A DNA stretch of 32,030 nt from a virus. The translations under genes were made by a program, and so were the position numbers. The notes below the pieces were generated by a model. The model did not search any database, was not told the origin of the DNA, and saw nothing but the letters and a program-made list of their open reading frames with translations. Each line of letters begins with the position of its first letter. Positions within the stretch are counted from its first letter, which is position 1. The stretch lies in the IMG/VR virus record IMGVR_UViG_3300045988_164504. One strand, given 5' to 3'. This document shows, piece by piece, positions 1-32,030 of the stretch.

Positions 1-55
1 GTAAACGATAGATTGCGTACCACAGTTTTACCTCATAAACTCAATGTTTATGGGG
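1..55. repeat. 55-bp direct repeat, copy 1 (identical to 31976..32030); att core (attL) or circular-assembly overlap
   Basis: GTAAACGATAGATTGCGTACCACAGTTTTACCTCATAAACTCAATGTTTATGGGG is present verbatim at both window ends. Confidence 0.95.
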
Positions 56-101
56 TTTTTCTTTTGTTAAGATATTCGTTAAACACCGTTGAAATCGGTT
101 C

Positions 102-134
102 GTAGGCAACAAGTAGGCAACAAGTAGGCAACAC
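102..134 (+). repeat. Three tandem 11-bp repeats GTAGGCAACA(A/C); putative integrase arm-type binding sites (P' arm)
   Basis: Units start at 102, 113 and 124. Two more copies in the same orientation lie at 31914..31935. The cluster sits between the 55-bp repeat and the integrase 3' end. Confidence 0.5.
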
Positions 135-158
135 AAAAAAGAGTAAAATGTACTTCTT

Positions 159-187
159 AATCTCGTAAAATAAATACGAGATTTTTT
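159..187 (+). terminator. Hairpin plus T-run (AATCTCGTA-N7-TACGAGATT-TTTT)
   Basis: Perfect 9-bp stem followed by a T-run on the + strand. It lies just outside the integrase stop. No U-run on the minus strand. Confidence 0.45.
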
Positions 188-204
188 GATATATAAAAAA
201 GAAC

Positions 205-1248
205 TTATTCAAGGTAATTAACTGCCTCGATAAGTTCTTCAATATCTTTATGTGTATAAACTTTATCAGTAATATCTTTACTTGCATGACCTAGTATTCT
301 TTTGATACATAATTTATTAGCAGGTGTTCTATCCATCATTGTAGCAAAAGTATGTCTTGTATCATGTGGTCTATGTTTTTTATCCATTTCTAATTGCTCA
401 ATAATCTTTTCAAATTTTTCATGATAGAAATTCCAATAAAGCATTTGCTTATATTCATGATTAAAAATTAAGTATTCACTACCAACCTTGATAGCATCAT
501 CATACCATCTTTTAACAAGAGGTAATATTCTATTATGTAGAGGGATAACTCTATCTTTACCTGCTTCTGTTTTAGAACCACCTCGCATATATTTTTCTTC
601 TAGGTGAACATTTTCTATTTTTATATCCAAAAGTTCGCCAACCCTCATTCCTGTATAAATAAGTATCAATATGCAGTCAATAAAGTCCATTCTAGCGACA
701 TTTTCCCAAAACTTGTCTATTTCCCACTGCTCGAATGGAATTCGCTCTAATTTGGTTGTTTTTTTGCCTATATCAATGTATTCAGAATATTTTCTTACAT
801 TCATATCATTTTTAATAGCATAATCATACATTTGATGCCATAATATTTTAAATGCCTTTTTTGCCGACCATTTTTCACCCATACCATCAACAATTGCTTG
901 TAGGTGATTGATTTTAACATCAACAAAAGGTAAATCTTGTATATCTTTACAATAGTTCCAGCACATATCATATACTTTTGTAGTCTTGTAGGCAATTTTT
1001 GGATATTTTTCATCTTGCCATTTAGCATGAAGTTCTGAAACTGTTATTTTTCTTACATCTATGTCATAAGGATTTTCATTAAATAGTGCTAATTCTTGTA
1101 ATGCTTTTGTTCTTGTTTCAAAGTATCCAACAATCTTTCTGATTTGAACACCATTTTCATCATATCCTACTGTTTTTCTTACAATATATGGTTTTCTTCT
1201 ATTCCCTGATAATTTTTGAATAGAACCATATCCGTTGGGTAATTTCAT
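205..1248 (-). CDS. int: Tyrosine-type site-specific integrase
   Basis: 347 aa. Catalytic motifs TGMRVGELL (Arg), HDTRHTFAT (HxxR) and LGHASKDITDKVYTH (His/Tyr). N-terminal arm/SAM-like region. Terminal position next to the att-like repeats. Confidence 0.93.
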   Translation of the reverse strand: MKLPNGYGSIQKLSGNRRKPYIVRKTVGYDENGVQIRKIVGYFETRTKALQELALFNENPYDIDVRKITVSELHAKWQDEKYPKIAYKTTKVYDMCWNYCKDIQDLPFVDVKINHLQAIVDGMGEKWSAKKAFKILWHQMYDYAIKNDMNVRKYSEYIDIGKKTTKLERIPFEQWEIDKFWENVARMDFIDCILILIYTGMRVGELLDIKIENVHLEEKYMRGGSKTEAGKDRVIPLHNRILPLVKRWYDDAIKVGSEYLIFNHEYKQMLYWNFYHEKFEKIIEQLEMDKKHRPHDTRHTFATMMDRTPANKLCIKRILGHASKDITDKVYTHKDIEELIEAVNYLE

Positions 1249-1270
1249 TTATCAAAAATGCCTCCTTTTC

Positions 1271-1299
1271 TTGTATTTTTCTAGTATTTTTGATATAAT
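1271..1299 (+). promoter_or_regulatory. Candidate sigma-A promoter TTGTAT-17 nt-TATAAT with TG extended -10
   Basis: TTGTAT at 1271..1276, TG at 1291..1292, TATAAT at 1294..1299. It points into a non-coding stretch that ends at the 1377..1407 hairpin plus T-run. Confidence 0.35.
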
Positions 1300-1332
1300 G
1301 AAATAGAAAAATCCATAACATTATATCTTATA

Positions 1333-1358
1333 TTTTGTTTTTTAGTCGACCAAGACTT
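1333..1358. repeat. Left copy of a 26-nt long-range inverted repeat (partner 2730..2755, 25/26)
   Basis: TTTTGTTTTTTAGTCGACCAAGACTT versus the reverse complement of 2730..2755, TTTTGTTTCTTAGTCGACCAAGACTT. The 16-nt core TAGTCGACCAAGACTT is exact. Confidence 0.9.
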
Positions 1359-1376
1359 TTTTGAGATTTTTCATTT

Positions 1377-1407
1377 GACTTACTGTTCGAGCAGTAGGTC
1401 TTTTTTT
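1377..1407 (+). terminator. Hairpin GACTTACTG-N6-CAGTAGGTC followed by T7, oriented for the + strand
   Basis: 9-bp stem with one G:T pair, then TTTTTTT at 1401..1407. On the minus strand the A-run precedes the stem and no U-run follows. Confidence 0.45.
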
Positions 1408-1612
1408 ATGCCTGTTTAGATTTGACAACTTCAATAATTTTGGTGATACACCATTTTATAGGAACATAAAATAAATACTTAAAAATTAAATAATATGAAT
1501 AGAAAAATATAAAATATAGGATATTACAAATTAAATAATCACTTACTTTCCAACTTGTAGTAAAATATTTTCCTTTTCCAATTTTATTAACAGTTCTAAT
1601 TCTTGTTCCCAT
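1406..1612 (-). CDS. Small hydrophobic protein co-transcribed with the repressor (possible membrane or superinfection-exclusion factor)
   Basis: 68 aa. Its start is 4 nt after the repressor stop. One long aromatic-rich hydrophobic segment (YLICNILYFIFFYSYYLIFKYLFYV). No recognisable family. Confidence 0.45.
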   Translation of the reverse strand: MGTRIRTVNKIGKGKYFTTSWKVSDYLICNILYFIFFYSYYLIFKYLFYVPIKWCITKIIEVVKSKQA

Positions 1613-1615
1613 ATA

Positions 1616-2308
1616 TTATCTCAACTTTCTTCTTACTTCAACTGCTACACCAATTATCTTAACTGGTTTAGTCATAATTTCATATTCATCAAAGTAGTAA
1701 GGTTCATAATTGTTATTTAATGGTTTTAAAATTATGCTTTTTTCTTGTTTTACAACTCTTTTAAAAGTAGCATCATCACCATTTACCATAACAACACAAT
1801 CATCACCAGAATTACAATCATTTTGTTGTCTTATTATAATAATATCACCTGTTTTATAATCAGGATACATACTATCACCATCAATTTTTAATGAAAAGTA
1901 ATTATTACCATCTCTTAACATTGATGCAGGAATTTCTTCGTATCCAATTATATCCTCTATCGCTTCAATAGGAATTCCAGCAGGAACTTTACCTAGTATT
2001 GGTATTTTTACAGTTTTTGTCATTGTTTCAATATATCTTGCATTATCAATTTTAATATTTGAAACATCTTCTTCATCAGTTAGCCAATCCCTATCCATAT
2101 CAACATCATATCCCATAAGCCAACCCTCACTAACACCTAGTGTTTCAGCAATAATATTTACTTTATCTTGTTTTGCTTTAAATGTTCCTGATAGGTAATT
2201 ACTTATTAAGGATTTGTTAATACCTGTTCGATTTGCGAGGTCAACAGGTTTCATATTATTATATTCTAATGCTTTTCTTAAACGATTGGCAAAAGTATCT
2301 TCTAACAT
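1616..2308 (-). CDS. CI/LexA-like repressor (XRE HTH N-domain plus S24 peptidase autocleavage C-domain)
   Basis: 230 aa. HTH: MKPVDLANRTGINKSLISNYLSG. S24 Ser/Lys dyad context: GDSMYP ... ATFKRV. Divergent from the early operon. Confidence 0.9.
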   Translation of the reverse strand: MLEDTFANRLRKALEYNNMKPVDLANRTGINKSLISNYLSGTFKAKQDKVNIIAETLGVSEGWLMGYDVDMDRDWLTDEEDVSNIKIDNARYIETMTKTVKIPILGKVPAGIPIEAIEDIIGYEEIPASMLRDGNNYFSLKIDGDSMYPDYKTGDIIIIRQQNDCNSGDDCVVMVNGDDATFKRVVKQEKSIILKPLNNNYEPYYFDEYEIMTKPVKIIGVAVEVRRKLR

Positions 2309-2343
2309 GACTAATTCACCTCATATTCATTATATATTAAAAG

Positions 2344-2423
2344 TTAGAAAAACGCAACTATAATATAGTAAAAAGATAAAAAAGTTTAGAAAAACTAAAA
2401 TAGGGTATTGACAATTTAGAAAA
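2344..2423. promoter_or_regulatory. Operator-like repeats: three copies of TTAGAAAA in the divergent control region
   Basis: Copies at 2344, 2386 and 2416. Copies 1 and 3 extend to TTAGAAAAnnGnAACTATAAT. Copy 3 fills the spacer of the early promoter. Confidence 0.35.
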
Positions 2424-2436
2424 TAGAAACTATAAT
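2408..2436 (+). promoter_or_regulatory. Early lytic promoter, perfect consensus TTGACA-17 nt-TATAAT
   Basis: TTGACA at 2408..2413, exactly 17 nt, TATAAT at 2431..2436. It faces the Cro-like gene. Confidence 0.75.
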
Positions 2437-2494
2437 TTAGTTAGAGTTGCGAAAATATGAACTACACCAACTCAAAATGAAAGGAGGAAATCAC

Positions 2495-2731
2495 TTGGCA
2501 AAATACAATTATTCTAAATTAAAAGGAAGAATAAAAGAACTAGATATGACATTAAATGACTTTGCAGAAAGACTTGGAATTGCTGAACAAACCTTATATA
2601 AAAAGTTTAATAACCAGTCATATTTTACACAAGAAGAAATTGATAAAGCAATGAAAATTATTATGCAACCTATGAGCAAAGTGCAACTATATTTTTTTAA
2701 TAAAAAAGTTGCGAAAAACGAAACTAATTAA
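2495..2731 (+). CDS. Cro-like / XRE-type HTH early regulator
   Basis: HTH segment MTLNDFAERLGIAEQTLYKKFNN. The track ORF begins at TTG 2447, only about 4 nt from the predicted transcription start. TTG 2495 has AGGAGG (2482..2487) 7 nt upstream. ATG 2477 is an alternative. Confidence 0.7.
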   Translation: MAKYNYSKLKGRIKELDMTLNDFAERLGIAEQTLYKKFNNQSYFTQEEIDKAMKIIMQPMSKVQLYFFNKKVAKNETN

Positions 2732-2755
2732 GTCTTGGTCGACTAAGAAACAAAA
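2730..2755. repeat. Right copy of the 26-nt inverted repeat (partner 1333..1358)
   Basis: AAGTCTTGGTCGACTAAGAAACAAAA starts inside the stop codon of the Cro-like gene and ends about 25 nt before the next start codon. Confidence 0.9.
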
Positions 2756-2779
2756 ACAAATTATAAGAAAGGATTTTTT

Positions 2780-2968
2780 ATGAAAAAGATAACAATTAAA
2801 CAAGCATCAGAATTGATGCATAAATCACCACAATTTATAAGAGTGGGATTACAAACAGGGAGGTTACCATTTGGTTCAGCAGTAAAGGTAAAAGAAAGAT
2901 GGAATTACATTATTTATCCTGATATGTTTTATCAATATTTAGGAATTAAGGAGGTACAACATGACTAG
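2780..2968 (+). CDS. Small HTH DNA-binding protein, excisionase-like
   Basis: 62 aa. The pattern ITIKQASELMHKSPQFIRVGLQTGRLPF resembles MerR/Xis-type HTH. Its position after cro fits. Confidence 0.45.
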   Translation: MKKITIKQASELMHKSPQFIRVGLQTGRLPFGSAVKVKERWNYIIYPDMFYQYLGIKEVQHD

Positions 2969-3176
2969 AAGAAGATTAAAACCATGGGTAAAACAATTTT
3001 TAGTTGGTTTAGGAATAGGTGTTGTAATTCTATTATTTGTAGCAATTGGAAATTATTTTGATAGAGAAATGGAAGAACATATTGAAAGAGTTTCAAAAGA
3101 ATGTGCTTCACAAGGATATGGTATAACTGCCAAATATACAAAAGAGGGGGATAAATACTATGTCTGCAAAAAGTAA
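2961..3176 (+). CDS. Hypothetical membrane protein
   Basis: 71 aa. GGAGG 6 nt upstream. One TM segment (FLVGLGIGVVILLFVAIG). Confidence 0.5.
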   Translation: MTRRRLKPWVKQFLVGLGIGVVILLFVAIGNYFDREMEEHIERVSKECASQGYGITAKYTKEGDKYYVCKK

Positions 3177-3405
3177 AAGTCAAATATCAGAGGTAATAGG
3201 TTTGCTTAGAAAACAAGGATATATAACATCCTATGAAGCAATTGAAAAATTTGGTGCAACTAGATTATCAGGAATAATATTTATTTTACGAGAAAGAGGG
3301 TTTGGAATAGAAACTGAAATGGTTCAAGGCAAAAATAGGTATGGTCATTCAACAAATTATGCCATCTATCGCCTTACAAAAGATATAGAGGAGGTTGAAG
3401 AATGA
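3160..3405 (+). CDS. Winged-helix DNA-binding protein (HTH_39-like pattern)
   Basis: 81 aa. The pattern LLRKQGYITSYEAIEKFGATRLSGIIFILRERGFGIET ... YAIYRL resembles that family. Confidence 0.5.
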   Translation: MSAKSKSQISEVIGLLRKQGYITSYEAIEKFGATRLSGIIFILRERGFGIETEMVQGKNRYGHSTNYAIYRLTKDIEEVEE

Positions 3406-3521
3406 TATTAAAAATATTAGAATTCTTTGGAATTATTATATTTGTAAGTTTAGGGGTGTTTGTAGTAGTTACTTTGGGAATTGCTATGTATAAGTCAATT
3501 CAAAAGCAGATGAGAAAGTAG
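3402..3521 (+). CDS. Unlisted 39-aa membrane mini-protein (MILKILEFFGIIIFVSLGVFVVVTLGIAMYKSIQKQMRK)
   Basis: Below the ORF-track length cutoff. ATG overlaps the upstream TGA (ATGA). AGGAGG lies 7 nt upstream. It exactly fills the gap to the next gene. Confidence 0.5.
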   Translation: MILKILEFFGIIIFVSLGVFVVVTLGIAMYKSIQKQMRK

Positions 3522-4382
3522 ATGGTGATAAATATGTCTAATAACAGATTTTATTGGATTAAATTAAAAACTAATTTTTTCAATAGAGAGGATATAGATT
3601 TTCTACTTTCTCAAAAAAACGGTGCTGAATATGTAGTTTTGTATCAGATGCTATGTTTAAGCACTGCTAATAATAATGGCAGGTTAGAAACTAAAATGGG
3701 TGAAATTATTATTCCATATAATGCAGATAAAATCGTTAGAGATTGTAAATACTTTGATATTGATACAGTTAATGTTGCAATGTCTTTATATAAAAGATTA
3801 GGTTTAATTTATGAAGAAGAACAAGATGGTGTTTTGAAAATATCAAATTATGAAGATATGGTTGGTAGTGAGTCAAAATGGGCAGAAAAAAAGAGAATAT
3901 ATCGTGAAAATCATAAAAAACTAGGATGTAATTCTAGTGAGGACAATGTAGAGGACAACAAAGAGGACATTGTCCGACAAGAGTATAGAGATAAGAGTAT
4001 AGAGTATAGAGATATAGATAATAAAGATATAAATAATAGTGTTAGTGTTAGTGTTAGCGATGCCGAACTTTTAGATTTTTTTGAAAGATTTGAAATTAAA
4101 GACAAAGATAATCAATCTACTATTATTAAATATTTAAATGATGGAATGTCGTTTGAAGTTATCAAAAATGGGTTAATGATACCTTATGACAGAAATGTTA
4201 TGAATTTTGATTTTGATGATGAAACTGCTCCGATTAACAATCCAATTGGATATGGATTACAAATTTTAGAGAATTGGCATAACATGGGTGTCAAAACACT
4301 AGAAGAAGCAAAAAAATATAATAAATTAAATAAAAATAGAACTGAAATGATTGGTGCTGATAAAAAAGGAGGAAGAAAATGA
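3522..4382 (+). CDS. Phage replisome organizer (N-terminal replisome-organizer domain)
   Basis: 286 aa. FYWIKLKTNFFNREDIDFLLSQKNGAEYVVLYQMLCL is the typical N-terminus of this family. An acidic low-complexity linker carries the DNA repeats. ATG 3534 is an alternative start. Confidence 0.75.
   Translation: MVINMSNNRFYWIKLKTNFFNREDIDFLLSQKNGAEYVVLYQMLCLSTANNNGRLETKMGEIIIPYNADKIVRDCKYFDIDTVNVAMSLYKRLGLIYEEEQDGVLKISNYEDMVGSESKWAEKKRIYRENHKKLGCNSSEDNVEDNKEDIVRQEYRDKSIEYRDIDNKDINNSVSVSVSDAELLDFFERFEIKDKDNQSTIIKYLNDGMSFEVIKNGLMIPYDRNVMNFDFDDETAPINNPIGYGLQILENWHNMGVKTLEEAKKYNKLNKNRTEMIGADKKGGRK
3939..4057. repeat. Iteron-like direct repeats inside the replisome-organizer gene (candidate origin)
   Basis: GAGGACA at 3939, 3951 and 3963 (12-bp period; the last unit is inside palindrome GGACATTGTCC). 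Repeated GAGTATAGAG units at 3981..4020. AGTGTT x3 at 4038..4055. Confidence 0.45.
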
Positions 4383-4804
4383 CAATATATGAATTATCTA
4401 AATATTACAATTTAAAAATAGAAATTCAACAAATAAAAGATAATATTGAAGAAATTGAAACTACAATAATTGGTTCTTCCAAAATTACAGGTATGCCGAT
4501 GATGTCAAGTGGTAATAATAGCAATCCTACTGAAAGAATAGGAATAAAATTAGCAAAATTAAAAACCACATTAGAAAATAAAAAAGATAAGTTGCTTGAT
4601 GAGGCAACTAAAATAGAAGAATTTCTAAATACTGTTGAAGATGGTGAAATTCGTATTATTATTAGAAAAAGATTTTTAGAGGGTAAAACATGGAAAGAAG
4701 TAAGCAAAGATATTATTGCTGATAGGTCAACCCCATACTACAAATTAAAAAAATATTTAAAAGGGAGGTCTGTATCAGATGATAAAAATAAAAAGAGCAA
4801 TTGA
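4379..4804 (+). CDS. Late-gene transcriptional regulator, ArpU/RinA/DUF1492-like (sigma-70 region-4-like HTH)
   Basis: 141 aa. ITGMPMMSSGNNSNPTE motif, then C-terminal EIRIIIRKRFLEGKTWKEVSKDIIADRSTPYYKLKKYL (region-4 type HTH). Confidence 0.6.
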   Translation: MTIYELSKYYNLKIEIQQIKDNIEEIETTIIGSSKITGMPMMSSGNNSNPTERIGIKLAKLKTTLENKKDKLLDEATKIEEFLNTVEDGEIRIIIRKRFLEGKTWKEVSKDIIADRSTPYYKLKKYLKGRSVSDDKNKKSN

Positions 4805-5027
4805 TTTGTTTAGATTAGACAAATTTCAATTAATTAAAAAGATAAATACTCTTGAATTAGAAAACTCTGTTTTAGAACAAACAATAAAAGATGAATTATA
4901 TAAAATATTCATGGATAAATTAAGAGAACCCCAAGAATTAGATAGAGTAAAAAAAGAAAATAAAAATTTGAGAAGTAAAGTCAAAACTCTAAAAGCATTG
5001 TTAAAGGGTGATACTGATGGAAAGTGA
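4779..5027 (+). CDS. Hypothetical coiled-coil protein
   Basis: 82 aa. GGGAGG upstream. Same-strand tiling. Confidence 0.5.
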   Translation: MIKIKRAIDLFRLDKFQLIKKINTLELENSVLEQTIKDELYKIFMDKLREPQELDRVKKENKNLRSKVKTLKALLKGDTDGK

Positions 5028-5277
5028 GATTTTGAGTATTGAAACTGTTCAGAAATTAGCAAGATTAGAAAAAGTAGAAATTGAAAATAAGCAATATGAA
5101 AAAATAATATGTGATTTTGATAGAGAGGTAAATCGTTTATTTAATATTATTAAAGATGCTTATGAATACTTAGATAAAAAAACACTATGTTTCAAAGATG
5201 ATAAAGATATTTTAAAAAGAATATTATCAAAAGGTTTAAGCAATGAGGTTGATAATGTCGAAAGTATATCAAGATAA
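5017..5277 (+). CDS. Hypothetical protein
   Basis: The track starts at GTG 5008. ATG 5017 is better spaced from AAGGGTG. Confidence 0.5.
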   Translation: MESEILSIETVQKLARLEKVEIENKQYEKIICDFDREVNRLFNIIKDAYEYLDKKTLCFKDDKDILKRILSKGLSNEVDNVESISR

Positions 5278-5656
5278 TTTTAATAATTCACTTTCTAATA
5301 ATAGTGATAATGAATTCACTAAAAAATTGAGGGCTTTAAAAAAATATTGCCCACAAGCATATAAATTTGTCATATTCAGATTTAAAGATACTTACTTGAA
5401 TGTTGAAAATGGTGAGTATTCAATAAATCTGCCGACATCTAAGGAATTTAAGTTTGTTTATGGTCAAATAAAATTAATATATCGAGTAAAAAACAAAGGT
5501 ATAAAATTTATTGATTTAGAACCATCTGATTTCTTTATAGATGGATATAGATTTGATTTAGAAGTATATAAATCAATATATTATAGAAATGCAAAAGATA
5601 AATTCAAAATAGATTTGATGCTAGAAATGAAAAAAGGAGGAAAAATAAATGAATGA
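5255..5656 (+). CDS. Hypothetical protein
   Basis: The track starts at ATG 5243. ATG 5255 has GAGG 5 nt upstream. The start is uncertain. Confidence 0.5.
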   Translation: MSKVYQDNFNNSLSNNSDNEFTKKLRALKKYCPQAYKFVIFRFKDTYLNVENGEYSINLPTSKEFKFVYGQIKLIYRVKNKGIKFIDLEPSDFFIDGYRFDLEVYKSIYYRNAKDKFKIDLMLEMKKGGKINE

Positions 5657-6005
5657 AAAATTAAGAAAGATTATAAATCATTATGGCATGGATAAACAAT
5701 TGAAATATTTTCAAAGTGAAGTATTTGAATTAAATGAGGCAATTATAAAAAGAAGAAATACAGGAGTAATAGAAAGTATTGCCATAGGAATAACTAATGC
5801 AGTAGCACCATTACTAAATATAAAAAATGTTGATTATTCAAAAGAACATATCAAAGAAGAAATTGCAGATGTTATGGTTATGTTAAAGCAATTTCAGTTA
5901 TATTATGATATTCCAACAGAAGATATAAAAGCAATCATGAAAAATAAAGTTGATAGACAACTAGAAAGGATTGAATATGAACCTAAGCATGGAAAAGAAG
6001 AATAA
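5649..6005 (+). CDS. MazG-like all-alpha nucleotide pyrophosphohydrolase
   Basis: 118 aa. The pairing LKYFQSEVFELNEAI ... KEEIADVMVMLKQF (ExxE ... EExxD) is typical of the MazG fold. Confidence 0.65.
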   Translation: MNEKLRKIINHYGMDKQLKYFQSEVFELNEAIIKRRNTGVIESIAIGITNAVAPLLNIKNVDYSKEHIKEEIADVMVMLKQFQLYYDIPTEDIKAIMKNKVDRQLERIEYEPKHGKEE

Positions 6006-6174
6006 GATTAAAAACATTGGTATAGCAATAGGAATATTATTGTTCTTTGCGATTACTTGTTTAATAATTTATGAAGCAATAGACTTTGCTAATGATTATA
6101 GATGCAGTAATTTACCATTAAATGAGTTTTTTCAAGATGAAAGTTGTAAAAAATATTGGAGGTATGAAAAATGA
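5977..6174 (+). CDS. Hypothetical membrane protein
   Basis: One TM segment (IGIAIGILLFFAITCLIIY). The track starts at TTG 5971. Confidence 0.45.
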   Translation: MNLSMEKKNKIKNIGIAIGILLFFAITCLIIYEAIDFANDYRCSNLPLNEFFQDESCKKYWRYEK

Positions 6175-6416
6175 TAGAAGATAAAGAAATGGAATATGTA
6201 AATGTTCCAACATATATAGAAAAAGCAGTAAAAAAATTATTTAAACTAAAAAATACTGAAAAAGAATTGGCAATGCAAATAAAGGACTATATGTCAACCC
6301 ATGATATTCCATTAGAAACACCTTTGCAATTATTAAAATATATTCCAAAAGAAAATGTTGATGAAAACCAAATGAAAATAAACTTTGAAACTGGGGAGGT
6401 TGAACAAAATGGTTAA
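6171..6416 (+). CDS. Hypothetical protein
   Basis: 81 aa. GGAGG 8 nt upstream. Confidence 0.5.
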   Translation: MIEDKEMEYVNVPTYIEKAVKKLFKLKNTEKELAMQIKDYMSTHDIPLETPLQLLKYIPKENVDENQMKINFETGEVEQNG

Positions 6417-6702
6417 ATACATTTGTTTAGCACCAAGTAAAGAACAATTTAATATAAAAGGTGAAAGTTTAGGCATGAGTGGTGAAAGAGCATTATATTA
6501 TGCTACCGATATAGGAAAGCATCGTATATATAGAAGTTGCTATCCAATAGAACCATATATATTTAAAGGTAAGGATATTAATGAAAAATTAGAATTGTTA
6601 TATTTTAATACTTCAATAGAAGCACAAAGATTATGTGATGAAATAAATAGTGTATATGGTGATGATTTTATAGTAAAAGAGGTGAATGTTGATGAAGAAT
6701 AA
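6409..6702 (+). CDS. Hypothetical protein
   Basis: ATG 6409 is preceded by GGGGAGG. The track starts at TTG 6385. Confidence 0.5.
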   Translation: MVKYICLAPSKEQFNIKGESLGMSGERALYYATDIGKHRIYRSCYPIEPYIFKGKDINEKLELLYFNTSIEAQRLCDEINSVYGDDFIVKEVNVDEE

Positions 6703-6961
6703 TGAATTTATTGATTTATGTGTATCAAAATTAGTTGAATATGTGAATTCTAATTTGGATAAAAGTGATGCTTTAATAAACATTACAAAAGATTGTGTAT
6801 TTGTAGTTTGGAGTTGTAAAACATTACAAAATAATAAGGCATTATTAAGTACAACATTATCAGATGGAATGTATTATGAATTTACATATAATGGTGATAA
6901 AAAGGAACTATATCTTGATGCTTACAAAAAATGGCAAAATATCTGCTATAAGATTGATTAA
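6692..6961 (+). CDS. Hypothetical protein
   Basis: ATG 6692 is 7 nt after GAGGTG. ATG 6686 in the track is too close to the RBS. Confidence 0.5.
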   Translation: MKNNEFIDLCVSKLVEYVNSNLDKSDALINITKDCVFVVWSCKTLQNNKALLSTTLSDGMYYEFTYNGDKKELYLDAYKKWQNICYKID

Positions 6962-6974
6962 ATGAGGACTGCTT

Positions 6975-7604
6975 ATGAGTAGAACATTTAGAGTAAACTT
7001 TGGTAGAAAGACTGTAAGACCATTTGAGGCACATGATATTAATAATATGCTTGTATTATGTAAAAAGGCAAGAAATCAAGCAGAAGTGGATAACAATGAT
7101 GAACAAAGGTATTTATGGGATAGAAATTATATGATTTTAGTTATTGGAATGAATTTGGCTTTTAGGATAGAAGATATACTTCAATTAAGAGTTGATAATT
7201 TTAAAAATGGTGGTGTTTATACAAGGGAGTTTAAAACTAATAAGGAACAGTCATTTGAACTGCATCCATCACTATACAAGGATATTCAAGGCTATATCAA
7301 TAGAAATGAGTTAATAGATGGCGAATACTTATTTAAAAGCAGAAAAGGTGTAAATAAACCAATTACTCGACAAAGAGCATGGCAGGTAATAAAACAACTT
7401 GCCGATGCAGTTAAAGTGTCATATCCTGTTGGATGCCATTCGTTAAGAAAATACTTTGCTAGGCAATATTATGAAAAAACAGGTGATATTATTGGCTTGA
7501 AAGAAATGTTAAATCATTCTAGCGAAAGAGTAACACTTTTATACATTTGTTGGAATACAGATGATAAAAATGAAAAAAGAAAGAACTTTTATTTAGGTAG
7601 TTGA
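6975..7604 (+). CDS. Minimal tyrosine recombinase (catalytic domain only), a second recombinase in the genome
   Basis: 209 aa. AFRIEDILQL (Arg), GCHSLRKYFARQ (HxxR), LNHSSERVTLLYI (His/Tyr). No N-terminal core-binding or arm domain. Confidence 0.65.
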   Translation: MSRTFRVNFGRKTVRPFEAHDINNMLVLCKKARNQAEVDNNDEQRYLWDRNYMILVIGMNLAFRIEDILQLRVDNFKNGGVYTREFKTNKEQSFELHPSLYKDIQGYINRNELIDGEYLFKSRKGVNKPITRQRAWQVIKQLADAVKVSYPVGCHSLRKYFARQYYEKTGDIIGLKEMLNHSSERVTLLYICWNTDDKNEKRKNFYLGS

Positions 7605-7605
7605 T

Positions 7606-7950
7606 ATGAAATATATTGATGATGATGTTTTAGGTGGTCAATCAAGACCAATACATAATAATTTTGAATTAACAAATGCTATGCAAGGAAGAAAGAATTG
7701 TTTTTTATATACAGTTGGTACTTTTCAAGTTAATAATCAAAATTATATTGAATTAAAAGAAAGAAATATTAAATTAGTTGGTTTAGCATTTGCACAATTA
7801 AAATACAAGCCATTAAAAGAAAAGCAACAAGATAGAAAGTCAGTAAACATTATAATTGATGAATTAAGCAAAATAACATTGAATATAAATATTGATACTA
7901 ATGTAAAATTAGAACAAAAAAATAAATATATAAGTGGTGGTATGCAATAG
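7606..7950 (+). CDS. Hypothetical protein
   Basis: 114 aa. Abuts the upstream gene. Confidence 0.5.
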   Translation: MKYIDDDVLGGQSRPIHNNFELTNAMQGRKNCFLYTVGTFQVNNQNYIELKERNIKLVGLAFAQLKYKPLKEKQQDRKSVNIIIDELSKITLNINIDTNVKLEQKNKYISGGMQ

Positions 7951-7972
7951 CATATCACTTCACTTAAACCTA

Positions 7973-8118
7973 TACAATTTTACAAAATGAAAAATTGTAA
8001 ATTCAACAAAAAAATAACACTTTCCTGACAACAGGAAAATGATTATAAAATCTAGGTAAAATTAAGATTTTAATATAAAAAAATGAATTTAACAGAATTA
8101 TGTCATTTTGTTAAATTC
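7973..8118 (+). other. Structured 194-bp intergenic region with three strong hairpins
   Basis: TACAATTTT-N9-AAAATTGTA (7973..7999). TTTCCTG-ACAA-CAGGAAA (8021..8038). GAATTTAACA-N14-TGTTAAATTC (8085..8118). Confidence 0.6.
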
Positions 8119-8144
8119 CTATAGGTGAGATTAGGAGGTAGAAA

Positions 8145-8429
8145 ATGAAATTATCAGTCGAAGAAGCAAGTGATAATTTTACGAGATTTTCAAAAAGACT
8201 AAAAAATGAAGAATTAAGAAATTTATTAAAACACACGGATGAAAGGTCACAACGAATAACATTAAATAATTATCATTTAACAAATTATCAATTAAATTTA
8301 TTATTAGATTATATTAATGATTTACAAGAAATAATTGATATGTTTTTAGATAAGGTCGATAGAAACAAAATGTTATTAAATAATCCTGATTTATTAGATT
8401 TATATTTAAAAATAAAAGAGGTAGATTAA
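8145..8429 (+). CDS. Hypothetical protein
   Basis: 94 aa. AGGAGG upstream. Confidence 0.55.
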   Translation: MKLSVEEASDNFTRFSKRLKNEELRNLLKHTDERSQRITLNNYHLTNYQLNLLLDYINDLQEIIDMFLDKVDRNKMLLNNPDLLDLYLKIKEVD

Positions 8430-8680
8430 TGAATGAAGCAGAAGCAAATAAAATATTTTATGATAAATATGGTATGACATATCAACAATTAGAAGAAGTT
8501 TATGAATTTGAACTAAAAGGCAAAATCAAATTAATGGAGGAAAAAGAAAACCTTATAAAGTGGTTAGAAGAAAACATAAATCAAGATGATAATGGATGTG
8601 GTGAATGGTGGGTTGCTTTTCCTAGTTATATGAGTAAAGAAGAAATAATTAATAAAATTAAGGAGGGTATTAAATGTTAA
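8429..8680 (+). CDS. Hypothetical protein
   Basis: 83 aa. Start overlaps the upstream stop (TAATG). Confidence 0.5.
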   Translation: MNEAEANKIFYDKYGMTYQQLEEVYEFELKGKIKLMEEKENLIKWLEENINQDDNGCGEWWVAFPSYMSKEEIINKIKEGIKC

Positions 8681-8886
8681 AAGTAAATGAAAAAGAATTT
8701 ATCAAAAGTTATAAACAATATAAAAAAGATATTAGATTAATCAAAATTCTTTTAAAAGATAAGTGGTATAGAACAAAATGGTGCAAAAAACATTCAATTG
8801 AAACTTTAACAGATGAAGAATTAGAAAAAGACTTAAAAAGACATCAAGAAGAAAAAATGATATTAGAAAGATTTATTGAAAGATAA
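8674..8886 (+). CDS. Hypothetical protein
   Basis: 70 aa. AGGAGGG upstream. Confidence 0.5.
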   Translation: MLKVNEKEFIKSYKQYKKDIRLIKILLKDKWYRTKWCKKHSIETLTDEELEKDLKRHQEEKMILERFIER

Positions 8887-8901
8887 AGAAAGGTATAAAA
8901 A

Positions 8902-9165
8902 TTGAAAACTAATAACGATAATAAAATAATTTCAAAATATTGTAAAATGCGAGATGAAATATTGATTAATTTTGAAAATATGTCAGATACAAAGTTATTA
9001 CAAAAATTAATAAAACTAAATGGCGATAATATTCCATCAAGTCCTGAAATTGCAAGAATAGGTTTACATAAAGCGAGATTATATTCTAATAATGTACCAA
9101 TTGAGTTAAAAGAAAAATCTAAAAAGTGGTTATTAGAGAATAATTATAGTTTAGAAATTTATTAA
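8902..9165 (+). CDS. Hypothetical protein
   Basis: 87 aa. TTG start in the track. Confidence 0.45.
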   Translation: MKTNNDNKIISKYCKMRDEILINFENMSDTKLLQKLIKLNGDNIPSSPEIARIGLHKARLYSNNVPIELKEKSKKWLLENNYSLEIY

Positions 9166-9183
9166 ATATATGGAGGTAATAAA

Positions 9184-9459
9184 ATGAAATTGTTTAGGAA
9201 TGTAATAGATGATGCAATTGAATATAATAAACATATTGCAAAATATAATGAAAAAAATGAATTTGTGAAATTAGCACCAATAAAAGAAGAAAAGGTAATT
9301 ACTATAACACTAGATGAATATAAGGAACTTTTAGTATATAAAGGTAAATATTTAGGACTTACAGGAATTAATGAAATAACAAAATTGTATGCTGATGGGA
9401 TAGAAGTATATGAAAAAAAGGAGGATAATCATGAATTTGTGGATAAGAAGTCAGAATAA
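9184..9459 (+). CDS. Hypothetical protein
   Basis: 91 aa. GGAGG upstream. Confidence 0.5.
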   Translation: MKLFRNVIDDAIEYNKHIAKYNEKNEFVKLAPIKEEKVITITLDEYKELLVYKGKYLGLTGINEITKLYADGIEVYEKKEDNHEFVDKKSE

Positions 9460-9769
9460 ACATAGATTGTTGAAAGTTGAAAATTTACAAATAATTTATA
9501 ATCAAGAAGATAATGAATTGCCATATTATATCAATTCTTCTTACGAATTATTAGGTTCATATAAATCAGAAGAAAGAGCATTGGAAGTGTTGAATGATAT
9601 TCAAAATATAGTTAATGCTAAAACTATAATTAAATTTAATGCCTTTGTTTCACCAGAGCATATTAAAAGAGTAAAAGAGGCTATTAGTAAAAACTCGATT
9701 ATAGAGTTACCAGATTATGAGATAAAAGAATTGGCAGGTGTTATTGTTTATGAAATGCCAAAAGAATAG
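9431..9769 (+). CDS. Hypothetical protein
   Basis: ATG 9431 is 6 nt after AAGGAGG. The track starts at 9410. Confidence 0.5.
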   Translation: MNLWIRSQNKHRLLKVENLQIIYNQEDNELPYYINSSYELLGSYKSEERALEVLNDIQNIVNAKTIIKFNAFVSPEHIKRVKEAISKNSIIELPDYEIKELAGVIVYEMPKE

Positions 9770-10067
9770 ATTTGATTTAAAAGAGGGCAATTCTTTAATT
9801 AATAAAAATTATATTTGTGAATATTGTACAGAGCATAAACATTATAATGGTGCAATTAATGGTAAAGTATTTTATACTCAAGATTTAAAAGAAACTTATG
9901 GATATTCTTCAAGAATGGGGAGCAGAGAAAGGGATTATTTGAATATTTATATATTAAAAGGTGAAAATGATAAATATGCAGGTTTAATGGTTGAAAACAT
10001 TAATGGTGCAAGATATGTAGATATTAGATATTGTCCTTTTTGTGGAAGAAAGTTGAGTGATAATTAA
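9750..10067 (+). CDS. Zinc-ribbon protein (CxxC ... CxxC)
   Basis: CEYCTEH ... CPFCGRK. ATG 9750 is the likely start. Confidence 0.5.
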   Translation: MKCQKNRFDLKEGNSLINKNYICEYCTEHKHYNGAINGKVFYTQDLKETYGYSSRMGSRERDYLNIYILKGENDKYAGLMVENINGARYVDIRYCPFCGRKLSDN

Positions 10068-10396
10068 TGAAAAACAATTTTAAGAACGATTTATTAAAAT
10101 TAATAAAAAATAATCCTAATTTAGATGTTGTTTGTATGTGTGCAACTGATGAATTAACTGATGAGTTTAGATATTTGTATTTATCAAAGTTATCTTGTTC
10201 TATTTGTTATATTTATGAATATGAAGATAGAATATTCTTAGATAAAGAAGAAATAACAGAATATTTATGTGATATTCATGATGGTGATGCAGAATATTTA
10301 GATTTAGATGATGATGAATTTGAAATAGCAATGCATACAGAAGCAGATAAATATTTTAAACAAAAAGCGATTGTTATATATGCTAGAAGTTTTTAA
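10067..10396 (+). CDS. Hypothetical acidic protein
   Basis: 109 aa. Tiled with its neighbours. Confidence 0.5.
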   Translation: MKNNFKNDLLKLIKNNPNLDVVCMCATDELTDEFRYLYLSKLSCSICYIYEYEDRIFLDKEEITEYLCDIHDGDAEYLDLDDDEFEIAMHTEADKYFKQKAIVIYARSF

Positions 10397-10399
10397 ATA

Positions 10400-10573
10400 A
10401 TGAATAAAAATAGTTTTAAAGACCAATGTGATATTTGTAATAAATTTGACTATTTAAAAAGTTCTGATAACAAATGTTTATGTTCTGAATGTTTTAAAAA
10501 GTTAAATATTAAAAATAATCAAAAAATAATAAAAAAAGAACAAAAACAATTAAATCTATTTAATTTTAGTTAA
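10400..10573 (+). CDS. Unlisted 57-aa zinc-ribbon mini-protein (MNKNSFKDQCDICNKF...CLCSECFKK...)
   Basis: Below the ORF-track cutoff. CDIC ... CSEC cysteine pairs. It fills the gap up to late element A. Confidence 0.45.
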   Translation: MNKNSFKDQCDICNKFDYLKSSDNKCLCSECFKKLNIKNNQKIIKKEQKQLNLFNFS

Positions 10574-10578
10574 AAACT

Positions 10579-10661
10579 TTCACATTTTTCACATACAAAC
10601 AATGATATAATGTATTTGTACAATTATGAGTAAAGGCGACTGTATGCAGTTGTCTTTTTTT
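10579..10661 (+). promoter_or_regulatory. Late element A: TTCACA-N3-TTCACA-N9-TGATATAATGTAT plus promoter-proximal intrinsic terminator
   Basis: TTCACA at 10579 and 10588. TG at 10603. TATAAT at 10606..10611. Hairpin GGCGACTG-TATG-CAGTTGTC at 10635..10654, then T7. Confidence 0.6.
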
Positions 10662-10678
10662 GTGTTGGAGGTGATGCA

Positions 10679-11104
10679 ATGTTAAAGAGTTGTAGCAGGT
10701 GTGGAAAAATACATGATTTTAATAAGCAATGTTATGTAAATAGACAGGTGAGAGGTACATCAACTGCTGATAAATTTCGTAAGACTTATAGATGGCATCA
10801 AAAGAGTTTAGATATTAGAGAAAGAGATAAGAATTTATGTAGGGTTTGTATAGCAAATATCTTTGATACACAAACGATTTATAACTTTGATAAGTTAGAA
10901 GTTCATCATATAATTCCACTAGAAGAAGATAGTACAAAAGGATTAGATGATGACAACTTAATTACACTATGTTGTTATCATCATAAACTTGCTGACAAAG
11001 GAATAATACCAAGATATATTTTAACTAAATTATTAGATGAAAATTGTAATTTAGAAGCGATAAGGAAAGAGGTAACCAACCGAAAGTACCCCCCTACCTT
11101 TTAA
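10679..11104 (+). CDS. HNH endonuclease (packaging-associated)
   Basis: 141 aa. CRVC ... VHHIIPL ... NLITLCCYHHKLAD. Immediately upstream of terS, as in cos-type HK97-like phages. Confidence 0.85.
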   Translation: MLKSCSRCGKIHDFNKQCYVNRQVRGTSTADKFRKTYRWHQKSLDIRERDKNLCRVCIANIFDTQTIYNFDKLEVHHIIPLEEDSTKGLDDDNLITLCCYHHKLADKGIIPRYILTKLLDENCNLEAIRKEVTNRKYPPTF

Positions 11105-11212
11105 AATTGATTTCTTTAATTTAATTCGAAACCTACTGCCCACCTTTGAATACAAAAAATGCCCAAAATGAAAATCAGTAAATCTTGGATTAGATGAAAT
11201 GGAGGTGATAAT

Positions 11213-11710
11213 ATGTCAAGACCAGCAAAAGCAATTGATACAAATTCTCAAAAAATGAGTAAAGAAGAAAGAAAGCAAAGAGAAGAAACCGAAAAAAAAT
11301 TACGAGGTGATAATGATAAGATAAAACCATTTAAATATTTGAATAAAAGACAAAAGGCAATATTTAAAGACATACTTAAAAACCTTAACAAAGATATTTT
11401 AAGTAATTTAGATGTTTACTTATTAAATCAAACTGCTATTACTATTGAAAGATTAGAGAGTATTGAAAAGGAAATAAATAATGCTAGTAAGGTTACTGAT
11501 GAAAATGGAAAAGAACAGGATAAATTGGATGTTAAACTTATTATCAATTTGAAATCTGCTAGAGATATGTACTCAAAAGATTTTTTTAGGTGTTGTAATG
11601 AATTATCACTTTCACCACAAGCGAGAGCAAAACTTTCTATATCAGCACCACCACCAAAGAAAAAAACTTTGATGGATATTTTAAGCGAAGAAGATAATGA
11701 TGATGAATAA
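11213..11710 (+). CDS. terS: Terminase small subunit (P27-family pattern)
   Basis: 165 aa. LNKRQKAIFKDILKNL ... DVYLLNQTAITIERLE ... LSLSPQARAKLS. Precedes terL. Confidence 0.8.
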   Translation: MSRPAKAIDTNSQKMSKEERKQREETEKKLRGDNDKIKPFKYLNKRQKAIFKDILKNLNKDILSNLDVYLLNQTAITIERLESIEKEINNASKVTDENGKEQDKLDVKLIINLKSARDMYSKDFFRCCNELSLSPQARAKLSISAPPPKKKTLMDILSEEDNDDE

Positions 11711-13427
11711 TATTCAAATGCATCCTAGTTATATTTATGCAAAACAAATAGTTAATGATGAGGTACAACCTCCAAAATTATATTATGAAAGAAATGGTGA
11801 AAGAAAGTTTATATCGCCTAAATATGTAAAAAAACAATGTCAAATATTTCTTGATATTGCCGATGGTAATGATAGTAAATATATCATAAATGAAAAAAGA
11901 ATTGCTAAGATAGATAAAATATGTAAAATTTTAGTAATGGCAAAAGGTATTAAGACTGGATGCAAAATATATGATGCTTTGTCAGGCTATCAATGGTTGT
12001 TAATTGTAGCAAGTCTTTGTACTGTATATAGAAATAATAAGAAAAAAAGAAGATATGAAACGGTACTGCTTGAAATATGTCGTAAAAATGGTAAAACATT
12101 TATAGTTGCATTTTTAATATTATTGTTATTTTATTTAGAACCTAAATTTTCAAGGTTCTTTTCTGTTGCACCTGATGGAACATTAGCAAAAGAAATTAAA
12201 CAGGCACTTGAACCTTTGATTAAAGCAAATATTGATGTATTTGAGGATGGCGAATTTAAAATATTAAGAGATAATATAACACACAAACCTACTGAAACAG
12301 TATATACACCATTAAACACTTCTAAAAACAGGATGGATGGTAGAGAGCCAACAGTATTCGTTGCAGATGAAGTAGGTGCTTTGGTTAATTCTTATCCTAT
12401 TGAAGCCATGAGGTCAGGTCAATTGCTTGTTGTCAATAAATTAGGTTTTTTAATATCAACAAAGTATCCGACATTTGATAATCCAATGGAAGATGAAGTC
12501 AATTATTTTAAAAAAGTATTAGATGGGATTATAGAGGATGAACATATCTTTGGCTTATTGTTTGAACCGAACGAAACTAAGAATTGGACTACTGATGATG
12601 ATATTATCTTGCAATCTAATCCATTAGCCTGTGAAATAGAAGCAGTTTATCTTGATTTACTTGATAAAAGAAAGAAAGCAATAGAAACTGAAAGTAAGAG
12701 AGAAAACTTTTTAACGAAACATTGCAACATTATTTATCAAGGTGCAGGTACTGAAAGTTTTATTGATGTTAGTGAAGTTCAAAAATGTAGAGTTGATAAA
12801 ATTGATTGGACTGGTAGAGAAGTTTTTATTGGTGTCGATTTAGCGATGTCTAATGATAACTGTGGTGTTGGTATGGTTGCCGATGATGATGGTACTATTT
12901 TAGCAGAAGCAATTGGTTTTATCCCTGAGGGTAGAATAGAAGAAAAAAATCAAATAGAAAAAATAAATTATAATGAATTTATAAATGCGATGAAATGTAT
13001 TGCTTGTGGTGATAAAACTGTTGATTATAAAGTCATTGAAGATTTTGTTTTTTCAATTGAAGAAAAATATGATGTTGTAGTTATGGGAATAGGTTATGAT
13101 AGATATAATGCATTGTCCTCTGCTCAAAAATGGGATACAAAATATACAACTGTTCAAGTAAGACAACATTCAGATACATTACATCCACCAACAAAATTAC
13201 TTTACGAAAAAATAATGAATAGAGAGTTTAAATATGAAACTAATAAATTACTTGAAATAAATTTTCAAAATGCTAAATGTGTGTATGATACTAATATGAA
13301 TAGATATATTCATAAAAAGAAATCTAATGGTAAAGTCGATTTGATATTTTCTTTATTAAATGCCATTTATCTATTGCAACAGGAAATATACTTGGAAAAT
13401 GGAAACTTTTTTGTTCAGGTTGGATAA
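11697..13427 (+). CDS. terL: Terminase large subunit
   Basis: 576 aa. P-loop-like CRKNGKTF, Walker B VFVADEVG, nuclease-domain IGVDLAMSNDN. Confidence 0.9.
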   Translation: MMMNNIQMHPSYIYAKQIVNDEVQPPKLYYERNGERKFISPKYVKKQCQIFLDIADGNDSKYIINEKRIAKIDKICKILVMAKGIKTGCKIYDALSGYQWLLIVASLCTVYRNNKKKRRYETVLLEICRKNGKTFIVAFLILLLFYLEPKFSRFFSVAPDGTLAKEIKQALEPLIKANIDVFEDGEFKILRDNITHKPTETVYTPLNTSKNRMDGREPTVFVADEVGALVNSYPIEAMRSGQLLVVNKLGFLISTKYPTFDNPMEDEVNYFKKVLDGIIEDEHIFGLLFEPNETKNWTTDDDIILQSNPLACEIEAVYLDLLDKRKKAIETESKRENFLTKHCNIIYQGAGTESFIDVSEVQKCRVDKIDWTGREVFIGVDLAMSNDNCGVGMVADDDGTILAEAIGFIPEGRIEEKNQIEKINYNEFINAMKCIACGDKTVDYKVIEDFVFSIEEKYDVVVMGIGYDRYNALSSAQKWDTKYTTVQVRQHSDTLHPPTKLLYEKIMNREFKYETNKLLEINFQNAKCVYDTNMNRYIHKKKSNGKVDLIFSLLNAIYLLQQEIYLENGNFFVQVG

Positions 13428-13429
13428 CT

Positions 13430-13507
13430 TTCACATTTTTCACACTCTATTAATGATATAATGTATATGTAGAGATACGAGAACAAACAGGAATGTTTGT
13501 TTTTTTT
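13430..13507 (+). promoter_or_regulatory. Late element B: same TTCACA-N3-TTCACA-N9-TGATATAATGTAT plus terminator, between terL and portal
   Basis: TTCACA at 13430 and 13439. TATAAT at 13457..13462. Hairpin AACAAACA-GGAA-TGTTTGTT at 13482..13501, then a T-run to 13507. Confidence 0.6.
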
Positions 13508-13530
13508 ATTGCTGAAAGGTGGTGAAAAAA

Positions 13531-14781
13531 ATGAGATTATTTAATTGGATTTCAAAAAGAGATGAAGCATCAGCATCCAAAGAAGAAGCAGTTGATACAC
13601 CAATAGAAAGCCAATCAACTGGTGATATTTTATTACAAGCATTGTTAAAAGGCGAAACCATAAATAAAAATAAGGCAATGTCAATTCCAGCAGTTTCAAG
13701 TGCAGTCGATAGAATATCAAATATGGTTGCAATGTTACCTATTAGACTATACAAAGAGGAAATAACTGATGGCAAAAGAAAAGTTGTCGAAGTTTTAAAA
13801 GATGGTAGAACAAAATTGCTAAATCAAGATACTGGTGATACACTCGACCCATTCCAATTAAAAAAAGCAATGGCAAGGGATTATCTCATTGAAAAAGGTG
13901 CTTACATTTATCTTGAAAAATTAAAAAATGAATTTAAATCAATAAGATATGTAGAGCCTACTCAAATATCCATCATGAAAAATTATGACCCTATATTCAA
14001 AGATGTCAAATATGAAGTAAATGGAAAACCTTATGAAACTTTTAATTTTTTAACTATATTAAGAAATACAACAGATGGTGCAACAGGAAAAAGCATTGTT
14101 GATGAAATATCTAAATCATTAGAAACATCATTTACAACAATTCTTTATGAACTTGGTCTTGTTAAAAAAGGTGGTGGAAAAAAAGGATTTTTGACTGCTA
14201 CTAAAAAACTTGGAAAAGATGAAATGGAAAAGTTAAAACAAGCATGGAAAAATTATTATGGCAACAATGAAGAAAATGTTATTGTTCTTAATGATGGTAT
14301 TGAATTTAAAGAGGGTGCAAATTCTTCTGTTGAATTACAAATTAATGAAAGAAAGAAAACATTAAAAGAAGATATAAATGATGTATTTCATATTTCTTCA
14401 AACTATGATGAAACTGTTAAAGATGCAGTAATGCCAATTATAAGTGCAATAGAAAGTGCTTTAAATAAAAACTTCTTGCTTGAAAGCGAAAAAGGAGTTT
14501 TTTATTTTGCATTTGATACAAAGAAAATCACTCGTGGTTCATTAAAAGAAAGATATGAGGCTTATAAAATCGCATCTGATACAGGATGGCTTGGCACAAA
14601 TGAAATTCGTGCAGAAGAAGATTATGATGCTATTGATGGATTAGATGTAATTAAATTAAGTCTTGCAAATGTTCTATATGATACTACTGAAAAGAAGTAT
14701 TATACACCAAATACAGGTGCATTAATGGATATGAGTAAGAATAGTGAGAATGGAGGTGAAAATAATGAAAATACAGGTTAG
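13531..14781 (+). CDS. Portal protein (HK97-family pattern)
   Basis: About 416 aa. MSIPAVSSAVDRISNMVAMLPIRLY motif. Positioned after terL. The track starts at GTG 13519. Confidence 0.85.
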   Translation: MRLFNWISKRDEASASKEEAVDTPIESQSTGDILLQALLKGETINKNKAMSIPAVSSAVDRISNMVAMLPIRLYKEEITDGKRKVVEVLKDGRTKLLNQDTGDTLDPFQLKKAMARDYLIEKGAYIYLEKLKNEFKSIRYVEPTQISIMKNYDPIFKDVKYEVNGKPYETFNFLTILRNTTDGATGKSIVDEISKSLETSFTTILYELGLVKKGGGKKGFLTATKKLGKDEMEKLKQAWKNYYGNNEENVIVLNDGIEFKEGANSSVELQINERKKTLKEDINDVFHISSNYDETVKDAVMPIISAIESALNKNFLLESEKGVFYFAFDTKKITRGSLKERYEAYKIASDTGWLGTNEIRAEEDYDAIDGLDVIKLSLANVLYDTTEKKYYTPNTGALMDMSKNSENGGENNENTG

Positions 14782-15646
14782 AGATGACAAAGTAATTATT
14801 GATGGTTATGTAAATGCAGTTGAAAGATTTTCAAAACCTCTTACTAATAAAAATGGTAAAAAGTTTATTGAAAGAATAATGCCATCTGTATTTCAAAGAG
14901 CCATTGAAAAGAATGATGCTATTAAAGTTTTACTAAATCATAATTACGATATGGAACTTGCTAATACCAAAGATGGAAGTGCAAAACTATATGAAGATAA
15001 TATTGGTTTAAGAGCAATAGTTGAAGTTAGTGATGCTACTGTCATAGAGAAAGCAAAACAAAATAAATTGCGAGGTTGGTCATTTGGCTTTATTTGTAAT
15101 AAAGAAGATGAAGAAATAAATGACAATGGTATTAGTGAAAGAACAGTACGAGATATTGATTTATTTGAAGTATCTATTATTGATGATAGAAAGATACCTG
15201 CTTATATTGGTACAAGTATTGAAATGCGTGATGGTGAAGTAAAAGAAATTGAATTTAGATATGAAGAAACTGAAAGTGATGAAAATACACAATCAGAAGA
15301 TAGTGTCAAAAATGAAAATTTTAGTAGCATGACTGCATCACAAAAAAGAGAATTGTTAAATGGTGCTTATAGGCAAACATTTAGCAATGGTTGGTTAGAA
15401 GATTATGATGACTATTTTGTTTATGGAAGTATAAAAGAAGATAGCACATTGTATAAGATGCCTTATACAATAACCGATGGTGTTGTAAGTATAGATACAT
15501 CTAAGCAAGTTAAAGTTGTGAGAGGTGGATATAAAGAAGTAAGGTATGAAGAAAAACCCGAACAACAACCTAAACAGGAAGTTGAAAAAATAGATTTCTC
15601 TGAATACGAGAATAGAATAAAAAAAATTAAGGAGGAAACAGAATGA
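14765..15646 (+). CDS. Prohead maturation protease (HK97 family) with a long C-terminal extension
   Basis: DGYVNAVERFSKPL ... LLNHNYDMELANT ... LRGWSFGF in the first ~150 aa, followed by ~140 aa of acidic/unknown sequence. ATG 14765 follows GGAGGTG. Confidence 0.8.
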   Translation: MKIQVRDDKVIIDGYVNAVERFSKPLTNKNGKKFIERIMPSVFQRAIEKNDAIKVLLNHNYDMELANTKDGSAKLYEDNIGLRAIVEVSDATVIEKAKQNKLRGWSFGFICNKEDEEINDNGISERTVRDIDLFEVSIIDDRKIPAYIGTSIEMRDGEVKEIEFRYEETESDENTQSEDSVKNENFSSMTASQKRELLNGAYRQTFSNGWLEDYDDYFVYGSIKEDSTLYKMPYTITDGVVSIDTSKQVKVVRGGYKEVRYEEKPEQQPKQEVEKIDFSEYENRIKKIKEETE

Positions 15647-16854
15647 AAAACAATGAGTTAAAAAAGTATGCTGAAATGAAAGCAGACAAGCAAAAAGAAA
15701 TGACTGATTTAGTCGAAAAAGTAAAAGGTGAAGAAAGAGCAATGACACCAGAAGAAGATGAATTGTTCAATCAACTTGAAAAAGATATCCAAGCAATTAA
15801 TGATACAGTTGCTAAGATAAATAAAAGTCGCCAACTAACAGAAGAAGATGGTGCAAGTAAAAATGATGAAAAGGAGGAAAAAAATATGTCAGAAGAAGAA
15901 AGAGCAATGGAAATTGAACAAAGAGATATTGAAGATTTTGCCAAATATATTAGAGGTGAATTCGTAGAACAAAGAGCAGATGGTGATTTTGGTAAAGGTA
16001 AAGCAGGAGCAGTAATCCCTACTACAATTGCAAATAAAATTATCATGACTGCTTATAATATGAGTCCAATCCTAGAAAAATGTACACCATACAACACAAA
16101 GGGTAAATTATCAATTCCTGTTTATGGTAAAGATAGCAAAGGTAATGATATTACAGTATCTTATGCAGAAGATTTTACTGATTTAGTTGAAAAAGCAGGA
16201 GCAATAACTTCTGCTGATTTAGACGATTATTTAATTGGTGCATTAGCAAAATTAGGTAATTCATTAATTAATAATACTGATATTGATTTAGTTAATATGG
16301 TAATAAATATTATTGCTGAATATGTAAAAATCTTCTTAGAAGGACAAATTTTAAATGGTTCTGACAAAATAACTGGATGTAAAGATATTACTAGAATTCA
16401 TGAAGTTGCAACAGCAGTTATCACTTATGATGATTTAGTAAAATTAAAGAATAAAGTTATTCAATCATTTAGAAAAGGTTCTATTTGGGTAATGAACCAA
16501 GATACTGAAACTGCTATTGAATTAATTAAAGATGCAAATGATAATCCTATCTTTGTTGCAGACCCAACTGGTGAATTTGATGGTAAAGTCTTAGGATACC
16601 CTGTTTATGTTTCTGATAATATGGCAGGTATTGAAGCAGGAAAAAGACCTATAATTTTTGGTAATTTTAGTGGTATTGCTTTAAAGAAATCAAAAGACTT
16701 AGAATTACAAATTCTTAAAGAAAAATATGCTACTCAACATGCTACTGGTATCGTTGCATGGTTAGAAGCAGATGCAAAAGTTGAACATCTTCAAAAATTA
16801 TCAGCATTAGATATAAAATCAGCAACAACACCATCTAATCCATCAAAAAAATAA
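15643..16854 (+). CDS. Major capsid protein (HK97 fold) with N-terminal coiled-coil delta/scaffold domain
   Basis: 403 aa. About 100 aa of charged coiled coil, then a capsid-like body. Positioned after the protease. Strong AAGGAGG. Confidence 0.85.
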   Translation: MKNNELKKYAEMKADKQKEMTDLVEKVKGEERAMTPEEDELFNQLEKDIQAINDTVAKINKSRQLTEEDGASKNDEKEEKNMSEEERAMEIEQRDIEDFAKYIRGEFVEQRADGDFGKGKAGAVIPTTIANKIIMTAYNMSPILEKCTPYNTKGKLSIPVYGKDSKGNDITVSYAEDFTDLVEKAGAITSADLDDYLIGALAKLGNSLINNTDIDLVNMVINIIAEYVKIFLEGQILNGSDKITGCKDITRIHEVATAVITYDDLVKLKNKVIQSFRKGSIWVMNQDTETAIELIKDANDNPIFVADPTGEFDGKVLGYPVYVSDNMAGIEAGKRPIIFGNFSGIALKKSKDLELQILKEKYATQHATGIVAWLEADAKVEHLQKLSALDIKSATTPSNPSKK

Positions 16855-17243
16855 TGTATATTGTTTTAAAAAGTTTTGCTGGTAAGGAATATTCAGGTAC
16901 AAAGGGTAAACTAATTGAAATTAAAGACAAAGATTTTGCTAAGTCTTTAATCAAGGCTGGTTTTATCGCTGAATATAGTAAGCAAGATAAAAAAAATGCA
17001 GATAAGGATAAAGAAATTGTTGAATTAAAATCAACAATTTCTAAACTTACTGATGAAAATACAAAATTAGAAGAAGAAAAAGCAGAATTGATTTTAAAAG
17101 TTCAAGAACTAGAAAATGCCTCTGCCGATGCTTCTACTGATGATACTGAAAATAATGGAAATGGTACAGATGGTGCTACTGAAAACCATAGCGAAAATGA
17201 AGATGATAATAAAGATACCAATAAAGCATCTAACAATAAGTAA
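16854..17243 (+). CDS. Hypothetical head-module protein (coiled coil plus acidic, Asn-rich tail)
   Basis: 129 aa. Overlapping ATG/TAA junction with the capsid gene. Confidence 0.5.
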   Translation: MYIVLKSFAGKEYSGTKGKLIEIKDKDFAKSLIKAGFIAEYSKQDKKNADKDKEIVELKSTISKLTDENTKLEEEKAELILKVQELENASADASTDDTENNGNGTDGATENHSENEDDNKDTNKASNNK

Positions 17244-17286
17244 TTAATTTGTTGTTCGGGCTAAACTTCCAAAAGGAGGAAACAAT

Positions 17287-17580
17287 ATGATTACTAAGGT
17301 TAGTGAAATTACTGTTGAAGATTTAAAGACTTATCTTAGGATAAGTGATGACTTATCAGATGATGATAAAAAATTCCTAAAAACGATTTTAAATAGTTCA
17401 ATAAACTATATAAAAAATAATACTGGTATTGATGATGTGGATAAATATAGTGATTTAGTTATAGTTGTCTTTGTATTATGTCAAGATATGTATGATAATA
17501 GAACTTTATATGTTGATAAAAACAATGTAAATAAAGTTGTTTCGTCTATTTTAGGGCAACATGATAATAACCTTTTATGA
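17287..17580 (+). CDS. Head-tail connector (gp6-like)
   Basis: 97 aa. ITVEDLKTYLRISDDLSDDD ... pattern, plus synteny. Confidence 0.65.
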   Translation: MITKVSEITVEDLKTYLRISDDLSDDDKKFLKTILNSSINYIKNNTGIDDVDKYSDLVIVVFVLCQDMYDNRTLYVDKNNVNKVVSSILGQHDNNLL

Positions 17581-17903
17581 TAAATGCAGGTAAGTATAAT
17601 AAAAAGATAGAAATACTTGGAATTAAACCTGCAAAGGATAAAGGTGGCTTTAAAAAAGATGAAGAATATATTGTATTAAAAACTTATGCATCTATAAAAA
17701 CAACTAGGGGTTATACCCTTATTCAAAATGATAGTGATTTTGAAAAAGCATATACAAATTTTACTATAAGATATCCACAGGTTAATATTAGTAGAGATAT
17801 GATTATTAAATATAATTCAAAAACTTATACAATTGAATATTTAAATGATATTGATGAAAAACATATTGAATTAGAAATTCAAGCAAAACTGGTTAATAAA
17901 TAA
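17577..17903 (+). CDS. Head closure / head-tail adaptor protein
   Basis: 108 aa. GKYNKKIEI ... TIRY ... KTYTIEY pattern, plus synteny. Confidence 0.6.
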   Translation: MINAGKYNKKIEILGIKPAKDKGGFKKDEEYIVLKTYASIKTTRGYTLIQNDSDFEKAYTNFTIRYPQVNISRDMIIKYNSKTYTIEYLNDIDEKHIELEIQAKLVNK

Positions 17904-18316
17904 TGGCAAAGTTTAAAGCAGAATTACCGATTGATATAATTCAATCTTTTGAAAAGTTGGAGTCTAGTTGTCAAGAGATGATTGGTGAAATGACTAAGGC
18001 AGGAGCAGAAACTGTATATAAAAAGGCAGTTGTAAATATGAGAAAATCATTTAAACATTCTGCTGATTTAGAAAAGTGTTTAAAGATTACAAAGACTTAT
18101 AAAACACCATCTGATGGTGGTGTAAATACTAAAATAGGTATTTATGGATATTTACGAGGTGATAAGTCTAAACCTGCACCTTTAATTGCCAATTCAAGAG
18201 AACACGGAAATTCAAGAGGCGAAAAAAGGAAACCTTTTTTCAAAAAATCTTTTGTAAAAAGTGATATTGAAAGAGAAATGATTAGGGTTCAAGATAAATA
18301 TTTACCAAAGGGGTGA
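17903..18316 (+). CDS. Tail-completion protein (HK97 gp10-like)
   Basis: 137 aa. Call rests on synteny. Confidence 0.45.
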   Translation: MAKFKAELPIDIIQSFEKLESSCQEMIGEMTKAGAETVYKKAVVNMRKSFKHSADLEKCLKITKTYKTPSDGGVNTKIGIYGYLRGDKSKPAPLIANSREHGNSRGEKRKPFFKKSFVKSDIEREMIRVQDKYLPKG

Positions 18317-18322
18317 TAAATT

Positions 18323-18667
18323 ATGAATGAAGAAATAGAAGAAATTTTTCAAGGAAAAATAACTGTTGATAAAAAGGATATTCCAATAAGTTTTATGGAA
18401 TATACAGGCAATAGTATTGATTATATAGTTTATTACAATGATGGTGATACTCCTTGTTATAGTGAGGATGATGAAGTTGTTTATAGTAAAAATGAATTAG
18501 AATTTAATATATATACAAAAGGGAATTATTTAAATATAGTTAAGGAATTAAAGAAAATATTAAAAAGTCATAATTACGACTGGTTAGGTGATGAGGGTGA
18601 TTTGTATGAAACAGATACCAAATATCACCATTTTGTTGTAACATTTGAAAAATTAAGGAGGATATGA
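18323..18667 (+). CDS. Tail-completion / tail terminator candidate
   Basis: 114 aa. Synteny only. Confidence 0.4.
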   Translation: MNEEIEEIFQGKITVDKKDIPISFMEYTGNSIDYIVYYNDGDTPCYSEDDEVVYSKNELEFNIYTKGNYLNIVKELKKILKSHNYDWLGDEGDLYETDTKYHHFVVTFEKLRRI

Positions 18668-18668
18668 T

Positions 18669-19343
18669 ATGGCAAGAATAGGTTTAAAGAATTTTAGATA
18701 TTCTGAATTAGATGAAAACGAAAATGTTATTGCACCTAAATCGCTTGGTAAAGCAATAGATTGTAAGGTTTCATTGGAATTAAATAGTGCAGAATTATAT
18801 GGCGATGATGCACTAGCAGAAAGTGATTATACATTCAATAAAGGAAGTGTAACAATTTCTATTGATGATGATGATGATAAAGTATTAGCACCATTATTAG
18901 GACACACTATTAGTGAAGAATATGTTGCTACTACTGATAAAACACCAACATCAAGCAAAACATATTATACTAAATCAGGTAGTGAATATACTAAGTTTAC
19001 AGGTTCTACTTTTACGACAGGTACAACTTATTATGAAAAAAGCACTACATTTGGTGAAGTAATTAGAAAAGATACAGATGTAGCACCTTATGTTGCATTT
19101 GGTAGAATTTTAACTAAAATTGTTAATGGTGTCTATAAGTATAAAGTAGAATTCTTATCAAAGGTTAAATTCAAAGATACTATGCCTGATGAAAAAACAA
19201 AAGGTGAGTCAATTGAATTCACTACAATTTCAATAGAGGGAACTGTAATGAAAAAAGCCAATGGTGAGTGGTCTAGGGCTAAAACATTTGCTACTTATGA
19301 AGAAGCGAGTGAATACTTAGATAGTTTATTAACAAAAAAATAG
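18669..19343 (+). CDS. Major tail protein
   Basis: 224 aa. MARIGLKNFRYSEL N-terminus typical of phi13-type tail tube proteins. Followed by a strong terminator. Confidence 0.7.
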   Translation: MARIGLKNFRYSELDENENVIAPKSLGKAIDCKVSLELNSAELYGDDALAESDYTFNKGSVTISIDDDDDKVLAPLLGHTISEEYVATTDKTPTSSKTYYTKSGSEYTKFTGSTFTTGTTYYEKSTTFGEVIRKDTDVAPYVAFGRILTKIVNGVYKYKVEFLSKVKFKDTMPDEKTKGESIEFTTISIEGTVMKKANGEWSRAKTFATYEEASEYLDSLLTKK

Positions 19344-19410
19344 TCAAAAATTTTAATAAAGAAAACTTATAAATCTTTTCGAAGAAACAGTGAAAAAATC
19401 TGATAGAAGA

Positions 19411-19455
19411 AAGGGTAAAGAACTAGAAATTAATCTGGTCTTTACCCTTTTTTAT
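19411..19455 (+). terminator. Intrinsic terminator after the major tail gene
   Basis: AAGGGTAAAGA-N17-TCTTTACCCTT (11-bp stem), then TTTTATTTT. Confidence 0.7.
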
Positions 19456-19483
19456 TTTATTTATATTTAGAAAGGGTGAGATT

Positions 19484-19843
19484 ATGAAAGAAAAAGAAGC
19501 AGTTTTTTCTGTAAATGGTAAAGAATATAAAGCAGTTTTTAACCTAAATGTTATGCAAGAAATTCAAATTGAATATGAAACATTTGCAAGATGGGGTGAA
19601 TTAACTGATGGAAAAGGTGAAAAGGGCGAAGTTGATATAAAGGCTTTAATATTTGGAATTAAAGCAATGTTAAATGAAGCGATTGATATTGAAAATGAAA
19701 CTTTAACAGATAATAAAAAGCCATATTTAACTGAAAAGCAAGTTGGTAGATTAATTACAGAAATGGGATTAAAAGAAGCCACTCAAAAATTAAATTCAAC
19801 AGTTATTAACTCAACTAAGGATGATAAACCAAAAAACGAGTAA
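19484..19843 (+). CDS. Tail assembly chaperone (G-like, short product)
   Basis: 119 aa. Lies between the major tail and tape measure genes. Ends just after the slippery heptamer. Confidence 0.75.
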   Translation: MKEKEAVFSVNGKEYKAVFNLNVMQEIQIEYETFARWGELTDGKGEKGEVDIKALIFGIKAMLNEAIDIENETLTDNKKPYLTEKQVGRLITEMGLKEATQKLNSTVINSTKDDKPKNE

Positions 19844-20058
19844 TCCACGAGGAAGATGAAAACGAAAAAATAGATTTCTCGTGGTTTTCATTTATTGGTG
19901 TTAATAAGTTGGGTTTTAGTGAAAAGGAAGTATTTAGAATGACATTAAGAAAATTCAATATGTTGTGGGAAAAATACAAATTTTATTTTGATTTAGAAAA
20001 AAATTCAACTTATAGAGAAATGGAAAAAGCCCAAGCAGAAGAAGATGAATGGTTATAG
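19484..20058 (+). CDS. Tail assembly chaperone, -1 frameshift fusion product (GT-like)
   Basis: A_AAA_AAC at 19831..19837 in the zero frame. The -1 frame is open from 19834 to TAG 20056..20058 with no start codon of its own. Stem CCACGAGGAA/TTTCTCGTGG begins 8 nt downstream. Confidence 0.7.
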
Positions 20059-20073
20059 GAGGGAGGTAAAACT

Positions 20074-22542
20074 ATGGCAGGTTCATTTGGTGGAACAGTA
20101 AAATTAACTGGTGAAAGTGAATATGCAAGTGCATTAAAGAATATTAATAGCAATTTAAAAGCAGTTAGTAGTGAATTAAAACTTGTTTCAACAGAATTTA
20201 CTAATAATGGTAATAAAATAGGCGATTTACGAAGCAAAAATGATGCACTTAATAAGAAACTTCAAGAAGAACAAAATGTTGTTAAAACTTGTTCTGATGC
20301 CATTAAAGATTTTACTGAACAACAATCAAAAAACAAAAATCAAATTGATAAATTAAGAAGTTCATTAGATATAGAAAAAACTACATTAGATAAAATGAAA
20401 AATAGCACAACTGCAACAAGTGAAGAAATATCCAAACAAGAAAAAATTGTTGCAGATTTATCAAAAGAATTATCTAAATCTGAAAGTGCTTATGATAGCA
20501 ATAGTAGGAAAATAAATGATTATAAAGTTAAATTGAATGATGCAAAAACTCAATGTAGTGATTTATCAAAAGAAATTCAAGATAATAATAATATATTATC
20601 AAAAACAAAAGATAATTTTAAAGATAATGCAAAGTCTGTTAAGGATTTTGCAACGGAAGAAGAAAAAGCAGGTAATAATACTCTAATATTAGGGGATTTG
20701 ATAAAAGGTAACTTAATAAGTGAGGGTATTATAGCAGGTATTAAAGGTTTAGCAGGAGCAATGAAAACAGTTGGTTCTGCTTTATTAGATATTGGGAAAT
20801 CTGCTATTGATAGTTATGCTAATTATGAGCAGTTAATAGGTGGCGTTGAAACATTATTTAAAGATAGTGCAGGTATTGTTGAGGGCTATGCTAATAATGC
20901 TTATAAAACTGCTGGTTTATCTGCAAATGATTATATGGAAACAGTAACATCATTTTCTGCAAGTCTATTACAGAGTTTAAATAATGATACTGCTAAAAGT
21001 GCAGAAGTTGCTGATATGGCAATTACGGATATGTCTGACAATGCAAATAAAATGGGTACAGATATGTCTATGATACAAAGTGCATATCAAGGATTTGCTA
21101 AGCAAAATTATACCATGTTAGATAATCTTAAATTAGGTTATGGTGGTACTAAGTCTGAGATGGAAAGATTATTAAAAGATGCACAAAAAATTAGTGGTGT
21201 TAAGTACGATATTTCCAATTTAAGTGATGTTTATAATGCAATTCATGTAATTCAAGGTGAATTGGGTATCACAGGTACGACTGCCAAAGAAGCAAGTACA
21301 ACAATACAAGGGTCAGTTGCTTCAATGAAATCTGCATGGAGCAATTTATTAACAGGGGTTGCCGATGACAATGCAGATTGGGGAACTTTGGTTAATAATT
21401 TTGTTGATAGTGTAGTAACTGCTGGTGATAATTTATTACCTAGAATAGAAATAGCAGTCGAGGGAATAGGTCTTTTAATTACTGATGGATTAGCATTATT
21501 GCTTCAAAATGTAGTTCCAATGGGAATGCAACTTATTCAGAATTTAATTACTGGTATGGCTAATCAATTACCTGATATTATACCAAGTATAAATGGTGCA
21601 ATGGGTATGATTATAAATGGAATTGTTGCGATGTTGCCACAAATTTTACAAATGGGAATTCAAATAATAGTATCCTTAGTACAAGGAATAGCACAATCAT
21701 TACCTACCTTAATTCCACAAATGGTTGATGCAGTTGTTACTATGGTAGATACATTATTAGATAATATTGATTTAATCATAGATGCAGGTATTCAATTATT
21801 AATTGGATTAGCAGATGGATTAATTGAGGCATTGCCAAAATTAATTGATAGAATTCCTGAAATAATAGATAAATTAGTTCAAGCAATTACTAATAATTTG
21901 CCAAAAATAATTGAAGCAGGTATTGAACTTACTGTTAAATTAGCATGGGGTATCGTTAAAGCAATACCACAATTAGTTTCTAAAATTCCACAAATAATTA
22001 GTTCATTAGTATCAGGTATTGCAAGTTATTATTCAAAAATGTGGAATATAGGTAAGGAATTACTTGGAAAAGTAAAAGATGGTATTACTAATGGAATATC
22101 AGGAATGTTAGATGTTGGAAAAAATTTAGTAAAAGGTTTATGGAATGGTATAAATAATGCCAAAGATTGGGTTTTAAATAAGATTAAAGGCTTTGGAAAA
22201 AGTATTGTTAATGGTATTAAAGGTATTTTTGGAATTCACAGTCCATCTACTGTATTTAGAGATGAAATTGGTGTTAATTTAGCCAAAGGTATAGGTGTAG
22301 GTTTTGAAGATGAAATGGGTAATGTAAATGATACCATTCAAAAATCTTTACCTACTGATTTAGATGTTTCACCAAATTTAAATTTAAATAGTAATACAAC
22401 AGGTAATTATGGAATTAGTGATAACTATTCTTCCTTAGTAAATGCATTACAGGATGCATTGGATGGTATGTCATTCAAAGTAGATGGTGATAAATTTGGT
22501 GAATTAGTAGTTGATAAGGTAGAAAGGGTGATTTATTCATGA
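20074..22542 (+). CDS. Tape measure protein
   Basis: 822 aa. N-terminal coiled coil. Long Gly/Ile/Leu-rich repeats (LPxIIxxI...). Position fits. Confidence 0.9.
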   Translation: MAGSFGGTVKLTGESEYASALKNINSNLKAVSSELKLVSTEFTNNGNKIGDLRSKNDALNKKLQEEQNVVKTCSDAIKDFTEQQSKNKNQIDKLRSSLDIEKTTLDKMKNSTTATSEEISKQEKIVADLSKELSKSESAYDSNSRKINDYKVKLNDAKTQCSDLSKEIQDNNNILSKTKDNFKDNAKSVKDFATEEEKAGNNTLILGDLIKGNLISEGIIAGIKGLAGAMKTVGSALLDIGKSAIDSYANYEQLIGGVETLFKDSAGIVEGYANNAYKTAGLSANDYMETVTSFSASLLQSLNNDTAKSAEVADMAITDMSDNANKMGTDMSMIQSAYQGFAKQNYTMLDNLKLGYGGTKSEMERLLKDAQKISGVKYDISNLSDVYNAIHVIQGELGITGTTAKEASTTIQGSVASMKSAWSNLLTGVADDNADWGTLVNNFVDSVVTAGDNLLPRIEIAVEGIGLLITDGLALLLQNVVPMGMQLIQNLITGMANQLPDIIPSINGAMGMIINGIVAMLPQILQMGIQIIVSLVQGIAQSLPTLIPQMVDAVVTMVDTLLDNIDLIIDAGIQLLIGLADGLIEALPKLIDRIPEIIDKLVQAITNNLPKIIEAGIELTVKLAWGIVKAIPQLVSKIPQIISSLVSGIASYYSKMWNIGKELLGKVKDGITNGISGMLDVGKNLVKGLWNGINNAKDWVLNKIKGFGKSIVNGIKGIFGIHSPSTVFRDEIGVNLAKGIGVGFEDEMGNVNDTIQKSLPTDLDVSPNLNLNSNTTGNYGISDNYSSLVNALQDALDGMSFKVDGDKFGELVVDKVERVIYS

Positions 22543-23231
22543 GTTATATAATTTGGAAAAATAGACATAGTGATGATGTAAAAGGATTATTGATAAGTGA
22601 GTTATCACCTATTTCTAAGCCTAAAATGAGAACAACAACAACTGAAATTGATGGAAAAGATGGCGATGTTGTTGAATATTTAGGATATAAAAGTTATACA
22701 AAAACAATTTCAATTGGTTTAACTAAAAATTATGATATAGATGAAATTATCAATTATTTTAACGGAAGTGGTAAGTTGATATTATCAAATGAACCTGATA
22801 AATACTATAATGCACAAATAATTGATAGTATTGATTATAATAGATTAATCAATTTTAAAAAGGCAAGTGTAAAATTTTATGTTCAACCATTTAAATATTT
22901 ATTAAATGAAGCACCATTTGTTTTAAATATTACTAATGAAACCTCATTAAAAGTATCAAATAGAGGATATGAACAATCTAAACCAATAATCACATTGTAT
23001 GGAACAGGTACAATTCAATTATTAGTAAATGGAAACCAAATTTTTTCAGTAGATATGGTTGATGATTATATAACTATTGACTCTGAACAGGAAGAAGCAT
23101 ATCATGGACTAATTTTAAAAAACAGACAAATGACAGGCGATTTTCCAAAATTAAATTCAGGTATAAACATTATTAGTTGGGTTGGTAATTTAACAAAAAT
23201 AGAAGTCAATCCTAGAAGTAGGTGGTTATAA
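22539..23231 (+). CDS. Distal tail protein (Dit)
   Basis: 230 aa. Immediately follows the tape measure gene. Confidence 0.65.
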   Translation: MSYIIWKNRHSDDVKGLLISELSPISKPKMRTTTTEIDGKDGDVVEYLGYKSYTKTISIGLTKNYDIDEIINYFNGSGKLILSNEPDKYYNAQIIDSIDYNRLINFKKASVKFYVQPFKYLLNEAPFVLNITNETSLKVSNRGYEQSKPIITLYGTGTIQLLVNGNQIFSVDMVDDYITIDSEQEEAYHGLILKNRQMTGDFPKLNSGINIISWVGNLTKIEVNPRSRWL

Positions 23232-24883
23232 TGATTAGTGTATATCCATCAACAGAAAAACACTTTGCTAATAATGGATTGAAAGTTATGCATCCGTTAA
23301 AAGCAAAAGTTTATAAAGAAGATAATGGTGAATTTTATATTGATATTAAAGATACAATTGAAAATTTAGAATATTATGCAGAGGGAATGATAGTCAGGAC
23401 TGACACACCTTGGGGTAAACAATGTTTTAGATTAACTAATCCTGAAATTGATAAAGATAAAATAATCAGTAAGGGTTATCATTTATATTTTGATACAAAA
23501 AGATATGTGATTGTAGATAGTTATGTTGTTGATAAAAATTGTAATGATGCATTAGACCATTTGAATAATGCTTGTGATATTGAAACACCTTTTACTTTCA
23601 TTTCTGATATATCAACAATTAATTCATATAGATGTGTAAGACATACATTAGAAGAAGCAATTTCAGTCGTTATTGAACGATGGGGAGGGCATCTAATAAG
23701 AGATAATTATAATGTTGAAATAAGAGAAAATATTGGCGAAGATAGAGGTGTTGTCTTATCGTATGCCAAAAATATTAAAAGCATAAAAGCAACTGAAAAT
23801 TGGGATAATGTAGTAACTAAATTATTACCTGTTGGTAAAGATGGTTTATTATTACCAACTACATGGATAGAAGAAACTGGTTTATATGATATACCTTATA
23901 CAAAAGTTGTGAGTTTTAGTCAAGATGATATTTCAGAGGATGATTATAAAACTGCTGGTGTTTTGGATGAAGATGCTTATAAAACTGCTTTATTAAACGA
24001 TTTAGAAGCCCAAGCAAAAGAATATTTAAACACTTATAAAGTTCCACAAGTAAATTATACTTTAAGTGCTAATATTCAAAATGTATCTGATATAGGCGAT
24101 ACTATTCATGTAAAGCATCCTAAATGCAAAATTGATTTAATAACAAATGTTATTGCTATTGAATACGATTGTATATCAAAAGAATATACAAAAATAGAAT
24201 TCGGTAATTTTAAAAATAAATTAAATGATTTGATTAGTGATGTTTCATCACAAATAACTGAAACAGTAAGCAAAGAAAATACAAGTAATTATAATAAATT
24301 ACAATCAAAATTAGAAGATGCAACAAATAAAATAAATGATGCCATGAATTCATCTTATGTAGTTAATGATGATGGAAACCAAATGATGATTGTAGATAGA
24401 TTGCCAAAGGAAACTGCAAAAAATGTTATTAGAATAAATAGTGCAGGAATAGGTTTTAGTCAGAATGGTATTAATGGTGTATTTAAATCTGCATGGACTA
24501 TTGATGGTACATTAAATATGCAAAATATAAATGTAATAAACTTAATTGCTGATATGATTAAAGGTGGAACATTAAAACTTGGTTCAAATTTGAATGAAGC
24601 AGGTGTTATGGAATTATATGATGAAGCCAATAGGTTAATCTCTAAGTTTGATAAGACAGGATTAACCTTTTTTAACGATGATAAATCCTATATAAGAATA
24701 AATCCAGAAGTTGGTTTTGCTGGTTATAATTCAAATAATACAAAAACATTTTGGGCTGATAAAGATGAATTCCATCAAAAAAAATCAGTTGTAGAAGAAG
24801 AAATTACGATTGCATCTAAAATGCGAATTTTACCAATAAAAACGGATACCAACAATGGTATAGGGTTTATACCTGTTGTATAG
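23231..24883 (+). CDS. Tail-associated (Tal) / minor structural protein, N-terminal endopeptidase-tail type
   Basis: About 550 aa. The N-terminus MISVYPSTEKHFANNGLKVMHPLKAKV is typical of siphovirus Tal proteins. Confidence 0.65.
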   Translation: MISVYPSTEKHFANNGLKVMHPLKAKVYKEDNGEFYIDIKDTIENLEYYAEGMIVRTDTPWGKQCFRLTNPEIDKDKIISKGYHLYFDTKRYVIVDSYVVDKNCNDALDHLNNACDIETPFTFISDISTINSYRCVRHTLEEAISVVIERWGGHLIRDNYNVEIRENIGEDRGVVLSYAKNIKSIKATENWDNVVTKLLPVGKDGLLLPTTWIEETGLYDIPYTKVVSFSQDDISEDDYKTAGVLDEDAYKTALLNDLEAQAKEYLNTYKVPQVNYTLSANIQNVSDIGDTIHVKHPKCKIDLITNVIAIEYDCISKEYTKIEFGNFKNKLNDLISDVSSQITETVSKENTSNYNKLQSKLEDATNKINDAMNSSYVVNDDGNQMMIVDRLPKETAKNVIRINSAGIGFSQNGINGVFKSAWTIDGTLNMQNINVINLIADMIKGGTLKLGSNLNEAGVMELYDEANRLISKFDKTGLTFFNDDKSYIRINPEVGFAGYNSNNTKTFWADKDEFHQKKSVVEEEITIASKMRILPIKTDTNNGIGFIPVV

Positions 24884-24895
24884 GAGGTGAATTAA

Positions 24896-26413
24896 ATGGC
24901 AACAAGTGGTTCATTTGAAACAGGAAAATATGGTGGTGTAAGAGGGTTATATTTTTCTTGGTGGGTTAATAGTCAAAGTATTAGTGGAAATTATACTGAT
25001 ATTGGTTGGAATTTTGTCGGTTCAGGAAGTGGTTCAACTTGGTATTATACTTTAAATGGTTATTTAAATATAAATGGTGGTAGAGTATGGACACAAGGTT
25101 CGAGTAAAATTCAATTGTCTAGTGGTACTGTTGTAGCAAGTGGAACTACAAGAATTTATCATAATAACGATGGTACTAAATCTTTTAGTGCTGATGGTGG
25201 TGCTACTATTTATAATTATGGAACATGGCAAACTGGAAGTGGCAGTTGGGATTTACCAACCATTCCAAGACAGGCAAATGTTACAGGTGCATCAGATTTT
25301 ACAGATGAACAAAATCCAACCATAACTTTTAACAATGCTGGTGGTTTCAGAATAAATGCAAGGTTAGAATTTGGTGGTACTAGCATATCAAGAGATAATA
25401 TTCCAAATACAGGAAGTTATACATTTTCACTAACGGATGCTGAAAGAAATTTATTAAGAAGCAAATGTACAGGTAATTCAATGACTGTTAGACAAGTAAT
25501 TGGTACTTGTATATCAGGAACAACCGAAAGTTTTTGGAGTTGGCAAGACAAAACTATGAAAATTGTCAATGCTAATCCAACATTTAGTTCATCAAACATA
25601 TCATATCAAGATACTAACAGTATTATTACTGCTATCACAGGTAATAATAAACATATTGTTAGAAATTTATCTAATTTAAAAGTAAGTATTAGCAATGCAA
25701 CTGCAAAAAAATCTGCATCAATGTCAAAGTATGAACTGACATTTAATGGTGTTACAAAAACATTAACATCAGCAGGTACTGTTGATTTTGGCACAGTAAA
25801 CTTAGGTTCAAGTTCATCGGTAAGTGTAAAAGCAATTGATAGTCGAGGAAATAGTACAACTGCATCTTTATCAATAACGATATTAGATTGGCAACTTCCA
25901 ACTGCATCAATATCAGCAAAAAGAATAAATAATTATGAAGATGAAACAAAATTGACTGTTCAAGTTTCAATATCATCAGTTAATTCAAAAAATAGTATTC
26001 AATCTTTAAGATATAGATATAAAAAAACAACAGAAAGCAATTATTCGAATTATAAACCTATTTCTAATAATGAAACAAAGGAAGTCATTATTGATAAATT
26101 ATTTGTATGGGATTTTCAAGTAGAAATTAAAGATAAATTTGGAACTAAGACTTACAATTTTCAAGTTGCAAAAGGTATGCCAATTATGATGATAGATGTT
26201 GATTTGATTTCAGTAGGTATTAATTGCTTTCCTACAAAAGAAAATTCGCTTGAAGTAAATGGGTATGATTTTAATAATCTGCATCCTATAAATTCTATTA
26301 TAATTACTACTAATAACAATAATCCATCAAGTTCTGTAACAGGTACTTGGGAGTTGTTATCAACTCAATCATTAAATAATGTAACAATTTATTATTGGAA
26401 AAGAACTGCATAA
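24896..26413 (+). CDS. Tail fibre / baseplate structural protein (DUF859-like N-terminus)
   Basis: 505 aa. Gly/Ser/Thr/Asn-rich beta-type sequence. SGSFETGKYGG ... FSWWVNSQSISGNYT. Confidence 0.5.
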   Translation: MATSGSFETGKYGGVRGLYFSWWVNSQSISGNYTDIGWNFVGSGSGSTWYYTLNGYLNINGGRVWTQGSSKIQLSSGTVVASGTTRIYHNNDGTKSFSADGGATIYNYGTWQTGSGSWDLPTIPRQANVTGASDFTDEQNPTITFNNAGGFRINARLEFGGTSISRDNIPNTGSYTFSLTDAERNLLRSKCTGNSMTVRQVIGTCISGTTESFWSWQDKTMKIVNANPTFSSSNISYQDTNSIITAITGNNKHIVRNLSNLKVSISNATAKKSASMSKYELTFNGVTKTLTSAGTVDFGTVNLGSSSSVSVKAIDSRGNSTTASLSITILDWQLPTASISAKRINNYEDETKLTVQVSISSVNSKNSIQSLRYRYKKTTESNYSNYKPISNNETKEVIIDKLFVWDFQVEIKDKFGTKTYNFQVAKGMPIMMIDVDLISVGINCFPTKENSLEVNGYDFNNLHPINSIIITTNNNNPSSSVTGTWELLSTQSLNNVTIYYWKRTA

Positions 26414-26427
26414 AGGAGGAATGAGAT

Positions 26428-28170
26428 ATGAAAAATAAAAAATTTGATATTTTAGTTAATTTTGAAAAAAGTGATAGTATAACATCTGATGAAATAAAAA
26501 TTGTAAAAGGTGATTATAATTCAATTGAATTTAATTTTCAATTAAGTAAAACAGATTTTTCAAAAGCAATGTTTTATATGGTGAAGCCTAGTGGCTTACA
26601 TTTTGTAAGTGAGATAAAAAATAATAAAGTAACATTTGAAAAAAATATGGCTTTTAATGAAGTAGGTAAGTATTTATTTAGTGTTGCATTATATGGTAGT
26701 GATAGTAGATTGACAAATACTGCAAAAGGAAATATATCGGTTGTAGATGGTCAATTAGATATGGATGATGAAGTTGTTCAAGAAGAAAATTATCAAATAT
26801 TAGATAGTTTAATAACAGAGGTTATATCTTTAAAAGAAGAAATTGAAACTACACTTGCAACAATGGATGGTGTATTTAAAGATGTGTCGTATAATGCTAC
26901 AAATGGTGTATTGACCTTTACAAAAAAAGACAATTCTACTGTAAAAATCGATTTACCACTAGAATTGTTAATAAAAAGTGGTCATTATGATAGTAGTACC
27001 GAAAATTTAGTATTGGTATTAGCGAATAATGACACAATAAAAATACCTGTTGCAGAACTGGTTAATGAATATTATGCCGATGGTACAACATTAGAGTTAA
27101 AAACCGTTAATGGAAAACTTACTTTTAATGTAAAAAATGGTGTTTATCAGGAAAAAGTAAGTGGCAAGGGATTAAGTACGAATGATTTTACTGATGATTA
27201 TAAAAATAAGGTTAATAGTAATACTTCTAACAGGCATACACATACAAATAAGTCTGTTTTAGATGGTACAACTGCGAGTTTTACAACTGCCGATAAAAGT
27301 AATTTAGATAGCAATACTACTAATAGACACTCACATAGCAATAAATCTATTTTAGATGGCATTACTGCTTCATTTACTACTGCATATAAGAATATATTAG
27401 ATAATATTAAAACAATCGCCACAGGTGGTAAATTTGAGGATTTAACCAATAAATCTGTTGCTGGTTATCATAATTCTATTTTTAGAGGTAAAAATGTAAC
27501 GAGTTATTTAACTGATGGTTCATTATTTACTAGAATTTCAAATGGTAGTTTTGAAGATTTATTTGTAGGTGATTATATCGTAAAAAACAATATCACTTGG
27601 CGAATTGCAGGTTTTGATGTATACTTACATAAGGGGGACACCGAATTAACGAAGCATCATGCAATAATTGTTCCTGATAAGCACTTGACAACTGCACAGA
27701 TGAATTCTAGTAATACAACTGTTGGTGGTTATGTTGCTAGTTCGATGTATACAAATACATTACCTAGCATATTAGATACTTATATAACTCCTGTATTTGG
27801 TAGTCATGTAATAGAAATTAGAAATTTACTTACAAAAGGTATCAATGCAACAGGATATAATAGATATGGAATAAATAGTGGCTGTTCTAATGACTGGGCA
27901 TGGTATAGTAGAAAAGTTGATTTAATGAATGAAGTTCAAGTCTTTGGTTCTATTGTTTGGTCATCTAGTGGATATGAAACTGGTAGTGATAATTGTCAAT
28001 TACCATTATTTAGATTAGCACCTGAATTTATTACAAATAGGTCTTATTGGTATTGGTTAAGAAATATTACAAATGCTTCCTGTTTCGCTCTTGTCGGCAC
28101 CAATGGTAGTAGCGCCGACACCAATGCTGCTGCTACTGGTGGTGTTCGCCCCTGCTTTTATATCGACTAA
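26428..28170 (+). CDS. Receptor-binding tail fibre; DGR target protein with C-terminal variable region
   Basis: 580 aa. Tandem 31-aa NRHxHxNKSxLDGxTASFTTA repeats. C-terminus ...WYWLRNITNASCFALVGTNGSSADTNAAATGGVRPCFYID contains VR. Confidence 0.85.
   Translation: MKNKKFDILVNFEKSDSITSDEIKIVKGDYNSIEFNFQLSKTDFSKAMFYMVKPSGLHFVSEIKNNKVTFEKNMAFNEVGKYLFSVALYGSDSRLTNTAKGNISVVDGQLDMDDEVVQEENYQILDSLITEVISLKEEIETTLATMDGVFKDVSYNATNGVLTFTKKDNSTVKIDLPLELLIKSGHYDSSTENLVLVLANNDTIKIPVAELVNEYYADGTTLELKTVNGKLTFNVKNGVYQEKVSGKGLSTNDFTDDYKNKVNSNTSNRHTHTNKSVLDGTTASFTTADKSNLDSNTTNRHSHSNKSILDGITASFTTAYKNILDNIKTIATGGKFEDLTNKSVAGYHNSIFRGKNVTSYLTDGSLFTRISNGSFEDLFVGDYIVKNNITWRIAGFDVYLHKGDTELTKHHAIIVPDKHLTTAQMNSSNTTVGGYVASSMYTNTLPSILDTYITPVFGSHVIEIRNLLTKGINATGYNRYGINSGCSNDWAWYSRKVDLMNEVQVFGSIVWSSSGYETGSDNCQLPLFRLAPEFITNRSYWYWLRNITNASCFALVGTNGSSADTNAAATGGVRPCFYID
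28075..28160 (+). repeat. DGR variable region (VR)
   Basis: 86 bp. Gap-free alignment to 28792..28877 with 12 mismatches, 11 of them at TR adenines. Confidence 0.9.
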
Positions 28171-28180
28171 TCTTTAATCA

Positions 28181-28197
28181 CACCCCCTTGTGGGGTG
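28181..28197 (+). promoter_or_regulatory. GC-rich hairpin just 3' of VR (CACCCC-CTTGT-GGGGTG)
   Basis: 6-bp almost all-GC stem 21 nt after the VR end. Unique GC island in AT-rich DNA. Confidence 0.5.
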
Positions 28198-28226
28198 GGT
28201 TAAAGATGTCGAGGGAGGAATTGATA

Positions 28227-28775
28227 ATGAGTGTATTGAAAAGAAAAAGAAACATATCAAAAATGGAATTTTATCATAATGCTATAAAATTAAGGCTTAT
28301 GATAACCGAATTTCTTTTAAAAGATTTTGGAATAAAATCGAGAAGAAGAAATTTAGATTTTGCAAAAGATGTATATGATATGACTGATACTGATGTTTCT
28401 GAAATTGAAGAAATATTGTCAGCATACGATATAAAAAATAGTTTCATTGACAATTTTCCAAGTTGGCTAATAGATAAAGAAAGAGATTACTTCATGGATT
28501 TATTGAGGGAATTAATGAAAAATATTTGTTCAGCAAATACAATTCATATAACCAATAAAGAAGAATACTATATGCGAAGAAACTATCAAACACAAGCGAT
28601 TTGTAATTGCGAAAATCTTCTTCAAGAGATGCAATATATAATTTGTGTATGCCATCCGAATGTGGAAAAATACATGGTGTATGTTGATATCATTGAAAAG
28701 GAAATTGTGTTATTAAAAGGTTGGCGAAAATCAGATAATAAAATATTTAAAGAATTAGATAAAGAAAAAGGGTAA
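28227..28775 (+). CDS. avd: DGR accessory variability determinant (Avd)-like helical protein
   Basis: Lies between VR and TR. Predicted helical and basic. GGGAGG is 8 nt before ATG 28227 (the track starts at TTG 28188). About 182 aa, longer than classical Avd. Confidence 0.6.
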   Translation: MSVLKRKRNISKMEFYHNAIKLRLMITEFLLKDFGIKSRRRNLDFAKDVYDMTDTDVSEIEEILSAYDIKNSFIDNFPSWLIDKERDYFMDLLRELMKNICSANTIHITNKEEYYMRRNYQTQAICNCENLLQEMQYIICVCHPNVEKYMVYVDIIEKEIVLLKGWRKSDNKIFKELDKEKG

Positions 28776-28791
28776 AGTTTGTATTTACTGG

Positions 28792-28877
28792 GCTTCCTGT
28801 TTCGCTAATGTCAACAACAATGGTAATAGCAACAACAACAATGCTTCTGCTACTGGTGGTGTTCGCCCCTGATTTTA
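28792..28877 (+). repeat. DGR template repeat (TR), non-coding
   Basis: In the VR frame it reads AAT GTC AAC AAC AAT GGT AAT AGC AAC AAC AAC AAT. It holds 22 adenines and nine AAY codons, and lies 121 nt upstream of the RT gene. Confidence 0.9.
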
Positions 28878-28997
28878 ACTCGCACAATGATTAGGTTAAG
28901 TACCGTTGCGATAATTAAAAGGAAACTTTATCCTGTCCGAAAGGCAAATGGATATTTTGATACTCTTTGATAAGTCAATTAGAGTTAGGAACAAAAT

Positions 28998-30137
28998 ATG
29001 ATAAATAAGATAAGTAATGCCAATGTTTTAATGAATAGTTTTTACGAAGCCAAAAAAGGTTGTAGTTGGAAAAATAGTGTTCAACAATATGAAGCCAATT
29101 TTTTGAAAAATATTAGACACACACAGTTAGAATTAAGAGAAAAAACATATAGACAACAAGATTTTTATTGCTTTTATCTTAAAGAAAGAGGAAAAGATAG
29201 ATATGTTCGCTCCATAAGTTTCTATGATAGAGTTGTACAAAGGGCTTTGTGCGATTTAGTTAATCCCATAGTTGAACCATATTTAATACATGATAATGGT
29301 GCAAGTGTGAAGAAAAAAGGAATTGATTTTGCTAGAAGAAGAATAGAAAATCATTTGCATAAATATTATAGAAAATATGGGAATAAAGGATATGCACTCG
29401 TTATTGATTTCAGTAAGTTTTATGATAATATACTTCATAAACCTTTAATGGATATGTACAGAGAGATTATTGATGATAAAGATATTATTAATTTAATAAA
29501 TCATTTAGTTGATAGTTTCTCTGTTGATATATCCAATTATAATATTACGGAAAATGAATTATTTGACTCACTTGCTTATGCTAAGGCAGAAACTGAAAAA
29601 ACAGGTGAAAAAATGATGCATAAATCATTAGGTATAGGAAGTCAAATATCTCAAATATCAGGAATTTATTATCCAAGTAAGATGGATAATTATTGTAAAA
29701 TTGTTAAGGGTATTAAATTCTATGGAAGATATATGGATGATACCTATATAATTGGAAATAGTAAAGAAGAATTAAAATCTTTATTGGATGATATTGATAA
29801 AATCTGTAAAAAACAAGGAATTTTTATAAATCATAAGAAAACACAATTATTTAGGTTAGATAAGGGTTTTACCTTTTTAAAAATAAAATATAGATTAACA
29901 GATACTGGGCATTTAGTAAGAATACCTGTGAAAAAGAATTTTATCAGAGAAAGAAGAAAACTAAAAAGTTTTAAAAATCTATTAGATAAAGGGTTGATTG
30001 ATTTTCATGATATTGAGGAACAATATAAATCTTGGAAAGGTAATATTCAAAAATATGATTGTTATAAAAGTCTAAAAAATTTAGACAAAGTATTCAATGA
30101 TTTGTTTTTAAATAATAATTCACAAAATTCACATTAA
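28998..30137 (+). CDS. DGR reverse transcriptase
   Basis: 379 aa. FYDRVVQRAL, IDFSKFYDNILH, LGIGSQISQISG (DGR-type SQ motif), GRYMDDTYIIG (YxDD). Confidence 0.9.
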   Translation: MINKISNANVLMNSFYEAKKGCSWKNSVQQYEANFLKNIRHTQLELREKTYRQQDFYCFYLKERGKDRYVRSISFYDRVVQRALCDLVNPIVEPYLIHDNGASVKKKGIDFARRRIENHLHKYYRKYGNKGYALVIDFSKFYDNILHKPLMDMYREIIDDKDIINLINHLVDSFSVDISNYNITENELFDSLAYAKAETEKTGEKMMHKSLGIGSQISQISGIYYPSKMDNYCKIVKGIKFYGRYMDDTYIIGNSKEELKSLLDDIDKICKKQGIFINHKKTQLFRLDKGFTFLKIKYRLTDTGHLVRIPVKKNFIRERRKLKSFKNLLDKGLIDFHDIEEQYKSWKGNIQKYDCYKSLKNLDKVFNDLFLNNNSQNSH

Positions 30138-30192
30138 ATTGATGATATAATGTATATAGAGAATAAGGCAACAAAAAATAGTTGTCTTTTTT
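30119..30192 (+). promoter_or_regulatory. Late element C: TTCACA-N3-TTCACA-N9-TGATATAATGTAT plus terminator, in front of the lysis cassette
   Basis: TTCACA at 30119 and 30128, overlapping the RT stop at 30135..30137. TATAAT at 30146..30151. Hairpin AGGCAAC-N8-GTTGTCT at 30166..30187, then T6. Confidence 0.6.
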
Positions 30193-30220
30193 CGTATGTA
30201 TGAAAGAGGGGAGGAGCAGA

Positions 30221-30505
30221 ATGGAAGATAAATACATAGAAAAAATACAAGAAATTGCTGATAGGTCTAAATCTAATACCAAGCGACTGGATGAACACGA
30301 TAAAAAGTTAGATGAATTGGAAAAAACATATTCAATAATGGAAAAGATGAACTATCGAATGGGAAAAGTTGAAAGTGCAGTAGAAAGAATAGATACTAAA
30401 TTACAAAGTAGTGATAAAAGCAAAGGAATGAAATGGGATAAATTGGTAGATTATTTATTTTATGCCATCCTTGCTTATGCATTATTTAAATTAGGATTAA
30501 AATAG
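30221..30505 (+). CDS. xhlA: XhlA-like lysis-associated membrane protein
   Basis: About 94 aa. N-terminal coiled coil (RLDEHDKKLDELEKTYS ... VESAVERID) plus a C-terminal TM segment (LVDYLFYAILAYALFKLGL). GGGGAGGAG precedes ATG 30221. Confidence 0.6.
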   Translation: MEDKYIEKIQEIADRSKSNTKRLDEHDKKLDELEKTYSIMEKMNYRMGKVESAVERIDTKLQSSDKSKGMKWDKLVDYLFYAILAYALFKLGLK

Positions 30506-30517
30506 GAGGAATGAGAT

Positions 30518-30796
30518 ATGGAACAATTTCTTACATGGGATGTTTTAAAAACTTATGCTAGTTTTGTATCAATTGTATTTATGGTAGTAGAATTTACGAA
30601 AGAATTAAAATTTGTTAAGAAAATTCCAACAAAATATTGGAGTTTTTTTATATCATTTGTTCTTTTAGTTATAACAAATATTGTTATGAATAGTTTTTGT
30701 TTTATTGATATATTTTTATATCTTTTAACATCAATTTCCATTAGTTTAGGTTCTAATGGATTAAGTAATTTTAATGCAAAAAACGAGAAAAAATAA
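30518..30796 (+). CDS. Holin (three predicted TM segments)
   Basis: 92 aa. Hydrophobic segments with a charged C-terminus (NAKNEKK). AGGAGG upstream. Lysis-cassette position. Confidence 0.65.
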   Translation: MEQFLTWDVLKTYASFVSIVFMVVEFTKELKFVKKIPTKYWSFFISFVLLVITNIVMNSFCFIDIFLYLLTSISISLGSNGLSNFNAKNEKK

Positions 30797-30809
30797 AATT
30801 CTCGTTTTT
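30779..30809 (+). terminator. Hairpin AAAAACGAGAA-N9-TTCTCGTTTTT overlapping the holin stop
   Basis: 11-bp stem with a flanking A-run and T-run, so potentially bidirectional. Located between the holin and the endolysin. Confidence 0.5.
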
Positions 30810-30841
30810 TATAAAATTTTCTTCAAAAGGAGGTCAAGATT

Positions 30842-30997
30842 ATGGAAGAAAAAGAAGTATTAACAGAAGAAGTTCAAGAAGAAATGGAAGTACAAGACAC
30901 TTTTAATACTGATGCATTGGATGTGTTAGTAAATGGTGAAGATTGTACAATCGAAAATCAAGAGGAGGTGAGTGAAGATGGAAATGAGAACAAGTAA
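30842..30997 (+). CDS. Unlisted 51-aa highly acidic mini-protein (MEEKEVLTEEVQEEMEVQD...)
   Basis: Below the track cutoff. AGGAGG 7 nt upstream of ATG 30842. Overlaps the endolysin start by about 20 nt. Confidence 0.4.
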   Translation: MEEKEVLTEEVQEEMEVQDTFNTDALDVLVNGEDCTIENQEEVSEDGNENK

Positions 30998-31829
30998 ACC
31001 ATCAGCAGGTAATAAATTTTATAATACTACTTCAAGAGGTGGTTATAGTCAATGTATACAAGGTAGTCCAACAGATGCAGGTTGTAATGTACTTGCTAAC
31101 TGTGTAGGCTATGCCTGTGGTCGTTTTAATGAAATTATAGGTAGCATGAAGTATCCTTATTTAAACTGTAATGCTGAAAATTTTATTGAAAGGGCAAAAA
31201 AATGTGGTTTAACCGTTGTATCATATCCAACATTAGGTGGTATTATGGTATGGCAAAAAGGTGCTACATTAAGTGGAAATGATGGTGCAGGTCATGTTGC
31301 AGTAGTTGAAAGAATAGATGGTGCAAATAAAATACTTACATCAGAAAGTGGTTATGGTTCAAGAACTGCATTTTGGAATAGTGTAAGAACTAATTCAAAT
31401 GGTAGATGGGGCTTAGGTAGTGGTTATACTTTTAGAGGATGCATTGTCAATCCTGCTATTGGTGATGTTCATTATGTAGAACCAGTTCCAACACCAACAC
31501 CAAGTAAGTCTAATGAAGAAATTGCAAATGAAGTTATTCAAGGCAAATGGGGAAACAATCCTGAAAGAAAACAAAGATTAACAGATGCTGGATATGATTA
31601 TAATGCAATTCAAGAAATAGTTAATAATAAGATGGCAAGTAATACACCTGCTTCAAATAGTTCAAATGATGAGTTATTAACATTAGTAAAGAAAACAATC
31701 AGAGGTGATTTTGGAAATGGTGCTGATAGAAGAAAAGCATTAGGTTCAAATTACGATGAAGTTCAAAGACAGGTTAATTTAAATTTACAGAATGGATTAA
31801 CTCGTTGGGATAATATTAAATTATTTTAA
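30978..31829 (+). CDS. Endolysin: N-terminal CHAP amidase/peptidase plus two C-terminal CW_7 (Cpl-7-type) wall-binding repeats
   Basis: CHAP Cys/His context (NCVGYACGRF ... GHVAVVERI). Repeats VIQGKWGNNPERKQRLTDAGYDYNAIQEIVN and TIRGDFGNGADRRKALGSNYDEVQRQVN. The track starts at GTG 30972. Confidence 0.85.
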   Translation: MEMRTSKPSAGNKFYNTTSRGGYSQCIQGSPTDAGCNVLANCVGYACGRFNEIIGSMKYPYLNCNAENFIERAKKCGLTVVSYPTLGGIMVWQKGATLSGNDGAGHVAVVERIDGANKILTSESGYGSRTAFWNSVRTNSNGRWGLGSGYTFRGCIVNPAIGDVHYVEPVPTPTPSKSNEEIANEVIQGKWGNNPERKQRLTDAGYDYNAIQEIVNNKMASNTPASNSSNDELLTLVKKTIRGDFGNGADRRKALGSNYDEVQRQVNLNLQNGLTRWDNIKLF

Positions 31830-31839
31830 TGAAAATATA

Positions 31840-31872
31840 AAGGTAAGGACAATGATTTCCTTACCTTTTTTT
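31840..31872 (+). terminator. Intrinsic terminator ending the late/lysis operon
   Basis: AAGGTAAGG-N10-CCTTACCTT, then a T-run. Confidence 0.8.
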
Positions 31873-31913
31873 ATTGCACTAAAACACGGTTAGTATATGG
31901 AAAAAATCATTTA

Positions 31914-31935
31914 GTAGGCAACAGGTAGGCAACAA
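31914..31935 (+). repeat. Two tandem GTAGGCAACA(G/A) repeats; putative integrase arm-type sites (P arm)
   Basis: Same 10-mer and orientation as 102..134. Located 40 bp before the right 55-bp repeat. Confidence 0.5.
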
Positions 31936-31975
31936 AAGTCGTTTTTTTCCTTTAAAACTGGACTACCTCAATTCT

Positions 31976-32030
31976 GTAAACGATAGATTGCGTACCACAG
32001 TTTTACCTCATAAACTCAATGTTTATGGGG
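31976..32030. repeat. 55-bp direct repeat, copy 2 (identical to 1..55); attR core or assembly overlap
   Basis: Exact identity to 1..55. Confidence 0.95.

Follow-up and report, generated by a model that had tools for sequence, protein, structure and literature searches.

The region between positions 26,428 and 30,137 of IMG/VR record IMGVR_UViG_3300045988_164504 (32,030 nt, 27.7% GC; hereafter the window, meaning the whole stretch analysed) almost certainly represents a complete and currently active diversity-generating retroelement (DGR), a well-documented case of a known kind of system. It is carried by a temperate siphovirus-type prophage of the integrase type, whose host is a low-GC gut Bacillota bacterium (host MAG label, Bacilli), and no near DNA match to this phage is present in the INPHARED phage collection. 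All four components that a sequence-only reading of the same DNA had named are present in the order it gave, namely a target gene, an accessory gene, an intergenic template copy (TR) and a reverse transcriptase (RT), and all ORFs are intact. The features described below lie on the forward strand, except for the inverted repeat downstream of the variable copy (VR), to which no strand is assigned.

The repeat pair

A direct repeat at positions 28075 and 28792 (offset 717) defines VR (28075..28160), within the target gene, and TR (28792..28877), between the accessory and RT genes. Realignment reproduces what had been reported for this pair: the two copies align without gaps over 86 nt with 12 mismatches, 11 of them at TR adenines (A>G in five cases, A>C in five and A>T in one). 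Because TR holds 22 adenines in 86 nt, the hypergeometric probability of at least 11 of 12 mismatches falling at A is 3e-7. Ten of the 12 mismatches lie in AAY codons, of which TR, read in the VR frame, has nine, both numbers being as first given; these codons map to fibre residues 555, 557, 558, 559, 561 and 563-566, within a mutable core of codons 555-566 (28090-28125). Each Asn (AAY) codon can yield 15 amino acids and no stop, and the nine together allow ∼3.8e10 variants. The single non-A mismatch (28129, G in VR and T in TR), which makes residue 568 of the fibre an Ala, is specific to the window; Ser, as in TR, is found there in 12 of 12 other full-length fibres compared, out of 40 cluster members read.

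While the count of 11 adenine mismatches stands, one of them, at 28155/28872, does not belong to the mutagenic set, because C28155 in VR and A28872 in TR are unchanged in every relative examined of both lineages. It is a fixed boundary difference of the IMH/IMH* type, outside mutagenesis, and directly follows an IMH-like block at the 3′ end of VR (28132..28154) that is identical to TR 28849-28871 over 23 nt. With 65% GC, against 27.7% in the window, this block is as GC-rich as had been claimed. An identical GC-rich 3′ block followed by VR/TR differences that are constant across relatives is the arrangement of IMH and IMH*, the IMH*-like 3′ end of TR covering 28849-28877.

The target gene and its C-terminal domain

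The target gene (26428..28170) encodes a 580-aa distal tail (fibre-like) protein and closes the tail module, coming after TMP, Dit, Tal and a DUF859 tail protein, with the lysis genes next. The C-terminal domain of the protein (residues ∼337-580; nt ∼27436-28167) is of the DUF6273 type, probably lectin-like, and carries the nine AAY codons at its C-terminal end. The Pfam DUF6273 match, at residues 538-580, scores 21.5 bits, just below the cut-off of 23.5 bits that relatives exceed. In Foldseek, the AF2 model of residues 335-580 (pLDDT 93.9) has its best PDB match in 9qa6 (E=3.7e-5), the N-terminal domain of which is DUF6273 (PMC12402451), a known lectin-like DGR target domain (PMC10743442, PMC11792537). 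Of the C-terminal lectin-type fold proposed earlier, what holds is this relationship to a known type of DGR target; Foldseek shows weak similarity to canonical C-type lectins, and neither Mtd nor TvpA is in the list of the 50 best PDB matches for the domain.

That the 580-aa protein is a host-receptor-binding fibre we infer only from the position of its gene. It is rather unlikely, but the most credible of the alternatives considered here, that the DGR is real and its target is instead a mucus or host-glycan binder, or a secreted lysogenic-conversion factor: the DUF6273 targets of Faecalibacterium phages (‘tentaclin’/Hoc-like) have been described as Hoc-like or secreted, and the 580-aa protein has no match in a PHROGs search, but the gene ends the tail module right after Tal and the DUF859 tail protein, and the N-terminal 330 residues of its product contain fibre-like HxH repeats. 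A sister lineage points the same way, in that the homologous domain closes the tail module there, too. The homology of its 271-aa target is limited to fibre residues 337-579. The likely outcome of diversification is that a distal tail protein of the virion gains diverse ligand or receptor specificity.

DGRs with DUF6273 targets have been described in gut Bacillota prophages, with VR at the C-terminus of a C-type-lectin-like DUF6273 domain (PMC11792537, PMC10743442, bioRxiv 10.64898/2026.05.08.723808). The Faecalibacterium prophages Lelie, CP11, Roos and Pioen, the ‘tentaclin’ phages nd4 and nd12 and the Mushuviridae combine, as here, a gut prophage with a DUF6273 target. In contrast to these, the window stems from another phage lineage and host, a 27.7% GC integrase-type siphovirus, and its DUF6273-type domain is joined to a fibre-like N-terminal region of 336 residues.

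Ongoing diversification in relatives

The strongest evidence for activity comes from close relatives. Four near-identical prophages (L011-L014), in which the RT protein is exactly common to all, have a TR identical to that of the window and a VR that is distinct in each, while the 1647 nt upstream of VR differ by just 1-30 nt and the 1977 nt from the end of VR to the end of the RT gene by 0-9 nt. Prophages with as few as 0-2 nt flanking differences per 1.6-2 kb have VRs that are completely different at A positions. In the sister lineage, sampled with 10 prophage loci, TR is again identical in all 10 and all VRs differ; in the nine indel-free loci from which columns were counted, 19 of the 21 A columns vary, with 80 A-substitutions against one non-A substitution. 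The sequence-only reading had proposed as a test that variation be confined to the columns that are A in TR, with TR itself constant, and the outcome is clearly in favour.

Within VR, only the first two bases of AAY codons are changed. Within the 90% cluster of the fibre, which comprises 887 distinct sequences, the hypervariable residues of the 40 members read are 555, 557-559, 561 and 563-566, exactly the nine AAY codons. Beyond these close relatives, the VR-accessory-TR-RT layout with its A bias is found in 45-55 related loci, at accessory protein identities down to 33%. These comparisons show that TR is an invariant master copy and that VR, the last ∼30 codons of the distal tail protein, is repeatedly overwritten by TR copies with randomised adenines.

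It is very improbable, then, that the cassette is a decayed, inactive relic with old VR/TR differences; the one non-adenine difference in the window (28129) would agree with decay, but the ORFs are intact, the catalytic residues of the RT are present, near-identical flanks enclose completely different VRs, and the fibre cluster is as diverse as described. Nor do we give any real credence to an origin of the hypervariability in recombination or diversifying selection without reverse transcription, with TR as an incidental partial duplication: recombination does often make phage tail-fibre tips hypervariable, but here the changes keep to TR-A columns and to the first two positions of AAY, TR is perfectly conserved, and the same four-part layout recurs with its A bias in divergent loci.

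The reverse transcriptase

The RT gene (28998..30137; 379 aa) starts 121 nt past the end of TR and encodes the YMDD motif (residues 245-248), in both respects as first noted, together with R68 and D137. The ‘LGxxxSQ’ motif that had been ascribed to it has to be corrected: LGIGSQ does not fit, and the actual motif is I213-GSQISQ-219, which fits [IVL]GxxxSQ. The protein matches Pfam RVT_1 (E=6.5e-19) and PHROG 1423 (E=5.5e-73). Among solved structures its closest relative is Bordetella Brt: the best PDB hit, BPP-1 Brt (8ub7, E=3e-14), scores 56 bits, and no other hit exceeds 32 bits (group II RTs, 32). Full-length BLASTP aligns the protein to Brt with 24% identity (E=2e-20) and an insertion of ∼45 residues (∼160-207) relative to Brt. 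Judged by its [IVL]GxxxSQ and YxDD motifs and by this closest solved relative, the RT is of the DGR type. It is very unlikely that this enzyme is instead a group II intron, retron, Abi or DRT defence RT that just happens to adjoin the repeat, given that the matches in favour of this, a top NCBIfam hit to a model for RTs of group II introns (E=6e-21; 75 bits, with the cut-off at 300), weak hits to Drt3a, Drt5 and retron RTs and several PADLOC UG/DRT hits, all lie far under curated cut-offs, that authentic Brt shows the same PADLOC pattern, only stronger, that Brt outscores the group II RTs and IGSQISQ is present, and that no intron RNA, msr/msd or Rfam family was found.

A divergent Avd-like accessory protein

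The accessory gene (28227..28775), between VR and TR, encodes a 182-aa divergent Avd-like four-helix-bundle protein. Its start is most likely ATG 28227, which has GGAGGA upstream; TTG 28188 was passed over in its favour. PHROG 3206 (‘Avd protein of DGR’) matches 30 of the 31 family members, at best with E=1.6e-11 and with 9.6e-5 for the protein of the window. The AF2 model (pLDDT 80.6) has helices at residues 9-31, 79-105, 111-142 and 146-181, with an insertion of ∼45 residues (∼32-78) between helices 1 and 2. The top Foldseek matches of this model in the PDB are 2gsc (probability 0.99) and 2rld (0.92), which we take to be structures of the Avd superfamily (Avd/23S rRNA-IVS four-helix-bundle family), and in BFVD an ‘Avd-like protein’ (probability 1.00, TM 0.66-0.70), all at weak E-values (0.02-0.8).

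Neither the protein of the window nor the 31 family members match any Pfam or NCBIfam model, hhalign of the accessory profile against BPP-1 Avd (Bbp7) returns a probability of 0.1%, and a PDB sequence profile search with the protein found nothing. The earlier call of an Avd-like ORF is thus borne out by fold, position and PHROG family and by these only, the protein lying outside the Avd families of Pfam and NCBIfam. With the Avd/23S rRNA-IVS family it shares the four-helix bundle of ∼110 core residues and the place in the cassette; it differs in the ∼45-residue insertion and in the lack of a Pfam/NCBIfam match.

The hairpin downstream of VR and the spacer RNA

Directly 3′ of VR, and overlapping the fibre stop codon, lies an inverted repeat (28164..28211; hairpin or cruciform) with the core CACCCC-CTTGT-GGGGTG at 28181-28197. 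Its DNA fold has an energy of -17.1 kcal/mol (z=-5.6), with 0 of 200 shuffles as stable. A GC-rich hairpin or cruciform shortly downstream of VR, with a stem of 7-10 bp at a distance of 4-34 bp, is characteristic of DGRs. All 29 divergent loci have a GC-rich hairpin at the equivalent site, the stems spanning 5-12 bp and varying in sequence. The equivalent element is required for homing in BPP-1, where its GRNA tetraloop, the consensus in phage DGRs, is critical (PMC3240598). A GRNA tetraloop was not found on the hairpin of the window (loop CTTGT), and the loops of the family are mostly 5-nt and T-rich (CTTGT, TTTAT or TATAT), with GAAA solely in locus L063. Neither this hairpin nor the structured spacer RNA described next featured in the sequence-only reading; both emerged from the comparison of 26-29 divergent loci.

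In the predicted DGR RNA, TR is bracketed by an 11-bp duplex, formed by GGGUAAAGUUU (28770..28780), which overlaps the accessory stop codon (28773-28775), and AAACUUUAUCC (28923-28933); it is 99.0% paired in 26 sequences, with compensatory changes at 8 of the 11 pairs as scored on a structure-blind MAFFT alignment. Between TR and this downstream strand, RNAalifold and pair counts delineate a first spacer module (28872..28922), a hairpin beginning at the TR boundary. Its outer helix pairs U28873-U28876 with A28917-A28920 and its inner helix 28880-28884 with 28907-28911, around a conserved apical motif UAGG-N6-ACC at 28892-28904, and it is followed by an invariant GG at 28921-28922. These helices are paired in 93-94% of cells, compared to 43-56% in slid controls, and their covariation of 0.44-0.56 (≤0.14 in controls) is reached by 0 of 500 shuffles, although the controls correct for phylogeny only partly and the local helices derive from the very sequences scored.

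The second module (28923..28949) comprises the downstream strand of the duplex, a 2-bp/GAAA mini-hairpin (CCGAAAGG, 28937-28944) and an unpaired CAAAU. By analogy, this succession of 11-bp duplex, mini-hairpin and CAAAU matches the layout of the BPP-1 ‘cPRT Stop’, in which cryo-EM shows a duplex, a 2-bp tetraloop stem-loop and adenosines (bioRxiv 10.1101/2023.10.23.563531). The third module (28962..28985), which adjoins the RT ribosome-binding site upstream, is a two-tier hairpin of ACUCU/AGAGU around UUGA-UAAG-UCAA; its outer 5-bp stem is kept with varying sequence in 36 of the 38 loci that have the core, and as 3-4 bp in the remaining two, a count made with a custom script and no formal statistic. 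A covariance model of the spacer scores 86.7 bits at the window; between such models, the BPP-1 spacer and that of the window family went undetected in either direction.

Relation to the BPP-1 system and proposed mechanism

With the BPP-1 DGR (mtd-avd-TR-brt) the cassette shares the order of target, accessory gene, TR and RT, the A-specificity at AAY codons in the target C-terminus, a homologous RT (E=2e-20) with catalytic and IGxxxSQ residues common to both, an IMH-like, GC-rich 3′ block whose TR copy has fixed differences and a hairpin right after VR, as well as a duplex between accessory 3′ end and spacer that follows a primer-like strand and GG and precedes a 2-bp tetraloop hairpin and adenosines. 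It differs in several respects: its RT shares only 24% identity with Brt and contains the ∼45-residue insertion, the accessory protein has 182 aa rather than the 128 of bAvd and no detectable sequence similarity to it, the target domain is of the DUF6273 type rather than Mtd, TR measures 86 instead of 134 nt, and the hairpin loop is CTTGT instead of GAAA.

By analogy with BPP-1, the transcript of ∼28770-28992 would fold such that the duplex of 28770-80 with 28923-33, which has covariation support, brackets TR, and would be bound in this form by the RT and the Avd-like protein. cDNA would be primed from within the spacer, where A28920/G28921 correspond by position to BPP-1 Sp A56/G57; as these are paired to U28873, templating would start at A28872/G28871. 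Synthesis would proceed 3′ to 5′ through TR, misincorporating opposite A and halting before the bracketing duplex, and the cDNA may then take the place of VR, with two guides, the identical GC-rich 3′ block and the hairpin or cruciform that lies just past VR. This transfer from BPP-1 rests on architecture, since the spacer model misses the BPP-1 spacer and the accessory profile misses bAvd.

More tentatively, and against what we consider the better odds, the insertion-bearing ∼180-aa Avd-like protein, its own spacer RNA and the non-GRNA hairpins might together mark a distinct subclass of DGR ribonucleoproteins, whose RNA features would be an apical UAGG-N6-GCC, the TR-bracketing duplex and a tetraloop-capped two-tier hairpin. 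If so, the subclass would be widespread in gut Bacillota prophages and extend to contigs that bear the labels of other phyla, CPR among them, its RNA recognition and priming would depart in their details from the Bordetella paradigm, and its accessory gene would be missed by present Pfam/NCBIfam-based annotation.

At its downstream end, ahead of the lysis genes, the cassette is closed by a terminator-like hairpin with a T-run (30165..30188), identified by consensus match only; three such terminator-like sites were found, compared to 0.7 expected from shuffles.

Adenine-specific rewriting of the variable repeat

Comparison across natural populations is the decisive test of the diversity-generating retroelement (DGR) proposed by the sequence-only reading, and it shows that the variable repeat (VR, 28075-28160, at the 3' end of the 580-aa fibre gene at 26428-28170) is rewritten one-way and adenine-specifically from an invariant template repeat (TR, 28792-28877), both recently and frequently. 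The exact reverse transcriptase (RT) protein of the window is recorded in 1171 blocks of the collection. In four near-identical prophages with the same 580-aa fibre (L011-L014), TR is identical to that of the window and every VR differs, at columns that are adenine in TR, the lone exception being one G>A in L012; their flanks carry 1-30 nucleotide differences over the 1647 nt of fibre coding sequence before VR and 0-9 over the 1977 nt from the end of VR to the end of the RT gene. A sister lineage (L001-L010), whose accessory gene, spacer and RT are 90%, 88% and 78% identical to those of the window, has an identical TR in 10 of 10 loci, and in the nine of these ten without a VR indel, which we compared column by column, 19 of the 21 adenine columns are variable versus 1 of the 58 non-adenine columns (80 substitutions at adenines, one elsewhere). 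Restriction of the variation to TR adenine columns, with TR itself constant, had been put forward as a check and is borne out in both sets.

Within the region, positions 28075 and 28792 (offset 717) mark the sole long direct repeat returned by a repeat finder, and the window has no further TR-like copy. Compared base by base, VR and TR differ at 12 of 86 nt, 11 of them at a TR adenine (A>G five times, A>C five times, A>T once; hypergeometric P = 3e-7, with 22 adenines among the 86 nt of TR). Read in the fibre frame, TR holds nine AAY codons (residues 555, 557, 558, 559, 561 and 563-566), which contain 10 of the 12 mismatches, so that the counts of the sequence-only reading are reproduced. The 90%-identity cluster of the window fibre encompasses 887 distinct sequences and, in the 13 full-length members compared, these nine codons and no other positions show 5-8 different residues; the theoretical repertoire without stop codons is 15^9 = 3.8e10 proteins. 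As an example of a DGR active in nature, the cassette is very clean: across many human gut samples, near-identical prophages differ in essentially nothing but nine codons.

The 23 nt preceding the 3' boundary are the same in VR and TR and have 65% GC, in a window of 27.7% GC. Two of the 12 mismatches do not stem from mutagenesis. The boundary mismatch (C28155 in VR, A28872 in TR), counted among the 11 at TR adenines in the sequence-only reading, is constant across all relatives and is therefore a difference of the type seen between IMH and IMH*, the elements at the 3' ends of VR and TR in known DGRs. The sole non-adenine difference, T in TR and G in VR at 28129 (Ser568Ala), is private to the window, residue 568 being a serine in all 12 other full-length fibres compared, and reflects a point mutation or else a rare non-adenine error of the RT.

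Some relatives carry length changes in VR: a 3-nt deletion in L009 (~5775-5860), resulting in a 270-aa target, a two-residue insertion in the collection protein P0132, and a VR that reads as frameshifted in P0129. Standard adenine mutagenesis does not explain these. The fibre cluster also includes two short proteins of 189 and 170 aa (P0123 and P0124) whose C-termini consist of accessory protein sequence; these are probably clustering or gene-calling artefacts, for example calls fused across VR and the accessory gene.

Reverse transcriptase and accessory protein

The RT (28998-30137) matches Pfam RVT_1 (E=6.5e-19) and PHROG 1423 (5.5e-73), and among solved structures its closest match is 8ub7 (E=3e-14, 56 bits), which a search with Brt, the RT of the reference DGR of Bordetella phage BPP-1, identified as Brt itself (E=4.5e-230); group II intron RTs reach at most 32 bits. 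The two proteins align over their full lengths (E=2e-20, 24% identity), with R68, D137, IGSQISQ (213-219) and YMDD (245-248) of the window RT opposite R74, D138, I181-Q187 and Y213-D216 of Brt. Unlike Brt, the window RT has an insertion of about 45 residues at ~160-207 (nt 29475-29620), between the D137 region and IGSQISQ. Models of group II, DRT and retron RTs in NCBIfam and PADLOC match it at scores far under the cut-offs, and we rejected the PADLOC matches as class evidence, as Brt gives the same pattern more strongly.

The open reading frames of the sequence-only reading were confirmed. For the accessory gene (28227-28775), the start is most plausibly the ATG at 28227, which lies behind GGAGGA, yields 182 aa and is also the choice of the gene callers in related contigs. 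Sequence searches outside phage families were fruitless: the protein matches nothing in Pfam or NCBIfam, a Pfam scan of 31 homologues gave only noise, a profile search of the PDB with their alignment found nothing, and hhalign detected no similarity between the family profile and BPP-1 Avd. PHROG 3206, 'Avd protein of DGR', is matched by 30 of 31 family members (best 1.6e-11), and homologues down to 33% identity lie between an adenine-biased VR and its TR in 45-55 related loci. AF2 models the protein (pLDDT 80.6) as four long helices plus an insertion at 32-78; Foldseek ranks two four-helix-bundle structures, 2gsc and 2rld, highest in the PDB (probabilities 0.99 and 0.92) and, in BFVD, two 'Avd-like proteins' (probability 1.00, TM 0.66-0.70). 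As PHROG, Foldseek and gene position agree while Pfam, NCBIfam and hhalign fail, the protein is Avd-like by its fold, its position and its phage family, and stands outside the curated Avd sequence families. Such an insertion-bearing Avd-like family, invisible to Pfam and NCBIfam, is mildly new, and because of this invisibility DGR finders that rely on these models would label the cassette 'Avd-less'.

One contig (JAFTFC010000001.1) carries two copies of the accessory gene about 40 kb apart (L052 and L053). A crude scan found no adenine-biased VR/TR pair near them, nor at several other loci with accessory homologues, which may have remote targets or decayed cassettes, or may have been missed by the scan.

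RNA and DNA structures around the repeats

A single-sequence fold of TR and spacer was uninformative (z=+0.28), and structure was revealed by comparative analysis only. When the TR end and spacer of 26 non-redundant loci were aligned, the consensus fold had compensatory changes at 14 of its 20 pairs and 93% of its cells paired (43-56% in slid controls); its covariation score is 0.44, compared with a maximum of 0.14 in controls and reached by none of 500 shuffles, which ignore phylogeny and test local helices on the sequences from which they were derived. A complementarity search then showed that, in nearly all lineages, 11 nt upstream of TR have their complement in the spacer, although the sequences differ from one lineage to the next. 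In the window, this TR-bracketing duplex joins 28770-28780, overlapping the accessory stop codon, to 28923-28933; in a structure-blind MAFFT alignment it is 99% paired, with 8 of 11 pairs compensatory. CC-GAAA-GG and then CAAAU lie past its downstream strand, and a third module at 28962-28985 is a hairpin of two tiers, with covariation in the outer stem according to our own script.

The resulting order, a TR-boundary helix (U28873-76 with A28917-20), GG, the duplex strand, a 2-bp tetraloop hairpin and adenosines, mirrors that in the cryo-EM structure of BPP-1, where a template:primer duplex ending at Sp A56 is followed by G57, the avd:Sp 'cPRT Stop' duplex, a 2-bp tetraloop stem and A80/A81, and such duplexes were predicted in 207 other DGRs (bioRxiv 10.1101/2023.10.23.563531). 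Because the spacer covariance model does not detect the BPP-1 cassette, the likeness is architectural; a by-eye resemblance of the family's UAGG-N6-GCC to UAGGUGGUCAGCC of BPP-1 is anecdotal. Covariation support for the duplex in a lineage distant from Bordetella is mildly new: it independently marks the duplex, mini-hairpin and adenosines as a conserved part of DGR RNAs and supports the generality of the cryo-EM-based model. Spacers of the Lachnospiraceae-type loci L036-L045 carry, between modules 2 and 3 and ~90-125 nt past the end of TR, an additional GC-rich insertion of ~35 nt that is absent from the window (e.g., GAAGCCCATCTTCTAGTAGAGGGAGGATGGGGGAGC) and looks like a further hairpin.

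Downstream of VR, the stretch 28164-28211 is an inverted repeat (core CACCCC-CTTGT-GGGGTG at 28181-28197; fold z=-5.6), which corresponds to the hairpin/cruciform required for BPP-1 homing (Guo et al., PMC3240598). Our own per-sequence search found a GC-rich hairpin 2-14 nt beyond the stop codon in 29 of 29 divergent loci, with differing stem sequences; RNAalifold recovered only three pairs from the corresponding alignment, because MAFFT slipped register in the C-runs. While BPP-1-type hairpins have a GRNA tetraloop (PMC3240598), the loops in this family are mostly 5-nt and T-rich, and such non-GRNA loops on target hairpins are mildly new.

Together, these elements suggest a mechanism in which an RNA spanning about 28770-28992 would be bound at its spacer by the RT/Avd-like complex and primed near A28920. 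Synthesis would start at A28872/G28871 and halt before the bracketing duplex, 11 nt past the 5' boundary of TR, and the GC-rich block, together with the downstream hairpin, would guide homing.

Target protein, prophage context and host

DUF6273 matches the last 43 residues of the target slightly below threshold. The C-domain model (pLDDT 93.9) has a sole significant match in the PDB, the T. ramosa IgA peptidase 9qa6, trailed by weak matches to C-type lectins; the N-terminal domain of 9qa6 is a DUF6273 (PMC12402451), a lectin-like DGR target already described, in which VR lies at the C-terminal end (PMC10743442, PMC11792537). DGRs with such targets in gut Bacillota prophages are already published, nothing in the window contradicts the paradigm, and the understanding of how DGRs work is unchanged. 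Further upstream in the fibre gene, a 93-nt tandem direct repeat (27186-27371, 71% identity) encodes two units of ~31 aa with His-x-His motifs (SNRHTHTNKSVLDG and TNRHSHSNKSILDG), matched by no Pfam or PHROG model, which resemble the HxH repeats that bind metal in phage fibres.

The window spans an entire temperate prophage of siphovirus type. Its genes include an integrase on the minus strand (205-1248), a tape measure protein (20074-22542), a Dit assigned from position only (22539-23231), a Prophage_tail/Tal-type tail-tip protein (23222-24883) and a DUF859 tail protein (24896-26413); downstream of these lie the target, the DGR cassette, holin-like genes and an endolysin. The RT gene is followed, 28 nt past its stop and ahead of the holin-like genes, by a terminator-like hairpin that has a T-run (30165-30188); a promoter scan performed at chance level (16 found, 16.8 expected) and an Rfam scan of the window returned no family. 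An 8-kb megablast query had no match among INPHARED phages, and the 'cosmopolitan Mushuviridae' preprint was rejected as a description of this phage, as it deals with Mu-like Faecalibacterium phages.

Near-identical prophages (L015-L023) carry MAG labels that contradict one another (Bacilli, Tenericutes, Clostridium, Muribaculaceae), and accessory/DGR loci L056, L058 and L060 lie on contigs that bear the label Candidatus Saccharibacteria or Nanosyncoccus (CPR), which points to mis-binning or unreliable labels. Because of this disagreement, the host is assigned only to the low-GC Bacillota, probably Bacilli.

The tail genes of the sister lineage are essentially unrelated to those of the window (24-32% identity over short stretches), and its 271-aa target is homologous to fibre residues 337-579 only (43%). 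These comparisons indicate that the DGR cassette is modular, shared between prophages with different tail genes. L014 and the sister-lineage loci L003 and L007 have the same flanking host genes (Abi_2, HtrA-like).
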